This document shows positions 1 to 64,000 of a stretch of DNA of 64,000 bases, in pieces. Under the pieces are notes generated by a model. It was not told the origin of the DNA and did not search any database. It was given only the letters and a program-made list of their open reading frames with translations. The first letter of the stretch is position 1. Every line of letters starts with the position of its first letter. The stretch comes from Oscillospiraceae bacterium (GTDB lineage: Bacteria; Bacillota; Clostridia; Oscillospirales; CAG-272), in contig SVSX01000002.1 of assembly GCA_015064085.1 (NCBI GenBank), positions 9,282-73,281 of the forward strand. Direction: 5' to 3'. The position numbers were made by a program, and so were the translations under genes.

Positions 1-390
1 TATCTCCTCCACCGTTCTCGGGAGTCTGTGTATCTCGTCGATAAAGAGCACGTCGCCCTCGGCGAGGTTGGTCAGCAGCGCCGCGAGGTCGCCCTGCTTT
101 TCGATGGCAGGACCTGAGGTGACGCGGATATTCACGCCCATTTCGTTTGCGATTATGTTTGAAAGCGTGGTCTTTCCGAGACCGGGAGGTCCATAGAGAA
201 GCACGTGGTCAAGAGAGTCTCCTCTCTGACGTGCCGCCTCGATATAGACTCTGAGATTTTCCTTCACCTTGTCCTGACCGATATAGTCCTCGAATCGCTT
301 TGGGCGCAAGGAAAGATCGGTCTCGGAGTCCTCATTCGTGTAAGAGGTAGACATCATTCGGTTTTCAAAATCAAATTCTTCTTCGATCAT
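1..390 (-). CDS. ruvB: Holliday junction branch migration helicase RuvB (5' part; runs off window)
   Basis: Manual minus-strand translation [15 protein letters not shown]...[16 protein letters not shown]...[12 protein letters not shown]...[10 protein letters not shown]; GGAGG RBS; directly downstream of ruvA. Confidence 0.95.
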
Positions 391-404
391 TTAAGTCAAC
401 CTCC

Positions 405-1028
405 TTATTTCATAAGCTTTTTGAGGGCTTCTCTTATAATGTCGTCGACCTCGAGGTTTGATATATCGATCTTCTTTATGACCGATTCCGCCTCGCTTCT
501 CGTGTATCCGAGGACAGTCAGGGCGCTCAGTGCGTCGGCTCTCTTGTCGGATGCGCCGAGTATCTCGGAGACAGTGTCGTCTTCCATATCCGAGCCCTCA
601 AGATCAATGCTTCCCTTGAGCTTGTCCTTGAGCTCAAGAACTATCCTTGCCGCTGTCTTAGGACCTACACCGTTTGCCTTTGAGATCGTCTTTTTGTCAT
701 CTGTGCAGATAGCCACAGCCAGCTTCCCCGGGGAGAGAAGCGAAAGTATCGAGATAGCGGCCTTCGGTCCGACTCCCGATACCGTGATGAGAAGCTTGAA
801 TGAGTCGAGCTCCTCGGTGGTAGCAAAGCCGAAAAGCTCGATCCCGTCCTCTCTCACCGCCATATAGGTGTAAAGAGTGACGTTTGGCTTTTCGTCCACA
901 CTTCTGTGTGGGGGCATCTGGGAATAGGTCGATTGGGATATGGTCATTTTGTATCCGACCCCTCCCGCGTCCACCACCGCGAAGGTAGGGTCAAGATATG
1001 CTATTTTTCCGCTGATATAGTAAAACAT
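405..1028 (-). CDS. ruvA: Holliday junction DNA-binding protein RuvA
   Basis: GGVGY, VREDGIELFGF, VSGVGPK and GVGPKTAARIVLELKDK motifs; ATG at 1028 with GGAGG RBS overlaps upstream stop (TGATG). Confidence 0.96.
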   Translation of the reverse strand: MFYYISGKIAYLDPTFAVVDAGGVGYKMTISQSTYSQMPPHRSVDEKPNVTLYTYMAVREDGIELFGFATTEELDSFKLLITVSGVGPKAAISILSLLSPGKLAVAICTDDKKTISKANGVGPKTAARIVLELKDKLKGSIDLEGSDMEDDTVSEILGASDKRADALSALTVLGYTRSEAESVIKKIDISNLEVDDIIREALKKLMK

Positions 1029-4000
1029 CAAATTCCTCCATTGTCCTCGGACTCGCTCTCGGTGGCATTCCCGTCTGTCTTATCTTCCTCAGACGTGTCC
1101 TCGGTAGGTTTTTCGGCTGCTTCAGCCTCGGCGGTATCCTCAGCGGGTACTGCCTTCTTTTGAGTTATTTTTGCGAGTAAAGCCTTGGCTTTTTTGATAA
1201 TGCTTTCGTTTTCGGGGGGCGGAAGAGCCCTTTCCTCCTCAGTGTCGATATCGAAATCGTCGAGAGTCCAATATATGTCGTCGGCATTTGCGCCCTCAAG
1301 CTTCAGAAGTCTTCTGAAAAGCTTTTTCCAGACAAGCTCTATGACACAGAGAACGAGGAATACCGCCGTACCCATTATCGAAAGCGTGTATCCGATAACG
1401 TAGAGCTTCGGCATATATCTCATTTCGAGGGTGTGCTCACCTGCCTCGGGGATATCAAAGGCGATAAGCGCGTCGAGTGTCTCATATATCTCAACCTTTT
1501 CTCCGTCGAGATAAATATTCCAGCCCTCGTCATAGGGGATAGTCGTGAGTATCGTCTGAGCCTGATTTTCGGTAGTTATCTTTCCCGTAAGGTGAGAGTC
1601 CTTGAAGCCCTCGTCGATGGCGTACTGAGGCCCTGCGAGAAGCTTAGAGAAAACCGCCTCATAGGCTTCTGTGTCGATATAGCAGAAGTAGTCAACGTGC
1701 TTTAGGAGATAGAGCTCATCGCCGTCGATGGTAAGCTCGACCTCTATTTCCTCACCGACCTCATAAACACCGAGGGATATCATTCTGTCGGAGTCGTTTC
1801 CGAAATACGAGCCCATAGGCGTTCCGTTTACGCTGAAGGAGGCCTCGCGTTTGTATTCGCTGGGGGCGAAGAAGAATATCTCGCCGTCTACGGGAGAGGT
1901 CACCTTAAAGGTCACGGTCGCCTCTGTGTCGGTCTCGGGGGAGTAGCGGTAGTGACCCGAATGTGAGGTGGTCTCGCAGTTCTCGGTCTCTGTGCTGTCT
2001 ATATCTATAGGCGCGAAGATCTCAACGCCGTCGAGACCCGAAGCGGTTGCCATAAGCTTATTGAGACGTTTGAAATGGCTCTCGGTAAAGTCCATATCGA
2101 AGTTCTTTATGCCCGCATCAACACCAAATGCGAGAGAGAGGGCGTAGTCATTGCGGTAGGCGATAAGATCTTCCGTCGAGTATGCCTCCGTGTAGTAAAG
2201 CGGAGCTGTTGCGGAGGTCTTGCTGTCCACGATATATTTTATACCGAGGAAGGAGTTTGAAACGGGAGAATATCCCGTGTACTGAGACCAGTGAGAGTGA
2301 GAGCAGAGTCCCATTTTCTGAAGAAATTCTATGGTGTCGGCATTGAGGGTCGAGGTCGAGTTGGAAACTCCCTTGTTGCCGAGCGCCATATTGTCGTTTA
2401 CAGCGCGGATCTCGGTCTTTTCCATACGGTAGAAGGACTTGTCTCCCTCAAAGACCTTGTCGGATATCTCTCTCTGCCTCTCGAGGAAGGAGGTGTATCC
2501 GTTATATCCCGAGTAGACGACGTCGCTGTCGAATTTAGTGACGCAGGTAAGAGCGCTGCAGAATATCTCTATGCAGACTATAGCCGCAAGGATACCCGCG
2601 AGGCTTTCTCTTGAGCGGACCTTTTTGTTTTTGATTATCAGACAGAGAAGGGTGAATATTATCGATGCCGCAAGGAGAGAGAGGAATACAGTCTCCATTG
2701 CGAGAAGCTTTGAGTCGGTCTTGACGTATGTCTCGAACTCCTGCTTCTGGCATACCGCCACGAAGAGCACGAGGAATGAAAATACCGCGAGAAGGAATTT
2801 TGCGCTGATCTGACGGATATTTCCGAAGCCCTTGTAAGCAAAGACGATAAGCAGGAAGCAGAACATAAAGCTGTATCTTGTGTTGAGCCAGTTGGGGTTC
2901 TGGAAGCCGTGCCAGATAAGGTCGAGGGTCGTGACGCACATCGAAAGCGCGAAGAAGCCGAGAATAACTCCCGCTCCGACCTTCTCGCGCACACGCACCT
3001 TTTTCGATACAAAATAGACGGGAACAAGGAAGAGGGTAAGCAGACCCGTGTAAATGAAGGGAAGACCCTCGGGGCGTACTGTGTCGTAAGAGCCGGGGAG
3101 GAATTTCGTGAAGAGATCAAGAAATTCGTATTTCATCTTCGGTGTCCAATCGGGGGAGGTAAAGTCGTTCTTACCGAAGCTCAGAGCGTAATAAGCTCCG
3201 AGTATTATGAATGCTGCCATAGCCACGGCGATCGCCGAGAAGAAGACTATCCTTATGAAAGAGCGAAGGAAATGCGCTTTCTCGCCTCTCGGATTGTTTC
3301 TTCCGTCGCCGTACGCGATGAAGTAGTAGAAGAAATAGAGGGCGACGTAGATGCAGACCATATATCCGATATAGAAATTGCTCCAGATAGTGAGGGCAAG
3401 CATAATAACGAAAAGCTTGAACTTGCCGAACTTGACGAGCTGCTCAATTCCGTATGTCAGAAGGGGCAGCCACATCATAGCGTCTATCCACATAGTGTTA
3501 TGCTGATGTACTATGCCGTAAGCCGAGAGGGCGTACATAGCCGAAAGGGCTATTATGATCACCTTATTCGGGTTCTTGGAATTTTTGTGAAGATAAAATC
3601 CGAGGGTGAGACCGCAAAGACCGCTCTTCAGAAGAAAGAGGGTGAGGAGCGCCTCAAGCATATGACCCTCGGGGAAGAGGGCGACTATAAAGGAGAGGGG
3701 ACTCGCAACGTAGTAGGCGTATATTCCGATGAACTCACCGCCGAGGGCTCGTGAGAAGGTGTAGAGCATATCGGCTTCGCCGTAAACGAAGTTGCGCAGA
3801 GCCTCGAAGAAATAGACGTATTGGGCGTTAAGGTCAAGTACCAGCACCGATCCGTCTCCAAATGGGTGGATCTCCATAGCCAGATAGACAAGATAGGTCA
3901 GTATTACGGGCACAAGGAAGCAGAAAAACAGATAGGATGAGCTCGATGATGAGAGCCTTTGCTGTATCCGCCTGAGGAAGAATGCACCTCTTTCTTTTTT

Positions 4001-4045
4001 TGCCTGAGGTATCTCGGTTATCTCTACCGTTGTATTGTTGTTCAT
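1028..4045 (-). CDS. YfhO-family membrane protein (GT-C-like) with acidic C-terminal tail
   Basis: DLNAQY, YYVASP, SNFYIGYM, RYSF, TIPYDEGW motifs; many hydrophobic segments. Confidence 0.88.
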   Translation of the reverse strand: MNNNTTVEITEIPQAKKERGAFFLRRIQQRLSSSSSSYLFFCFLVPVILTYLVYLAMEIHPFGDGSVLVLDLNAQYVYFFEALRNFVYGEADMLYTFSRALGGEFIGIYAYYVASPLSFIVALFPEGHMLEALLTLFLLKSGLCGLTLGFYLHKNSKNPNKVIIIALSAMYALSAYGIVHQHNTMWIDAMMWLPLLTYGIEQLVKFGKFKLFVIMLALTIWSNFYIGYMVCIYVALYFFYYFIAYGDGRNNPRGEKAHFLRSFIRIVFFSAIAVAMAAFIILGAYYALSFGKNDFTSPDWTPKMKYEFLDLFTKFLPGSYDTVRPEGLPFIYTGLLTLFLVPVYFVSKKVRVREKVGAGVILGFFALSMCVTTLDLIWHGFQNPNWLNTRYSFMFCFLLIVFAYKGFGNIRQISAKFLLAVFSFLVLFVAVCQKQEFETYVKTDSKLLAMETVFLSLLAASIIFTLLCLIIKNKKVRSRESLAGILAAIVCIEIFCSALTCVTKFDSDVVYSGYNGYTSFLERQREISDKVFEGDKSFYRMEKTEIRAVNDNMALGNKGVSNSTSTLNADTIEFLQKMGLCSHSHWSQYTGYSPVSNSFLGIKYIVDSKTSATAPLYYTEAYSTEDLIAYRNDYALSLAFGVDAGIKNFDMDFTESHFKRLNKLMATASGLDGVEIFAPIDIDSTETENCETTSHSGHYRYSPETDTEATVTFKVTSPVDGEIFFFAPSEYKREASFSVNGTPMGSYFGNDSDRMISLGVYEVGEEIEVELTIDGDELYLLKHVDYFCYIDTEAYEAVFSKLLAGPQYAIDEGFKDSHLTGKITTENQAQTILTTIPYDEGWNIYLDGEKVEIYETLDALIAFDIPEAGEHTLEMRYMPKLYVIGYTLSIMGTAVFLVLCVIELVWKKLFRRLLKLEGANADDIYWTLDDFDIDTEEERALPPPENESIIKKAKALLAKITQKKAVPAEDTAEAEAAEKPTEDTSEEDKTDGNATESESEDNGGI

Positions 4046-4272
4046 ATCCTGTCTCCTTTCTGTGAAGCATCGTCTTTGTCGTTTTCTGAGGAAATTATCC
4101 TCTTTGTGGCTTTTTCAAGCTTCAGACGGTCGATATTCATATCCCGTCCGCAAGCGACACATACCACCCGCATATCTCCCCCTACCCGAAGAACGCGGAA
4201 CTCTTTACCGCCGCAGGGATGGGGCTTTTTAAGCTCTATAAGGTCTCCGACCTTGTATTTTATTATCTTCAT
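4042..4272 (-). CDS. DUF951 family small protein
   Basis: LKKPHPCG...RVGGD...CVACGR signature; ATGA overlap with next gene. Confidence 0.88.
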   Translation of the reverse strand: MKIIKYKVGDLIELKKPHPCGGKEFRVLRVGGDMRVVCVACGRDMNIDRLKLEKATKRIISSENDKDDASQKGDRI

Positions 4273-4387
4273 AAATGATGTCCTTTGTCATTTTTCATAT
4301 ATGGAACACATATACTCTTTCTATTTTATCACACTATCAATAATTTGTAAATAAGTATTTAAAATTTTACAAATTTCTAAAATATGT

Positions 4388-4416
4388 TTGACTTAAAGAA
4401 AATAGTGTGATATAAT
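4388..4416 (+). promoter_or_regulatory. sigmaA-type promoter of ruvC operon
   Basis: TTGACT-17 bp-TATAAT with extended -10 TG. Confidence 0.7.
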
Positions 4417-4456
4417 ATAGAGTAAATATTTTTTGATTTTTTGAAAGGAGAATGCC

Positions 4457-4954
4457 GTGATAATACTTGGCGTTGATCCCGGACTTGCCATTGTCGGCTG
4501 GGGAGTGATCGATTACAGCGCGTCGCATTTCAAGGTTCTCGGGTATGGCTCTGTGCGTACCCCGGCGGGAATGTCCACCGAAAAAAGACTGAGCGAGATA
4601 TATGACGGACTCTCCGAGATAATAGAAAAATATAAGCCCGAGCAGATGGCGGTGGAGGAGCTTTTCTTCAACACCAACATAACCACGGGAATCAGAGTCG
4701 CCGAGGCGAGAGGGGTGATCCTCCTTTGCGCCGAGAAGCACAGAGTCCCGACGGCTGAATATACCCCGCTTCAGGTGAAGCAGGCTGTGGTGGGATACGG
4801 CAGGGCGGAAAAAAAGCAGGTGATAACGATGGTCACTATGCTTCTGGGGCTGAAATCGCCCCCAAAGCCCGACGATACGGCGGACGCTCTCGCGATCGCG
4901 GTCTGCCACGCCCATTCAGGGTATTCGAGACTTTCAAAATACTATAACAATTAA
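4457..4954 (+). CDS. ruvC: Crossover junction endodeoxyribonuclease RuvC
   Basis: ILGVDPG, EELFF, YTPLQVKQAVVGYGRAEKKQV, PDDTADALA. Confidence 0.97.
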   Translation: MIILGVDPGLAIVGWGVIDYSASHFKVLGYGSVRTPAGMSTEKRLSEIYDGLSEIIEKYKPEQMAVEELFFNTNITTGIRVAEARGVILLCAEKHRVPTAEYTPLQVKQAVVGYGRAEKKQVITMVTMLLGLKSPPKPDDTADALAIAVCHAHSGYSRLSKYYNN

Positions 4955-4982
4955 AGGCATAACGCCTACGGAGGGTTTACAA

Positions 4983-5849
4983 GTGTGGAGCTCTGACAAA
5001 TGGAAGGATTACGAACTGCTTGACGCGTCTGACGGAGAGCGACTTGAAAGATGGGGGAAATATATCCTCGTCCGTCCCGATCCGCAGGTCATCTGGAAAG
5101 GGTGTGCTACTCACCCCGCCTGGAAAAAGGCTGACGCGGTCTACAGAAGATCGTCAAACGGAGGCGGAGGCTGGGTAAAGAATACCCTTCCTAAGCAATG
5201 GAATATAGATTACGGAGAGCTTTCCTTCGTGCTGCGCCCGATGGGCTTCAAGCATACGGGACTCTTTCCCGAGCAGGCGGCTAACTGGGATTGGTTCTCG
5301 GAGCTGATACGCGGCTCGGGAAGAAGCATAAAGGTGCTCAACCTCTTTGCGTACACGGGAGGCGCTACCGTTGCGGCGGCAAAGGCGGGTGCATCTGTGG
5401 TCCACGTTGACGCCGCGAAGGGAATGGTGGCTCAGGCAAAGGAAAACGCCGCCCTTTCGGGTCTCGAGAAAGCGCCCATCAGATACATAGTCGACGACTG
5501 TAAGAAATTCGTTGAGCGGGAGATCCGCCGAGGAAACAGATACGACGCGATAATTATGGACCCCCCTTCCTATGGAAGAGGACCTTCGGGTGAGGTCTGG
5601 AAGATCGAGGACAGCGCGGACGAGCTTATCACGCTCACCGCTAAGCTCCTCTCCGACGATCCGCTCTTCTTTCTTGTCAACTCCTATACTACGGGACTCT
5701 CTCCGATGACTATGAAATACATCCTCGATCTGAGGATAGCAAAGCGCTTCGGCGGCAGAACAGACACGGGAGAGCTTGGACTCAGAATAAGCGCTACGGG
5801 CGGATTTCTGCCTTGCGGAGCAAGCGCGAGATGGACCTCTCAAAGATAA
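4983..5849 (+). CDS. Class I SAM-dependent methyltransferase (RlmI/YwbD-like)
   Basis: HTGLFPEQ, VLNLFAYTGG, MDPPSYG motifs. Confidence 0.85.
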   Translation: MWSSDKWKDYELLDASDGERLERWGKYILVRPDPQVIWKGCATHPAWKKADAVYRRSSNGGGGWVKNTLPKQWNIDYGELSFVLRPMGFKHTGLFPEQAANWDWFSELIRGSGRSIKVLNLFAYTGGATVAAAKAGASVVHVDAAKGMVAQAKENAALSGLEKAPIRYIVDDCKKFVEREIRRGNRYDAIIMDPPSYGRGPSGEVWKIEDSADELITLTAKLLSDDPLFFLVNSYTTGLSPMTMKYILDLRIAKRFGGRTDTGELGLRISATGGFLPCGASARWTSQR

Positions 5850-5858
5850 AACTGAAAG

Positions 5859-6731
5859 GTGATTTCAATGGATTTACCGTTTATTAAGGTTGAAAATATA
5901 AGCTATTCATACAGAGACGAGGACGGAGCGGCAATACCCGTTATCCGCGATCTGTCTCTCGAAATAGAAAAAGGAGAATTTGTGGCGGTGCTCGGTCATA
6001 ACGGCTCGGGAAAGTCCACCTTCGCAAAGCTCCTCAATATGATACTCACCCCAAAGTCGGGAAAGATATATATCGACGGGAAGGATATCACCGATGAGAA
6101 TATGAGCGAGGAGGAGGTCTTCTCACTCAGAAGACGGGTCGGTATGGTCTTCCAGAATCCCGATAACCAGCTTGTGGCAACGGTGGTCGAGGACGACGTT
6201 GCCTTTGGTCCTGAAAACCTCGGCGTACCTTCGGCGGAGATACGCAAAAGGGTAGACGATGCCCTGGCAACTGTGGGAATGAGCAAATACGCGAAGCACG
6301 AGCCCCACAGACTCTCGGGAGGACAGAAGCAGAGGGTCGCTATAGCGGGTATCATAGCTATGCTCCCCGAATGTATAATATTCGACGAGTCGACGGCTAT
6401 GCTCGATCCTATAGGACGCAAGGAGGTTCTGGCGACAGTGAAGAAGCTGAACTCCGAGATGGGTATCACTGTTATAATGATAACTCACTATATGGACGAG
6501 GCGGCAATGGCAAAGAGAGTTATCGTTCTGAATGACGGAAGGATAGCTCTTGACGGTGCTCCCGCGGAGGTCTTTGAGCGTGAGGAGGAGCTCCGCTCCT
6601 ACGGACTCGACGTGCCTCAGTGTACCTCGCTGATACACGAGCTCAGAAGATGCGGAGTGAGGCTCGACGGAAGCTGCTCAACACCCGAGGAGTGCGCTTC
6701 TCTCATAGCGAGAGCGCTCGGAAAGGAGTAA
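5859..6731 (+). CDS. ecfA1: ECF transporter ATPase EcfA1
   Basis: GHNGSGKST, FQNPDNQ, LSGGQKQR, DESTAMLDP. Confidence 0.93.
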   Translation: MISMDLPFIKVENISYSYRDEDGAAIPVIRDLSLEIEKGEFVAVLGHNGSGKSTFAKLLNMILTPKSGKIYIDGKDITDENMSEEEVFSLRRRVGMVFQNPDNQLVATVVEDDVAFGPENLGVPSAEIRKRVDDALATVGMSKYAKHEPHRLSGGQKQRVAIAGIIAMLPECIIFDESTAMLDPIGRKEVLATVKKLNSEMGITVIMITHYMDEAAMAKRVIVLNDGRIALDGAPAEVFEREEELRSYGLDVPQCTSLIHELRRCGVRLDGSCSTPEECASLIARALGKE

Positions 6732-6733
6732 AA

Positions 6734-7606
6734 ATGTCAGAGATAACCATTGAAAAGGTCTCCTTTTACCACGGAAAGGGCACGCCCTATGAGCTGAAGG
6801 CGCTGGACGACGTCAGCCTCAGGATACATTCGGGCATCATAACGGGCATCATCGGTCATACGGGCTCGGGAAAATCCACCCTCGTTGAGCTTTTTAACGG
6901 AATACTCAAGCCCGAGGAGGGAAGAGTGATTCTCGACGGTGAGGATATATGGGCAAAGCCCAAGGAAATAAGAAAGGTCAGGTTCAAGGTCGGACTTGTT
7001 ATGCAGTATCCCGAATCCCAGCTCTTTGAGGAGACGATAAGGCAGGACATTTCCTTCGGACCTAAGAATATGGGGCTGTCTCAGGAGGAGATAGAGGAAA
7101 GAGTCCTTGAGGCGGCAAGCTTTGTGGGACTTGACGAGGCGTTGCTCTCAAAATCTCCCTTTGATCTTTCGGGAGGACAGAAAAGGCGTGTTGCAATAGC
7201 GGGAGTCATCGCTATGCGCCCCGACGTGCTGATCCTCGACGAGCCCGCGGCGGGTCTTGACCCCTCGGGAAGAGAGGCAATATTCTCGAATATAGTCGAT
7301 TATAAAAACAAAACGGGAAGCACTGTGGTCATCGTCAGCCACAGTATGGAGGATATGGCGAAATACTGCGACAGGATCGTGGTTATGTCGGGGGGCAGAG
7401 TCTTTATGGACGGCAGCCGCGACGAGGTGTTTGAGGATACAGAGAGGCTTCGCTCAGCGGGGCTCGATATTCCTCAGATCACATCGCTTATGCTTCTGCT
7501 TCGCGAAAAAGGAATTGACGTTGACGGCGGCATCTACACTATAGAGGGGGCTATGAGCCGACTTCTGCCGCTGCTTGAAAACAGATCGAAAGGTGATATC
7601 CAATGA
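6734..7606 (+). CDS. ecfA2: ECF transporter ATPase EcfA2
   Basis: GHTGSGKST, QYPESQLFEET, SPFDLSGGQKRR; AAGGAG RBS before ATG 6734. Confidence 0.93.
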   Translation: MSEITIEKVSFYHGKGTPYELKALDDVSLRIHSGIITGIIGHTGSGKSTLVELFNGILKPEEGRVILDGEDIWAKPKEIRKVRFKVGLVMQYPESQLFEETIRQDISFGPKNMGLSQEEIEERVLEAASFVGLDEALLSKSPFDLSGGQKRRVAIAGVIAMRPDVLILDEPAAGLDPSGREAIFSNIVDYKNKTGSTVVIVSHSMEDMAKYCDRIVVMSGGRVFMDGSRDEVFEDTERLRSAGLDIPQITSLMLLLREKGIDVDGGIYTIEGAMSRLLPLLENRSKGDIQ

Positions 7607-8424
7607 AAAACATTGCGCTGGGACAGTATTATCCCGCAAAATCACCGATACACAGACTTGACCCGCGTATCAAGGTGATACTTGCAATTTTATATATAGT
7701 CTGCGCTACCTTTCTCGGCAAGAATATGATAAGCTTCGGGCTGCTCCTTCTTTCGGCGTTTCTTCTGATACTTCTCGGAAGGATACCGATGAAGACGGTC
7801 CTGAGAGGTATTATGCCTGTGCTGTTCGTTATGGCGTTCGCGGCACTGTTTCAGATATTCGGAAAGAGCGGAGAGATCTTGCTCTTTGAGTGGAAATTTA
7901 TCCACATCTATCTTGAGGGAATACTTGCGGCGGTCTTTATGGTGGTCAGAATATTCGCCCTTATCGTGGGAACGACTATATTCCTTACCTATACCACAAC
8001 TCCCATCGAGCTGACAGACGCTATCGAGGACCTTCTCTCGCCCTTAAAAAAGCTCAAAGTGCCGGTGCACGATTTCGCTATGATGATGACACTCGCCCTT
8101 CGCTTTATTCCCACACTCGTTGAGGAGACCGACAAGATAATGACGGCTCAGAAGGCGAGAGGCGCTGACTTTACCACGGGCAGTATAATCGAGAGAGCAA
8201 AGGCTCTTATTCCCGTGCTCATACCTCTTATAGTTTCGGCTATAAGACACGCGGTTGAGCTTGCGGTAGCAATGGAATGCCGCTGCTATCACGGCGACGG
8301 AGTCAGAACGAGAATGACGGTAAGACACCTGAGAGTGACAGACTTTGTGGTGCTTTTGCTTATGATAGGCTTTGGCGCTTCTCTTGTATGGTTCAATATT
8401 CTCGGCATAGGCTTCAGCCTTTGA
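7603..8424 (+). CDS. ecfT: ECF transmembrane component EcfT
   Basis: LGQYYP..SPIHRLDPR, ALRFIPTL, AQKARG, AMECRCY. Confidence 0.93.
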   Translation: MKNIALGQYYPAKSPIHRLDPRIKVILAILYIVCATFLGKNMISFGLLLLSAFLLILLGRIPMKTVLRGIMPVLFVMAFAALFQIFGKSGEILLFEWKFIHIYLEGILAAVFMVVRIFALIVGTTIFLTYTTTPIELTDAIEDLLSPLKKLKVPVHDFAMMMTLALRFIPTLVEETDKIMTAQKARGADFTTGSIIERAKALIPVLIPLIVSAIRHAVELAVAMECRCYHGDGVRTRMTVRHLRVTDFVVLLLMIGFGASLVWFNILGIGFSL

Positions 8425-8425
8425 G

Positions 8426-9196
8426 GTGAAGATGAAAATACTTCTTCACATATCCTTTCTTGGCACGGCTTACGCGGGATATCAGATACAAAAGGATCAG
8501 AACACGGTACAGAAGGTGCTCTGCGACGGAGCGGAGCGGGTCTTTGGCTTCCCCTGTGATATAACAGGGTGCAGCAGGACCGACAGCGGTGTTCACGCAA
8601 AGCATTTTTGCGCGACTGTCACAGAAAAAGGAAAAAATACTCTTCACACGTCGATACCCACCGAGAGGATCCCTCTCGCCTTCGGAAGCGTTCTTCCCTC
8701 CGACGTATCGGTCTTTGATGCCGAGGAGGTGTCCGAGGACTTTCACCCGAGGTACGACGTTCTTGAAAAGGAGTACGAATACAGAATTTATAACCGAAGA
8801 ACGAGAGATCCGTTCTCGGCAGACCGAAGCTGGCATTATCCGAAAAGGATAGACGACGAGGCGCTTTCAAAAATGCGGAGGGCGGCAAAGCAGCTTGTGG
8901 GACGTCACGATTTCGCGGCGTATATGGCAAGCGGCTCTTCGGTGGAGGACACCGTAAGGGAGGTTAAGGCGGCAGAGGTCACGAGAGAGGGCGACTTCAT
9001 CGTCTTTCGCGTGTCGGCTGACGGATTTCTCTACAATATGGTGAGAATATTTACAGGTACGCTTATAGGTGTGGCTGAGGGGAAGATATCCCCCGAGGAA
9101 ATATCCTCGATCACCGAGTCAAAGGACAGAAGCAGAGCGGGAGTAACCGCTCCCGCGGCGGGACTTTACCTCAACAAGGTGACATATAAGAAATAA
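8426..9196 (+). CDS. truA: tRNA pseudouridine(38-40) synthase TruA
   Basis: SRTDSGVHA, GFLYNMVR, TAPAAGLYL; conserved position after ecfT. Confidence 0.95.
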   Translation: MKMKILLHISFLGTAYAGYQIQKDQNTVQKVLCDGAERVFGFPCDITGCSRTDSGVHAKHFCATVTEKGKNTLHTSIPTERIPLAFGSVLPSDVSVFDAEEVSEDFHPRYDVLEKEYEYRIYNRRTRDPFSADRSWHYPKRIDDEALSKMRRAAKQLVGRHDFAAYMASGSSVEDTVREVKAAEVTREGDFIVFRVSADGFLYNMVRIFTGTLIGVAEGKISPEEISSITESKDRSRAGVTAPAAGLYLNKVTYKK

Positions 9197-9218
9197 TATA
9201 ACGAAAGGAGCGGCGACT

Positions 9219-10535
9219 ATGAAAAGACCGTTTTCGGAAAAACCGAATAAAGACGGCGGAAAAGCCTCGGCGTTTGCCGAAAGTATAGCCCGCTTCTTCA
9301 ACCCCGAGCCTCAGAAGGAAAAGATACTTAGGCACGAGGATTTCGCGGCGGCGGGCGACCCCTATTACGCTACGGTATCCGCGAGATATAAGATAGCACA
9401 GAGGATAATAATTATCCTTCTGGTGCTCTTTCTGCTGATCTCTATATTCACAAATATAAGAGAGATAACCTACGGCAACTTCTTCTATTTCATAAGGGAT
9501 TTCGGAAACGCGGTGGATATAGATACCACAAGTTACGAGACTCTGGCTTACGACGTCTATTCCGATCAGGTCTTCTCGCTGTACAGAGGCGGCGTGGCGG
9601 CGGTCAGTCCGTCGAACGTTTCGGTCTTTACCGCAACGGGAAGAAGGACGCTCAAAAGCCGCTCGGATTTCGTGATGCCCTACGCTGTGGGCTCGGAGAA
9701 ATACCTGCTGGTCTACGACCTTTCGGGAAATAGCTTCGCGGTATATAATTCCTTCTCAAAGGTATATACCGAAACTCTCGGAGCTCCCATTACCGACGGA
9801 GCTATCTCGGACTCGGGGGTCTTCGCGGTAGTGAGCAGCTCGACAGAGTATAGATCTGTTATAAGCGTTTATAACGACAATATGAAGATACTCGGAAAAT
9901 ACAGCAAGGACGCCTACGTCTTTGACGTGGCTGTCGATGCCGAGGGTAAGCGAATGGCTGTCATATATTTTGAGATAGGCGACGGAAGAGGGAAAACCAC
10001 CTTCAGGGTCTACGATATCTCGAACCGTCAGGCGGGCGGAAATAAAGACCCCGATGAGGACAGGATACTCAGCGAAACGGTGATGGATTACGTATTCCCG
10101 CTGTCCTGCTCATTTGTAGGTGAGGATAAAACAGCGCTCGTCACAAACGGCGGTATATGGATATATGATGAGGAATACGAGCTTCATAGCTCCTTGGAGT
10201 TCTCGGATACCCTTTCGGCTTTCTATACAGGAGAAAACGGCGCTGCTGTGGCACTGCGTACGGGAAGCGTTAACGACCTTAACCGACTCATAGCCTTTAA
10301 TTCCTCGGGAGATCTGATCTTTGACGAGAACGTGGACGAATCTGTGAGAGAGCTTGTCCTTGAGGGCGACTATCTCTTCATAAAGTCGGATACGGGCGCT
10401 GTGAGGGTGAACACGAGGAACAGCGAAAAAGAGGTCTTTGACTGTCAGTCGGGAAAGCTCCTCGTTTACGATGAGTCCACGGCTATCGTCTGCGGCGAGT
10501 CGAAGGCAGTGTATATTAAATTCGAAAAACAATAA
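9219..10535 (+). CDS. Membrane-anchored beta-propeller-like protein (DUF5711-like)
   Basis: Single N-terminal TM helix followed by beta-rich repeats; family assignment tentative. Confidence 0.6.
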   Translation: MKRPFSEKPNKDGGKASAFAESIARFFNPEPQKEKILRHEDFAAAGDPYYATVSARYKIAQRIIIILLVLFLLISIFTNIREITYGNFFYFIRDFGNAVDIDTTSYETLAYDVYSDQVFSLYRGGVAAVSPSNVSVFTATGRRTLKSRSDFVMPYAVGSEKYLLVYDLSGNSFAVYNSFSKVYTETLGAPITDGAISDSGVFAVVSSSTEYRSVISVYNDNMKILGKYSKDAYVFDVAVDAEGKRMAVIYFEIGDGRGKTTFRVYDISNRQAGGNKDPDEDRILSETVMDYVFPLSCSFVGEDKTALVTNGGIWIYDEEYELHSSLEFSDTLSAFYTGENGAAVALRTGSVNDLNRLIAFNSSGDLIFDENVDESVRELVLEGDYLFIKSDTGAVRVNTRNSEKEVFDCQSGKLLVYDESTAIVCGESKAVYIKFEKQ

Positions 10536-10576
10536 ATATAATATAAATATCATTTCATAATTAAGGAGAGTGTGGT

Positions 10577-11077
10577 ATGAACGTGTTTGACATTATTACG
10601 ATCTCGATCTGCGCGCTGAGCGTTCTGATCTGCGTGTGGAAGGGCTTTTTGAAGATAGCTCTTAAAACGGGCGCAATTGCGATCGCCGCTATCGTGGCAA
10701 AGTTTGTAGGTCCGATGCTCGGCGAAAAATTTATTCCCGATATATTCAAGGCATCGGGAAAAATGAGCGCTTCCGCGGCTGATAAGATAAACGAAACAAT
10801 AGCTACCGTTGTGGGAACTGTCGTCCTATTTGTTGTGCTCTTTATCCTGCTCAGACTCATCTCGGGTCTTATAGCCAAGGCGGTCACAAAGGTGACTCAT
10901 ACGGGAAAGGCAGACAGGATCATCGGCGGAATATTCGGTCTTATTCTCGCGGTGGCAGTGGTATTTTTGTTTGCCGAGGGGGTAAAAATATATGCAGCCA
11001 TAGCAACGGCAATAAAACCCGATTACGCGATATTCGATACTCTTGAGAGCTCACTTATCTTCAAATATTTCCTTTGA
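10577..11077 (+). CDS. CvpA-family membrane protein
   Basis: N-terminal D..I...KGF and ADRIIGGIFG motif; about 4 TM helices. Confidence 0.8.
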   Translation: MNVFDIITISICALSVLICVWKGFLKIALKTGAIAIAAIVAKFVGPMLGEKFIPDIFKASGKMSASAADKINETIATVVGTVVLFVVLFILLRLISGLIAKAVTKVTHTGKADRIIGGIFGLILAVAVVFLFAEGVKIYAAIATAIKPDYAIFDTLESSLIFKYFL

Positions 11078-11129
11078 TAGGAACTACATAATACAGAAAG
11101 TTTAAATTTTCGCGAGGTAATACACTGAT

Positions 11130-11726
11130 ATGAAGTTGAAAAATATTCCGAATATCCTGTCGGTCATAAGGATCATTCTGGTGGTCGTTTTCGTAATAGT
11201 TTTCTTTTGGGTAGACAAATACGTCGCAATGGTGGTCTTCCTCCTTGCGGGAGCTACCGACGTGGTTGACGGATATCTGGCAAGAAGAAATAATTGGATA
11301 ACAAATCTCGGCAAGATACTCGATCCCTTTGCCGATAAGCTTATGCAGTGCACGGTGCTGATAAGCCTATATATCGAAAAGCTTATCCCCCTTTGGTTCG
11401 TTGTGCCCTTTATAGCCAAGGAGTTCGTAACGCTGCTTATGGGTCTTATCGTAATGAGAAAGAGAAGCGTTGTGGTGGTAAGCAAGTGGTACGGAAAGAT
11501 GACGGTATGTCTCTTTTACGCGACGGTGGTGCTTTCGGTCCTCATCGCCGATATGCTGAAGGACAATATAATACTGACGATCATAGTATTTCTCCCCGCA
11601 ACTGTATGCGCCCTCCTTGCCTTTGGCGCGTACGTCAAGCATTATGCGGGACTCAGACATAAGACCGAAACGGCAGAAAATAATGAAGAGAAAGCAGAGA
11701 CGGCAGACGCCGCTGATAAAGTATAA
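11130..11726 (+). CDS. pgsA: CDP-alcohol phosphatidyltransferase (PgsA-like)
   Basis: NIPNILS..R, TDVVDGYLARR...TNLGKILDPFADK. Confidence 0.85.
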   Translation: MKLKNIPNILSVIRIILVVVFVIVFFWVDKYVAMVVFLLAGATDVVDGYLARRNNWITNLGKILDPFADKLMQCTVLISLYIEKLIPLWFVVPFIAKEFVTLLMGLIVMRKRSVVVVSKWYGKMTVCLFYATVVLSVLIADMLKDNIILTIIVFLPATVCALLAFGAYVKHYAGLRHKTETAENNEEKAETADAADKV

Positions 11727-11728
11727 TT

Positions 11729-14041
11729 ATGGTAATGTGTTCAAAATGCCGCAAGAGAGTTGCGGTGGTATTCGTGGCTAAGGTCGAGAACGGAAATAAG
11801 GTGACCGAGGGACTTTGTATGAAATGCGCAAAGGAGCTCGGTATCCCCGTTGAGACAATGCTCGGAAACGTTATGGATAAAATGGGTATTCCCGCGGAGA
11901 TGCTCGAAAATATGGAAGGGGATATGAACAGCTATCTCGAGGAGAACGGACTTCTTCCTTCCGATAATGATGATAATGAGGACGGCGGCGCTCCCGCAAT
12001 TCCGCTCCCTCAGCTTTTTGAAAATCCCACCTCAAAGCCCACGAATAAAGAGACTCCTATGGGCAATCTCGGCGGCGCTAATAGAGAGAAGAAGGAAAAG
12101 GGAAAGAGATATAAATTTCTCGATACCTATTGCCGCAATCTCACAAGACGCGCGGCAGAGGGTAAGCTTGATAAGATAGTGGGCAGAGAAAGAGAGCTTG
12201 ACAGAGTTATTCAGATACTCTGTCGCAGACAGAAAAACAACCCCTGCCTTATAGGAGAGCCCGGTGTCGGTAAAACGGCTATCGCCGAGGCACTGGCGCA
12301 GAGGATCGCCGAGGGAGAAGTACCTTATAAGCTTCGCGGAAAGCAGATATACCTTGTGGATCTGACGGCGATCGTTGCGGGAACTCAGTTCAGAGGACAG
12401 TTTGAGTCAAGAATACTCGGACTCCTCAACGACGTAAGAGAGGCGGGAAACGTGATACTCGTTATCGACGAGGTGCATAATATAGTGGGAACGGGGGACG
12501 CCGAGGGCGGCGTGAATGCCGCGAATATCCTGAAGCCTGCTCTCTCAAGAGGAGAGATAAGGATAATTGGCGCTACCACTCTTAACGAATACAGAAAATA
12601 TATCGAGAAGGATACGGCTCTCGAGCGCCGCTTCCAGCCCGTTACCGTCAACGAGCCCTCCCTTGAGGAGACAGTCCTTATGCTCGAGGGGATAAAGCAC
12701 TACTATGAGGAATTCCACGCCATCAAGATACCCGCCTCGGTAGTCAAGAGAACCGTGGTGCTCTCCGAGCGATATATTACAGACAGATATCTGCCCGATA
12801 AGGCGATCGACCTTCTTGACGAGGCGGCATCAAGACTCTCGCTTTCAAGCTCGGTGCTCAACGAGGCGCAGAGCCTTCGTGAGCAGCTTCTGACGCTTAA
12901 GGAGAAGAGAGAGGCGGCAGAGTCGCAGACACCCACGAACGAGAGCGAGTCACAGAAGCTCTACGAGGAGATAACCAAGATAAAGTCGGAGGAGATACAG
13001 GTGTCGGAAAAGCTCCGCGAGATAGAGCCCTCCTGCGAGAACGTTGTCCTCGGTGAGGAGGATATAGCGAACGTTATCGAGGTATGGACGGGAATACCCG
13101 CCTCGAGCATAAGCCAGAATGAATTTGAAAAGATAGACACCCTAAATCAGAGACTGAAGAGCAGAATTATCGGTCAGGACGAGGCTGTTGACGCCGTGTC
13201 AAGAGCGATAAAGCGAAACAGAGCGGGGATATCATATAAGAGAAAGCCTGTCTCATTCATATTCGCAGGACCTACGGGCGTCGGTAAGACCGAGCTCGTA
13301 AAGACTCTTGCCGCCGATCTCTTTAATTCTCCCGAGACGCTTATAAGACTTGATATGTCGGAATTTATGGAGAAGCATTCGGTGTCGAGAATAATTGGAG
13401 CTCCTCCCGGATACGTCGGCTACGACGAGGCGGGTCAGCTTACCGAAAAGATACGCCGCCGTCCATACTCGGTAATTCTCTTTGACGAGATCGAGAAGGC
13501 TCATTCCGACGTGCTGAACGTGCTCCTTCAGATACTCGACGACGGCAGAATAACCGACGCGAGAGGAAAGACGGTAAACTTTGAGAATACCGTCATAGTA
13601 ATGACCACAAACGCGGGCTCTGATAACTCCTCGGCAACCGTTGGCTTTGCCGAGAACGCTCAGGTCTCGGCAAAGAATAAGACGATGAAGGCGCTTTCAG
13701 CCTTCCTTCGCCCCGAATTTATCAACCGTGTTGATGAAATAATAACCTTCAATTCGCTTACCGAAAAGGATTTCTCAGAGATCGCGAAGATCATGCTCGG
13801 AGAGCTTAAAATGGCGCTGGAGGAGAAGTCTATCTCCTTTAAATTCAGCGACGAGGCTGCGGAGCTTATCGCGAGGGAATCCTATTCTCACCGCTTCGGC
13901 GCGAGAAATATGAGACGCTATATCTGCAGAAACGTTGAGGATGCCCTCGCGGAGAAGATAATCTCCGACTATGAGGGGCAGATCAGAATTGCGGCACTTT
14001 CGGTGAACGAAGAGGGAAAACTTGTTGTTGAGTGTGCATAA
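11729..14041 (+). CDS. ATP-dependent Clp protease ATPase subunit (ClpC/ClpE-type, N-terminal CxxC..CxxC)
   Basis: Two AAA+ modules ([16 protein letters not shown]), [18 protein letters not shown]; Zn-finger-like N-terminus instead of Clp_N repeats. Confidence 0.92.
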
Positions 14042-16743
14042 TGATGAACGAAAAATGGTTTTCGCTGAGTATTTCAGATATTGAAAAAAAGTTAAAAACC
14101 AACGCCGCCTCGGGCCTTAGCCCAAAGGCGGCTCGTTCTCGTTACAAAAAAAGAGGCTCGTCCTTTTACGTAAAGCGCAAAAAGAGCTCGATGTCTCTCT
14201 TTGGAGAGATAGCGGCGGATTTTGCTCTTGTTCTCCTTGTTATATCCTCGGTGGTGGCGCTCTGCTTTACCGAATATACCACGGGAGTCACGCTGGCGCT
14301 TATATTGGCGGTCAATCTCGGGATCTGTCTCGCGCTGAGCTACAGGGCTCAAAGGCTTTTTGAGTCGATGTCGGTCTTCTTCCTGCCGACCACCACGGTG
14401 GTAAGGTCGGGAAAGGCGTTCTCGGTGGATCACGAGCACGTGGTCGTGGGTGACGTCGTTCTTCTCGGCGAGGGTGACGTTATCTCCTTTGACGCGAGAC
14501 TCATTACCTCGGATAACCTCAAGGTCGTGATGAAGCTTGACAGAGAGCTTGAGCGCGAGTGCGAAAAGCTTGCGGAGGGGCTTGTAAGGGAAAATGAAAA
14601 CGACGTATCGGCTATGGTCAATATGGTCCACGCGGGGTCGAGAGTGATCTCGGGCGGAGCGAGAGCTGTTGTGACGGCGGTGGGAAGATACACCTACTAC
14701 GGAGCTATGACCGGCGGAGTTGAGCTTCCTGAGCTCAGGGATATTCCGAGAGGATTGAGGCTGCTCAAAAAATATTGCTCCTCCTTCGGAATGCTTGTGA
14801 CGATCTCTCTGCTGCCTTTCTGCTTCCTCAGTCTGATTTTCAGCAAGGGAAACGTTACTCTGCTTACGAGCTTTACGGCGGCACTGGCAATTGCCGCCTC
14901 ATCGATGTCTCAGCTTGCCACCACCGCTTGCCGTATATTCTTTGAGAAGCAGGCAAAGCGAGGTCTTGAGGGAGCTAATAAGTCGATAACCAAGAGCTGC
15001 GAGATAATGGATACGCTCGTATCCCTTGAATACGTTTTTATGCTTGACGGAAGCGCCGTCAGCGACGGAGTGCTTCATTTTAATAAGGCGATCTGCGGCG
15101 ACGGTGAGCTCTCGGGCTTCAATGCCATTAGCAGCTCGGCAAAATACTTTGCCGACCTTGTATCGCTCTATAATTCTGCTGAGAGCAGAACTCTTACCAC
15201 GGGTATCCACGCCCCGGGAAGATTCAGACTCGCCCTTGACGAATTTACAGGAAAGTGCGGTGTCGACAGCGAAGCGCTGAAGATAAGATGCTCGGTCAGC
15301 GGATACGTACCGGGAGATTCGGGAGATAAGACCGACAAGCTCTTTTTCAGCGACAGCGGAAGACGGTTGGTGCTTAACGTCTCGCAGAAGTCAGAGGCTA
15401 TCGAGAGATGCTCAAGGGTCTATATCGGCGGCTCGGAATGTGTACTCAGCGCCGAGGGCAGAGAAGCCCTTTCGGCTGAATATAAAAAATACGCTAAACG
15501 GGGAATGATAACTCTTGTATTTACCGTGTCCGAGAGCGAGTTCGGCGGAAATGATATCTTCGCGGGAATTCTCGTGCTTTCCGAAAGGATAGACGAGTCC
15601 TTCTATAATACTCTCTCTACCCTTAAAGGTATGGGGATCAAGACTATCTCCTTTGTGGGAAAGAGAAGCGGCAATCCCTACGAACGCTTCGAGCTTTCCT
15701 CACCGACCTTCGGAAGGGCGGTCTCAAGGAAGGATTTTGACACCGCGGAAGTTCCGCTTTCCTATAAATTCGGAGAGATAGATACATACAGAGGCTTTTC
15801 GCCCGAGGAGATAGGCGGTTTTATCTCTATGATCCACGCCGAAAAGAAAAAGGTGGCGGTAATATCTTTCTCGGATGCCTACGAAAAGCTTCCCGAAAAG
15901 CCCGACGTGGTGATCACCTGCTCGGCACTCAGATATAAAATGTCGGGAAGGTTTGAGGAGGAGATAGAGTCGGTAGAAACGGCGGGGGCTTCGGACAGTC
16001 TCTGCTGCCGACAGGACGTTAAGGGAGGCGCTGACCTTATAATCCCACGGCCTGACGGCAAACACGGCGGACTTGTCTCACTGAAGCGCGCCTTCTTCCT
16101 TGCGGGTGCGGCGTATAATAACCTTGCGGGATTTTTCAGATACGTGCTTTGCAGTCAGTTTATAAGAATAGTTTGCGTGATGCTCCCGATGCTCTTCGGT
16201 GAAGCGCATCTCGACGCGAGACACGCGCTTTTCTGCGGATTTTTGCTTGATCTCGGCGTTATGGCTGTCTTTGTAAATGAGCTGTGCGGAATAGAAAACG
16301 CGAAGGGCTTTCGCTCGATCTCGGGCGAGTTCAGGAGTCCCGCTCGGAATAACGCGGGAATGATAATCTCAGCGGTGGCGGGCGGACTTACAGTTTGTTT
16401 CCTTCCTAATATAATGGGATACGTTGGTGTCATCGGTCAGTATTTCTATGAAACAGAGTATATGTTCTTCTCGATGATACTCCTTCATATTACGGTGATG
16501 TATTGCATAAGGATCGACAACGCAAGGCGCTTTGGACGTTTTTCGGTCAACCGCGCGGCGCTCTGGCTCGTGCCGTCGGTGCTTGTTTTCTGCGTCGCCT
16601 GCTTCCTTGTTGAGCCCATCGGAGTATTCTTCAACGTGCTCGAAATAAGCGCACCGTATCTTTTCCTTACGGCTGTGCCTTCGGCGGTGACGGCGATACT
16701 TTACTTTGTTATCGGAGACCTGAGACTCGTACCCGAGGAATGA
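14041..16743 (+). CDS. P-type (Ca2+-type, PII-like) ATPase-like membrane protein with degenerate catalytic motifs
   Basis: Cation-ATPase N-terminus (L.TN..SGLS...A), VVGDVVLL..GD....DARLI, NMVHAGS.V..G...AVVTAVG..T..G and TM layout; DKTGT, TGES, PEGL and GDGVND not found; TAATG coupling to Clp gene. Confidence 0.8.
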   Translation: MMNEKWFSLSISDIEKKLKTNAASGLSPKAARSRYKKRGSSFYVKRKKSSMSLFGEIAADFALVLLVISSVVALCFTEYTTGVTLALILAVNLGICLALSYRAQRLFESMSVFFLPTTTVVRSGKAFSVDHEHVVVGDVVLLGEGDVISFDARLITSDNLKVVMKLDRELERECEKLAEGLVRENENDVSAMVNMVHAGSRVISGGARAVVTAVGRYTYYGAMTGGVELPELRDIPRGLRLLKKYCSSFGMLVTISLLPFCFLSLIFSKGNVTLLTSFTAALAIAASSMSQLATTACRIFFEKQAKRGLEGANKSITKSCEIMDTLVSLEYVFMLDGSAVSDGVLHFNKAICGDGELSGFNAISSSAKYFADLVSLYNSAESRTLTTGIHAPGRFRLALDEFTGKCGVDSEALKIRCSVSGYVPGDSGDKTDKLFFSDSGRRLVLNVSQKSEAIERCSRVYIGGSECVLSAEGREALSAEYKKYAKRGMITLVFTVSESEFGGNDIFAGILVLSERIDESFYNTLSTLKGMGIKTISFVGKRSGNPYERFELSSPTFGRAVSRKDFDTAEVPLSYKFGEIDTYRGFSPEEIGGFISMIHAEKKKVAVISFSDAYEKLPEKPDVVITCSALRYKMSGRFEEEIESVETAGASDSLCCRQDVKGGADLIIPRPDGKHGGLVSLKRAFFLAGAAYNNLAGFFRYVLCSQFIRIVCVMLPMLFGEAHLDARHALFCGFLLDLGVMAVFVNELCGIENAKGFRSISGEFRSPARNNAGMIISAVAGGLTVCFLPNIMGYVGVIGQYFYETEYMFFSMILLHITVMYCIRIDNARRFGRFSVNRAALWLVPSVLVFCVACFLVEPIGVFFNVLEISAPYLFLTAVPSAVTAILYFVIGDLRLVPEE

Positions 16744-16749
16744 AAATAT

Positions 16750-16778
16750 GAATATGCGGATATTTCACGAGCATAGAT
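16750..16778 (+). promoter_or_regulatory. Possible sporulation sigma (SigE/SigG-like) promoter
   Basis: GAATA-17 bp-CATAGAT upstream of a YlmC/YmxH gene. Confidence 0.35.
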
Positions 16779-16825
16779 TATAACGTGCGGTGATATATCC
16801 GCATAATTATTTTTGGAGGATAACG

Positions 16826-17113
16826 ATGGAAAGATTAAGCACTTGTGATCTGAGGGAAAAAGAGGTCGTCAACGTCTGCGACGGCGCAAGGCTCGGTTGT
16901 CCCTCGGATTTTGAATTCTGCGCCTCGGACGGAAGAATAACTGCGCTTGTAGTCCCGCGGGGAGGGGGAATATTCGGGTTTCGTAGGGAGGACGATATCA
17001 TAATCCCTTGGTGCAAAATAGAATGTATAGGCTCGGATACCATAATCGTCAAGCTCTCGCCGGAGGAATACCGAGTGCCGTGCAAGGATAAAAAGAAAAA
17101 AAGCTTCTGGTGA
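16826..17113 (+). CDS. YlmC/YmxH family sporulation protein (PRC barrel)
   Basis: DLREKEVVNVCDGARLG...IPWCKIECIGSDTIIV; GGAGG RBS. Confidence 0.92.
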   Translation: MERLSTCDLREKEVVNVCDGARLGCPSDFEFCASDGRITALVVPRGGGIFGFRREDDIIIPWCKIECIGSDTIIVKLSPEEYRVPCKDKKKKSFW

Positions 17114-17146
17114 TTGTAAACAATTTGTTAACTTTCAGAAAGCTTC

Positions 17147-17175
17147 TTGCAGTATATTAAATAATATGGTATAAT
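17147..17175 (+). promoter_or_regulatory. sigmaA promoter of rpsB-tsf
   Basis: TTGCAG-17 bp-TATAAT with extended TG. Confidence 0.7.
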
Positions 17176-17182
17176 CTCTGTA

Positions 17183-17311
17183 GTTGCGCTGAACTGTTTG
17201 AGCGCAAAAATAAAAATACACACACATGGTCGCACAGCGTCACGGTGTCACTCACTCGAGGGATTAAACGCAGGGCTATGTGGTGGAAAAAACCGAAGGA
17301 GGACATTAAAA
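17183..17311 (+). promoter_or_regulatory. rpsB 5' leader (probable S2 autoregulatory RNA structure)
   Basis: About 130-nt non-coding leader with a TTGCGCT/AGCGCAA stem and an ACACAC...GTGGTG pairing region; structured rpsB leaders are established in bacteria. Confidence 0.55.
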
Positions 17312-18064
17312 ATGTCAGTTATTTCAATCAAACAGCTGCTTGAAGCAGGCGTCCATTTCGGACATCACACAAGAAGATGGAACCCCAAGATGCAGGAGTA
17401 CATCTTTACCGAGAGAAACGGTATCTACATCATCGACCTTCAGAAGACCGTAAAGAAGTTTGAGGAAGCTTACAACTTCGTACGCGATCTTTCCACAGAG
17501 GGCGGCACGATCCTCTTTGTTGGAACAAAGAAGCAGGCTGCAGACGCGATCAAGGAAGAGGCAACACGTTGCGGAATGTACTACGTAAACGTTCGTTGGC
17601 CCGGCGGAATGATGACAAACTTCAACACCATCAAGAGATCCATCAGCCGTCTTAACAGCCTTGAGAAGATGCAGGAGGACGGAACATTTGATCTTCTTCC
17701 CAAGAAGGAAGTTGCTATCAAGCAGAAGGAAATATTCGACCTTGAGAAGAACTACGGCGGTATCAAGACTATGGAGAGACTTCCCGACGCAGTGTTCATA
17801 GTTGACCCCAAGAAGGAGAGAAACGCAGTTCTCGAGGCAAAGAAGCTCGGTATTCCGGTAGTTGCTATCGTTGACACAAACTGCGACCCCGATGATGCTG
17901 ATTACATCATTCCCGGTAACGATGACGCTATCCGCGCTATCAAGCTCATCTCTGCGGCACTTGCTGACGCTGTTATCGAGGGCAGACAGGGCGAGCAGAT
18001 GGAAGAGGCAGCAGAGGCTACAGAGGCTGAGGCTGTTGAGGCTGCAGAAGCAGACGCTGAGTAA
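17312..18064 (+). CDS. rpsB: 30S ribosomal protein S2
   Basis: [34 protein letters not shown]. Confidence 0.99.
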
Positions 18065-18110
18065 TTTATTATAACTATTGTAAATATTGTAACGAAAGGA
18101 AGATATAAAA

Positions 18111-19046
18111 ATGGCTAACATTACAGCTAAGGACGTTGCAACACTCCGCGCAAAGACAGGTATCGGAATGATGGAGTGCAAGAAGGCACTCGTAGAGGCA
18201 GACGGAAACGTTGAAGAGGCTATAAAGATCCTCCGTAAGAGAGGCGAGCTCAAGGCAGAGGCTAAGTCCGCTACCAGAATCGCTGCTGACGGAATCGTTG
18301 ATATTATGAAGGAGGGCGACGTAACAGCAATGGTCGAGGTCAACTCTGAGACAGACTTCGTTGCTAAGAACGCATCCTTCCAGGAGTTCGTAAAGAACAT
18401 TCTTAAGACCATCATCGCAAACAAGCCCGCTGATCTCGACGCTCTTATGGCATCGAATTATATCGACGGAAGCACTACCGTTGAGGCAAAGCTTAAGGAG
18501 ATGATCTTCGTTATCGGAGAGAAGCTCAGCATTCGCCGCTTCGTAGTAGTTGAGGGTGTAACAAGCACTTATATCCACGGAACAGGTACTATCGGTGTTA
18601 TCGCGTCCTTCGACGTAGACGCTGAGACAGCAGCTAAGGACGAGTTCGTTGCGTTCGCAAAGAATATCGCTCTCCAGATCGGTGCATACCCCACTCCTTA
18701 TCTCGATCGTGATTCTGTTCCCGCATCTGTTATCGAGGAAGAGAAGAACATTCTTATGGCGCAGATCGCAAACGATCCCGCAAACGCTAAGAAGCCCGCT
18801 CAGATCATCGAAAAGATGGTTACAGGTAGAATTTCCAAGTTCTACGACAACAACTGCCTCCTTGATATGTCCTATGTAAAGGACGACGAGCTCAAGGTTG
18901 GTAAGTACGTTGAGAAGACCGCTAAGGAGCTTGGCACAACCATTAAGGTAACAGGCTTCCACCGCTTCGAGAAGGGCGAGGGAATCCAGAAGAGAGAAGA
19001 GAACTTCGCTGACGAGATCGCAAAGCTCACAGGCGGAAACAAGTAA
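18111..19046 (+). CDS. tsf: Elongation factor Ts
   Basis: LRAKTGIGMMECKKAL, EVNSETDFVAKN, RFEKGEGI. Confidence 0.99.
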   Translation: MANITAKDVATLRAKTGIGMMECKKALVEADGNVEEAIKILRKRGELKAEAKSATRIAADGIVDIMKEGDVTAMVEVNSETDFVAKNASFQEFVKNILKTIIANKPADLDALMASNYIDGSTTVEAKLKEMIFVIGEKLSIRRFVVVEGVTSTYIHGTGTIGVIASFDVDAETAAKDEFVAFAKNIALQIGAYPTPYLDRDSVPASVIEEEKNILMAQIANDPANAKKPAQIIEKMVTGRISKFYDNNCLLDMSYVKDDELKVGKYVEKTAKELGTTIKVTGFHRFEKGEGIQKREENFADEIAKLTGGNK

Positions 19047-19186
19047 TCGCTCAATATAATAATTGAAGACAGAGAGATGTTCTTTAAGAGCATCACTCTG
19101 TTGTCACATTGTTTTTGATATTGCGCTGAAAATATAGTTCTGAACTCGGATAGCAAAACATAATTGAAAAATGATGAGGAGTCATT

Positions 19187-20080
19187 ATGAAACGAATATT
19201 AACTGTTTTAGTTGCGCTTATACTTGTACTTTCCTGCTTCGCCGCTTGCGACAAGGGGTCGGACGCAGAAGCCGAAAGCAGCAGGCCATTCACTACACAA
19301 CCCGCAAATCAGCTTGAATACACGCTGAATTCCGACGGTAATGGATACACCGTTACAGGAATAGGTACGTATACGTCAACCGATCTGATTATCGATACGT
19401 ATAACGGGCTTCCAATAACCGAGATCGGATTTGAGGCGTTCAAGGGAACGGGCATAACGAGCGTTACGCTTGGAGACTCGGTAACCAAGGTCGCAAATCA
19501 GGCTTTCTCGGGATGTAGATCTCTTAAAAGTATTACCATAGGCACGGGAATAACCAATATGGGTTACTTTTCCTTCGACGGTTGCGCGGCGCTCACAGAT
19601 GTATATTATAACGGAACGATTGAGTCCTGGTGTAATATTTCTTTCGGTGACGCAGGTAATCCCATGTGGCTCAATGCCAAGTTCAACCTCAAGAACGCAT
19701 CGGGTGGGTACGATGTGATCACTAAACTCGCGATCCCCGAAACGGTAACAGAGATCAAGGATTACGCGTTCGAGGGCTTTGACTCGCTGACGAGCATAGC
19801 AATACCCGATACCGTTATGAGCATAGGCAAAAGCGCTTTTAAGGGTTGCGCGGGTATCACGAGCATAGCTATACCTACCTCGGTAACCGAAATATCGGTC
19901 CATGCCTTCAAGGGATGCGAAAAGCTTGAGAGCGCTACCTTCTTGAATACTGAAAATTGGGTAAGAGGCCGCTCGGGAAATACGATTTCTATACAATCAA
20001 GTGAGCTTCAGAAGCCTAAGACAGCGGCTGAATATCTGACGAAAACCTTTGTAGAGGATTCCTGGCAGGTAAAAAAATAA
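19187..20080 (+). CDS. BspA-type leucine-rich repeat lipoprotein
   Basis: Signal peptide with lipobox-like FAAC; repeated IPxSVTxIxxxAFxGCxxL units. Confidence 0.85.
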   Translation: MKRILTVLVALILVLSCFAACDKGSDAEAESSRPFTTQPANQLEYTLNSDGNGYTVTGIGTYTSTDLIIDTYNGLPITEIGFEAFKGTGITSVTLGDSVTKVANQAFSGCRSLKSITIGTGITNMGYFSFDGCAALTDVYYNGTIESWCNISFGDAGNPMWLNAKFNLKNASGGYDVITKLAIPETVTEIKDYAFEGFDSLTSIAIPDTVMSIGKSAFKGCAGITSIAIPTSVTEISVHAFKGCEKLESATFLNTENWVRGRSGNTISIQSSELQKPKTAAEYLTKTFVEDSWQVKK

Positions 20081-20099
20081 GAAAAACTCTCAAATTCAT

Positions 20100-20148
20100 A
20101 AAGAGCAAATATGCAAGACGAAAAAATCTTGTATATCTGCTCTTTTTT
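20100..20148 (+). terminator. Intrinsic terminator after LRR gene
   Basis: Imperfect AAGAGCAAATATGCAAGA/TCTTGTATATCTGCTCTT stem plus T-run. Confidence 0.65.
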
Positions 20149-20213
20149 CTTGAAAAAAAGAAAAATGTATGATATAATTGTCATATATATATGTTCGAAA
20201 GGAGTCGAACACT

Positions 20214-21035
20214 ATGAATAAAGAGAATGTATTTGATAAAATAGAGTCGTTCAGACATAGAGATGTGGATAAAAAGGACGGACTCGTGAGGATAATGACC
20301 TCGAATATTTACTATACTCTGGACGAGACCGAGGAGGAAACGGAAAAACGAATGGAGATCCTCGGAGGCTATTATATGAGATTTCTTCCCGATTTTCTCG
20401 GACTTCAGGAGGTCTCAAGGCGCTCAAGACCTTTGCTTTTAAAACAGATATCCGAGAAGTATGCCTATACTCAGGTCATAGAAGGAAAGTCAAATTATAC
20501 TCCCTTGATGTATAGAAAGGATCTTTACGACGTGCTTGAAACAGACTTCAAGATATTTGAGGGACACGACGGCAGTATGTGGTCTTATCAGTGGGCGCTT
20601 TATAGCTCCAAGGAGGTGCGTGAAAAGCAGATCATACATATGAATCTTCATTACCATTTCGCCTCCACCGAAACGAGACTTAAGGACGCGGAGGAGGTAA
20701 ACCGTAAGATTAAAGAGCTTATGAAAAAATATCCCACAGCGCCGATATTCGTGACGGGTGACTATAACTGCGGTGTCAGCACACCTGAGTTCAAGGCAAT
20801 GTGTGAGGGAATAAAGCTGAATTCGGGAATGCTCCTTACCGATGACAACGACGGATATAAGTCATTTTGGCATCACCCGGGTGAATACGAGATCGCAGAG
20901 GATACCGAGGAGATCGACCATATATGCGTGACCGAGGAAAGAGCAAGGGTCGTGCTCCATCGCAAGATCAGGGATAGATTTATCTGCATTGAAGGCTCTG
21001 ACCACTGTCCCGTATATATAGATGTTGAAATATAA
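20214..21035 (+). CDS. Endonuclease/exonuclease/phosphatase (EEP) family protein
   Basis: IMTSNI, LGLQEV, NLH, TGDYN, IDHI, SDHCPV motifs. Confidence 0.88.
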   Translation: MNKENVFDKIESFRHRDVDKKDGLVRIMTSNIYYTLDETEEETEKRMEILGGYYMRFLPDFLGLQEVSRRSRPLLLKQISEKYAYTQVIEGKSNYTPLMYRKDLYDVLETDFKIFEGHDGSMWSYQWALYSSKEVREKQIIHMNLHYHFASTETRLKDAEEVNRKIKELMKKYPTAPIFVTGDYNCGVSTPEFKAMCEGIKLNSGMLLTDDNDGYKSFWHHPGEYEIAEDTEEIDHICVTEERARVVLHRKIRDRFICIEGSDHCPVYIDVEI

Positions 21036-21052
21036 AATTTTTAGGAGAGCTT

Positions 21053-21205
21053 ATGAAGAAAATAAATGAAAGAATAAAGTACGGATATGAGTCGCCTATG
21101 GCGGAGATCATTAATATCTCCGTGGGAGACATACTCGCGGCATCGGGGGATATCGTCGATCCTGAGGAGGGAGAAGAAGAGAAGAATTGGTCTAAATTCT
21201 ATTGA
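21053..21205 (+). CDS. 50-aa small protein with YxxP leader-like motif (not in ORF track)
   Basis: AGGAG RBS; MKKINERIKYGYESPMAEIINISVGDILAASGDIVDPEEGEEEKNWSKFY*. Confidence 0.75.
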   Translation: MKKINERIKYGYESPMAEIINISVGDILAASGDIVDPEEGEEEKNWSKFY

Positions 21206-21249
21206 TAAAATTTTCCGAAAAAATTTTTAAAAAAATTTTATAAAACCTA

Positions 21250-21297
21250 TTGACAAATAGAAAAAGTGTGGTATAATTTATTTGTAATCATTCTTAA
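21250..21297 (+). promoter_or_regulatory. Consensus promoter plus Per/Fur-box-like operator
   Basis: TTGACA-16 bp-TATAAT with extended TG, then TTGTAATCATTCTTA, resembling the TTATAATNATTATAA Per box. Confidence 0.65.
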
Positions 21298-21309
21298 TAA
21301 GGAACAATT

Positions 21310-21711
21310 ATGAATAACAAAAGAAACACTTTGCAAAAACAGATCGTGTATGAGACCTTTGAGGCAATGCACAATCACCCCTCGGCAGGAATGGTTTACG
21401 AGGCTGTAAATGCCAAGTTCCCGGGGATAAGCAAAGCGACCGTCTACCGTTTACTTTCGGAAGCAGCAGAGGAGGGGAAGATACTCAGACTGAAGCTTGG
21501 AGGTTCAGCAGACGACAGATATGATATCACACTGAAAAAGCATTATCATATCGTGTGCAGAGAATGCGGCGCTGTGGCTGACGTTGAGGTTGACTTCGAC
21601 GACGAGCATCTTTCGGCAAACACGGTTGGAATGGAGGGCTTTAGCGTAGAGTCCTGTAACTTGGAATTTTGCGGTCTGTGTGCAGACTGCTTGAAAAATC
21701 AAAAAAATTAA
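21310..21711 (+). CDS. Fur-family repressor, probably PerR
   Basis: HPSA, ISKATVYR, HYHIVCRECG, CADC; upstream of rubrerythrin. Confidence 0.88.
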   Translation: MNNKRNTLQKQIVYETFEAMHNHPSAGMVYEAVNAKFPGISKATVYRLLSEAAEEGKILRLKLGGSADDRYDITLKKHYHIVCRECGAVADVEVDFDDEHLSANTVGMEGFSVESCNLEFCGLCADCLKNQKN

Positions 21712-21740
21712 AAAATATTTACTAAAAGGAGAAAAAAGCT

Positions 21741-22289
21741 ATGAAAAAATGGAGATGTAAGATTTGCGGAGAGATCGTTGAAGGAGATGCAGCACCCGAA
21801 AAGTGCCCCCTTTGCAAAGCTCCCGCTGAAAAGTTCGAAGAGGTAGTTGAGGATAAGATGACATGGGCTGCAGAGCACGTTGTAGGCGTTGCTAAGGGCG
21901 CACCCGAGGAGATCATTGAGGGCCTTCGCGCAAACTTCAACGGCGAGTGCATGGAGGTAGGTATGTACCTCGCAATGTCCAGAGTTGCGGCAAGAGAGGG
22001 CTATCCTGAGATCGCTCTTTATTGGAAGGAAGCAGCACTTGAGGAGGCAGAGCACGCAGCAAAGTTTGCTGAGCTTCTCGGAGAGGTAGTATGCGACTCC
22101 ACAAAGGAGAACCTCGCAGTAAGAGTTGCGGCTGAGAACGGCGCAACAGCAGGTAAGTTTGAGCTTGCAAAGCTTGCAAAGCAGCTGAATCTTGATGCTA
22201 TCCACGACACAGTTCACGAGATGGCAAGAGACGAAGCTCGTCACGGCAAGGCATTCCAGGGTCTTCTCGAGAGATATTTCGCTAAGTAA
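21741..22289 (+). CDS. rbr: Reverse rubrerythrin / NADH peroxidase
   Basis: N-terminal rubredoxin-like CKIC..CPLC; diiron motifs EEAEHA and DEARH. Confidence 0.93.
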
Positions 22290-22356
22290 TTAAAAACCAA
22301 TAAACATAAGGCTTAAAACACCGAAGAGCGACCGCAAGGTCGCTCTTCTTTTATGC
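22131..22356 (+). repeat. Rubrerythrin 3' end plus terminator, copy 1 (intact gene)
   Basis: Aligns to 23817-24043; 22131-22240 is identical to 23817-23926. Confidence 0.95.
22323..22352 (+). terminator. Intrinsic terminator of rbr
   Basis: GAAGAGCGACC-GCAA-GGTCGCTCTTC-TTTT. Confidence 0.9.
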
Positions 22357-22484
22357 ACGGTTTGCAATAGCTTTTGTGATTTCTAATTGAAATTTTTTAA
22401 TTTGTGCCAAATTTGTTATAGACAGAAGGATATCTTTGAGTTATAATATATTTATAAAATTTGTGTGTTGAAAGGAAAGGTATT

Positions 22485-23507
22485 ATGTCACGAATCAATA
22501 TCAACATCGACGGACTTATTGAAAAAGCAGAGCAGACAGTTGCATCTCATAAGTTGGGAAAAGGAGACTATGCACGTTGGCTTTGGCAAAACGAAAAAAA
22601 TGACCGTGTGCTTGGCTCTAATCCATACGGTGTAGCCGATGCCGCTAATACCCTTTACATGATAGGCGATTTCCCACAGGATGATGAAGAGCGCGCTGAA
22701 TTTGTTCGTATTCTGAGGGAGTTCCAAGATCCCGAAACAGGCCTTTTTCATGAAGATACACACCATACTTATCACACAACAGCCCACTGTACTGCGGCAC
22801 TTGAACTTTTTGATAAGTTTCCCACATATCCTTTCACCGCGCTTAAAAAGCTTGATGACATAAACGAGCTTTACGAGTTTCTTGACGGTCTTGATTGGTT
22901 GGATACTCCATGGCCTACATCCCATAAGGGTGCGGGTGTTTTCGCAGCAAAGGTGATTGTTGAAAGACCTTCTGTTGAGTGGCAGAAGGCGTATTTTGAT
23001 TATCTTGACAGTCATTGTGACAAAAAGTACGGAATGAGCAGAGAGGGTATGATAGAAGCACTTCCCGAGGACAAAAGACATATAGATCACCATCTTAACG
23101 GATGGTTCCATTATTGCTTTAATTACAATCATTGCAAACGTCAATTCCCGTGTATCGAAACCTTTATAGATACGCTTATTGATATGTACGTAAATCAAAA
23201 GCTTCCCAAAAAAGTCTTTGGCAGATCGGTTGGATTCCGTGAGATAGATTGGGTATTCCCGTTAAATCGCGCCACATGGCAGGTTGGATATCGCAGAGAA
23301 GACGCAAAAGAGGCTATGCGCGATTTTGCGACAAAATATATCGAATATCTCGAATCTGTTGATATTAATAATGATGACCGCTGGAACGATCTTCACTCGC
23401 TTTTTGGTTGTGTGTGCTGCCTTTCAGAGCTTCAGCTTGCGCTTCCGGGTGAAATAATCTCCACAAAGCCGCTTAAAAACGTACTTGACAGAAGACCGTT
23501 TATTTAA
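22485..23507 (+). CDS. Hypothetical protein, possibly alpha/alpha-barrel (prenyltransferase-repeat-like QDPETGLF)
   Basis: 340-aa ORF with AAGG RBS; His-rich HHTYHTTAH segment; no confident family. Confidence 0.7.
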   Translation: MSRININIDGLIEKAEQTVASHKLGKGDYARWLWQNEKNDRVLGSNPYGVADAANTLYMIGDFPQDDEERAEFVRILREFQDPETGLFHEDTHHTYHTTAHCTAALELFDKFPTYPFTALKKLDDINELYEFLDGLDWLDTPWPTSHKGAGVFAAKVIVERPSVEWQKAYFDYLDSHCDKKYGMSREGMIEALPEDKRHIDHHLNGWFHYCFNYNHCKRQFPCIETFIDTLIDMYVNQKLPKKVFGRSVGFREIDWVFPLNRATWQVGYRREDAKEAMRDFATKYIEYLESVDINNDDRWNDLHSLFGCVCCLSELQLALPGEIISTKPLKNVLDRRPFI

Positions 23508-23570
23508 ATTGGATTACATCGAGAGCCCTCATTTGATGTCTCCTTCGAAAATCTTTCGTTTTATTTCTTA

Positions 23571-23599
23571 TTGACAGGGCTTTTTGAAAATAATATACT
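23571..23599 (+). promoter_or_regulatory. sigmaA promoter of truncated gene
   Basis: TTGACA-17 bp-TATACT. Confidence 0.7.
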
Positions 23600-23623
23600 G
23601 AAAAAATGAAAGGAGAGAAAGAT

Positions 23624-23821
23624 ATGAGTTCATTTGGATTCAATATTTTTGATTTCGGTGCTAAGGGTGACGGTATTACCGACGATACCGCCGCAATTCA
23701 GGCGGCAATAGATTTCGTGGCAGAGCGAGGAGGGGGCAAAATACTCTTTCCGTATACCAAAGGGGGATATCGTATTGCATCTCCCGCAATTGAAGAGGTA
23801 GACGGAAAGCCCGTTCGCTGA
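23624..23821 (+). pseudogene. Truncated pectate-lyase-superfamily / GH28-related beta-helix protein (N-terminus only)
   Basis: NIFDFGAKGDGITDDTAAIQAAID...GGGKILFP signature; ends at junction with rbr duplicate. Confidence 0.85.
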
Positions 23822-24043
23822 GAACGGCGCAACAGCAGGTAAGTTTGAGCTTGCAAAGCTTGCAAAGCAGCTGAATCTTGATGCTATCCACGACACAGTT
23901 CACGAGATGGCAAGAGACGAAGCTCGCCACGGCAAGGCATTCCAGGGTCTTCTTGAAAGATACTTTGGCTAATACTTAAAAGTCAATAAATATAAGGCTT
24001 TAGACACACAAAGAGCGACCAAAAGGTCGCTCTTCTTTTATGC
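23817..24043 (+). repeat. Rubrerythrin 3' end plus terminator, copy 2 (orphan fragment AENGA...LLERYFG*)
   Basis: 110 nt identical to copy 1, then synonymous differences; stop 23970-23972; terminator AAGAGCGACC-AAAA-GGTCGCTCTT at 24011-24034. Confidence 0.95.
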
Positions 24044-24068
24044 TTATATAGGCACAATGCTTAATTAG

Positions 24069-26438
24069 TTAGCTATTCATAGGGCTCTCGGTAAGATCTA
24101 ATTCCTCACCGTCCTCTGTGACTGTTTTTATGGCGTTGTGTGGAACGTTGATTGAAAGCTCCTTTCCAAAAAGCATTATTTGGGTGTTATGCTCTATGCC
24201 GTCAATGTCGAAGCAGCGAATAACGCTCTTGTCGGTTTCCTCTGAGTTCTTTATAGCTGAGACTATCAGTGTGTCGTCGTCGCATTCGTAACATCCCATC
24301 CTTTCGGGAAGAGAGCCGTGATGGAAGCTTGCCATAATGATCCTTGGCGCAAAATTAAGCTCAATAGCTTTTTTCTCTGTATCGGAAATGCTTCTGTGAG
24401 CAAATACCGAATAAGCAAATTCGGATACGCCTTGATCCATATATTCGCATTTGTTGTCTCTGTCACCGTAATGATCGGCATATACCGCGCCGCGAAGAAC
24501 GGTCAATCTCATTTCATTTGACTCGGTGTCATAGCCGTATTTCGAATCGTTTGCGACAGCTAATTTTCCGCTGATAATGAAGCTTCCGCAGGGTTCTTCT
24601 CCTGAATATGCCGTTCTTTCTACTGTGCCGTATGGAATCTTTGCTCTGACGCTGTTTTTACTCATAGGAAAGGTAAATTTGAGGGTTCTGTGCTTTTCGT
24701 GAAAATCTATTTTTGCTTTAACGTACACTCTGTCGTCATCCGCAAGTAGAGAAAAGTCTCTCGTTACGGTGGAAGTATTGAATGTAACTGTGGATCTGAG
24801 TGTTACTCTCACAGGTCCTTCCTCGATGATCTCAAATATCGGGTTTCCAAAGCACCCCACAGTATCCCCAAGACTTGTCTTGTCGTGAGCCCATGTGTCG
24901 CAATCGCTCTCGTCAAGCAATATCGCACTGCAGGGGCGATCGATCACATATTCTCCAACCTCCTTGTCAAAAAGCTTGCATATGTCACCTGTATTTGAAT
25001 CGAACTCAACGCAAAGTCTGCTGTTTTCAAGTCTTTGATTTGATATCGACATAGAAGAGCAGACCGTCAGCTTGCTTTCTTGTTTTGTGAATATTCTGTA
25101 GGTTGTATATCCGAGAGGAGGAATCTCTGCAATAAATGAGGTGTTATATATATCTCCGTTATGTCTTGTCTGCTCAGCTCTGGTGAGCTGGAAGGGGATC
25201 TCTTTTTCGTCAAATCCCGTTACTTTGCTTGCACGCTCGTTAACGCTGACACACGCATGCAGCTTCCAAGTGTGAGGATTGAATATAACAACCGGTATTC
25301 CCAAGCTCTCACTTTCCCATGTCTTTTTGTTTTTTATCATAGGTGACGGTAGCTCATTATCTCCAAGTGTGTCGATATCAAGCACGATCTTCTGCATAGC
25401 AAAATACATCTCTTGCTCGGTTATGCTCATCGTTTCGCCAAAGAGATAAGAGGCATCATTATATGCGCTCTTGATGGAACAGCCTCCGAGTATATCGTGG
25501 AACTGATTGAAAAGAAGATTTTTCCAAGCCTTGTTGAGCTTCTTTTTGGGATATTTGTAATCGGTCAGCTTGCTTGACATTGTGCAGAGCTTTTCTGCGG
25601 CAAGCAGATTTTGCTCACATCTTCGGTTTTCCTTTTTTATGTAGCTCAAAGCACTGTAGCAGCCTCTTGCGTGATGCTGAAGCTCACCCGAGATAGTGGG
25701 GAGATCCTTTTTGTTGAGATTATCAAAAAACTCATCGGGAGTAGCAAAGATACCGTCCGGTATATTTTCCTTGATTTCATTAATCAGTGCTATAGTAGGT
25801 CCGCCGCCGTGATTGCCGACTCCGTAAAAAAGCATGGAATCGTGCATCAGGCTATCCACGCATTTCTTTGCCTCGGTCAATACTTCCATTGTCGGACAGC
25901 CATAGCTTATCGGTATCCTGTAAGCTGTTACGGCACTTCCGTCGTCGCTTTCCCAATTAAAAAGGTATTCGTCGCGGTTCTGCTCGTTTGGTGAAGGACG
26001 CATAAAAACATAGCTGTTCATACCGCTTGCTTTCATTATTTTGGGGATAGAAGCATTGTGGCCGAAGGAATCCACGTTGTAGCCTGTTTTTGCTGTTATT
26101 CCGAATTTTTCCTTAAAATATCTCTGAGCAATAAGGCTATGTCTTGCAAGGCTTTCTCCACTTGGAATATTGCAATCGGGCTGAAGAAACCATCCGCCCG
26201 TTATACACCATCTTCCTTCTTTGACTCTCGTTTGTATTTCCGCGAACATATCGGGATCAAGCTTTTCAACGATCTGATAATAGGAAGCGCAGGCGCTTGT
26301 GTACTTGAAATCGGGGAATTCCTTCATTCTGTCAAGCGCGCTCCTATATGTGGCGAATATTTCGGAGAATCCTTCCTGCCATCTCCATAACCAAACGGGG
26401 TCAATGTGTGAGTTGCCTATCAAGTATAATTTGCTCAT
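24069..26438 (-). CDS. Alpha-mannosidase, GH38
   Basis: SHIDPVWLW, GESLAR, VDSFGH, YGVGNHGGGPT, NQFHDILGG. Confidence 0.92.
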   Translation of the reverse strand: MSKLYLIGNSHIDPVWLWRWQEGFSEIFATYRSALDRMKEFPDFKYTSACASYYQIVEKLDPDMFAEIQTRVKEGRWCITGGWFLQPDCNIPSGESLARHSLIAQRYFKEKFGITAKTGYNVDSFGHNASIPKIMKASGMNSYVFMRPSPNEQNRDEYLFNWESDDGSAVTAYRIPISYGCPTMEVLTEAKKCVDSLMHDSMLFYGVGNHGGGPTIALINEIKENIPDGIFATPDEFFDNLNKKDLPTISGELQHHARGCYSALSYIKKENRRCEQNLLAAEKLCTMSSKLTDYKYPKKKLNKAWKNLLFNQFHDILGGCSIKSAYNDASYLFGETMSITEQEMYFAMQKIVLDIDTLGDNELPSPMIKNKKTWESESLGIPVVIFNPHTWKLHACVSVNERASKVTGFDEKEIPFQLTRAEQTRHNGDIYNTSFIAEIPPLGYTTYRIFTKQESKLTVCSSMSISNQRLENSRLCVEFDSNTGDICKLFDKEVGEYVIDRPCSAILLDESDCDTWAHDKTSLGDTVGCFGNPIFEIIEEGPVRVTLRSTVTFNTSTVTRDFSLLADDDRVYVKAKIDFHEKHRTLKFTFPMSKNSVRAKIPYGTVERTAYSGEEPCGSFIISGKLAVANDSKYGYDTESNEMRLTVLRGAVYADHYGDRDNKCEYMDQGVSEFAYSVFAHRSISDTEKKAIELNFAPRIIMASFHHGSLPERMGCYECDDDTLIVSAIKNSEETDKSVIRCFDIDGIEHNTQIMLFGKELSINVPHNAIKTVTEDGEELDLTESPMNS

Positions 26439-26570
26439 ATCACTTCTCCTTGAATTAATAATGATTTTGACTACCCATTATTTTATACCTCAAAGAAAAT
26501 ATGTACAATGGAAAATCTTTTTATGTATATTGCTTTTCTTTGGTTTATTTGATATAATATATAAAAAGGG

Positions 26571-27374
26571 GTGAGATTCTTGCGGATATTTAAAAACAAA
26601 GACTATATAAAAAACGATATTATAAGCGCCTCCCAAAAGAGAGTTGTAAAGGACTGCAAGCATCACGGTCACGAATTCTTTGAAATTGAATATATAATTG
26701 AGGGGTCGGGAATATATGAAATAGATGGCAGGGAATACCGAATAGCTCCAAGCACACTGTTTTTCACAAAGCCAACAAATGTTCATGCCATTAGACACCC
26801 AAACGCGTCGATAATAAATGTTATGTTTACATACGATCTCAAAAATGACATTGTAGATATCAGCGACTTTCTTTTAAATCAGACACCTTGTTTTCATTTG
26901 GATGATAAGACAAATGATTTCTTCAGAGTAATTTTTTCTGAGATAGTGAGGGTGAATGAGAAGGAGGCGGAATACGCGATGACGCTTTTGAAGTGCGTGC
27001 TTTACCGATTGTCTGAGAGTAATGGCAAAGCAAACGTTTTTACACAGGCATCATCCTATGTGCGAAAGGCGGTAGTGTTTATTCACGAGAACTTTGCCTC
27101 GGATATCGGTCTTGGGGTAACGGCAAAGCACGTAGGACTTACGCCGTCATATTTTTCTGACCTATTTCATAAGGAACTTGGAGTTACGTTCAAGTCATAT
27201 CTTGACGAGATCAGGTTTTCATATGTGAGAAAGTTGCTTAAATATACAGATCTTTCGATAAAGGAGATACACTTTCGAGCAGGATTCTTTGATTATACTA
27301 ATTTCGAAAGGCGATTCAGAAAGCGGTATGGGATCACCCCCACCGCATACCGCGTAAAAGAAAACAACAAATGA
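26571..27374 (+). CDS. AraC-family regulator (cupin plus HTH), divergent from GH38
   Basis: HHGHEFFEIEY; YFSDLF...GFFDYTNFERRFRK..G.TP. Confidence 0.9.
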   Translation: MRFLRIFKNKDYIKNDIISASQKRVVKDCKHHGHEFFEIEYIIEGSGIYEIDGREYRIAPSTLFFTKPTNVHAIRHPNASIINVMFTYDLKNDIVDISDFLLNQTPCFHLDDKTNDFFRVIFSEIVRVNEKEAEYAMTLLKCVLYRLSESNGKANVFTQASSYVRKAVVFIHENFASDIGLGVTAKHVGLTPSYFSDLFHKELGVTFKSYLDEIRFSYVRKLLKYTDLSIKEIHFRAGFFDYTNFERRFRKRYGITPTAYRVKENNK

Positions 27375-27383
27375 AAACCAACA

Positions 27384-27425
27384 GGCAGAGCATTCGCGGC
27401 TCTTCTTGAGAGATACTTTGGCTAA
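27384..27425 (+). repeat. Rubrerythrin 3' end, copy 3 (GRAFAALLERYFG*)
   Basis: 36/42 nt identical to 23931-23972, in frame and with the same stop. Confidence 0.85.
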
Positions 27426-27480
27426 GAAAATCCTCACTATGGCGATTTGAAAAAATATTGTGAATAATTATCGCATTACA

Positions 27481-27509
27481 TTGAAAGAGCATCATTCCTA
27501 TGATACAAT
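27481..27509 (+). promoter_or_regulatory. sigmaA promoter inside putative cassette
   Basis: TTGAAA-17 bp-TACAAT with extended TG. Confidence 0.65.
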
Positions 27510-27585
27510 TAATACAATACTCGGTGAAAAGTGTTTGTGTAAACAGTCAGATCAACTATGAATTTATTTAACGGAGGTTTTAAAA

Positions 27586-27927
27586 ATGACAAAATTTCAA
27601 GAAAAATTGATTGCGGACGGCTATTGTGACGATCGCGGTGCAGGTTTCTGCGCAACTGCCACTAAACTGCCCAAAGGTGAATACGGTATTGTGGCTCTCT
27701 GTGTAAACGGAAATAAACTAAATCTGTTTGGTGTAGATATGAAAAGTAACATTGGCAAATTGTTGTATGTGGTGAATCTGAAGCAAATTGAAAATTTGAA
27801 GATTCGTACAGGACTCTTAAGCCAGGTATTGAAATTTGATTATGACGGTTATACCTATTCTTTTACAAATTTTGTTGGTGTAAAGCCCGCCTTAAATGTG
27901 ATTAAAGAAGAGGCCGGTAAACGATAA
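27586..27927 (+). CDS. Hypothetical protein (possibly PH-like fold), AT-rich
   Basis: 113-aa ORF with GGAGG RBS; stop lies within TAAATTCCGATTT. Confidence 0.75.
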   Translation: MTKFQEKLIADGYCDDRGAGFCATATKLPKGEYGIVALCVNGNKLNLFGVDMKSNIGKLLYVVNLKQIENLKIRTGLLSQVLKFDYDGYTYSFTNFVGVKPALNVIKEEAGKR

Positions 27928-27945
27928 ATTCCGATTTACCGGAAC

Positions 27946-27983
27946 AAAATAAGAGCAGGACTTGCGGGTCCTGCTCTTATTTT
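27946..27983. terminator. Bidirectional intrinsic terminator
   Basis: AAAATAAGAGCAGGAC-6 nt-GTCCTGCTCTTATTTT between convergent genes. Confidence 0.88.
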
Positions 27984-28013
27984 ATTGTATATTCGGTTTG
28001 ACTTGATCTGCGA

Positions 28014-28361
28014 TCAGGCGTAAACTATGAGAGCGATAAGATCGACAGGCTCACTTCCGTTATTCGCGACAGAGTGTCCGTTTCCCGAGGAGACTACAGC
28101 CGTGTCTCCAACGCACAGAGGATATTCTTTGCCGTTGTCATTATAGGTCGCCTCACCTCTTACAACGTAAAAGAGCTCACTTTCGTTCTCGTGAACGTGG
28201 TATCCTATCGATGCTCCGGGTTCAAGATGGATATTTCCGAAGAGTCTTCCTTTTTCGTTGAGCTCGGCGGAGGAGACGAACTCGGTCACGTAAACAGTAC
28301 CGTTCCCACCCTTCATATTCTTTCTTGCGTCTGCCTTGCATTCACTTGCTTTGATTATCAT
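28014..28361 (-). CDS. Cupin domain protein
   Basis: NMKGGNG, LEPGASIGYHVHENESE, GNGHSVAN. Confidence 0.9.
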   Translation of the reverse strand: MIIKASECKADARKNMKGGNGTVYVTEFVSSAELNEKGRLFGNIHLEPGASIGYHVHENESELFYVVRGEATYNDNGKEYPLCVGDTAVVSSGNGHSVANNGSEPVDLIALIVYA

Positions 28362-28583
28362 AACATTCTCCTTTTTTATGAGATGATTTTTTATAACACA
28401 GCTATTATAGCATACTAAACGGAAAAAGTAAATAATGAAAATAAAAAACAGCGCGGAGCACGTTTTTTGTTGATATTACCGGATGTTTTTTCCCTAAAGG
28501 ATTGTATTTTTTTTTAGACCGTGCTATAATATCAAATAAAGTTATTTTTATACTTTTAGAAGATCATAAAAAGAGGTGGAAAA

Positions 28584-29366
28584 ATGAAGCTTATCGATAA
28601 ACTTTGGAACTGGGGGCATCTTGAGGGGTCGCACAACGATTGCACACCGCTCGACTGCAAAATGACGCCCGAGGAATTCGCGCTTGAGTACGGAATAAAA
28701 AATGCCTTTGTGGTGTCTTACGGAGGGAATATCCGTCCGCCGTTTATGGATCTTGCAAACAGATTTTCCTGTCTCAAGGAAATAAAATGGTCGGTGCTTG
28801 GTGACGCAAGTACCCCTTTGCCCGAGTCGGAGCTCGGAAATACCGACGACATTATTGATGCTTTGGAGTCTAAGGCGAATATTACGGGTGGGGTAGTGGA
28901 CGATTTCTTTTCTCCTCAGCGTATGGAGCGCTTTACGCCCGAGGTGCTTAAGAAGATCAAGAACAAGCTCAATGAAAAGGGCTTGGATTTCTGGTGCGTT
29001 CTCTATGATCATCAGATGGAGCTCGAGCTTGAAAAATATATGGATTGCTTTGACGGCGTGACCTTTTGGCTGTGGGGCTGTGACAAGATCAATGATATGG
29101 AGTACCATTTGGAGAAAATTTTCGCTCTGGTAAAGGATAAGCCTCTGATGCTGGGAATCTATCTTTGGGATTACAAGGGAGGCAATGGTGGAAATCCAAT
29201 GGATCCCGTTTTGTTTGAAGCACAGCTTGCGAGATACTTTGAGCTGTTGAAAAACGGCAGAGCTGACGGCGTTATATTCTGCTCGAGCACTGTTGGAGAC
29301 GCAGATCTTGAATCGAACAGGATATTGAAAAGATATCTGCGCGACAACGGTGATCTCGAGATATAA
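28584..29366 (+). CDS. Hypothetical protein (possible TIM-barrel/glycoside hydrolase-like)
   Basis: 260-aa ORF with GAGGTG RBS and upstream TGCTATAAT; GGVVDDFF, DGVTFWLW, GIYLWDY beta-strand motifs. Confidence 0.7.
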   Translation: MKLIDKLWNWGHLEGSHNDCTPLDCKMTPEEFALEYGIKNAFVVSYGGNIRPPFMDLANRFSCLKEIKWSVLGDASTPLPESELGNTDDIIDALESKANITGGVVDDFFSPQRMERFTPEVLKKIKNKLNEKGLDFWCVLYDHQMELELEKYMDCFDGVTFWLWGCDKINDMEYHLEKIFALVKDKPLMLGIYLWDYKGGNGGNPMDPVLFEAQLARYFELLKNGRADGVIFCSSTVGDADLESNRILKRYLRDNGDLEI

Positions 29367-29475
29367 GCCTGAGCCCAAAAAGCTTTTAAAAATAGATGTA
29401 TCCTATTGCTATTTGGAAATTATTATGATATAATTGTTTCAATAAAACACATTTTGTTGAAGTATTGGAGGATTT

Positions 29476-30702
29476 ATGAAAAAAGTATTGAAGCTTTATA
29501 CCGATACCCCCTTGATCCTGCGTATCGCGATCGGGCTTGTAATAGGTATATGCCTCGGAATTTTCCTGCCTAAAGCGACCTTTGTTGAAATTTTTGGCAA
29601 CGTATTTGTGGGCGCACTCAAGGCTATCGCACCAATTCTGGTGTTTATTCTTGTTATCGCGTCACTCTCAAGCGCGGGTAAGGGAATAGGTAAGCGATTC
29701 GGAACTGTCATCTTCTTTTATATTCTGACTACCTTTCTCGCGGCTGCTTGTGCTGTTCTCGCATCGTTTATCTTTAAGGTGAAAGTGCCGCTAACGATCG
29801 CTCCCGAGCTTAACTCCGCTCCCACGGGACTTGGCGAGGTCTTTAGCGCTTTGCTTGGGAATATGGTCGCAAACCCTATTTCGGCTATAATTAACGGCAA
29901 CTATATCGGAATTCTCACCTGGGCAGTCATTCTTGGTCTCGCGCTCCGTCAGATAGCGTCGGACGGTACAAAGGAGATGCTTACGAATCTTTCCGACGCC
30001 GTTTCACGTGTGGTCGGTTGGGTAATTCAGCTTGCCCCGTTCGGCATTATGGGATTGGTATTTTCATCTGTCAGTGAGTACGGCTTGAATATCTTCCTTG
30101 ATTACGGAAAGCTTCTGCTTGTTCTTGTGGGATGTATGCTTTTTGTGGCGCTTGTTATCGACCCTTTGGTCGTTGGCATATCCCTTCGCCGCAACCCCTA
30201 TCCGCTTGTATTCAGATGCTTCCGCGAGTCGGGGATCACCGCCTTTTTCACAAGAAGCTCGGCGGCAAATATACCTGTCAATATGAGCCTGTGCGGCAAG
30301 CTCGGGCTTGACAAGGAGTATTATTCGGTAGCTATTCCTCTCGGCGCTACCATAAATATGGACGGCGCGGCGACCACCATTACGGTGCTTTCGCTTTCGG
30401 CGGGATTCTCTCAGGGAATCGAGATAAACATATTACTTGCGATCCTTCTTTCCTTTGTTGCTACTCTCGGAGCGTGCGGCGCATCGGGCGTTGCGGGCGG
30501 ATCGCTCCTGCTCATTCCTATGGCGTGTTCGCTTCTCGGGGTATCTTCCGACGTGGCGATGCAGATGGTGGGTATCGGATTTATTATCGGCGTTGTTCAG
30601 GATTCTCTTGAAACGGCGATCAATTCCTCAGGCGACGTGCTTTTCTGCGCGACCGCCGAATACCGTGAAAGACTGAAGCGCGGTGAGGAGATACCTAAAT
30701 AA
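29476..30702 (+). CDS. sstT: Serine/threonine transporter SstT
   Basis: FVGALKAIAP, FFTRSSAANIPVN, PLGATINM, CGASGVAGGSLLLIP, QDSLETAINSS. Confidence 0.93.
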   Translation: MKKVLKLYTDTPLILRIAIGLVIGICLGIFLPKATFVEIFGNVFVGALKAIAPILVFILVIASLSSAGKGIGKRFGTVIFFYILTTFLAAACAVLASFIFKVKVPLTIAPELNSAPTGLGEVFSALLGNMVANPISAIINGNYIGILTWAVILGLALRQIASDGTKEMLTNLSDAVSRVVGWVIQLAPFGIMGLVFSSVSEYGLNIFLDYGKLLLVLVGCMLFVALVIDPLVVGISLRRNPYPLVFRCFRESGITAFFTRSSAANIPVNMSLCGKLGLDKEYYSVAIPLGATINMDGAATTITVLSLSAGFSQGIEINILLAILLSFVATLGACGASGVAGGSLLLIPMACSLLGVSSDVAMQMVGIGFIIGVVQDSLETAINSSGDVLFCATAEYRERLKRGEEIPK

Positions 30703-30737
30703 TTTAATATATATTAATATAATTAACCACAAAAATG

Positions 30738-30841
30738 GGGGCTGTCACAAATGTGAATTTGTGACAGCCCCTTTTAGGGGATAAATGGGATCTTTTTATT
30801 TATTTTCGGACTTTTTCGGTCTTGCCAAATGTGACAGCCCC
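30738..30841. repeat. 15-bp perfect inverted repeat with a third half-site; terminator and/or IS-end relic
   Basis: GGGGCTGTCACAAAT-GTGA-ATTTGTGACAGCCCC (30738-30771) and TGTGACAGCCCC again at 30830-30841. Confidence 0.8.
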
Positions 30842-30851
30842 GCGGTCTTTT

Positions 30852-32291
30852 TTAATGTTTTCTCCAGGCAAAGGGAGAGAAGAGTATCAGCATAGGAATG
30901 ATCTCAAGTCGACCTACAAGCATTGTCAAAGAAAGGACGATTTTTGAAAACGCCGAGAAATCGGCAAAATTGCCCACAGGACCGACAGCTCCAAGTCCCG
31001 GACCTACGTTGCTTATACAGGTCAGTACCGCCGTGAAGGTGGTTTCAAAGTCGAATCCGTCTACCGATATAAGCAGTGCGCTTCCGATAAGTACAGTGAC
31101 GTGGAGGGCGAAATGGCTTGTGGCGTTTCTCACCGTCTCGTCGGGAATCGCCTCTCCGTCGAGCTTTACCACGTTTATCGAGCGAGGACGCAGAATGTGC
31201 TTGATCTCTCTTCCCATAGTTTTCATTAGAATGATCACGCGCGAGATCTTGAGTCCGCCCGCGGTCGATCCCGCACAAGCACCTATCAGGGTGAGGACCA
31301 GCAGCAGCATCTTTGAAAATGTGGGCCACAGATCGTAGTTCAGTGTTACAAATCCCGTTGTAGAGATGATAGACGTGACCTGGAAGAAGGCTGTTCGAAT
31401 GCAGCTTTCGAGTCCCGAGAAGCTCTTCGCGATATTAATGGCTATAAGCAGAGTTGCTGTAAGACAGATCGCAAGATAGCACCTGAGCTCCTCGCTTTTG
31501 AAGGCCTCCTTGAATTTTTTTATTAGAATAAAGAAATATATGTTGAAGTTTATACCGAAGATCATCATAAATATTGCGATGACCCATTCGGCGGCGGGGT
31601 TATTATATCCCGCGATAGAGTCGTTAAGCACCGAAAAACCGCCCGTTCCCGCAGTGGCGAAAGAGGTTACAAGGGCGTCGTAGAGTGGAAGTCCGCAGAG
31701 GCAGAGGGCAATTACCTGAATCGTAGTAAGAACAAAGTATATGCCATAGAGTATAAGGGCGGTCTGCTTCATTTTCGGAACGAGCTTACCCTTTTGCGGT
31801 CCGGGTACTTCGGCTCGCATAAGGTAGTTGGTCTCTCCGCCCGCAGAGGGGAGGATCGCGAGAATAAATACCAGAACACCCATACCGCCTATCCAGTGAG
31901 TAAAGCTTCGCCAGAAGAGAATACCTTTTGGAAGTGACTCTATCTCTCTGAGTATAGTCGAGCCTGTGGTGGTAAATCCCGACACCGTTTCAAAAAGGGC
32001 GTCAATAAAATTCGGTATAGCTCCGCTGATAACGAAGGGAAGCGCACCGAATAGCGAGAGGAGTATCCAGCCTGCCGCAACGGTAACGAAGCCCTCTTTC
32101 GTGTAAAACTTAATATTTTTTGGCTTGATGCATACAAAGGGGATCGATATCGCGAATAGTAGGACAGCCGTTATCAGAAACGGCGTGATGCTTTCGCTGT
32201 ATATGAGTGACACACCCATAGGTAGAAGCAGGAGGACACCCTCTATAAGCAGGAAGACACTGAGAAGATATCGTATCATTTTGAAGTTCAT
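30852..32291 (-). CDS. trkH: TrkH potassium uptake permease
   Basis: FETVSGFTTTG, WIGGMG, GTGGF, STTGF, GSTAGGLK, NVGPG, GRLE. Confidence 0.95.
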   Translation of the reverse strand: MNFKMIRYLLSVFLLIEGVLLLLPMGVSLIYSESITPFLITAVLLFAISIPFVCIKPKNIKFYTKEGFVTVAAGWILLSLFGALPFVISGAIPNFIDALFETVSGFTTTGSTILREIESLPKGILFWRSFTHWIGGMGVLVFILAILPSAGGETNYLMRAEVPGPQKGKLVPKMKQTALILYGIYFVLTTIQVIALCLCGLPLYDALVTSFATAGTGGFSVLNDSIAGYNNPAAEWVIAIFMMIFGINFNIYFFILIKKFKEAFKSEELRCYLAICLTATLLIAINIAKSFSGLESCIRTAFFQVTSIISTTGFVTLNYDLWPTFSKMLLLVLTLIGACAGSTAGGLKISRVIILMKTMGREIKHILRPRSINVVKLDGEAIPDETVRNATSHFALHVTVLIGSALLISVDGFDFETTFTAVLTCISNVGPGLGAVGPVGNFADFSAFSKIVLSLTMLVGRLEIIPMLILFSPFAWRKH

Positions 32292-33646
32292 TATCTGAGT
32301 ATCTCCTTAAGACCCTTGATTTGGGGGGCGGTGGTGACAACAACAACGGTATCTCCCGCTCCGATAGTGTCGTTACCCGAGGGGATAACGACCTTTTCAT
32401 TCTGAAGGATGCAGGCTATAAGTACGCCCTCGCGGAGCTTCAGCTCCTTAAGAGGAACGTCGGTAAGTCCGTTGATGCGGGATTTTACCGAAAACTCGAG
32501 GATCTCGACCCTGTCACCGAGAAGTCTATGGAGTGACTCGATTTCAGAACCGCGCACACCCGAGAGGGATCTGATATATTTGAGAATATATACGGCGGTC
32601 GATGACTTGGGGGAGACAATGCTGTCGAGTCCCACCTGACTGAAAAGCTCGATATATGGAATGGCGCGTATCATAGTCACGATCTTGTTTGTGTTCTGGG
32701 TCTTTGCGTACATCGATACGATAGCGTTTTCCTCGTCGATATCCGAAAGGGCAAGAAAGGCGTCTGTCTTGTCGAGCCCCTCCTCAAGGAGAAGCTCCTG
32801 CTTTGTTCCGTCATCACAGACCACAGTGCAGCTGAACTGCTCGGCAAGCTCTCTGCAAAGCTCCTTGTTCTTTTCGATAACAGTGGATTGTATCTTTCCG
32901 CGCTTTAAGAGATTTTGAAGATAATATGTCGTTCTTCCGCCTCCCACTATAAGCACGTTCTTTACGGGATTTTTATATGCGCCTATCGCCTTGAAGAATT
33001 TTGTGATGTCGTCCTCGGTTGCGGTAACGCAGATGGTGTCACCCTTCTGAATACTGAAAAGACCCGTGGGGATATATGCCTTTCCGTCACGGAGAACGGC
33101 ACAGATCAGAAATCTTATGTTGAGCTTGATTCTCAGCTCATTGAGGGTCACGTTGCAGATGGGAGAGTCCTCGGGTACGAGATACTGAGCCACCTCGACT
33201 CTGCCCTTGCAGAAGGTATCGAGCTTAGTTGCCGCGGGGAAGCGGAGAGTGCTGTATATCTCCTTAGCCACAGCCAGCTCGGGGTTTATGGTAAGCGATA
33301 GGTTGAGGTCCTTTTTCATAAGCTGCATAAGCTCGGAATATTCGGGGTTGCGCACTCGCGCTATAGTGTTCTTGACACCGAGCTTTTTTGCCGCGAGACA
33401 GCAGAGAATGTTGATCTCGTCGCTCGAGGTCACGGCGATAAGAAGGTCTGCCTTCTCCACGTCGGCTTTTTTCAGCACAGAAAGCTCAGCGCCGTTGCCC
33501 ATAACGCCGAAGACGTCGCATTTATTTGATATCTCTGTCAGCGCCGACAGTGAAGAATCAACAACTGTTATGTTGTGGTGCTCCTCCATAAGCTGATAGC
33601 AGATCGACGCACCGACCGTTCCGCATCCTACAATGACGATATTCAT
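32291..33646 (-). CDS. trkA: TrkA potassium transporter NAD-binding subunit
   Basis: Two RCK modules (IVGCGTVG; IVGGGRT), DEINIL, ARVRNPEY, INPE. Confidence 0.95.
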   Translation of the reverse strand: MNIVIVGCGTVGASICYQLMEEHHNITVVDSSLSALTEISNKCDVFGVMGNGAELSVLKKADVEKADLLIAVTSSDEINILCCLAAKKLGVKNTIARVRNPEYSELMQLMKKDLNLSLTINPELAVAKEIYSTLRFPAATKLDTFCKGRVEVAQYLVPEDSPICNVTLNELRIKLNIRFLICAVLRDGKAYIPTGLFSIQKGDTICVTATEDDITKFFKAIGAYKNPVKNVLIVGGGRTTYYLQNLLKRGKIQSTVIEKNKELCRELAEQFSCTVVCDDGTKQELLLEEGLDKTDAFLALSDIDEENAIVSMYAKTQNTNKIVTMIRAIPYIELFSQVGLDSIVSPKSSTAVYILKYIRSLSGVRGSEIESLHRLLGDRVEILEFSVKSRINGLTDVPLKELKLREGVLIACILQNEKVVIPSGNDTIGAGDTVVVVTTAPQIKGLKEILR

Positions 33647-33724
33647 AAAAAAACCTCCTACGCTTATTTAACTATAATTATAACACCTTTTTTTGATTTT
33701 TTCAATACAATTCGAAAATAATAT

Positions 33725-33762
33725 AAAAACAGTGCCGTTCAAAAATGAGCGGCACTGCTTTT
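33725..33762 (-). terminator. Terminator of GH127 gene
   Basis: CAGTGCCGTTCA/TGAGCGGCACTG stem flanked by A/T runs. Confidence 0.7.
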
Positions 33763-33778
33763 AATGTATATGCGTATT

Positions 33779-35593
33779 TTACTTTACAAAGTGCCAGACC
33801 TGCATCTCGCACTCGCCTCTGTTAGCAAAGGCATAATAGGGAATGAGGGTGGCTTTTGTCTCCTCAAGAAGCTCTTTTCTCTCGCGGTAAAGGGGAGCGT
33901 TTTCCTCCTTTTTGCGCCTGTACGCCTTGATCTTAAGAGTCGGCACGCCGAGTGTCGGATGAATACCCTCCTCAAATCCTGCGCCGCCGTCGAGTCTTAT
34001 ATCGCGTATCATCTCGCCGTTGTCTGCGCTTTCCATACAGTATACCACAGGTCCTCTCATAACGGCGTATCTTCCGCAGTCGAAGATCGCCTCGGGTCTT
34101 GCCTCGATAAATACCGTGGGCATACCGAGATCAAGGCTGAGGGTCTCTCCGTCACTGAGGTCAAAATATGCGTATCCCTTTGTAGTCTCGCCCGTGTAGC
34201 TCTTGCACCAATAGGGTATTCTGACGGCAACCTTAAGAGCGCTTCCGTTGACAGTAAGCTCAAGCTTACCGCTCTCGGGGAAGTTGGTCTTTTGTGTCAC
34301 CTTTATTTTTTTTCCGCCGACCACGGTCTCGGTCTCACTGTTCATATACTGATGAACAAAGAGCGTGTCATCACTCGCCGAGTAAAGGAAATTACCTATT
34401 GAGGCGATAAATCTCAGAATGTTGGGAGGACAGCAGGAGCAGTCGAATACCTCCTTGCGTGTCGTGCTCGGGAAGTGTATTGTTCTTGACGAGTCGGACG
34501 CGCTGACGTCACGCTTGTTCATATATGGAATTATCTCAAGAGGATTTTCGTAGAAGAAGGAGCGTCCGTCAAGTGAAACCGAGGACAAAAATCCGTTGTA
34601 GATGACTCTTTCTATAGTGTCGGAGTATTTTGAGTTAGCATCGAATTTCAACATTCTGTTGGCGAAAAGGGCAAGTCCAAGGGCGGCACAGCTCTCTGTG
34701 TAGGCGAGAATGTTTGAGAGATCGTAATCCACGGTGAATGCCTCTCCCACAGAGGAAGAGCCGATACCGCCCGTGATGTACATTCTCTTTGTTATTATAT
34801 TCTCAAATAGCGTTTCGCAAGCCTCAAAAAGCTCCTTGTCGCCTGTGTGGTAGGCAAGATCAGCCATTCCGCAGAAAAGATACACGGCACGGACCGCGTG
34901 GCCTTCAGCTGTTGTCTGCTCTCTTACGGGCAGGTGTGATTGACTGTAGCGCGGGTTGCTTGACTCGACTGAGCATCCCCTCTTGTCGATAAAGTGCTTT
35001 GCGAGAGCGAGATGCTTCTCGTTTCCCGTGACCTCGTAAAGCTTCAGAAGTGCCAACTCGATCTCCTCGTGTCCGGGGGTGAAAAATCCCGTGTCGGCGT
35101 CGGTCACAAAGCGCTTCTCAATATAGTCGACGTAGTCGCACATAAGCTCGAGAAATCTCCTCTTTCCGGTGGCGTTTGCGTAGGCTATAGCCGCCTCAAT
35201 GAGGTGACCCGCGCAGTAGAGCTCGTGCCAATTTCTCGTGGTAAATATCTTGTCGGGCTCGACGGTTATGAAATAGGAGTTGAAATAGCCGTTGTCAAGT
35301 CTGTTCTTTTCAATGAGTGAGACCACCTTGTCAATGACCGCCTCGGCTTCGGGCAGCGGAGCTTCCTCCAAAAGATAGGCAACGCCCTCTATCCATTTCG
35401 CCACGTCGGAGTCCCAGAAGATATGGGGCTTCAGGGGATCGCCCTCCTTCCAGTTGCACTCAAATGCGTCAAAGCGTCCCGTTTCCTTGAAGCGATCGTA
35501 AACCGCACCAACGGTGACGTTTCTCAGCATATCCTGCTTTTGTTTCCAAAATCCGTCGGTTATTTTTGTGCGTGAAAAGTCTACGGTGTTCAT
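33779..35593 (-). CDS. GH127 beta-L-arabinofuranosidase-like
   Basis: FWDSDVAKWIE, HELYCAGH, GHEEIELAL, GHAVRA, YTESCA, CSCCPPN, PYYAFANRG. Confidence 0.93.
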   Translation of the reverse strand: MNTVDFSRTKITDGFWKQKQDMLRNVTVGAVYDRFKETGRFDAFECNWKEGDPLKPHIFWDSDVAKWIEGVAYLLEEAPLPEAEAVIDKVVSLIEKNRLDNGYFNSYFITVEPDKIFTTRNWHELYCAGHLIEAAIAYANATGKRRFLELMCDYVDYIEKRFVTDADTGFFTPGHEEIELALLKLYEVTGNEKHLALAKHFIDKRGCSVESSNPRYSQSHLPVREQTTAEGHAVRAVYLFCGMADLAYHTGDKELFEACETLFENIITKRMYITGGIGSSSVGEAFTVDYDLSNILAYTESCAALGLALFANRMLKFDANSKYSDTIERVIYNGFLSSVSLDGRSFFYENPLEIIPYMNKRDVSASDSSRTIHFPSTTRKEVFDCSCCPPNILRFIASIGNFLYSASDDTLFVHQYMNSETETVVGGKKIKVTQKTNFPESGKLELTVNGSALKVAVRIPYWCKSYTGETTKGYAYFDLSDGETLSLDLGMPTVFIEARPEAIFDCGRYAVMRGPVVYCMESADNGEMIRDIRLDGGAGFEEGIHPTLGVPTLKIKAYRRKKEENAPLYRERKELLEETKATLIPYYAFANRGECEMQVWHFVK

Positions 35594-35714
35594 AAAAAAC
35601 CTCCTGAAATTCGAATTAAAGCTTGAAAATAAAAGCTTTTTATGGTAAAATTATATCAAATAGACAAGTTGCCTTCAACCTACACAGAACGAGAAAAGGA
35701 GCAAAAATCCGACT

Positions 35715-36488
35715 ATGTACGAAAGCGTTGAATTTGTTAACGGCGGGAAGTTCACCTCGCGGGGAGTCTGGAAGCATCCCGAAAGAAGGATAGACACAAC
35801 CGAAATAATTATTGTAACAATGGGAAAGATATATATAGCCCTTGACGGAGTAGAATACGAGCTCGGTGTCGGAGACGTGCTGAGGATACCTGCGGGAGTG
35901 CTTCACGGAGGCACGAGGGAGAGCAGTGAAACTGTGTCCTTCTATTGGCTTCACTTCAAGGGCGGAGACAGTGAGAGCCTTCCTCCCGTCCTCTCAAGAC
36001 CCGAAAGTATATATCAGGCGGAGCTTCTGGCAAGGCAGATACTTCATTATTCCAATACCGAGGGCTATCCGAGGCAGTGCGGTACTCTGCTTTTGCGGGT
36101 ACTGCTCGTTGAGCTCGGGTATGCCAGAGTAGGAGACGAAAGCAGTGGCTATAAACTCTACTGTGAGATAAAGGAGTGGGTCAGGGCAAATTGCGATATG
36201 CCGATAAAGGTATCGGACGTGGCAGAGCGCTTCAGCTATAATTCCGATTACGTCAACAGAGTGTTCAAAAGATATTATAAAGACGGTCTCAAGGCGTATA
36301 TAGATCAAATGAAGATGCAGAGGATAAAGCACGACCTCGTCTGTACAGATATGCCCCTGAAGGAGCTCGCGCAGAAATACGGCTTTTCGGAATACAAGTA
36401 TTTTCTTAAATATTTCAAGTACCACGAGGGGGCAACTCCAAGGGAGTACACCCGCGCGTATTATAATATACATACCAATACCAAGTAG
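35715..36488 (+). CDS. AraC-family regulator, divergent from GH127
   Basis: HPERRI cupin, FYWLHF; C-terminal HTH YFLKYFKYHEG.TP. Confidence 0.9.
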   Translation: MYESVEFVNGGKFTSRGVWKHPERRIDTTEIIIVTMGKIYIALDGVEYELGVGDVLRIPAGVLHGGTRESSETVSFYWLHFKGGDSESLPPVLSRPESIYQAELLARQILHYSNTEGYPRQCGTLLLRVLLVELGYARVGDESSGYKLYCEIKEWVRANCDMPIKVSDVAERFSYNSDYVNRVFKRYYKDGLKAYIDQMKMQRIKHDLVCTDMPLKELAQKYGFSEYKYFLKYFKYHEGATPREYTRAYYNIHTNTK

Positions 36489-36526
36489 TTCACATAAAAT
36501 TAACAATTGTAATTTCCAAATTGTCC

Positions 36527-36555
36527 TTGTAAAACGACTTGATTTGTGATAAAAT
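36527..36555 (+). promoter_or_regulatory. sigmaA promoter of decarboxylase cluster
   Basis: TTGTAA-17 bp-TAAAAT with extended TG. Confidence 0.55.
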
Positions 36556-36636
36556 TTAGTAAAATCGGGGTAAAAGGTTTGTTTGAGAGATCAGGCAAAA
36601 ACCTTACTCACTATTGCACAAAAACGGAGGCACACT

Positions 36637-38025
36637 ATGGTACAAAATGACGAAAAAGTGTACGGCGTATCAAAGGAAAGACTTGAGCTTCTTTTTGACG
36701 TCGGAACATTTGTCGAGCTTGGCGCATACACAAGACGCCCCACCTCGCCCGAGGAGTACGAAAGCGTTGTTTGCGGCTACGGAGCAGTTGACGGAAAGCT
36801 TGTTTTCGCCTTTGCTCAGGATAGCGGAAGAACAAAGGGCGCGTTTGGAGAACGCCACGCAAGAAAGATTGCCGATATGTATTCATTGGCAGTGAAGAAC
36901 GGAGCGCCTGTTGTGGGCGTGTTTGACAGCGCGGGAGCAGTGGTATATGACGGAGCGTCGGCGCTCGCGGCATACGGAAAGGTAATGAAATGTGTTTCCG
37001 ACGCGTCGGGAGTTATCCCTCAGATCGCAGTGATCGACGGCGTTTGCGGCGGCTCTGCGGCTGTTATCGCTTCGATGTTCGACCTTACGGTAACTATCGA
37101 AAATAAATCAAAGCTTTACGTTAACTCTCCCTTTGCTGTGGGAGATGAAATACTGAAGAAGGGCTTTTCTTCGGCGAACGGACTTTCCGCCGCTGAAAAG
37201 GCGACCGAGGCTGATGCCTTCGCATACGTCAAGCAGCTTCTCGGAATGCTTCCTCAGAACAATGCAGAGGGCGCGGTCATAAACGACCTTACCGACGACA
37301 TAAACAGACTCGTTGGATTTGATGCCGAGAGCTATGATCCCGAGGCACTTATGGCTCAGCTTTCCGATAACGGCAGATTTGTCAGAGTATATAAGGACTA
37401 CGCCGAGAACCTTTGCGCGGGCTTTGCCGTATTCGGCGGAGTTGCGGCGGGCGTGGTCGCCTCCGACCCCAAGAATGGCGGAGTTCTCGATATAAACGCG
37501 GCAAGAGTTGCCGCAAAGCTCGTCTCCTTCTGCGACAGCTTCTCGATCCCCGTGGTAACGCTTGTTAACAGCGAGGGACTCGACGTAAGCGCAGAGGCAG
37601 AAGGCGCGTCCTACGCATCCGAGCTTTCAAGACTTGCTATGGCTTACGCATCGGCAGAGAACGCAAAGCTCACTGTCGTTATGGGCAAGGCTTACGGTGC
37701 GGCATTCACGCTGCTTGGCTCGAAGTCGGTAGGCGCGGATATGGCATACGCTCTTGAGGGCGCGGCTATAAGCGTTCTTTCCCCCGAGGCATCGGTTGCC
37801 TTTGTTTGGAACGACAAGGTCGGCAAGGACGGAGCGACCAGAGAAGAGGTCGAGGCAGAGTGGAAGGAAAAGTGCGCGTCGGCTGCCGAGGCGGCTGAGC
37901 GAGGCGAGATCGATGACGTGATCGAAGCGTCCGAGCTCCGCAAGCGCATTTGCGCGGCTCTTTCAATGCTTGCCTTTAAGGCAGAGGGAAAGCCCTCGCG
38001 CAGACACGCTGTAATGCCTCTTTAA
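36637..38025 (+). CDS. Acyl-CoA carboxyltransferase (MmdA/PccB-like), divergent
   Basis: ERLELLFD.GTFVE, GYG.VDGK.VFAFAQD, SGVIPQI, KAYG, G.IDDVI; GGAGG RBS before ATG 36637. Confidence 0.85.
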   Translation: MVQNDEKVYGVSKERLELLFDVGTFVELGAYTRRPTSPEEYESVVCGYGAVDGKLVFAFAQDSGRTKGAFGERHARKIADMYSLAVKNGAPVVGVFDSAGAVVYDGASALAAYGKVMKCVSDASGVIPQIAVIDGVCGGSAAVIASMFDLTVTIENKSKLYVNSPFAVGDEILKKGFSSANGLSAAEKATEADAFAYVKQLLGMLPQNNAEGAVINDLTDDINRLVGFDAESYDPEALMAQLSDNGRFVRVYKDYAENLCAGFAVFGGVAAGVVASDPKNGGVLDINAARVAAKLVSFCDSFSIPVVTLVNSEGLDVSAEAEGASYASELSRLAMAYASAENAKLTVVMGKAYGAAFTLLGSKSVGADMAYALEGAAISVLSPEASVAFVWNDKVGKDGATREEVEAEWKEKCASAAEAAERGEIDDVIEASELRKRICAALSMLAFKAEGKPSRRHAVMPL

Positions 38026-38040
38026 TTCGGAGGTGCTTTT

Positions 38041-38475
38041 ATGAATTTTGATCTTATGATGTCCGGTATCGCACTGGCAATAAGAGCGGACGGAACTTAT
38101 GAGCCCTTTTCGGCAGACGCCTTCGCCTACGTCGGACAGATGATGCTTCTCGGAATGGGCGCTATCTTTGCCGTACTTGCTATCCTTTGGGGTGTACTCA
38201 CGGTGTTCAAGTTTGTATTTGCCGAGAAACCTATTAAGAAAACACTTGTTAAGGAAGAGCCAAAAGCTCCCGAGGCTCAGACGACGGTTGTCGAGTCAGT
38301 AGAGGAAGCTCCTTGCTCTGAGGCAGACGACGGCGGAGATCAGCTCATCGCCGTTATAACAGCCGCCATTGCCGCATACAGAGCGGCAGAAGAACCCGAA
38401 GCGGCGGCAACGGGATTCCGCGTTGTGTCCTTCCGCAGAGTGGGCGGCGGCAACGCGTGGAACACGAGAAAATAA
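38041..38475 (+). CDS. OadG/MmdD-family decarboxylase membrane subunit
   Basis: Single TM (LLGMGAIFAVL), LIAVITAAIAAY, FRVVSFRR. Confidence 0.88.
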   Translation: MNFDLMMSGIALAIRADGTYEPFSADAFAYVGQMMLLGMGAIFAVLAILWGVLTVFKFVFAEKPIKKTLVKEEPKAPEAQTTVVESVEEAPCSEADDGGDQLIAVITAAIAAYRAAEEPEAAATGFRVVSFRRVGGGNAWNTRK

Positions 38476-38501
38476 ATTTTTGAAAGGTTAAGGTTATAAT
38501 A

Positions 38502-38900
38502 ATGAAAACTTATCTTATTGCCGTTAACGGCGTTACCTATACAGTAGAGGTACAGGAGGTCGCTTCCGCTGCCTCCGCACCCGTAGCAGCTCCTGCTCCC
38601 GCAGCAGCACCCGCACCCGCGGCAGCACCCGCACCCGCAGCAGCACCCGCTCCCGCGGCAGCACCCAAGGCAACAGGCGCAAAGGGCGCTGTGTCCGTAA
38701 AAGCTCCTATGCCCGGCAACGTAGTCAAGGTAAACTGCAAGGCAGGCGCGGCTGTAAAGAAGGGCGACGTTCTCGTTGTTCTTGAAGCTATGAAGATGGA
38801 AAACGATATTTGTGCTCCCGATGACGGAGTAGTCGCAAGCGTTGAGGTATCTCAGGGCGCATCTGTTGAGACAGACGCAGTTCTCGTAACTCTTAACTGA
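38502..38900 (+). CDS. Biotin carboxyl carrier protein
   Basis: EAMKMEN biotinylation motif; Ala/Pro linker. Confidence 0.95.
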   Translation: MKTYLIAVNGVTYTVEVQEVASAASAPVAAPAPAAAPAPAAAPAPAAAPAPAAAPKATGAKGAVSVKAPMPGNVVKVNCKAGAAVKKGDVLVVLEAMKMENDICAPDDGVVASVEVSQGASVETDAVLVTLN

Positions 38901-38934
38901 TTCCTTTGCATAACAAAATCTTTGAAAGGAAACA

Positions 38935-40125
38935 GTGGAAATGCTTCTTGATAGTATCAAAAATTTCTTGACGTCAACAGGTATTGCCGATCTTCTTGCT
39001 ACCGAAGGCTGGTGGAAGACCCTTATAATGATAGCGATTTCCTTTGTTCTCGTATATCTTGCTATCGTCAAAAAGTTCGAGCCGCTGCTCCTGCTTCCGA
39101 TAGCTATCGGAATGCTGTTGACCAACCTTCCCGGCGCGGGAATGTTCCATCTTGAATTCTTTATTCAGGAGGAGGTCAATTATGCGCAGGTGCTCCACGA
39201 CGGAGGACTTCTTGACCTGCTTTATCTCGGAGTCAAGCTCGGAATTTACCCCTGTCTGATATTTATGGGAATCGGCGCTATGACCGACTTCTCACCCCTT
39301 ATATCCAACCCGAAGAGTCTGCTCATCGGAGCGGGCGCTCAGTTCGGAGTATTCGTAGCCTTCGGCGCAGCTCTGCTTTCGGGTATGTTCACGCCTCAGG
39401 AGGCGGCGGCGATCGGTATCATCGGCGGTGCTGACGGACCTACCGCGATACTCGTTACAAAGACCCTTGCCCCCGCGCTTCTCGGAGCTATCGCGATCGC
39501 GGCGTACAGCTATATGGCGCTGATACCGCTGATCCAGCCTCCGTTTATGAAGCTGATCGTAAACAAAAAGGAAAGAATGATAAAGATGACGGCTCTCCGT
39601 CAGGTATCCAAGACCGAGAAGATCCTTTTCCCGATCGTGGTTACCGTGGTGGTCGCCCTTGTCATTAAGGACGCAGTACCCCTTGTGGGCTGCCTTATGT
39701 TCGGTAACCTTCTCAACGTCTGCGGTGTGACCGACAGACTCTCTAAAACAGCTCAGAACGAGCTTATGAATATCGTAACAATATTCCTCGGAATAACCGT
39801 TGGAGCAACGGCAAGCGCGGATAACTTCCTCCGCCCCCAGACACTTCTTATAATCGGCTGCGGACTCGCTGCCTTCGTGGTATCCACCTGCGGCGGACTT
39901 ATCACGGCTAAGATAATGAACTGGATCACGGGAGGAAAGATCAATCCTCTTATCGGCTCGGCGGGTGTTTCCGCAGTACCTATGGCGGCGAGAGTCAGCC
40001 AGAAGGAAGGTCAGAAAGCAGACCCCTCAAACTTCCTTCTTATGCACGCAATGGGTCCAAACGTTGCCGGCGTTATCGGCTCAGCGGTAGCGGCAGGCGT
40101 GTTCCTGTCTTGGTTTGCCGCTTAA
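38935..40125 (+). CDS. oadB: Na+-translocating decarboxylase beta subunit
   Basis: FEPLLLLPI, IGIIGGADGPT, AGVSAVPMAAR, HAMGPNVAGVIGS. Confidence 0.95.
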   Translation: MEMLLDSIKNFLTSTGIADLLATEGWWKTLIMIAISFVLVYLAIVKKFEPLLLLPIAIGMLLTNLPGAGMFHLEFFIQEEVNYAQVLHDGGLLDLLYLGVKLGIYPCLIFMGIGAMTDFSPLISNPKSLLIGAGAQFGVFVAFGAALLSGMFTPQEAAAIGIIGGADGPTAILVTKTLAPALLGAIAIAAYSYMALIPLIQPPFMKLIVNKKERMIKMTALRQVSKTEKILFPIVVTVVVALVIKDAVPLVGCLMFGNLLNVCGVTDRLSKTAQNELMNIVTIFLGITVGATASADNFLRPQTLLIIGCGLAAFVVSTCGGLITAKIMNWITGGKINPLIGSAGVSAVPMAARVSQKEGQKADPSNFLLMHAMGPNVAGVIGSAVAAGVFLSWFAA

Positions 40126-40148
40126 TATCAAATGGAGGATAGATTCTA

Positions 40149-41546
40149 ATGGCAAAAGTAAAAATAACAGAAACGGTTCTTCGTGACTCCCATCAGTCTC
40201 TCGTCGCAACGAGAATGACCACAGAGGATATGCTTCCGATACTCAGCGCACTTGATAAGGTCGGATATCACTCTCTCGAGGCTTGGGGCGGAGCAACCTT
40301 TGATTCCTGCCTGAGATTCCTTAATGAGGACCCTTGGGAAAGACTTCGCAAAATACGCGCGAGCGTAAAGAATACAAAGCTTCAGATGCTCTTCCGCGGA
40401 CAGAATATCCTCGGATACCGTCACTATTCCGATGACGTTGTTGAGTATTTCGTTCAGAAGTCGATAGCAAACGGAATAGACATTCTCAGAATATTCGACG
40501 CGCTTAACGATGCCCGTAACCTTGAAACAGCCATCAAGGCAACAAAGAAGGAGGGCGGACACGTTCAGGCGGCTATCAGCTACACAACGGGTCCCGTTTA
40601 CACAACAGAGTATTTCACAAATTACGCAAAGACCCTTGAGAATATGGGCGCTGACTCTATCTGTATCAAGGATATGGCGGGACTTCTCAAGCCCTACGAC
40701 GCTTACGAGCTTGTAAAGGCACTGAAGGAAACTGTAAGTGTTCCGATACAGATGCACACCCACTATACCTCGGGACTTGCTTCGATGACACTTATAAAGG
40801 CTATCGAGGCAGGAGTTGACATTGTCGATACGGCAATATCCCCTATGGCGCTCGGAACGTCACAGCCTCCCACAGAGTCTCTCGTTGCGACTCTCGCGGG
40901 AACAGAGTACGATACGGGAATCGACCTTTCGGCGCTCGATGAGATCACAAAATATTTCGATCCCATTCGCGCAAAATATCTTGAATCGGGACTCCTTGAC
41001 CCCAAGATGCTCAAGGTCGACGTTAACGCCCTTATCTATCAAGTTCCGGGCGGAATGCTCTCCAACCTCGTTTCTCAGCTCAAGCAGGCAGGAAAGTCTG
41101 ATAAGCTGACAGAGGTTCTCGAGGAAGTACCGAGAGTAAGAGCAGACGCGGGATATCCCCCTCTTGTTACCCCCTCCTCTCAGATCGTCGGAACTCAGGC
41201 GGTGTTCAACGTTATCGGCGGTGAGAGATATAAGATGGTCACAAAGGAGTTCAAGGGACTTGTTCAGGGTCAGTACGGAAAGTCTCCTATGGATATCGAT
41301 CCCGAATTCGCGAAGAAGATCATCGGCGACGCTGAAAGGATCACCTGCCGTCCCGCAGACAAGCTCGCACCCGAGCTTGACGAGCTGAGAGCTAAGATCC
41401 CTCAGTATCTTGAGCAGGACGAGGATGTGCTCTCCTACGCGCTCTTCGAGCAGGTAGCGCTCAAGTTCTTCGAGTACAGAAAGGCAAAAAAGTACGGACT
41501 TGATGCAGGTATAGCTGACGCTGCGCTTGGAGTTCACAACGCTTAA
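40149..41546 (+). CDS. oadA: Oxaloacetate decarboxylase alpha / pyruvate carboxylase B-type carboxyltransferase (no biotin domain)
   Basis: LRDSHQSL.ATRM, WGGATFD, IKDMAG, HTH, VPGGMLSN, YPPLVTPSSQIVG. Confidence 0.93.
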   Translation: MAKVKITETVLRDSHQSLVATRMTTEDMLPILSALDKVGYHSLEAWGGATFDSCLRFLNEDPWERLRKIRASVKNTKLQMLFRGQNILGYRHYSDDVVEYFVQKSIANGIDILRIFDALNDARNLETAIKATKKEGGHVQAAISYTTGPVYTTEYFTNYAKTLENMGADSICIKDMAGLLKPYDAYELVKALKETVSVPIQMHTHYTSGLASMTLIKAIEAGVDIVDTAISPMALGTSQPPTESLVATLAGTEYDTGIDLSALDEITKYFDPIRAKYLESGLLDPKMLKVDVNALIYQVPGGMLSNLVSQLKQAGKSDKLTEVLEEVPRVRADAGYPPLVTPSSQIVGTQAVFNVIGGERYKMVTKEFKGLVQGQYGKSPMDIDPEFAKKIIGDAERITCRPADKLAPELDELRAKIPQYLEQDEDVLSYALFEQVALKFFEYRKAKKYGLDAGIADAALGVHNA

Positions 41547-41556
41547 CTTAATATAA

Positions 41557-41594
41557 AAAAAGCACTTATGGCAATCGAGCTGTAAGTGCTTTTT
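41557..41594 (+). terminator. Intrinsic terminator after oadA
   Basis: AAAAAGCACTTATGGC/GCTGTAAGTGCTTTTT stem. Confidence 0.8.
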
Positions 41595-41723
41595 GATTTT
41601 TGTCAGAATTAATGTGAAATATCAAAAAAAGACACAAAAAAAGCATAATAACGACCTTATTTTACCGATAAATATGTGATACAATAAGGTATAAACTATA
41701 TCTTTTGATATCAGGAGGTAAAA

Positions 41724-43967
41724 ATGAATACCAATGCAAAATGGATAAAGACAGTTCCGAGCATAGGCGAGACCTCGCCCGAGTTCAGAAAAAGCTTTGC
41801 CGCCGAGAAGAAGATCAAAGCCGCGGAGCTAACGGTAACCTCTCTTGGCGCGTACGTTGCCTACATAAACGGTAAGAGAGTGGGAGATGCCTTTCTTACC
41901 CCCGGCTGGACCTCTTACACAACAAGAGTTCAGTCTCAGACCTACGACGTGACCGATATGCTTGACAGAGCCAACCTTATCTCTGTCATCTGCGGAAAGG
42001 GCTGGATGTTCAGCGCCCTCGGATCACCCCCAAGAGCCGCTGTCGACTGCTCGGGCATAGCTATCTGCGCAGCTCTTGAGATCCTATATGAGGACGGAAC
42101 GGGTGAGACTGTTCTCAGCGACCGAAGCTGGGAGGTCTGGTCCTCGGGTATTCTTTACTCCGATCACTATAACGGCGAGATCATCGACTTTACGGTAAAG
42201 GGAGAGCTCCTCGGATACGCAATTGAGGACAACGGGGGAAAGCCCGAGATCGTTCCTCAGGTCGGTGAGTTTATAAAGGAGAGGGAGCGAGTTTTTCCCT
42301 CGGAGCTCATAATAACTCCTAAGGGTGAGACGGTCATCGATTTCGGTCAGAATCTCGCGGGATACGTTGAGATATCGGTGAAGGGCAAAAAGGGAGACAA
42401 GGTGGTCATCAGCCACGCCGAGGTCCTTGATAAGGACGGCAATTTCTATACCGAAAACCTTCGTGCCGCAGACGCGCTTATGAGATATACCCTCAGCGGC
42501 GAGGAGCCTGTGCTGAAGCCGATGTTTACCTTCCAGGGCTTCAGATATATAAGAATTGACGAGTTTCCCTCGGAGGTCGATCTTTCCGACTTTACCGCTG
42601 TGGCGGTCTATTCCGATATGAAGCGTACCTCTCGCTTTGTCTGTGGAAACGATAAGATCAACAGACTTTACAACAATACTATATGGGGACAGAGAAGTAA
42701 CTTTGTGGACGTTCCCACAGACTGCCCTCAGAGAGACGAGCGACTTGGCTGGACGGGAGACGCCGAGGTCTTCTGTAAGACGGCGGCTATCAACTACGAC
42801 GCCGAGAAATTCTTCTCAAAGTGGCTTGGCGACGTGGCTATAGAGCAGACCCCCGAGGGCGGAGTCAAGGGCGTAGTTCCCACCGTCAACGTAAACGGCG
42901 GAAGAGTGTCGGCGGCTTGGGGCGACGTTGCGACGGTAGCCCCCTGGGAGATATATCTCGCGTACGGTGACAAGGAGCTGCTCAGAAGAAACTACCCGAT
43001 GATGAAGAAATGGGTAGAATATATGCATAACACGGGTGTTGAGGAATATCTCTGGCTCGGCGGCAATCACTACGGAGATTGGCTTGCTATGGACGCGGGC
43101 TACGGTATCTATAAGGGAGCAACCCAGACCGACTTTATAGCGAGTGCGTATTTCGCTTATTCCACCTCTCTTGTCATAAGAGCGGGAAGAGTGCTCGGCG
43201 AGGACGTCTCCTATTTTGAGGACCTTTACACTAAGGTGAGAGCAAAATTCAGAGAGTGCTTTATGAAGGACGGAATGCCCGTGGCGCTCAGAGAATATAA
43301 GGACTCTCCTCTCGATAACGGAACAGACAGAGAGCCGAGAAAGATCAAGGACGTTACTCAGACGGCTATCATTCTTATCCTCCATTTCGGTCTTTGCGAG
43401 GAGGAGGAAAAGCCTATGCTTCTTAAGAAGCTCGCGGAGCTTATTGCCGACTTCGACGGAAGAATGACCACGGGATTCGTTGGAACTCCCTATATCCTCC
43501 ACGCTCTCTCTGACAACGGAAGAGCAGACCTTGCTTATGATCTGCTTCTTCAGGAGAAGAACCCCTCATGGCTCTTCTCGGTCAATATGGGCGCGACCAC
43601 TATCTGGGAGCATTGGGACAGCATAAACGAGGAAGGCAAGATGTGGAGTACCGCAATGAACTCCTTCAACCACTATGCTTACGGCTCGGTGTTTGATTGG
43701 ATATTCGGCGATATGATGGGTATCAAGGTCCTTGACGAGGGCGCGGGCTATGAGAAGATAGAGATTGCTCCTATTCCCGAGAAGAGAATAGGCTTTGCAG
43801 AGGCTGAGATCGAAACAAGATGCGGAAAGCTTGGCGTAAGCTGGAGATACGTTGGAGATAAGGTAAGATACGAGATCTGCGTACCCTGTGGCTCATCTGC
43901 AACGCTTAAGATCAAGGGACTTCCCGAGAAGACCTTGCTTGGCGGATGTTATACAATAATTAAGTAA
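41724..43967 (+). CDS. Alpha-L-rhamnosidase, GH78 (copy A)
   Basis: DFGQN, FQGFRY, PTDCPQRDERLGWTGD, GATTIWEHW, NSFNHYAYG. Confidence 0.94.
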   Translation: MNTNAKWIKTVPSIGETSPEFRKSFAAEKKIKAAELTVTSLGAYVAYINGKRVGDAFLTPGWTSYTTRVQSQTYDVTDMLDRANLISVICGKGWMFSALGSPPRAAVDCSGIAICAALEILYEDGTGETVLSDRSWEVWSSGILYSDHYNGEIIDFTVKGELLGYAIEDNGGKPEIVPQVGEFIKERERVFPSELIITPKGETVIDFGQNLAGYVEISVKGKKGDKVVISHAEVLDKDGNFYTENLRAADALMRYTLSGEEPVLKPMFTFQGFRYIRIDEFPSEVDLSDFTAVAVYSDMKRTSRFVCGNDKINRLYNNTIWGQRSNFVDVPTDCPQRDERLGWTGDAEVFCKTAAINYDAEKFFSKWLGDVAIEQTPEGGVKGVVPTVNVNGGRVSAAWGDVATVAPWEIYLAYGDKELLRRNYPMMKKWVEYMHNTGVEEYLWLGGNHYGDWLAMDAGYGIYKGATQTDFIASAYFAYSTSLVIRAGRVLGEDVSYFEDLYTKVRAKFRECFMKDGMPVALREYKDSPLDNGTDREPRKIKDVTQTAIILILHFGLCEEEEKPMLLKKLAELIADFDGRMTTGFVGTPYILHALSDNGRADLAYDLLLQEKNPSWLFSVNMGATTIWEHWDSINEEGKMWSTAMNSFNHYAYGSVFDWIFGDMMGIKVLDEGAGYEKIEIAPIPEKRIGFAEAEIETRCGKLGVSWRYVGDKVRYEICVPCGSSATLKIKGLPEKTLLGGCYTIIK

Positions 43968-43980
43968 GGAGGTATTGGAT

Positions 43981-46227
43981 ATGAATAAAAATGCAAAATG
44001 GATAAGACCCACCATTGGAATAGGTGAGGTATGCCCGGATTTCAGAACCGCGTTTGCGGTTGATAAAAAGGTGGTAAAGGCAGAGGCTTTTGTCAGCGCG
44101 AGGGGCGTTTACGACCTCTTTATAAACGGAAAAAAGGTCGGAGACGGCTTTATGGCGCCGGGTTGGACCTCAAACTTTGCGAGAGTGCAGTATCAGAGAT
44201 ATGATGTAACCGAGCTTATTGAGAGCGAGAACACTGTCTCTATCATCGCGGGTAAGGGCTGGGCACTCGGAAATATCGGATATCACCGCAGACCTGCCGT
44301 GGATTGCTCGATGATCGCCGTTATAGCAAGTATAGAGCTTGAATTTGAGGACGGAACAAAGCAGGTAGTCGCAACCGACAAAAGCTGGGACGTTTATAAG
44401 TCCAAGATACTCTTCTCGGAGCTCTACGACGGCGAGACGGTCGACGCGGGAGCTGAGTGCGAGTTTTACGGAAAGGCATCCTTTGACACAGACTCAAAGC
44501 CCGCGCTTGTTGAGCAGGTTGGAGAATTTATAACCGAGAGGGAGACGGTATTCGCTTCGGAGTACATCGTCACCCCCAAGGGCGAGAGAGTCATAGATTT
44601 CGGTCAGAATATGGCGGGATACGTTAAGGTCAGGATCAAGGCGAACAAGGGCGACAGGATAGTTATAACCCACGCCGAGGTGCTTGACAAGGAAGGCAAT
44701 TTCTATAACGCAAACCTCCGTGTGGCGGAAAACAGAATGACATATATATGCAGCGGAGAAGAGGACGTATTCGCCCCCAGATTTTCCTTCCAGGGCTTCA
44801 GATATATCAGACTTGACGAGTATCCGAAGGAAGAGGTTGATATTTCCGACTTTACGGCAGTTGCTGTTTATTCCGATATGAAGAGGACATCCTCCTTCGT
44901 TTGCGGATATGACAAGCTGAACAGACTCTACAGCAACACCGTCTGGGGTCAGAGAGGAAACTTTATAGATATCCCCACAGACTGTCCCCAGAGAAATGAG
45001 CGACTTGGCTGGACGGGCGACGCTGAGGTCTTCTGCCGTACCGCAGCTATAAACTACAACGTCAAGAGGTTCTTCAACAAGTGGCTTGGAGATATGAAGC
45101 TCGAGCAGCTTCCCGACGGAGCTGTTTTCGGAATAGTTCCGGGTATCACCGACTGCGGAAATAAGATATCAGCCGCTTGGGCAGACGCGGCGGCGGTATG
45201 TCCCTGGGAGATGTATCTCGCATACGGCGACAAGGATATGCTGAGGGAATATTACCCTATGATGAAAAAATGGGTGGAATATATGCACGGAGCGGGAGAT
45301 GAGGAATTCCTCTGGCTCGGCGGAAGCCACTACGGAGATTGGCTTGCGATGGATGCGGGCTACGGCACTTATATCGGAGCAACTCAGGTCGATCTTATAG
45401 CAAGTGCATTCTTCGCCTACTCCACCTCGCTGACAATAAAGGCGGGAAAGGCGCTCGGCGAGGATACACGTGAGCTTGAGGAGCTTTACAAGAACGTAAG
45501 AGCGAAATTCAGAGAATGCTTTATGCGTGACGGTATGCCGACCTATTATTCCAAGGACGGAAAGCGTTCTGTCGCTTACAATAACGTGGTCACAGAGCAG
45601 TCCCGCAGCGGCGTAACACAGACCGCTATAGTGCTGATACTCAGATTCGGTCTTTGTGAGGACTGCGAAAGAGAAGGACTTGTCAATAAGCTTTGTGAGC
45701 TCATAGATGAAAACGACGGAAGAATGACAACGGGATTTGTGGGAACACCTCATATCCTCCACGCCCTTTCCGATAACGGACGCGCGGATGTGGCATTCGA
45801 CCTCCTCCTTCAGGAAAAGAACCCCTCCTGGCTCTTCTCTGTAAACAGAGGAGCGACCACCATCTGGGAGCACTGGGACAGCGTGAACGAGGAAGGCGAT
45901 ATGTGGAGCGACAAGATGAACTCCTTCAACCACTATGCCTACGGCGCTGTGTTTGACTGGATCTTCGGCGATATGATGGGAATAAAGATAGCCGAGGGCG
46001 GAGAGGGATACAAGAAGCTCGAAATATGCCCGATCCCCGAGAAGAGAATAGGCTTTGCCGAGGCGTCATACGAGTCGGATCACGGAGAGATCTTCGTAAG
46101 CTGGAGATATATCGGCGACAAGGTCAGATATGAGGTAAGAATACCCGAGGGTATCGAGGCAACGCTGAAGATCGGCGGAATGTCCCCGAGAAAGCTCGGC
46201 GGCGGAGCATATACCGTAATAAAGTAA
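43981..46227 (+). CDS. Alpha-L-rhamnosidase, GH78 (copy B)
   Basis: Same motifs (PTDCPQRNERLGWTGD); AGGAGG RBS before ATG 43981. Confidence 0.94.
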   Translation: MNKNAKWIRPTIGIGEVCPDFRTAFAVDKKVVKAEAFVSARGVYDLFINGKKVGDGFMAPGWTSNFARVQYQRYDVTELIESENTVSIIAGKGWALGNIGYHRRPAVDCSMIAVIASIELEFEDGTKQVVATDKSWDVYKSKILFSELYDGETVDAGAECEFYGKASFDTDSKPALVEQVGEFITERETVFASEYIVTPKGERVIDFGQNMAGYVKVRIKANKGDRIVITHAEVLDKEGNFYNANLRVAENRMTYICSGEEDVFAPRFSFQGFRYIRLDEYPKEEVDISDFTAVAVYSDMKRTSSFVCGYDKLNRLYSNTVWGQRGNFIDIPTDCPQRNERLGWTGDAEVFCRTAAINYNVKRFFNKWLGDMKLEQLPDGAVFGIVPGITDCGNKISAAWADAAAVCPWEMYLAYGDKDMLREYYPMMKKWVEYMHGAGDEEFLWLGGSHYGDWLAMDAGYGTYIGATQVDLIASAFFAYSTSLTIKAGKALGEDTRELEELYKNVRAKFRECFMRDGMPTYYSKDGKRSVAYNNVVTEQSRSGVTQTAIVLILRFGLCEDCEREGLVNKLCELIDENDGRMTTGFVGTPHILHALSDNGRADVAFDLLLQEKNPSWLFSVNRGATTIWEHWDSVNEEGDMWSDKMNSFNHYAYGAVFDWIFGDMMGIKIAEGGEGYKKLEICPIPEKRIGFAEASYESDHGEIFVSWRYIGDKVRYEVRIPEGIEATLKIGGMSPRKLGGGAYTVIK

Positions 46228-46246
46228 AGATAATACAATAAAAGAC

Positions 46247-46287
46247 AGAAACCGCAGGTTGATTTTCTGCGGTTTTTGTGATATAAT
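46247..46287 (+). promoter_or_regulatory. Terminator hairpin overlapping a sigmaA promoter with no downstream ORF
   Basis: AGAAACCGCAG/CTGCGGTTTTT stem; TTGATT (46259)-17 bp-TATAAT (46282) with extended TG. Confidence 0.6.
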
Positions 46288-46328
46288 AAGGTTGCTGAAA
46301 TTATTTATAAAACAAAGTTGAGATCGGC

Positions 46329-46443
46329 GATGAAATCCTGCTTCGCAGGGTTATAACAGACGGATTTGATTTCATCCAAGGCAACGCCTTGGATTTCATC
46401 TGAGTAAAACGAAGATTTCATCGTGGCATAGCCACGATTTCAT
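46329..46443. repeat. REP-like array of GATTTCAT(C) motifs interleaved with hairpins
   Basis: GATGAAATC at 46329 (inverted); GATTTCATC at 46368, 46392, 46414; GATTTCAT at 46436. Confidence 0.85.
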
Positions 46444-46633
46444 TTAACCAACAGAAAAAGAGAGGACATTTCGGCTATGAACCGCTTTGTTCTCTCTTTC
46501 TGCTTGTTATATGGGTTTGGGCTTAGCCCATTTGCGTTTGACTAGTCAAATGCGATGCTTTCATTTTTATCAAAGCGAAAATTCTCCGCTAAGGACACCA
46601 CGCTATTCTGTCGGGGTTTTATCCTTAAGGGCA

Positions 46634-47116
46634 CTATGCTAAAAGCCTTTCTTCTATTTTTCTGAAGACCTCCGCGCGGTCCTCCGAGTCCATAATGGCG
46701 TAGATCACGTAATTCCCGAAGCGCCTGACCTCGGCTCTCTCAAGCTTCGGAAGCTCCTCGGGGGCATAGCTCCCTATAAAGGCAGACTTGCCCTCCCGCA
46801 TTTCTGAGAGATAGCTTTCGGCAAGAGCCGAGAGCTCCTCGGGATCAGACCCCTCCGCAAGATGAAATATTCCAAGCTCGTCGATGTCATTCACCTCGGT
46901 GGAGTAGATTATCTCAAAATCGTCGCAGAGTGCCGCGCCGTCAAAGAAAAAGTCAAGGTAGTCCTCACCGTATCGGGAATAATCCTCCGTGTCGTCGCCT
47001 ATGAGTGACTCCGAGAGCTCACGGCAGCTTATTCCGTCGGAATATTTTTTCGAGGAGCAGGAGGTAAGTGTCAGAGCGAGGAGAAGGGAAAGCAGTAAAA
47101 TAATTGCTCTTTTCAT
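46634..47116 (-). CDS. DUF4358-like lipoprotein
   Basis: Lipobox LTSC; DELGIF, SYAPEELPKL..A.V...GNYV. Confidence 0.8.
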   Translation of the reverse strand: MKRAIILLLSLLLALTLTSCSSKKYSDGISCRELSESLIGDDTEDYSRYGEDYLDFFFDGAALCDDFEIIYSTEVNDIDELGIFHLAEGSDPEELSALAESYLSEMREGKSAFIGSYAPEELPKLERAEVRRFGNYVIYAIMDSEDRAEVFRKIEERLLA

Positions 47117-47883
47117 TGAGTTACCGCTCCTTTATATCCGTGTGTTCTTATATATCCGAGTATCTTTCGGTAAGCCTCCTCGGTAAGGTGATAGCCGTCC
47201 CCCTGCTGATATTCGGGGCGAAGCGCGCCGCTCTCGCCCTTCAGTATATCCGCGGTGGAAAGATATCTGAGCCCCGACTCGGCAGAGAGCTCGAGAGACC
47301 AGAGGTTGATCTTGTCAATATATCGGTTCAGCTCCTCATAGCTGACCGAATATCGGCTCATATCCATATTTTTTGCCACGGGGAAGGCTGATTGAAGGAT
47401 TATCACCGTGCTCGGAGAGGCTGCGCGGATAGCAGATATAAGCTTGGAGTAGCAGCTCTTGAAATAACCCTCGCCCTTTTTTATATTCTGAACAGCGCCG
47501 TTGAGACCGAAGGTGAGTATCATCATCTTCGGCTTTTTTCGCGCGGCGGCTTCCGAAACGGTCAGCTTCTCACCCGTTTCGGGATAGACGATCTTAACAC
47601 TTCCCACCGACATATCAAGGGTCATAGTTCCGCCCTCGGGCGCCCATATCTGCTTAGTTTCACTGCCGTCCTTCAAAACCCCGCGGCTTTTCATATGGTA
47701 GGTCGTGGATTCTCCGAGAAAAATAATGCTGTCAATATACTCCTCTCCCATATCCTCACTCTCCGAAAGAAGGGCATCCTCCGCGTTTTCTTGCAGAGTC
47801 TCCTTTGCGGGAGCGGTATCCGAGCACGCCGAGATCATCGGCAGGATAAGGAACAGTGCGCATATTGACAGCAATCTTTTCAT
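47113..47883 (-). CDS. SGNH/GDSL hydrolase lipoprotein
   Basis: Lipobox ISAC; FLGEST, FGLN, DGYH blocks. Confidence 0.85.
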   Translation of the reverse strand: MKRLLSICALFLILPMISACSDTAPAKETLQENAEDALLSESEDMGEEYIDSIIFLGESTTYHMKSRGVLKDGSETKQIWAPEGGTMTLDMSVGSVKIVYPETGEKLTVSEAAARKKPKMMILTFGLNGAVQNIKKGEGYFKSCYSKLISAIRAASPSTVIILQSAFPVAKNMDMSRYSVSYEELNRYIDKINLWSLELSAESGLRYLSTADILKGESGALRPEYQQGDGYHLTEEAYRKILGYIRTHGYKGAVTQ

Positions 47884-47937
47884 AATAATCTCCTTGTGAT
47901 TTATGTAGACAAGCTCTGCAAGGAGATCGCTTTATTA

Positions 47938-48363
47938 TTATTTCCCGAACTGAGATCTGTATTCACCGCTCACGTCAGCCTTCGACTTGTATCTTGCGCG
48001 GAAGAGGGCGACGAGTGCTGCAACTATGATGTAAACTACCGAGAAAGTCACAAGTCCGACGGTCAGTGTTGAGGCAGGGGGCGAGATCGGGAGCATAAGA
48101 CAGGCGTAAAAGGCAAAGATCGTGATGATATAGTGCAGAAAAAGCCTCAGAGCCCCGTGGAGCTTTTTTATTTTGAAGATTCCGTTGGCAATAGCCACGA
48201 GAATCGACGCCACGAAGAAGAGAAGGACTCTCGAGGCGTCAAGCAGGACCTCTGTGTCGTCAACGTAAACTATAAGCACGATGAGTGCGTAAAGTGCGGT
48301 CACAATAGAAAAATATATACAGGCGTTAGTAAATATATTTTTTATAAGCGCTTTGAAATTCAT
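47938..48363 (-). CDS. Hypothetical 4-TM membrane protein
   Basis: 141-aa hydrophobic ORF with RBS and upstream TTGAAA-17-TATCAT promoter on the minus strand. Confidence 0.75.
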   Translation of the reverse strand: MNFKALIKNIFTNACIYFSIVTALYALIVLIVYVDDTEVLLDASRVLLFFVASILVAIANGIFKIKKLHGALRLFLHYIITIFAFYACLMLPISPPASTLTVGLVTFSVVYIIVAALVALFRARYKSKADVSGEYRSQFGK

Positions 48364-48473
48364 CGATAAAACCCTTTCGACTTAAAAAGTATATGCCAAT
48401 GATACCACAAATATGTTTTTTTTTCAACAGTAATTTGTAAATTTTAAAAACTAAAATGAAAAAAAGCCGCAAA

Positions 48474-48556
48474 ATGAATATTTTTATAAATATTCATCGA
48501 ATTCCTTGACAATTCGGGGAGAAAGATATATAATGATTAGTATGGATAATTATGCA
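48474..48556 (+). promoter_or_regulatory. Consensus promoter of nusB operon flanked by ARG-box-like palindromes
   Basis: TTGACA (48506)-17 bp-TATAAT (48529); ATGAATATTT/AAATATTCAT inverted repeat 48474-48497; TGGATAATTATGCA 48543-48556. Confidence 0.65.
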
Positions 48557-48625
48557 CATTTATAATATTTCAAATATATTGAAAGGATTTTTCCGAAAAT
48601 ATTCATTTTGGAAAATGTGGTTGCT

Positions 48626-49033
48626 ATGACACGCAGAGAAGCAAGAGAAAGAGTTTTTGAGCTTTTGTTTGAAAGTGAATTCAGAGCTGACGAAACGGCA
48701 ATAGAGATCTTCGGCACGTCGACCGAGAACAGAGAGGTGGCTGAGGACGACTACGTTAAACGCGCTTACTTCACTATTATGGAGAAAAAGGACGAGATCG
48801 ACGCCCTTATAGGTGAGCATTCCAACGGCTGGAAGACCAGCAGACTGACAAACGTATCCCGTTCGGTGCTGAGACTCTGTGTTTATGAGATGCTCTATGA
48901 GGACAAGATACCTCACAACGTTTCGATAAACGAGGCGGTGGAGCTCGCAAAGACCTATGACGAGGAAAAGGCTCGTGTCTTTATCAACGGAGTTCTCCAT
49001 TCCATAAAAAGCTCACTCCCCGCAAGAGACTGA
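48626..49033 (+). CDS. nusB: Transcription antitermination factor NusB
   Basis: MTRREARE, VSINEAVELAK, FINGVL. Confidence 0.96.
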   Translation: MTRREARERVFELLFESEFRADETAIEIFGTSTENREVAEDDYVKRAYFTIMEKKDEIDALIGEHSNGWKTSRLTNVSRSVLRLCVYEMLYEDKIPHNVSINEAVELAKTYDEEKARVFINGVLHSIKSSLPARD

Positions 49034-49035
49034 CT

Positions 49036-49992
49036 ATGAAAAAATATTACGTGGGGTTTGATACCAGCAATTATACCACCTCGGTCGCCGTCGCGGACTC
49101 TGAGGGACGGATAGTTGCCAATCTCAAGCGCCCCTTGCCTGTAAAGTCGGGGGAGTGCGGACTTAGGCAGTCTGACGCCCTTTTTGCTCATATCAAAAAT
49201 CTTCCGTCGATCACCGACGAGCTCTCGGAGGTGATAAAGGGAGAGAGCGTGGCGGCTGTGGGAGTTTCCTCAAAGCCGAGAGACGCTGAGGGGTCTTATA
49301 TGCCCTGCTTTCTTGCGGGAGTCGCGGCGGCACATTCCTTCGCGGCGGCAGTTGGTGCGAGGGTCAGCTATCATTCCCACCAGAACGGACATATAATGGC
49401 GGCAGCCTATTCCTCGGGGAGAGCTGAATACCTCCTCGGAGGCAGATTTATGGCGCTCCACGTTTCGGGCGGAACAACAGAGGCGCTTCTCGTGACCCCT
49501 CGCGGGGCTTCCTTTGAGGTCGAGCTCGTCGGAGGAACTCGCGACCTTAACGCGGGTCAGATAATCGACAGAGTAGGGGTCTCTCTCGGACTTTCATTCC
49601 CCTGCGGAAAGGCTCTTGAGGAGCTGGCTCTTTCCTATTCGGGAGGGCATAGGAAGACGAGAATTACCGTCAGAGACGGCTTTTGCAATCTTTCGGGGCT
49701 TGAAAATATGGCAAAGGGACTTTACGAAAAGAATGGCGACAGCGCTGAGGTGGCGGCGTTCGTGTTCGATTTCATAAGAGACACTCTCATAGAGATATGC
49801 AGACAGACCGCCGAAAAATACGGCAGAGTGCCCGTGCTTTTCGGAGGCGGGGTTATGTCTAACCGATATATGAGAAAGGAGATAAGCTCGGAGCTCGAGG
49901 CTTATTTTTCCGAGCCGCAGTTCTCGGCCGATAACGCGGCCGGTATAGCTCTTCTTTGCAGAAGAGAGAGTCTTTTTTCTTCGGAGGTATAA
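49036..49992 (+). CDS. Kae1/TsaD-like ASKHA protein (non-canonical paralogue)
   Basis: GFDTSNYTTS, SHQNGH, HVSGGTTE, AGQIIDRVG..LGL.FP.G, GGVMSN, DNAAGIA. Confidence 0.85.
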   Translation: MKKYYVGFDTSNYTTSVAVADSEGRIVANLKRPLPVKSGECGLRQSDALFAHIKNLPSITDELSEVIKGESVAAVGVSSKPRDAEGSYMPCFLAGVAAAHSFAAAVGARVSYHSHQNGHIMAAAYSSGRAEYLLGGRFMALHVSGGTTEALLVTPRGASFEVELVGGTRDLNAGQIIDRVGVSLGLSFPCGKALEELALSYSGGHRKTRITVRDGFCNLSGLENMAKGLYEKNGDSAEVAAFVFDFIRDTLIEICRQTAEKYGRVPVLFGGGVMSNRYMRKEISSELEAYFSEPQFSADNAAGIALLCRRESLFSSEV

Positions 49993-49993
49993 G

Positions 49994-51235
49994 GTGATCG
50001 ATTTTAACGGCGCTGTAAGTGTAACGGCGCTGAATGGATATATAAAATCGCTTATGGAGCGTGACGAGTTTCTCGCTACCGTCTCGGTAATGGGCGAGAT
50101 ATCGAATTTTAAGCGCAATTCCTCGGGGCATCTTTATTTTTCTCTTAAGGACGAGGGGGCGACGGTCAGCGCGGTGATGTTCCGCGGCGCGGCGTCGAGA
50201 CTCGCTTTTCTTCCTTACGACGGAATGAAGGTCACGATCCACGGCAGAGTTTCGCTCTATGAAAAGAGCGGACAGTATCAGGTCTACGCCGAGACTATGA
50301 CTATGGACGGCGAGGGGGAGCTTGCGAGAGCCTATGAGCGCCTGAAGCGTAAGCTTGAGGCTGAAGGGCTTTTCGACCTCTCGAGGAAAAGACCGATACC
50401 GAGAATGCCGAAGCGCATAGGTATCGTTACGTCTCCCACGGGAGCGGCTATAAGAGATATGCTGACCGTGACGGGCAGAAGATATCCCCTTGCGGATATC
50501 CTCCTCTTTCCGTCGGCAGTGCAGGGGGCGGAAGCGCCTATGGAGCTCCTTGCGGGAATAGAGTATTTTGGCGCGATGAAGAACGTTGACGTTATAATCA
50601 TAGGACGCGGAGGAGGCTCTGTTGAGGACCTTTGGGCGTTCAATGACGAGAGGCTTGTCCGCGCTGTGGCGGCGTCAGAGATACCCGTCATATCGGCTGT
50701 GGGACACGAGGTGGATTTCACACTTTGCGACTTCGCGGCGGATAAAAGAGCGCCTACACCCTCGGCGGCGGCTGAGCTCGCCGTCCCCGACGTTGAGACG
50801 ATATTTAATTATCTCATTAGGACAGAGAGCCGACTCTTTGGAGCGGCTGATGCGAAGATACGCCGCGCAAAAGAGCGCCTTCGCTCCCTTGAGACAAGAG
50901 TGACGGCAACCTCACCCGCGGCAAGGCTTGAAAATTCAAGGCTGAGGGTGCAGAATTATGAAAAAAGGATTCTTACCGCGGCGGAAAAGACCTGCGCCCG
51001 ATCAAGGGCGGAGCTTTCATCCCTTGCGGCAAAGCTGACAGCCCTTAACCCTATGGCGGCAATTTCCCGCGGATACAGCGCCGTGGAAAACGGCAGCGGA
51101 GCTATAGTCTCCTCGGTGAGGTCACTCAGTGCGGGTGATGAGGTCGGCATTATAATGTCGGACGGAAGGGCGTATGCCACGGTAAGCAGAACAGAACCAA
51201 ATGACAGAAGGGTAGGTAATACCGATGGAAAATAA
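49994..51235 (+). CDS. xseA: Exodeoxyribonuclease VII large subunit
   Basis: GEISNF, SGHLYFSLKD, TSPTGAAIRD, RGGGS.EDLW.FNDE, GHE.D, TPSAAAE. Confidence 0.97.
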   Translation: MIDFNGAVSVTALNGYIKSLMERDEFLATVSVMGEISNFKRNSSGHLYFSLKDEGATVSAVMFRGAASRLAFLPYDGMKVTIHGRVSLYEKSGQYQVYAETMTMDGEGELARAYERLKRKLEAEGLFDLSRKRPIPRMPKRIGIVTSPTGAAIRDMLTVTGRRYPLADILLFPSAVQGAEAPMELLAGIEYFGAMKNVDVIIIGRGGGSVEDLWAFNDERLVRAVAASEIPVISAVGHEVDFTLCDFAADKRAPTPSAAAELAVPDVETIFNYLIRTESRLFGAADAKIRRAKERLRSLETRVTATSPAARLENSRLRVQNYEKRILTAAEKTCARSRAELSSLAAKLTALNPMAAISRGYSAVENGSGAIVSSVRSLSAGDEVGIIMSDGRAYATVSRTEPNDRRVGNTDGK

Positions 51236-51467
51236 ATTTAAGGACCTTAGCTTCGAGGAGGCAATAAGAAGGCTTGAGGCGATCGCCGCCGAGCTTGAGG
51301 TGGAGAACACCACGCTTGAAGCGTCACTGAAGCTTTACGAGGAGGGAATAGCTCTCGTAAGATATTGCAACGCCTCGCTTGAGGCGGCTGAGAGAAAGGT
51401 AAAGATCCTCTCGGTCAACCCCGACGGAGAGCTTTGCGAGTCGGATTTTTCGGGAGAAAACACCTAA
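51225..51467 (+). CDS. xseB: Exodeoxyribonuclease VII small subunit
   Basis: SFEEAI.RLE.I...LE...LE..LKLYEEG. Confidence 0.95.
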   Translation: MENKFKDLSFEEAIRRLEAIAAELEVENTTLEASLKLYEEGIALVRYCNASLEAAERKVKILSVNPDGELCESDFSGENT

Positions 51468-51483
51468 GGATAAGGAGATAACC

Positions 51484-52374
51484 GTGAATAAGGATATTAT
51501 AAAAAAGCTTAAGGAAGATGCCTCTCTTTGCGAGGCGGCTCTCGCGGAGTATTTCGCGAGTGAGGACGAGGATATAAAAAGCCTTCTTGACTCGGAAAAA
51601 TACTCGCTTTTTGCGGGTGGAAAGAGAATAAGACCATTTCTTGTGATAGAGTTCTGTAAGCTCTTCGGGGGAGACGTGAAGGCGGCGCTGCCCTTTGCGG
51701 CGGCTATTGAGATGATCCATACCTATTCGCTGATCCACGACGATCTGCCTTGTATGGACGATGACGATCTCAGACGCGGAAGACCCACAAATCACAAGGT
51801 CTTCGGATATTCAACGGCGCTTCTCGCGGGAGACGCGCTTCTCACCCACGCCTTCGGGGTCGCGGCGTCGAACGAATACGTAAGCGCCGAGGTGGCGCTC
51901 GAGGCTGTTGCCACCCTTTCCGAGGCGGCAGGCGAGTTTGGAATGGTGGGCGGTCAGGTCATCGACCTTGAGGGAGAGACACGCAGACTCTCACTTGAGA
52001 CCCTTCTGAAGCTTCACTCGCTGAAGACAGGCGCGCTTATAAAGGCGTCGGCTGTAATGGGAGCTCTCGCGGCGGGCTGCAAAAAGGACTCTCCCGAAAT
52101 GGCGGCAACTATAGAGTATGCCGCGGGTATAGGGCTCGCTTTTCAGGTCATCGACGATATTCTCGACGTTACCGCTACCGAGGAGACTCTCGGAAAGTCG
52201 GTGGGCTCTGACGGCGAGAGAAATAAGACCACATTTATGACCTACTATACAGTAGACGAGGCAAGAGCCTATGCCGCAGAGCTTACGGCAAACGCCGTTT
52301 CCGAGATAGCAGACTATGAGGGATCGGAGACATTGACCGATTTTGCGGCGTTCCTTCTGGAACGTGATTATTGA
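51484..52374 (+). CDS. ispA: Polyprenyl (farnesyl-PP) synthase
   Basis: GGKRIRP, HDDLPCMDDDDLRRG, GQ, KT, FQVIDDILD. Confidence 0.93.
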   Translation: MNKDIIKKLKEDASLCEAALAEYFASEDEDIKSLLDSEKYSLFAGGKRIRPFLVIEFCKLFGGDVKAALPFAAAIEMIHTYSLIHDDLPCMDDDDLRRGRPTNHKVFGYSTALLAGDALLTHAFGVAASNEYVSAEVALEAVATLSEAAGEFGMVGGQVIDLEGETRRLSLETLLKLHSLKTGALIKASAVMGALAAGCKKDSPEMAATIEYAAGIGLAFQVIDDILDVTATEETLGKSVGSDGERNKTTFMTYYTVDEARAYAAELTANAVSEIADYEGSETLTDFAAFLLERDY

Positions 52375-52391
52375 CCTTATGGAGGGTTGCT

Positions 52392-52853
52392 TTGAAGATA
52401 GTAAAGGATATATTCGGTAATTACCTTATCGTAGCACCGGCGGTGGCGTGGCTTGCGGCACAGATAATCAAGGTGTTTACGGGAATGTTTGACAAAAGAA
52501 AATTCAGCCTGAGAACCCTTCTTTTCTCGAACGGCGGAATGCCGAGCTCACACTCGGCGGCTGTCTGCGCCCTTGCGACGGGCTGTGTGATAAAATTCGG
52601 ATTTTCCTCATTTGAGTGCGCGATGAGCGGAATTTTCGCAATGATCGTTATGATCGACGCCTCGGGGGTAAGATACGAAACGGGTGAACAGGCAAAGGTG
52701 ATAAACAAGATCGCAAGAGAGATCTTCTCGGGTAGACCCGAGGATATTAATACAGGACTCAAGGAGCTGGTTGGACATACCCCGTTTCAGGTGCTTATGG
52801 GAGCGGCATTGGGTATTCTTATCGGTATTCTGATGTCCTTTGCTATGCTTTGA
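52392..52853 (+). CDS. Divergent PAP2 (DUF212) family protein
   Basis: GGMPSSHSA, DASGVR, LKELVGHTP; TTG start after GGAGG. Confidence 0.9.
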   Translation: MKIVKDIFGNYLIVAPAVAWLAAQIIKVFTGMFDKRKFSLRTLLFSNGGMPSSHSAAVCALATGCVIKFGFSSFECAMSGIFAMIVMIDASGVRYETGEQAKVINKIAREIFSGRPEDINTGLKELVGHTPFQVLMGAALGILIGILMSFAML

Positions 52854-52860
52854 GGATTAT

Positions 52861-53652
52861 ATGAGAATAGATGTGTATCTTGCGGCGTACGGACATACGA
52901 GAAGCCGCAAAAAAGCTCAGGATCTTATTGACGCGGGAGCGGTCTTTGTCGACGGCTCGGAGGTGAAAAAAGCCTCGGAGCAGATAAACGAGTCGATCGA
53001 GCACGAGATAAGGATAGAGCAGGTATTTAAATACGTCAGTCGCGGAGGAATGAAGCTCGAGGCGGCGCTGAACGCCTTTTCGCTGAACGTCAGCGGAAAG
53101 CGCGCCGTTGACGTGGGAGCGTCCACGGGTGGCTTTTGCGACTGTCTGCTCCAAAGAGGAGCGGTGAAGGTCTACGCTGTGGACGCAGGCTACGGTCAGC
53201 TCCACGAAAGCCTTGCTGCCGACCCGAGAGTGGTGAATATCGAGCATTTCAATGCCCGTGAGCTTTCACCCGAAATAATAGGGGAGCTCTGCGACGTGGC
53301 TACGGCGGACGTCTCCTTTATCTCCCAGACCTATATAATCCCCGCCGTTGCCTCGGTGCTTCGTGACGGGGGAAGCTTCGTCAGCCTGATAAAGCCTCAG
53401 TTTGAGGCGGGCAAAGCGGGAGTGGGCAAAAACGGTATCGTTGTCAGCGCGGCATATAGGTATCTTGCCGTAAAGCGAGTTATTGAGTGCGCTCACGAAA
53501 ACGGATTTGACTGCGCGGGGCTTATAACCTCTCCCATAACGGGGGGCGACGGAAATATCGAATATCTCGCTCACTTTGTGAAGCGGAGCTGTGCCGTGCC
53601 GAGAATAACAGATAAAATGATACTCGCGATCACAAAAAATAAAAAGCTGTGA
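52861..53652 (+). CDS. tlyA: TlyA-family RNA methyltransferase
   Basis: S4 domain, YVSRGGMKL, DVGASTGGF, DVSFIS, LIKPQFE, SPITGGDGNIEY. Confidence 0.95.
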   Translation: MRIDVYLAAYGHTRSRKKAQDLIDAGAVFVDGSEVKKASEQINESIEHEIRIEQVFKYVSRGGMKLEAALNAFSLNVSGKRAVDVGASTGGFCDCLLQRGAVKVYAVDAGYGQLHESLAADPRVVNIEHFNARELSPEIIGELCDVATADVSFISQTYIIPAVASVLRDGGSFVSLIKPQFEAGKAGVGKNGIVVSAAYRYLAVKRVIECAHENGFDCAGLITSPITGGDGNIEYLAHFVKRSCAVPRITDKMILAITKNKKL

Positions 53653-53658
53653 GGCAAT

Positions 53659-54528
53659 ATGAAAAAGACTGTACTTATAACTAATTTCAACATAAAAGAA
53701 AAGGCAGACGCCGCCTTCCTTGTGGCGGACAGACTTGCCCCCTTTTGCTCGGAGATCAGGATATCCTCCAATTTTAAGGATAAGATATTCCGCTCTCATA
53801 AGCACAGAAGGGAATTTACATACAAAAACGCCGACGAGCTCTACGAGGGAGCGGACCTGCTTGTGGTCCTCGGCGGAGACGGCTCTATGCTCGAGGCGGC
53901 AAGACGCGCCGCTCCGAGAGATATCCCGATCCTCGGAATAAACCTCGGAAGAGTTGGATATATGACAGAGCTCGAGCTTGATGAGCTCGACCTTATTGAG
54001 AAGGTGTTTAATGGCGAATATACTATCGACGAAAGAGCAATGCTCAGGGTTGAGGTGATAAGCCGCGAGGGAAGCGTTAAGAGCGAGTCCTATGCCCTTA
54101 ACGAGGCAGTGGTTGCGAACGGCACGACCGCAAGGATAATCGACCTCAAGCTTTCGGACAACGGAGTCCACGTTTCGGATTTTCGCGCCGACGGACTTGT
54201 GGTGGCGACCCCCACGGGCTCGACCGCATATTCGCTTTCGGCGGGCGGACCTATCATCGACCCGAAGCTCTCCTGCTTCTGTGTGACACCTATCTGTCCT
54301 CACTCGCTCCTTGCCAGACCCCTTGTTTTCCCCGACACCGCGCATCTTGAAATACAGAATACCTGCGTCAGGGAAAAGGTGCTCCACCTGACTCTCGACG
54401 GCAGAGTCACATACGACCTCTATTACGGCGATATGGCTGTCGTAACAAGATCCAAGCTTACCACAAAGCTTATCAGAGTAAAGGAAAGAAGCTTTTACTC
54501 CAAGATAAGAACCAAGAAATTTCTTTGA
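53659..54528 (+). CDS. nadK: NAD kinase
   Basis: GGDGS, GINLGRVGY, LNE, ATPTGSTAYSLSAGGP. Confidence 0.96.
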   Translation: MKKTVLITNFNIKEKADAAFLVADRLAPFCSEIRISSNFKDKIFRSHKHRREFTYKNADELYEGADLLVVLGGDGSMLEAARRAAPRDIPILGINLGRVGYMTELELDELDLIEKVFNGEYTIDERAMLRVEVISREGSVKSESYALNEAVVANGTTARIIDLKLSDNGVHVSDFRADGLVVATPTGSTAYSLSAGGPIIDPKLSCFCVTPICPHSLLARPLVFPDTAHLEIQNTCVREKVLHLTLDGRVTYDLYYGDMAVVTRSKLTTKLIRVKERSFYSKIRTKKFL

Positions 54529-54542
54529 TCGAAGGGATAGAT

Positions 54543-54998
54543 ATGAAAAACGAGAGACAGGAAAAGATCCTTGAGCTTATAACTAAATTTGAGATAGAGA
54601 CTCAGGACGAAATGATAAATATGCTCCGCGCCGACGGATATAACGTGACTCAGGCAACCATATCGAGAGATATGAGAGATCTTAAGCTGACAAAGATGCT
54701 TACCTCAAGGGGAACTTATAAGTATACGGTAAACCACGCCCGTTCCCATATGAACAACGTAAAGTTCAACAATGCCGTTGTGGACTCGATACTCAGTGTT
54801 GATTACGCCTGTAACAATATCGTGCTCAAGACCTACCCCGGACTTGCCCAGGCGGTAGGCTCTGGGGTCGACGCGCTGAATATTCAGGAGATCCTCGGCT
54901 GTGTCGGCGGTGACGATACGATCATCGTCGTTACAAGAGACGCCGAATCGGCAAAGGAAATAAGCGAAAAAATAAAAGAGCTGATGAAGACCTTCTGA
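54543..54998 (+). CDS. argR: Arginine repressor
   Basis: IETQDE, VTQATISRD, KTYPGLA, GGDDTI. Confidence 0.96.
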   Translation: MKNERQEKILELITKFEIETQDEMINMLRADGYNVTQATISRDMRDLKLTKMLTSRGTYKYTVNHARSHMNNVKFNNAVVDSILSVDYACNNIVLKTYPGLAQAVGSGVDALNIQEILGCVGGDDTIIVVTRDAESAKEISEKIKELMKTF

Positions 54999-55017
54999 GA
55001 GGGTCAGAGGAGAGGAA

Positions 55018-56694
55018 ATGATCTTTTCACTTCACATTGAAAATATCGCGGTCATAAAAAGTCTTGATATCGATTTCGGCGGTGGCTTCACCGTCCTCTC
55101 GGGCGAGACGGGCGCGGGAAAATCAATAATAATCGACTCTCTCGGTCTGCTTTCGGGTGCGAGAGCCGACAAGGAGCTTATCCGAAGGGGAGAGAGCTAC
55201 TGCGAGGTGTCGGCGCTTTTCTCGGATATCAACAGAGGCGCGAGGGAGCTTATAGCCGACCTCGGCTTTTCCCTTGAGGACGATACGCTGATGCTTTCGA
55301 GAAGAGTCAGCCGCGAGGGTGGCTCGGGGGCGAGACTCAACGGAAGGGCAATCCCCCTCTCGGTGCTGAAGGAGCTCAGCTCGGCACTTTTCAATATCCA
55401 CGGTCAGAGCGATAACCACCGCCTTCTCGATAAGGCAAATCACCTGTCGCTGCTCGACAGATTCGCGGGTATCTGCGACGAGGTTGCGGTCTACGAAAAG
55501 AAATATAAAGAGATATTACTGGTCCGTGCCGAAATAGATTCCTTTAACAGGGATATTAGGGAGAATAACCGCCTTCGTGAGATGCTGAGGTATCAGATCG
55601 ACGATATAAACGCCCTGAAGCTGAAGGCAGGGGAGGAGGAAGCACTCACTGCCGAGTCCAAAAGACTTCAGAGCCTTGAGAGGATAAAAAAGAGCTGTAT
55701 GCTCGCCGACAGAGCCCTCTCGGGAGGAGAGAAGGGTGCGGGAGCAGTATATCTTGTGGACAGAGCTGCCGCGGCGCTCTCTCAGCTCACCGACGCTATC
55801 CCCGAGGCAGAGGCGCTCTCGGAGAAGCTTTTTGATATAAAATATGAGCTTGAGGATATATCGTCCTCGGCGCTTTCGCTCCTTGACGGCTGTGACGAAG
55901 ATCCCACCGCGAGGATCGACAAGATAGAGGGAAGGCTTGACGCTATCTCGAAGCTCAAAAGAAAATACGGCTCTACGGTGGAGGAGATAATAGCCTATCG
56001 TGACAACGCCGAGAAGCGGCTTGAAACGATAGAAAACTCCGACGAGATAAAAGAGGAGCTTGAAAAGCGACTCGAAAAGCTTTCGAATGAGGCAAGGAGA
56101 CTCGCCGCGGCTATATCGGATAAGAGACGCTCGGCGGCGGATGACCTTATAGCGAAGGTCACCGAGACCCTTGAGTTCCTCGATATGCCGAAGGTCCGCT
56201 TTGGCATAAGCCTTGAGCCCACGGCTGACTTTACCCCCACGGGACTTGACAGCGCCGAATTTCTTATTTCGGCAAACGCGGGTGAGGAAATGATGCCGAT
56301 GATAAAGATCGCCTCGGGCGGAGAGCTTGCGAGAATAATGCTCTCGCTCAAGAGTGTGCTCAACGAGTGCGACGGCATAGACACCGCTATCTTCGATGAG
56401 ATAGATACGGGTATTTCGGGCAAGACCTCGAGAAAGGTCGGTATCAAGCTCCGCCGTATTGCGGAGGGTACACAGGTACTCTGCGTTACCCATTCGGCAC
56501 AGATCGCCTCTCTCGCGAACGAGCATCTTTTTATCTCAAAATCCGAGGTGGAGGGCAGAGTGCAGACGGCTGTGAGACGGCTTGACGATGAGGGCAGAGT
56601 CGAGGAGATAGCAAGAATTCTCGGCGGAATTGAGATCAGTGACCTTCAGCGGAGCGCCGCAAGGGAAATGATCGAGGAAGGAAAGAAGCTTTGA
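55018..56694 (+). CDS. recN: DNA repair protein RecN
   Basis: GETGAGKS, IHGQ, ASGGELAR, FDEIDTGISG, VTHSAQIA. Confidence 0.97.
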   Translation: MIFSLHIENIAVIKSLDIDFGGGFTVLSGETGAGKSIIIDSLGLLSGARADKELIRRGESYCEVSALFSDINRGARELIADLGFSLEDDTLMLSRRVSREGGSGARLNGRAIPLSVLKELSSALFNIHGQSDNHRLLDKANHLSLLDRFAGICDEVAVYEKKYKEILLVRAEIDSFNRDIRENNRLREMLRYQIDDINALKLKAGEEEALTAESKRLQSLERIKKSCMLADRALSGGEKGAGAVYLVDRAAAALSQLTDAIPEAEALSEKLFDIKYELEDISSSALSLLDGCDEDPTARIDKIEGRLDAISKLKRKYGSTVEEIIAYRDNAEKRLETIENSDEIKEELEKRLEKLSNEARRLAAAISDKRRSAADDLIAKVTETLEFLDMPKVRFGISLEPTADFTPTGLDSAEFLISANAGEEMMPMIKIASGGELARIMLSLKSVLNECDGIDTAIFDEIDTGISGKTSRKVGIKLRRIAEGTQVLCVTHSAQIASLANEHLFISKSEVEGRVQTAVRRLDDEGRVEEIARILGGIEISDLQRSAAREMIEEGKKL

Positions 56695-56695
56695 T

Positions 56696-57163
56696 ATGAA
56701 TAAGACCAACGCAATGCGCCGCCTTGACGCGGCAAAGATAAAATATGAGGTCTGTGAGTACGAGGTGGACGAAAACGATCTCAGCGGCGTACATATTGCC
56801 GACAGCATCGGTCTGCCCTATGAGATCACCTTCAAGACTATCGTTCTTCACGGCGACAAAAGCGGATATCTTGTCTGCTGTATCCCTTGCCATAAGGAGA
56901 TCGATCTGAAAAAGACGGCGGCACTGACGGGAAACAAGAAGATAGAGCCCGTTCACGTCAAGGATCTGCTCGGACTTACGGGCTATATAAGAGGCGGCTG
57001 TTCGCCTATAGGACTCAAAAAGCCCTTTCCCACATACTTTGATAAGTCGGCTGAGGAACACGAGCGCATCACCGTTAGCTCGGGAACGAGAGGGGCGCAG
57101 CTCCTTGTGAACAGAGCCGAGCTAATAGTGTATCTTAAGGCAAATATTGCCGATATTACCTGA
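56696..57163 (+). CDS. ybaK: Cys-tRNA(Pro) deacylase YbaK
   Basis: KTNAMR.LD, FKTIV, TGYIRGGCSPIG. Confidence 0.93.
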   Translation: MNKTNAMRRLDAAKIKYEVCEYEVDENDLSGVHIADSIGLPYEITFKTIVLHGDKSGYLVCCIPCHKEIDLKKTAALTGNKKIEPVHVKDLLGLTGYIRGGCSPIGLKKPFPTYFDKSAEEHERITVSSGTRGAQLLVNRAELIVYLKANIADIT

Positions 57164-57344
57164 TTTTTGAGAGAGCCGTTATGAAAAGAATAATAAAGAT
57201 CCTAACGGTTTATCGAACAGAGCTTTAAGCTAAAAACCGAAAATGCGTGATCTTTTTAAGAAAATAAGTAAAATGTCTTGAAAAAAAGGTCTGCTTGTAG
57301 TATAATATATAGGTTAAGGTAAAATAAATTTTCAGGAGTCAAAA

Positions 57345-59054
57345 ATGATTGAGATCAAAAGAATGATAGCGGCGGCAATAGCCGATAAGATCCGAATGAT
57401 AAATGAAAACTCGGGTCTTGACGCAGCGGCAGTTTTTGAGATGCTGGAATATCCCCCCGACACAAAGATGGGCGACCTCGCGCTGCCTTGCTTTAAGCTT
57501 AGCAAGAGTCTGCGCCGCTCTCCCGTGCAGATAGCCGAGACTATCGCGGAGGGCTTCGAGCTTCGCGGAGTTGCCGAGGCAAGTGCCGTGAACGGATATT
57601 TAAATATCAGAATATCGAACGATTATCTCGCGGAGAAAATACTGCCCGAGATACTCGAAAAGAAGGAAAAATATGGTGCGCCCGACCTCGGTGAGGGGAA
57701 GACAGTCGTGCTCGACTACTGCTCTCCTAACCTGGCAAAGCCGTTTCATATCGGACACTTGGGAACTACTGTGATCGGACATTCGTTGAAAAAGCTGCAC
57801 GAGTTCGCGGGTTACAAGTGTGTTGGTATCAATTATGTCGGTGACTGGGGTACTCAGTTCGGCAAGATGATGGTTGCCTACAAGAAGTGGGGCGACAAAA
57901 AAACAGTAGAAGAGGGCGGAGTAGATGCTCTCGTGGACCTCTATGTTCGCATAAATAACGCAATTTCCGACGATCCCTCTTTAGCGGATGAGGCAAGAGC
58001 CGAATTTTGCAAAATGGAGCAGGGTGATGAGGAAAATCTGGCTCTGTGGCGTTGGTTGGTTGAGAAATCTCTCAAAGCTAACGATGAGACACTCAAGCAG
58101 CTCGACGTAAGTTTTGATAGCTATAAGGGTGAGTCCGCATATACCGAGCTTATGCCCGCTCAGGTGCAGAAGCTTCGCGATTGCAACCTTCTTAAAATTG
58201 ACGACGGAGCGTCCATAGTCGATCTCGAAAAATACGGAATGCCGCCCTGTCTGATCCTTAAGAGAGACGGTTCGTCGCTCTATCCTACCCGTGATATTGC
58301 GGCGGCTGTTGACCGTATGGATATGTATAACTTTGAAAAATGTATCTACGTTACCTCAAATCAGCAGATTTTACATTTCCAGCAGTGGTTCAAGGTGGTA
58401 GAGCTTATGGGCTACGATTGGTACGATAAGCTTGTCCACGTTCCTTACGGAACTGTTTCGCTCAACGGAGCGAAGCTCGCTACGAGAACGGGCAACGTGG
58501 TGCTCCTCAAGGACCTCTTTGCGGCGGCGATCGATAAATCGAGGAGCATAATGGAGGAGAAGAACCCCGACCTTCGCGGAAGAGACGATATCGCCGAGGC
58601 TGTGGGCGTCGGAGCAATAGTCTTCTATTACCTCTTCAATAACAGGATCAAGGACATCAATTTCAACCTCGAGGACGCGCTCAGCTTTGAGGGCAACACA
58701 GGTCCTTACGTTCAGTATACCTACGCCCGTACCTGCTCGATACTTGAGAAGGTAAAGGAGAGCTACGGCGGCAAGGTTGTAATAAGCTGTGACGAGGAGT
58801 CCGCGCTTTTAAAGACCCTCAGCCAATACGAGGAGAGAGTGAGAAATGCCATAAGGGATTACGAGCCCTCGGTCATTGCCCGCTTTATTCTCGACGTTGC
58901 CTTCGCGTACAATAAATTTTATCATAACTGCCAGATACTTTCGGCAGAGGACGAAAATGTAAGAGGCACAAGAATATTGCTCACAGAGGCAACGAAGAAC
59001 GTTCTCGGAAGCGCCTTCTCGCTTATATGCCTTAAGAAAACAGAAAGAATATAA
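57345..59054 (+). CDS. argS: Arginine--tRNA ligase
   Basis: SPNLAKPFHIGH, GDWGTQFG, KRDGSSLY, FEGNTGPYVQY. Confidence 0.97.
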   Translation: MIEIKRMIAAAIADKIRMINENSGLDAAAVFEMLEYPPDTKMGDLALPCFKLSKSLRRSPVQIAETIAEGFELRGVAEASAVNGYLNIRISNDYLAEKILPEILEKKEKYGAPDLGEGKTVVLDYCSPNLAKPFHIGHLGTTVIGHSLKKLHEFAGYKCVGINYVGDWGTQFGKMMVAYKKWGDKKTVEEGGVDALVDLYVRINNAISDDPSLADEARAEFCKMEQGDEENLALWRWLVEKSLKANDETLKQLDVSFDSYKGESAYTELMPAQVQKLRDCNLLKIDDGASIVDLEKYGMPPCLILKRDGSSLYPTRDIAAAVDRMDMYNFEKCIYVTSNQQILHFQQWFKVVELMGYDWYDKLVHVPYGTVSLNGAKLATRTGNVVLLKDLFAAAIDKSRSIMEEKNPDLRGRDDIAEAVGVGAIVFYYLFNNRIKDINFNLEDALSFEGNTGPYVQYTYARTCSILEKVKESYGGKVVISCDEESALLKTLSQYEERVRNAIRDYEPSVIARFILDVAFAYNKFYHNCQILSAEDENVRGTRILLTEATKNVLGSAFSLICLKKTERI

Positions 59055-59080
59055 CGTACAATTTGAAAGGAAGATAAATT

Positions 59081-59812
59081 ATGTCAGGACATAGCAAATG
59101 GGCTAATATCAAGCACAAAAAGGAAAAGACCGACGCTCAGAGAGCGAAGATCTTCACAAAGATCGGTAAGGAGATCTCTATCGCCGTTAAGGAGGGGGGC
59201 GGAGACCCTAACTCCAACTCAAAGCTCCGCGACCTTATCCAGAAGGCAAAGTCGAACAACGTGCCTAACGATAATATCGAGCGTATCATAAAGAAGGCTC
59301 AGGGAAGCACCTCCGAGACCTATGAGGAGGTAGTTTACGAGGGATACGGTCCTGCGGGAATTGCGGTTATCGTTGAGACGACAACAGATAACAGAAACCG
59401 TACCGCGGGTAACGTTCGCTCCTATTTCTCAAAATATCACGGAAATCTCGGTCAGGTAGGCTGCGTAGGCTACCTCTTCGCAGACAAGGGCGTTATCGTT
59501 ATCTCTAACGAGGACGGCGACGTTGATGAGGATAAGCTTATGGAGGTCGCTCTCGAGGCAGGGGCTGAGGACTTCTCGGCAGAGGATGATATCTTTGAGA
59601 TATACACCGAGCCCGACGATCTTTATGCTGTAAAGGAGTCTCTTGAGGCTGAGGGCTACGAGATAGCATCGGCTGAAAAGACCAAGATCGCGTCTAACTA
59701 CGTTACACTTGAGGGCGAGGAGGATATCAAGTTTATGAATCTCCTTATAGAGCACCTCGAGGACGATGACGACGTAATGAACGTTTACCACAACTGGGAA
59801 AACTGCGACTGA
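59081..59812 (+). CDS. YebC/PmpR family protein
   Basis: MSGHSKWANIKHKK, YEGYGP, TDNRNRT, LEDDDDV.NVYHN. Confidence 0.96.
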   Translation: MSGHSKWANIKHKKEKTDAQRAKIFTKIGKEISIAVKEGGGDPNSNSKLRDLIQKAKSNNVPNDNIERIIKKAQGSTSETYEEVVYEGYGPAGIAVIVETTTDNRNRTAGNVRSYFSKYHGNLGQVGCVGYLFADKGVIVISNEDGDVDEDKLMEVALEAGAEDFSAEDDIFEIYTEPDDLYAVKESLEAEGYEIASAEKTKIASNYVTLEGEEDIKFMNLLIEHLEDDDDVMNVYHNWENCD

Positions 59813-59833
59813 TAAAAAAGGGTAGGGGCTTTT

Positions 59834-61255
59834 ATGAGCAGATATAAAAAGCTTATATCCAATACCCTTATTTTAGGGGCAGGGACGTTCGCCTCAAAGG
59901 TGATAGTCCTTCTGATGATGCCCTTTTACACACTGATCCTCTCACCCGAGGAGTTCGGTATTGCCGACCTTGTGGCGCAGACGGCGAATATGCTGATACC
60001 GATAGCCTGTATCGGCATATGCGAGGGACTTTTCAGATTTGCCCTCGACTGCGAGGACAAGAAAAAGGTATTTACCACGGGCATCTCTGTCCTCTGCGTG
60101 GGAAGCGCGGCGCTTATCGCACTCATATGGATACTCAACGTCTTCGAGGATTTCAGGGGATACGTTCCTCTTATTGCCGCCTACGTTATATGCGCCAATT
60201 TTCATTCGGCGTGCGCTCAGTATATAAGAGCGCAGGGAAGGACTACTCTGTTTGCCCTGCAGGGAATAATCAACACGGCGCTCACCGTGGTGCTGAATAT
60301 TCTCTTTCTCGCGGTATTCCGCATAGGCGCTTACGGATACGTCCTCTCGGTAGTGCTCGGAGACCTTACGGTAACCATTCTGCTTGTATTCGCCGCAAGG
60401 CTTTACAGAGATTTTTCTCTCAAAAACTTTTCACGCGTGACCCTTTCGGAAATGCTGAAATTCAGCATACCTTATATTCCGACCACGATGCTCTGGCTGA
60501 TAATTTCGGTGTCGGACAGATATATCGTGAGAGCCTTCTGTGGTATCGATGAGACGGGGCTTTACGCCGCATCATATAAGATACCCACGCTGCTTACCTT
60601 AGTTTGCGGAGTCTTTATTGAGGCTTGGCAGTTTTCGGCGGTGAAGGACGTGGACGGTAAGGAAAGATCGGATTTCTTCGGAAAGGTTTTCGGGGCATAT
60701 CTCGGACTTATCTTCCTCGGCGCTTCGGTCCTTATCGGCGGAAGCAGGATCTTTACCGATCTTCTTATGTCGGACAGCTATAGCGAGTCCTGGAGGTTTG
60801 TGCCGATCCTTGTGGTGGCGACGGTATTTTCGACCCTCGTTTCCTTTATGGGAAGCGTTTACTTCGTTGAAAAGAAGAGTATCTTGTCTATGCTGACAGC
60901 GCTTATGGGAGCTGTTATCAACGTGGCGCTGAATTTAATTATGATACCGGACCACGGGGCAATGGGCGCTGCGGTGGCGACGCTTATCAGCTATTTCGCC
61001 GTCTATGCCTTGAGGGCATACGATACGGGAAGATATGTGAAATTCAAGCTCCATACCCCTCTTCTCACGGTGAACCTTATTCTGATAGCTCTTCAGATAG
61101 GTCTGCTTTTCTATACGGGAGAGAGATGGCTGCTCTCACAGATAGTGATGGTTGCCCTTATCGGCGCGGTGAATATTAAGGGACTTTTGTCGACTGCGAA
61201 GGAATTTTTGTCGTTTTTACCTTTCGGAAGAAAAAATAAAGAAAAAAACATCTGA
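59834..61255 (+). CDS. MOP-superfamily polysaccharide flippase (Wzx-like)
   Basis: MPFYT..LSPEEFG, SDRY, GLYA, IP..G.MGAA.AT; many TM helices. Confidence 0.85.
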   Translation: MSRYKKLISNTLILGAGTFASKVIVLLMMPFYTLILSPEEFGIADLVAQTANMLIPIACIGICEGLFRFALDCEDKKKVFTTGISVLCVGSAALIALIWILNVFEDFRGYVPLIAAYVICANFHSACAQYIRAQGRTTLFALQGIINTALTVVLNILFLAVFRIGAYGYVLSVVLGDLTVTILLVFAARLYRDFSLKNFSRVTLSEMLKFSIPYIPTTMLWLIISVSDRYIVRAFCGIDETGLYAASYKIPTLLTLVCGVFIEAWQFSAVKDVDGKERSDFFGKVFGAYLGLIFLGASVLIGGSRIFTDLLMSDSYSESWRFVPILVVATVFSTLVSFMGSVYFVEKKSILSMLTALMGAVINVALNLIMIPDHGAMGAAVATLISYFAVYALRAYDTGRYVKFKLHTPLLTVNLILIALQIGLLFYTGERWLLSQIVMVALIGAVNIKGLLSTAKEFLSFLPFGRKNKEKNI

Positions 61256-61281
61256 TTTTCCAAAAAAATTGCAAAAAGGTA

Positions 61282-61310
61282 TTGCAATTTGAAATCGGAT
61301 GTGATATAAT
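61282..61310 (+). promoter_or_regulatory. sigmaA promoter of rplS
   Basis: TTGCAA-17 bp-TATAAT with extended TG. Confidence 0.75.
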
Positions 61311-61342
61311 ATTGCACGATGTGCGAAAAAACACAAGAACAA

Positions 61343-61376
61343 GGGCAGTCCGCTGCGTAGCTCTGCATGAATGCCC
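61343..61376 (+). promoter_or_regulatory. L19 ribosomal protein leader
   Basis: GGGCAGTCCGCTG...ATGAATGCCC stem in the rplS 5' UTR, resembling the Bacillota L19 leader. Confidence 0.7.
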
Positions 61377-61399
61377 GGATTATTAAGGAGGACTGAAAA

Positions 61400-61741
61400 A
61401 TGGATTTGATTCAGGCTTTTACAAACGAGCAGCTTAAGACGGAAGTTCCCGTGATCAACATTGGTGACACCATTCGTGTTCACAACAGAATCAAAGAGGG
61501 AAACCGCGAGAGAATTCAGATGTTTGAGGGAACAGTTATCGCAAAGCATGGCGGTGGCATCTCCGAGACCTTCACTGTAAGACGTGTTTCTTATGGTTGC
61601 GGCGTTGAGAAGACATTCCCGATCCACTCTCCCAACGTTGTTAAGGTAGACATTATCCGCGTTGGTAAGGTTAGAAGAGCTAAGCTCTACTATCTCCGCG
61701 ACAGAGTCGGTAAGGCATCCAAGGTTAAAGAAAAGATATAA
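61400..61741 (+). CDS. rplS: 50S ribosomal protein L19
   Basis: [28 protein letters not shown]. Confidence 0.99.
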
Positions 61742-61752
61742 TTTCTTTAAGA

Positions 61753-61797
61753 AAAGATACTGCTCGAGGCTTAAGGGCTTCGGGCAGATCTTTTTTT
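61753..61797 (+). terminator. Terminator after rplS
   Basis: CTGCTCGAGGC/GCTTCGGGCAG stem plus T7. Confidence 0.8.
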
Positions 61798-61950
61798 GAT
61801 TTGTACCGAAAAATTCTCTTCGGATAAAATTGAATAAATTTTCGGTATTTATAAGCCTAAAAAAGAAAAAAAGAGGTTTACAACACCGAAAAAAACAATT
61901 ATAATGTAGATGTACAGATATTGCTGTCTCTATTGAAAGGGGGAAAAGCT

Positions 61951-62841
61951 TTGAGGACCTACCTTCGGCACAGAATATGGAACGTGCTCGATATAAGAGA
62001 GCTTATCGCACTCGAGTATCTCGACTTTGAGGGGAAATACAAAAATTACTCCGAGCAGCACGATTTCTGGGAGCTGTGCTACCTTTTTGACGGCGAAATA
62101 ACCGTTTCTCTTGGCGATGAGAGTCGTGATCTGTCTGCGGGAGAGCTTTTGCTCATCGATCCCGACAGAAGACATTCCTACGATTCATCGAAGGGAAATC
62201 TTTCCTCTGCGTTCGTTGTCTGCTTTGAGAGCTCTTCACAGGCTCTTCGCGCGCTTGCGGGGAAAGTTTTTTCGCACAGCGATCTTGCCGCGGCTTGCAT
62301 GAGGGATATCGTAGACGAGAGCGCAGGCACGTTCAAAATGAACGACGAAGAGCATCTTGAGGCACTATCCGAGCCTAATTTCGGAGGACAGCAGATCATA
62401 ATGCTTCGACTCGAGCATTTGCTGATCGGACTTCTGCGCGACGTTTCGTCGCAAAAGAATTCTGAGGTGGTTTTTCTTAAGGATGAAAATTTCTATTCCG
62501 ATCTTTCAAAAGCAATAATAAAGTTTTTTGAGGAGCATATCAGAGAGGAGCTCTCACTTGACGACGTTTGCAGAAAGATGAATTACTCGCGCTCTTTTCT
62601 CTGTAAGACCTTTAAGCATCATACCGGAGAGACGATCATGGGATGCTTTAACAGAATGAAGGTCGAGGAGGCAGCGAGACTGCTCAAGGAGACAGAGTGG
62701 AGCGTTTCCGATGTCGCGCATTGTCTCGGATATGGCGAGGCGAAGCATTTTGGAGAGCTGTTTAAAAGATATATGGGAATGTCACCTGCAAAATACAGAA
62801 AAATGGGGGGAAAAGAATATGATATCAACCGTTTGCGGTGA
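61951..62841 (+). CDS. AraC-family regulator
   Basis: EQHDFWEL cupin; C-terminal double HTH; start uncertain (TTG 61951 or 61921). Confidence 0.88.
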   Translation: MRTYLRHRIWNVLDIRELIALEYLDFEGKYKNYSEQHDFWELCYLFDGEITVSLGDESRDLSAGELLLIDPDRRHSYDSSKGNLSSAFVVCFESSSQALRALAGKVFSHSDLAAACMRDIVDESAGTFKMNDEEHLEALSEPNFGGQQIIMLRLEHLLIGLLRDVSSQKNSEVVFLKDENFYSDLSKAIIKFFEEHIREELSLDDVCRKMNYSRSFLCKTFKHHTGETIMGCFNRMKVEEAARLLKETEWSVSDVAHCLGYGEAKHFGELFKRYMGMSPAKYRKMGGKEYDINRLR

Positions 62842-63826
62842 GATAAACGCACGCGATATAGGGATCGCGTCATCGCACGAACATATTTTCATTGATATGA
62901 GAAATTGCGTGGAGCTAACGGGACACGAGCCGCCGATCTTTTACGAGGCATTGAATACCGAAAACCGCGCAGAGGTATTTTCAGATCCTTATGCCATACT
63001 TGATAATGCCTTGCTTGAGGGCGTAGACGATGCCGTCGATGAGGTCCTCGATTTCAAAAAATGGGGAGGGCAGACTATAGTGGATTGCACACCCGACGAG
63101 ATAGGACGCGACCCGCTTCTTCTCAAGGAGGTATCTGAGAGGACGGGGGTAAACATCATCGTTGGCTGCGGACATTACTACCACAAGGCACACTATCCCT
63201 ACGTAAAGGACGCGAGCGTAGATCAGCTTGCCGAGGAGATGAGGAGAGATATCCTCGTTGGTATCAGAGACACGGGAATAAAGGCAGGACTTATCGGAGA
63301 GATAGGTACAAGCGCTGTTATGAGCGAGGATGAAAAGAAGGTGCTCAGGGCGGCGGGTATCGTTGCGGCGGAGACCGGAAAGGCGGTTCACGTTCACACC
63401 GACCTTTATACCGAAAACGGATATGAGGTTATAGATATACTCACTTCCGAGGGAATGTCCTCGGAGAAGATATGCATTGACCATATAGACGTTTTGCTTC
63501 GTCCCGATTACGTCAAGGCTTTGCTTGACAGAGGCGTTTACGTCGAGTTTGACAATTTCGGCAAGGAATTTTACGTCTCCGCGGAGAGAAGATTTGCATA
63601 CGACCTTGAGAGGATCGAGATGCTCAAGCAGCTCTTTGATCTCGGATACAAGAATAAAATACTTGTATGTAACGATATATGCCTTAAGACTATGTGGAGA
63701 AAATTCGGCGGACTCGGATATTCGCATATACTTCGCACGGTCAGAAAAATGGCAGCTGACGCGGGTATTTCCGATGAGGATTATATGGCGCTGCTTAGCG
63801 ATAACGTGAGAAACTTTTTAATCTAA
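62819..63826 (+). CDS. Phosphotriesterase-related amidohydrolase (PHP/PLL-like)
   Basis: STVCG, SHEH, GGQTIVD.TP..IGRD, IGEIG, HVHT, DH, FD, ND. Confidence 0.88.
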   Translation: MISTVCGEINARDIGIASSHEHIFIDMRNCVELTGHEPPIFYEALNTENRAEVFSDPYAILDNALLEGVDDAVDEVLDFKKWGGQTIVDCTPDEIGRDPLLLKEVSERTGVNIIVGCGHYYHKAHYPYVKDASVDQLAEEMRRDILVGIRDTGIKAGLIGEIGTSAVMSEDEKKVLRAAGIVAAETGKAVHVHTDLYTENGYEVIDILTSEGMSSEKICIDHIDVLLRPDYVKALLDRGVYVEFDNFGKEFYVSAERRFAYDLERIEMLKQLFDLGYKNKILVCNDICLKTMWRKFGGLGYSHILRTVRKMAADAGISDEDYMALLSDNVRNFLI

Positions 63827-63846
63827 AAAATATAAGGAGAAAAACT

Positions 63847-64000
63847 ATGAATTATCCAAAGATTGAAGCTAACGAGTACCTTGTGAGAGTAAACGCTCTC
63901 AGAGAAAAAATGGCAGAGGCGGGAGTTGACCTTGTTGTCGGCTTCTCGAACCTGCTTGAGATAGCCATCGTGCGCTATTATTGCGGATTTGCTCCCGTAA
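63847..64000 (+). CDS. M24 aminopeptidase P/creatinase N-terminal domain (partial)
   Basis: AAGGAG RBS; EYLVRVNALREKMAEAGVD...VRYYCGF pattern; runs off window. Confidence 0.65.
   Translation, partial: MNYPKIEANEYLVRVNALREKMAEAGVDLVVGFSNLLEIAIVRYYCGFAPV

Follow-up and report, generated by a model that had tools for sequence, protein, structure and literature searches.

The 3' end of the rubrerythrin gene (rbr) occurs three times in the same orientation in the window, a 64,000-nucleotide stretch of contig SVSX01000002.1 from an Oscillospiraceae metagenome-assembled genome (89 contigs, 82% complete, 2.7% contaminated). This raises the question of how the end of a gene comes to be stacked downstream of itself with other genes in between. 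The original prediction described the locus as a recombinase-free hotspot, in which incoming DNA of relatives enters by recombination with rbr while its other end is joined illegitimately. Its second option was an att site within rbr that is acted on in trans.

The rbr tails and the genes between them

The features of the locus are presented in Table 1. Two cargo segments are bounded by three plus-strand rbr tails, that is, by same-orientation direct repeats of the gene end. The three predicted tails were recovered: 22131-22356 recurs at 23817-24043, and a third piece of 42 nt lies at 27384-27425. Pfam matches upheld the calls for PerR/Fur, rubrerythrin, the 71-aa pectate-lyase-like piece, GH38, AraC and the cupin. 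The perR-rbr pair is kept at 70-79% nucleotide identity in most of the genus, and intact rbr homologues were identified in 37 loci of relatives. For the 113-aa ORF, nucleotide comparison gave no match in the rest of the genus. The tail with its terminator is confined to these places in the 2.02-Mb genome, so the rbr tail is not a dispersed repeat.

Table 1. Features of the rbr locus, in positions of the window
Feature	Position	Strand	Evidence
perR, Fur-family regulator, upstream partner of rbr	21310..21711	+	Pfam FUR, 77 bits
rbr, intact rubrerythrin gene, target gene	21741..22289	+	Pfam RUBY_RBDX, residues 4-33 (N-terminal, rubredoxin-like); Rubrerythrin, residues 62-117
Copy 1 (attL-like): last 159 nt of rbr itself, spacer and terminator	22131..22356	+	
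rbr codons 163-182, part duplicated at integrase-linked tails of relatives; putative attB core and distal part	22227..22289	+	
Cargo 1: 348-aa protein, no known family	22461..23507	+	no Pfam match
Cargo 1: truncated pectate-lyase-like gene, N-terminal 71 aa only	23606..23821	+	Pfam Pect-lyase_RHGA_epim, residues 12-62
Putative illegitimate junction, pectate-lyase-like gene / rbr nt 391 (23816/23817)	23812..23822	+	
Copy 2: displaced rbr tail (codons 131-181), spacer and terminator	23817..24043	+	
Cargo 2: GH38 alpha-mannosidase-family gene	24069..26438	-	Pfam Glyco_hydro_38N, Alpha-mann_mid, Glyco_hydro_38C
Cargo 2: AraC-family regulator, divergent partner of GH38	26571..27374	+	Pfam HTH_18, HTH_AraC, AraC_binding
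Copy 3: putatively oldest displaced rbr tail (codons ~168-181 and stop), native allele, without type-A terminator	27381..27429	+	
113-aa ORF, no known family, followed by a terminator-like hairpin; right flank of the array	27586..27927	+	no Pfam match
Cupin gene, convergent right flank	28014..28361	-	Pfam Cupin_2

Copies 1 and 2 share 92% identity (22131-22321 against 23817-24007), and their terminators (22324-22356 and 24011-24043) share 94%, with an unchanged stem and the loop GCAA in one and AAAA in the other. The first 110 nt are identical, the first mismatch falls at 22241 (rbr nt 501), and divergence beyond it is about 10%, which uniform divergence would not give. All five differences in codons 167-180 are synonymous (CGT/CGC, CTC/CTT, GAG/GAA, TAT/TAC, TTC/TTT). 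The translation of copy 2 is 100% identical to Rbr residues 131-180, and the two copies end in FAK and FG, respectively, before the stop codon. Because the changes in these codons are synonymous only, the tails are best described, as had been predicted, as ends of different functional alleles and not as decayed local duplicates.

All three copies contain a member of the 42-nt family (22245-22286, 23931-23972 and 27384-27425); the copy 3 member shares 86% identity with that of copy 2 and 81% with that of copy 1. Copy 3 translates as GRAFAALLERYFG followed by a stop codon, and its Arg/Ala signature was found only in the three nearest relatives (3/38 intact alleles). The last 49 nt of the present rbr coding sequence resemble another clade than nt 1-500. 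Copies 1 and 3 thus differ in clade likeness, with a native-clade allele in copy 3 and a current tail like that of another clade. This agrees with the predicted succession of acquisitions, in which the oldest tail would lie outermost. Among the loci examined in other genomes, no tail was more than about 89% identical to those of the window.

Integrase-linked tails in relatives

Stand-alone rbr tails were observed downstream of the gene, on the same contig, at 6 of 38 loci with an intact rbr (37 relatives and the window), and three further contigs carry 2-3 tails each. Such tails are present in other species of the genus too. Variable cargo with tail copies at its boundaries, which the original prediction had named as its test, was seen in these relatives. 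Genomes G021 and G034 encode full-length tyrosine integrases (418 and 406 aa; Phage_integrase scores of 61 and 65 bits) at distances of about 73 and 131 nt from a tail, respectively, and truncated integrase copies adjoin tails in G060 and G007. One attR layout, consisting of the integrase start, TTGGAA repeats, a degenerate rbr-like stretch and the tail, is common to nine loci from eight species. The repeats occur beside tails and after the rbr terminator, and from their placement they may be integrase-binding arm sites.

A public genome collection yielded 25 integrase loci, 22 of them evaluable. At 17 of the 22, and at all 11 with a full-length integrase, the opposite strand carries an rbr tail no more than 300 nt from the integrase start; one of the 11 integrases is 100% identical to the query. 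The adjacency persists for integrases just 34-36% identical to the query. On three single contigs, whole elements were found in which intact rbr is followed by cargo, integrase and tail, with sizes of about 10.4 kb (L100), 4 kb (L109, with a Mob_Pre relaxase) and 8.9 kb (L110). The cargo of L100, a GH63-like hydrolase, a GH3 and an AraC-fused protein, is of the same type as that of the window. Arrays of five (L115), four to five (L106) and three tails (L122) were also found.

The integrase-linked tails all start at the codon-163 motif CGCGACGA. Unique tail junctions are a minority, represented by long tails in G036 and G056 (rbr residues ~122 and ~129) and by copy 2 of the window. Breakpoints in the anchor gene mostly fall at one site, as most tails of relatives start at codon 163 beside the integrase. 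Linkage, whole elements, constant boundary and arrays are direct observations in the relatives. The adjacency, the whole elements and the fixed start therefore mark the rbr 3' end as attB and the stacked tails as tandem accretion scars, an already known kind of structure. The recombinase-free cause does not hold, since tails of relatives adjoin full-length integrases and represent attR of a tyrosine-integrase element with its boundary at codon 163. For the same reasons, the option of an att site served in trans came closer to the truth.

Origin of the array in the window

We consider it probable that the three stacked tails of the window are att scars of integrase-borne elements that entered the end of rbr, the integrase having been lost here. 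From codon 163 onward, the final ~60 nt of rbr would serve as a chromosomal att site for small integrative elements of ruminant-gut Clostridia, each encoding a tyrosine integrase and some of them mobilizable. In their attP, TTGGAA-type arm-like repeats would flank a duplicate rbr end, complete with stop codon, spacer and terminator. Integration would supply a new 3' end, so that rbr stays intact, and the former end would be displaced across the element to lie beside the integrase gene. With repeated integration at the intact gene, older tails would be stacked downstream by age; once integrase and arms are lost, cargo without an integrase would remain between tails, as it does in cis-mobilizable elements (CIMEs). 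The window would accordingly represent a decayed two-step array, with copy 3 as the native tail, copy 2 as the tail brought by a first element (cargo GH38-AraC) and copy 1 as that of a second (the 348-aa and pectate-lyase-like genes). Catalysis by the rbr-linked integrase, the order of events and this origin of the window's tails are what we infer from the sequences.

Two boundaries in the window fall within ~15 nt of the att boundary of relatives at nt 487, namely the start of copy 3 (about nt 493-502) and the point from which copies 1 and 2 diverge (nt 501). Leftward, copy 2 extends to rbr nt 391, 96 nt beyond every att-bounded tail, and over this extra length it does not differ from the host gene. 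Such an extension is not produced by site-specific recombination on its own, and a second, illegitimate event is therefore assumed, in which the pectate-lyase-like gene would have been joined to rbr nt 391 at a microhomology and the element backbone removed. At 23816/23817, pectate-lyase-like sequence (..GTTCG) meets rbr sequence (..GTTGCGG), giving a GTT(G)CG microhomology, and pectate-lyase-like homologues in G047 and G058 (87% amino acid identity over the 71 residues) continue beyond the break. Only cargo 1 combines such a join with a homologous switch at or before nt 500. Of the mechanism first proposed, the illegitimate join at the far end of cargo 1, which is the left junction of copy 2, was borne out, whereas the recombinase-free driver was not.

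As predicted, no Phage_integrase or Resolvase match was found on the contig of the window, and TTGGAA-N6-TTGGAA had 0 matches in the window at ≤1 mismatch. The genome, itself 82% complete, yielded no homologue of the rbr-linked integrase, and the array is therefore probably a fossil. It retains the core repeats but lacks those of the arms, and is therefore probably beyond mobilisation. Public sequencing runs were examined as assembled contigs at ~3-5x depth; no excision product or empty attB was seen in them, nor any cargo-skipping joint among the 15 listed of 32 joints. Relatives of the 348-aa protein (76-77% amino acid identity) are located beside a Fur-like gene in two other genomes, at loci with no rbr or integrase match. 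Among 50 loci with GH38 relatives elsewhere, none had rbr or integrase and 10 had an AraC relative (>35% identity), in 9 cases close to GH38. Neither set of loci contained a donor element with the cargo of the window.

A different origin, which we regard as unlikely, is that DNA of relatives recombined by RecA within rbr and joined illegitimately at the far end, duplicating part of the anchor without any site-specific recombinase; the integrase-linked tails of relatives would then be something separate at the same gene. A crossover near nt 500 and a join at nt 391 in one event would give exactly the 110-nt identity followed by divergence, and the microhomology join inside the truncated gene, the unique junctions of G036 and G056, and the lack of integrase and arm repeats in the window also agree with it. 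The same model has been proposed for T6SS effector-immunity arrays (PMC5361080). Genes for ComEC and DprA are present, which is weak evidence because both are near-universal. Unaided illegitimate recombination does not predict tails at one fixed codon beside an integrase, nor a divergence boundary and a copy 3 start that both fall so close to the att boundary. Moreover, studies of 2002-2003 reportedly found that homology-facilitated illegitimate recombination deletes recipient DNA instead of duplicating it, a duplication needing two sister chromosomes. The process is also several orders of magnitude rarer than homologous recombination, according to PMC5361080.

Purely local origin, by tandem duplication in one genome followed by divergence, deletion and partial gene conversion with no DNA import, appears improbable. 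The junction of rbr nt 391 with pectate-lyase-like nt 213 is exactly what a tandem duplication would leave, and the 110-nt identity could be a conversion tract. However, a non-coding copy would not keep the synonymous-only pattern seen after nt 501, and each allele matches intact alleles of other species. In addition, the cargo after copy 2 is unrelated to that after copy 1, and copy 3 has a different, native-clade allele.

It is highly improbable that the assembly used the shared 110-nt repeat to connect rbr ends from different strains: although the genome is fragmented and partly contaminated, contigs break inside rbr in several relatives, and short contigs would be compatible with rbr carrying the right half of copy 2 plus a separate 1.69-kb circle, equivalent arrays occur on long single contigs of many other genomes and each unique junction is bridged in at least one public run. 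Records 11 of X2 and 19 of X5 span 23816/23817, record 28 of X6 spans 24043/24044, copy 3 is covered by record 7 of X1 and record 15 of X2, and 22356/22357 is spanned by record 2 of X1 alone; X1 may be the source sample.

Under the preferred origin from integrase-borne elements, a further possibility, speculative and rather unlikely, is that att scars act as portable homology after integrase loss, with RecA exchange and occasional illegitimate joins such as 23816/23817 changing carbohydrate-utilisation cassettes. A site-specific hotspot would thus turn into a self-sustaining recombinase-free one, and cassettes behind rbr would keep being added, duplicated and deleted.

Relation to known systems and implications

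Islands and prophages at the 3' ends of tRNA and tmRNA genes supply a replacement end, leave the displaced partial copy as attR and allow serial occupancy of one site. The rbr elements likewise bring a replacement 3' end and leave a partial copy as attR, but their target is a protein-coding oxidative-stress gene, of which ~60 nt of coding sequence and the terminator are duplicated. Rubrerythrin is strongly conserved, with 70-88% amino acid identity across a whole family.

In PMC5704250, integrative elements and CIMEs are described as accreting in tandem at target-gene 3' ends, with ICESt1/CIME at fda in Streptococcus thermophilus and streptococcal IMEs as examples; its reference list includes Pavlovic et al. 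2004. As described there, an integrase-borne element enters a protein-coding gene at its 3' end and restores the gene, gene-end direct repeats flank the element, and decay to integrase-less forms with reintegration gives ordered arrays, as at rbr. Unlike these systems, the rbr elements have uncultured ruminant-gut Clostridia as hosts and glycoside hydrolases with AraC regulators as cargo. Set against the definition of a CIME, the window has lost integration and transfer genes and kept core repeats, and arm repeats are absent; unlike a CIME with complete attL and attR, it probably is a fossil that has lost its arms and had one junction reworked by illegitimate recombination.

Orphan 3' ends and immunity-gene arrays of T6SS, Rhs and CDI systems are explained by homology-facilitated illegitimate recombination in PMC5361080. 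They share with rbr a constant 5' gene part and displaced 3' ends stacked downstream by order of acquisition, and their far ends join illegitimately, as in the window, with no recombinase proposed. Their displaced ends are variable toxin domains under selection with immunity genes, whereas the rbr tail is a conserved housekeeping one, its cargo is unrelated, and relatives have a dedicated integrase and a fixed boundary.

In the literature searched, no description of the rubrerythrin 3' end as an attachment site was found, and neither this target nor its integrase family was found among those described. The absence of an integrase from one window is not evidence of a recombinase-free mechanism. 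The analysis identifies the rubrerythrin 3' end as the attachment site of a family of tyrosine-integrase elements, and the integrase and attB pair could become an integration tool for anaerobic Firmicutes. Uncultured ruminant-gut Clostridia would exchange glycoside-hydrolase and AraC cassettes by means of this family, and an ordered record of acquisitions would be kept at a single locus. This would explain a hypervariable region beside a core gene in many genomes and, likewise, the stray "rbr fragments" of their annotations.

Rubrerythrin ends in the window

A repeat search and a three-way alignment bore out the repeats noted in the original prediction: the end of the rubrerythrin gene (rbr) recurs together with its terminator as a second tail (copy 2), and a third piece of 42 nt (copy 3) lies further downstream (positions in the table). 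No further occurrence of tail and terminator was found in the whole 2.02-Mb genome. As had been described, base-by-base comparison of the intact gene end (copy 1) with copy 2 revealed identity over 110 nt from the start, with the first mismatch at rbr nt 501. All five mismatches in codons 167–180 are synonymous, the gene ends read FAK-stop and FG-stop, respectively, and the terminator is altered in its loop alone, with the stem unchanged. Residues 131–180 of Rbr are 100% identical to the translation of copy 2. The genes of this region encode PerR, a rubrerythrin whose N-terminal domain is rubredoxin-like, a 348-aa protein without a known family, a pectate-lyase-like protein represented by its first 71 residues, GH38, an AraC regulator, a 113-aa ORF and a cupin. 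No Rfam match exceeded the gathering score, either at the tails or in the non-coding module that is conserved. The idea that conservation is higher in spacer and terminator than in the gene body was dropped (median 79% versus 85%, 21 pairs).

Features of the window and of related loci
Feature	Location	Position or size	Remarks
perR	window	21310–21711	upstream of rbr
rbr, intact	window	21741–22289 (+)	
Copy 1	window	22131–22356	rbr end and terminator
Copy 2	window	23817–24043	tail and terminator
Copy 3	window	27384–27425	42 nt
Hairpin-forming repeat	window	30735–30850	between a transporter gene ending at 30702 and gene 30852–32291 (-)
Adjacent direct copies	window (contig C62, 51520–55415)	42239–46134	about 1.65 kb, 74% identical
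Whole element	L100	about 10.4 kb	
Whole element	L109	about 4 kb	Mob_Pre relaxase encoded
Whole element	L110	about 8.9 kb	
Recombinase and 131–134-aa protein	L100	13718–14419 and 13068–13463	
Recombinase and 131–134-aa protein	L071	8842–9648 and 9888–10292	
Relatives of the 348-aa protein	L124; L125	3470–4906; 9189–10752	76–77% aa, each followed by a Fur-family regulator gene
PerR-Rbr remnant	L070 (G056, contig C6)	12595–13142	
Paired full-length rbr genes	G271, contig C156	98–1255	
Paired full-length rbr genes	G164, contig C2	15388–17211	
Paired full-length rbr genes	G102, contig C42	24824–26695	

Variable cargo and tyrosine integrases beside rbr tails

A DNA search of 72 genus genomes, with up to 20 kb around rbr fetched in 40 places, showed perR-rbr kept at 70–79% identity, along with many extra tail matches. 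Stand-alone tails were observed downstream on the same contig in 6 of 38 intact-rbr loci (37 relatives and the window), namely in the window, G007, G013, G022, G031 and G036, while three further contigs (G056, G060 and G020) carried two to three tails each. The gene content after rbr varies by species: about ten species have a conserved operon whose first two genes resemble mraZ and rsmH, judged by the first residues alone, and others carry glycoside hydrolases, AraC regulators or other genes. Since this content differs by species with tails at its boundaries, the test put forward in the original prediction came out positive. Shared cargo between the window and G007 was rejected, as the AraC protein preceding copy 3 has only 23% identity to the one preceding the tail of G007. 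Positions 17000–45000 of the window were compared with L042, L048, L052, L054, L064 and other loci: about ten species carry a conserved gene (cluster 5) just upstream of perR; the window has its cluster-5 homologue some 20 kb downstream of rbr and lacks the mraZ/rsmH-like operon, which places perR-rbr in a rearranged context.

The hotspot had been proposed to be recombinase-free, and a Phage_integrase search of five tail-bearing relatives, which found none on the tail contigs, seemed to back this. The reading was overturned by a truncated integrase: an ORF just left of one G060 tail resembles a tyrosine integrase N-terminus, and a genus search with it recovered full-length integrase genes in G021 and G034, each directly adjoining an rbr tail and exceeding the Phage_integrase cut-off (61 and 65 bits). 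An integrase fragment adjoins the tail in G007, and the five relatives searched contain integrase remnants only. Alignment of ten tail loci revealed one common layout in nine, from eight species, in the order integrase start codon, TTGGAA-type repeats, a degenerate rbr-like stretch and a well-preserved tail beginning at the codon-163 motif CGCGACGA. TGGAA-type repeats also follow the rbr terminator in eight loci. Judged from sequence, this arrangement is as expected for an attL/attR pair bordered by arm sites on each side, the TTGGAA-type repeats representing putative arm sites.

Using the G021 integrase, a locus search of the wider collection returned 25 loci; their record titles name MAGs of sheep, yak, water buffalo, water deer and other gut samples, and their labels include Clostridia, Eubacteriales, Acutalibacteraceae and Oscillospiraceae. 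Among the loci with at least 150 nt of upstream sequence, which were searched with Rbr, 17 of 22 carried an rbr tail on the opposite strand, no more than 300 nt upstream of the integrase start. All full-length integrases with upstream sequence (11 of 11, one 100% identical to the query) had the tail, and the five loci lacking it hold integrase fragments only, of at most 144 residues. The adjacency extends to integrases only 34–36% identical to the query, and the tail begins at the same codon in all these loci. On three contigs, whole elements were identified in which intact rbr is followed by cargo, integrase and tail; besides a resolvase and small unknown genes, L100 encompasses a GH63-like hydrolase, an AraC-fused BNR protein and GH3. 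Tail arrays comprised five (L115), four to five (L106), three (L122) and two (L100) tails. Together, linkage, whole elements and arrays are, on comparative grounds, the signature of putative site-specific integration into a gene 3' end with tandem accretion.

Origin of the array in the window

The window matches these elements in gene end and orientation, and complete elements carry the same type of cargo. The point at which copies 1 and 2 diverge (nt 501) and the start of copy 3 (about nt 493–502) both lie no more than about 15 nt from the att boundary (nt 487). We consider it probable that an integrase made the window's accretion array, which has since decayed and undergone one illegitimate rearrangement. 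Neither integrase nor resolvase is present on the window's contig, in agreement with the original observation of no integrase, no rbr-linked integrase homologue was found in its genome, and no arm repeats were detected in the window. Copy 2 runs to rbr nt 391 and does not differ from the host gene along that part; this extent and the missing integrase and arms do not fit a purely site-specific history. Its left edge abuts the pectate-lyase-like gene, cut at residue 71, where homologues in G047 and G058 (87% aa identity over 71 residues) continue past the break. Because these homologues are uninterrupted and only GTT(G)CG microhomology is shared with rbr at the join, the 23816/23817 junction is illegitimate. 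The predicted illegitimate far-end join stands for this junction, whereas a recombinase-free cause of the hotspot is not supported in view of the integrase-linked tails of relatives. Under a two-step route, the pectate-lyase-like gene and rbr nt 391 would first have undergone an unequal illegitimate exchange, after which the element would have been excised from the duplicated copy.

The mechanism first proposed, homology-facilitated illegitimate recombination, is doubtful as the maker of the window's tails. A single event of this kind, combining a homologous crossover near nt 500 with an illegitimate join at nt 391 and duplication, explains copy 2 as well as the two-step route does, and other unique junctions in G036 and G056 indicate illegitimate reworking of these arrays. 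The genome encodes ComEC and DprA, which are too widespread to weigh. Copy 3 (GRAFAALLERYFG before the stop) has Arg and Ala codons shared by only 3 of 38 intact alleles, those of the species nearest the window by perR-rbr identity, while the present rbr gene resembles near relatives over nt 1–500 and another clade over its last 49 nt. This combination suggests that the outermost tail would be native and that the inner tails came with imported DNA, as accretion predicts; a history of purely local duplication appears quite improbable.

All genomes compared are MAGs (89 contigs and 82% completeness for the window's), and contigs of several relatives break inside rbr. Parts of the stretch occur in 24 public sequencing runs from animal gut or faeces, and the junctions were checked in assembled contigs from four of these, with the organism at about 3–5x depth and the pieces short. 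The 23816/23817 junction, for which bridging had been proposed as a check, is spanned in X2 by record 11, a variant in which 13 letters differ, and in X5 by record 19. Record 28 of X6 spans 24043/24044, and copy 3 is covered together with its two flanks in X1 (record 7) and X2 (record 15). Bridging of 22356/22357 was observed in X1 only (record 2), possibly the source sample. Among the joints listed for these contigs, neither an excision product nor a joint skipping the cargo was seen; in assembled contigs such an absence, like stretches lacking cover, carries no weight for or against. Although the short contigs are compatible with another resolution of the 110-nt repeat, in which rbr joins the right half of copy 2 and a 1.69-kb circle is left, equivalent arrays on long single contigs in other genomes make an assembly artefact unlikely, and we give it hardly any credence as the origin of the stacked tails.

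Cargo relatives, other repeats and known systems

In the search for donors of the window cargo, rbr and integrase were absent from the flanks of two loci related to the 348-aa protein and of 50 GH38-related loci. The closest relatives of the 348-aa protein precede Fur-family regulator genes and the window's own copy lies behind perR-rbr; a functional link to metal or oxidative-stress regulation is possible. A small serine recombinase (Resolvase domain) was identified near tails in G060 and G056, with remnants in G035, G066 and G020. It was rejected as the agent, given five near-full-length matches (one broken by stop codons) without an adjoining rbr tail and its occurrence as a backbone gene inside the complete element L100. 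This recombinase (233–268 aa) travels with a divergent 131–134-aa protein of no family in rbr-targeting elements, and copies of the recombinase are also present in five species at loci lacking rbr tails.

In a family-wide rbr protein search, the best 150 of 949 matches were all full-length genes; among the matches listed, three genomes of other genera of the family carry two full-length rbr genes about 0.1–1.3 kb apart. At L070, the last 36 PerR residues are fused directly to Rbr residues 129–181 and followed by a small BFD-like gene, as after rbr in other species; this is a second perR-rbr copy gutted by internal deletion. The hairpin-forming repeat of the window (about 60–90 nt, 82 BLAST matches in its own genome, no Rfam match) looks REP- or MITE-like, recurs at 88–98% identity on many contigs of other genus species and is sometimes tandem with a period of about 220 nt. 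The two adjacent direct copies further downstream look like tandem paralogous genes.

A recombinase-less look-alike, orphan 3' ends at T6SS and Rhs loci, is described in PMC5361080. An abstract-level literature search, with subscription journals mostly outside its coverage, returned no paper on rubrerythrin as an integration site. As reviewed for IMEs and CIMEs (PMC5704250), these elements integrate site-specifically in gene 3' ends with tandem accretion, and the rbr elements resemble such arrays in both respects. Their kind is already known: integrative elements that occupy the 3' ends of genes, together with CIMEs and accretion.
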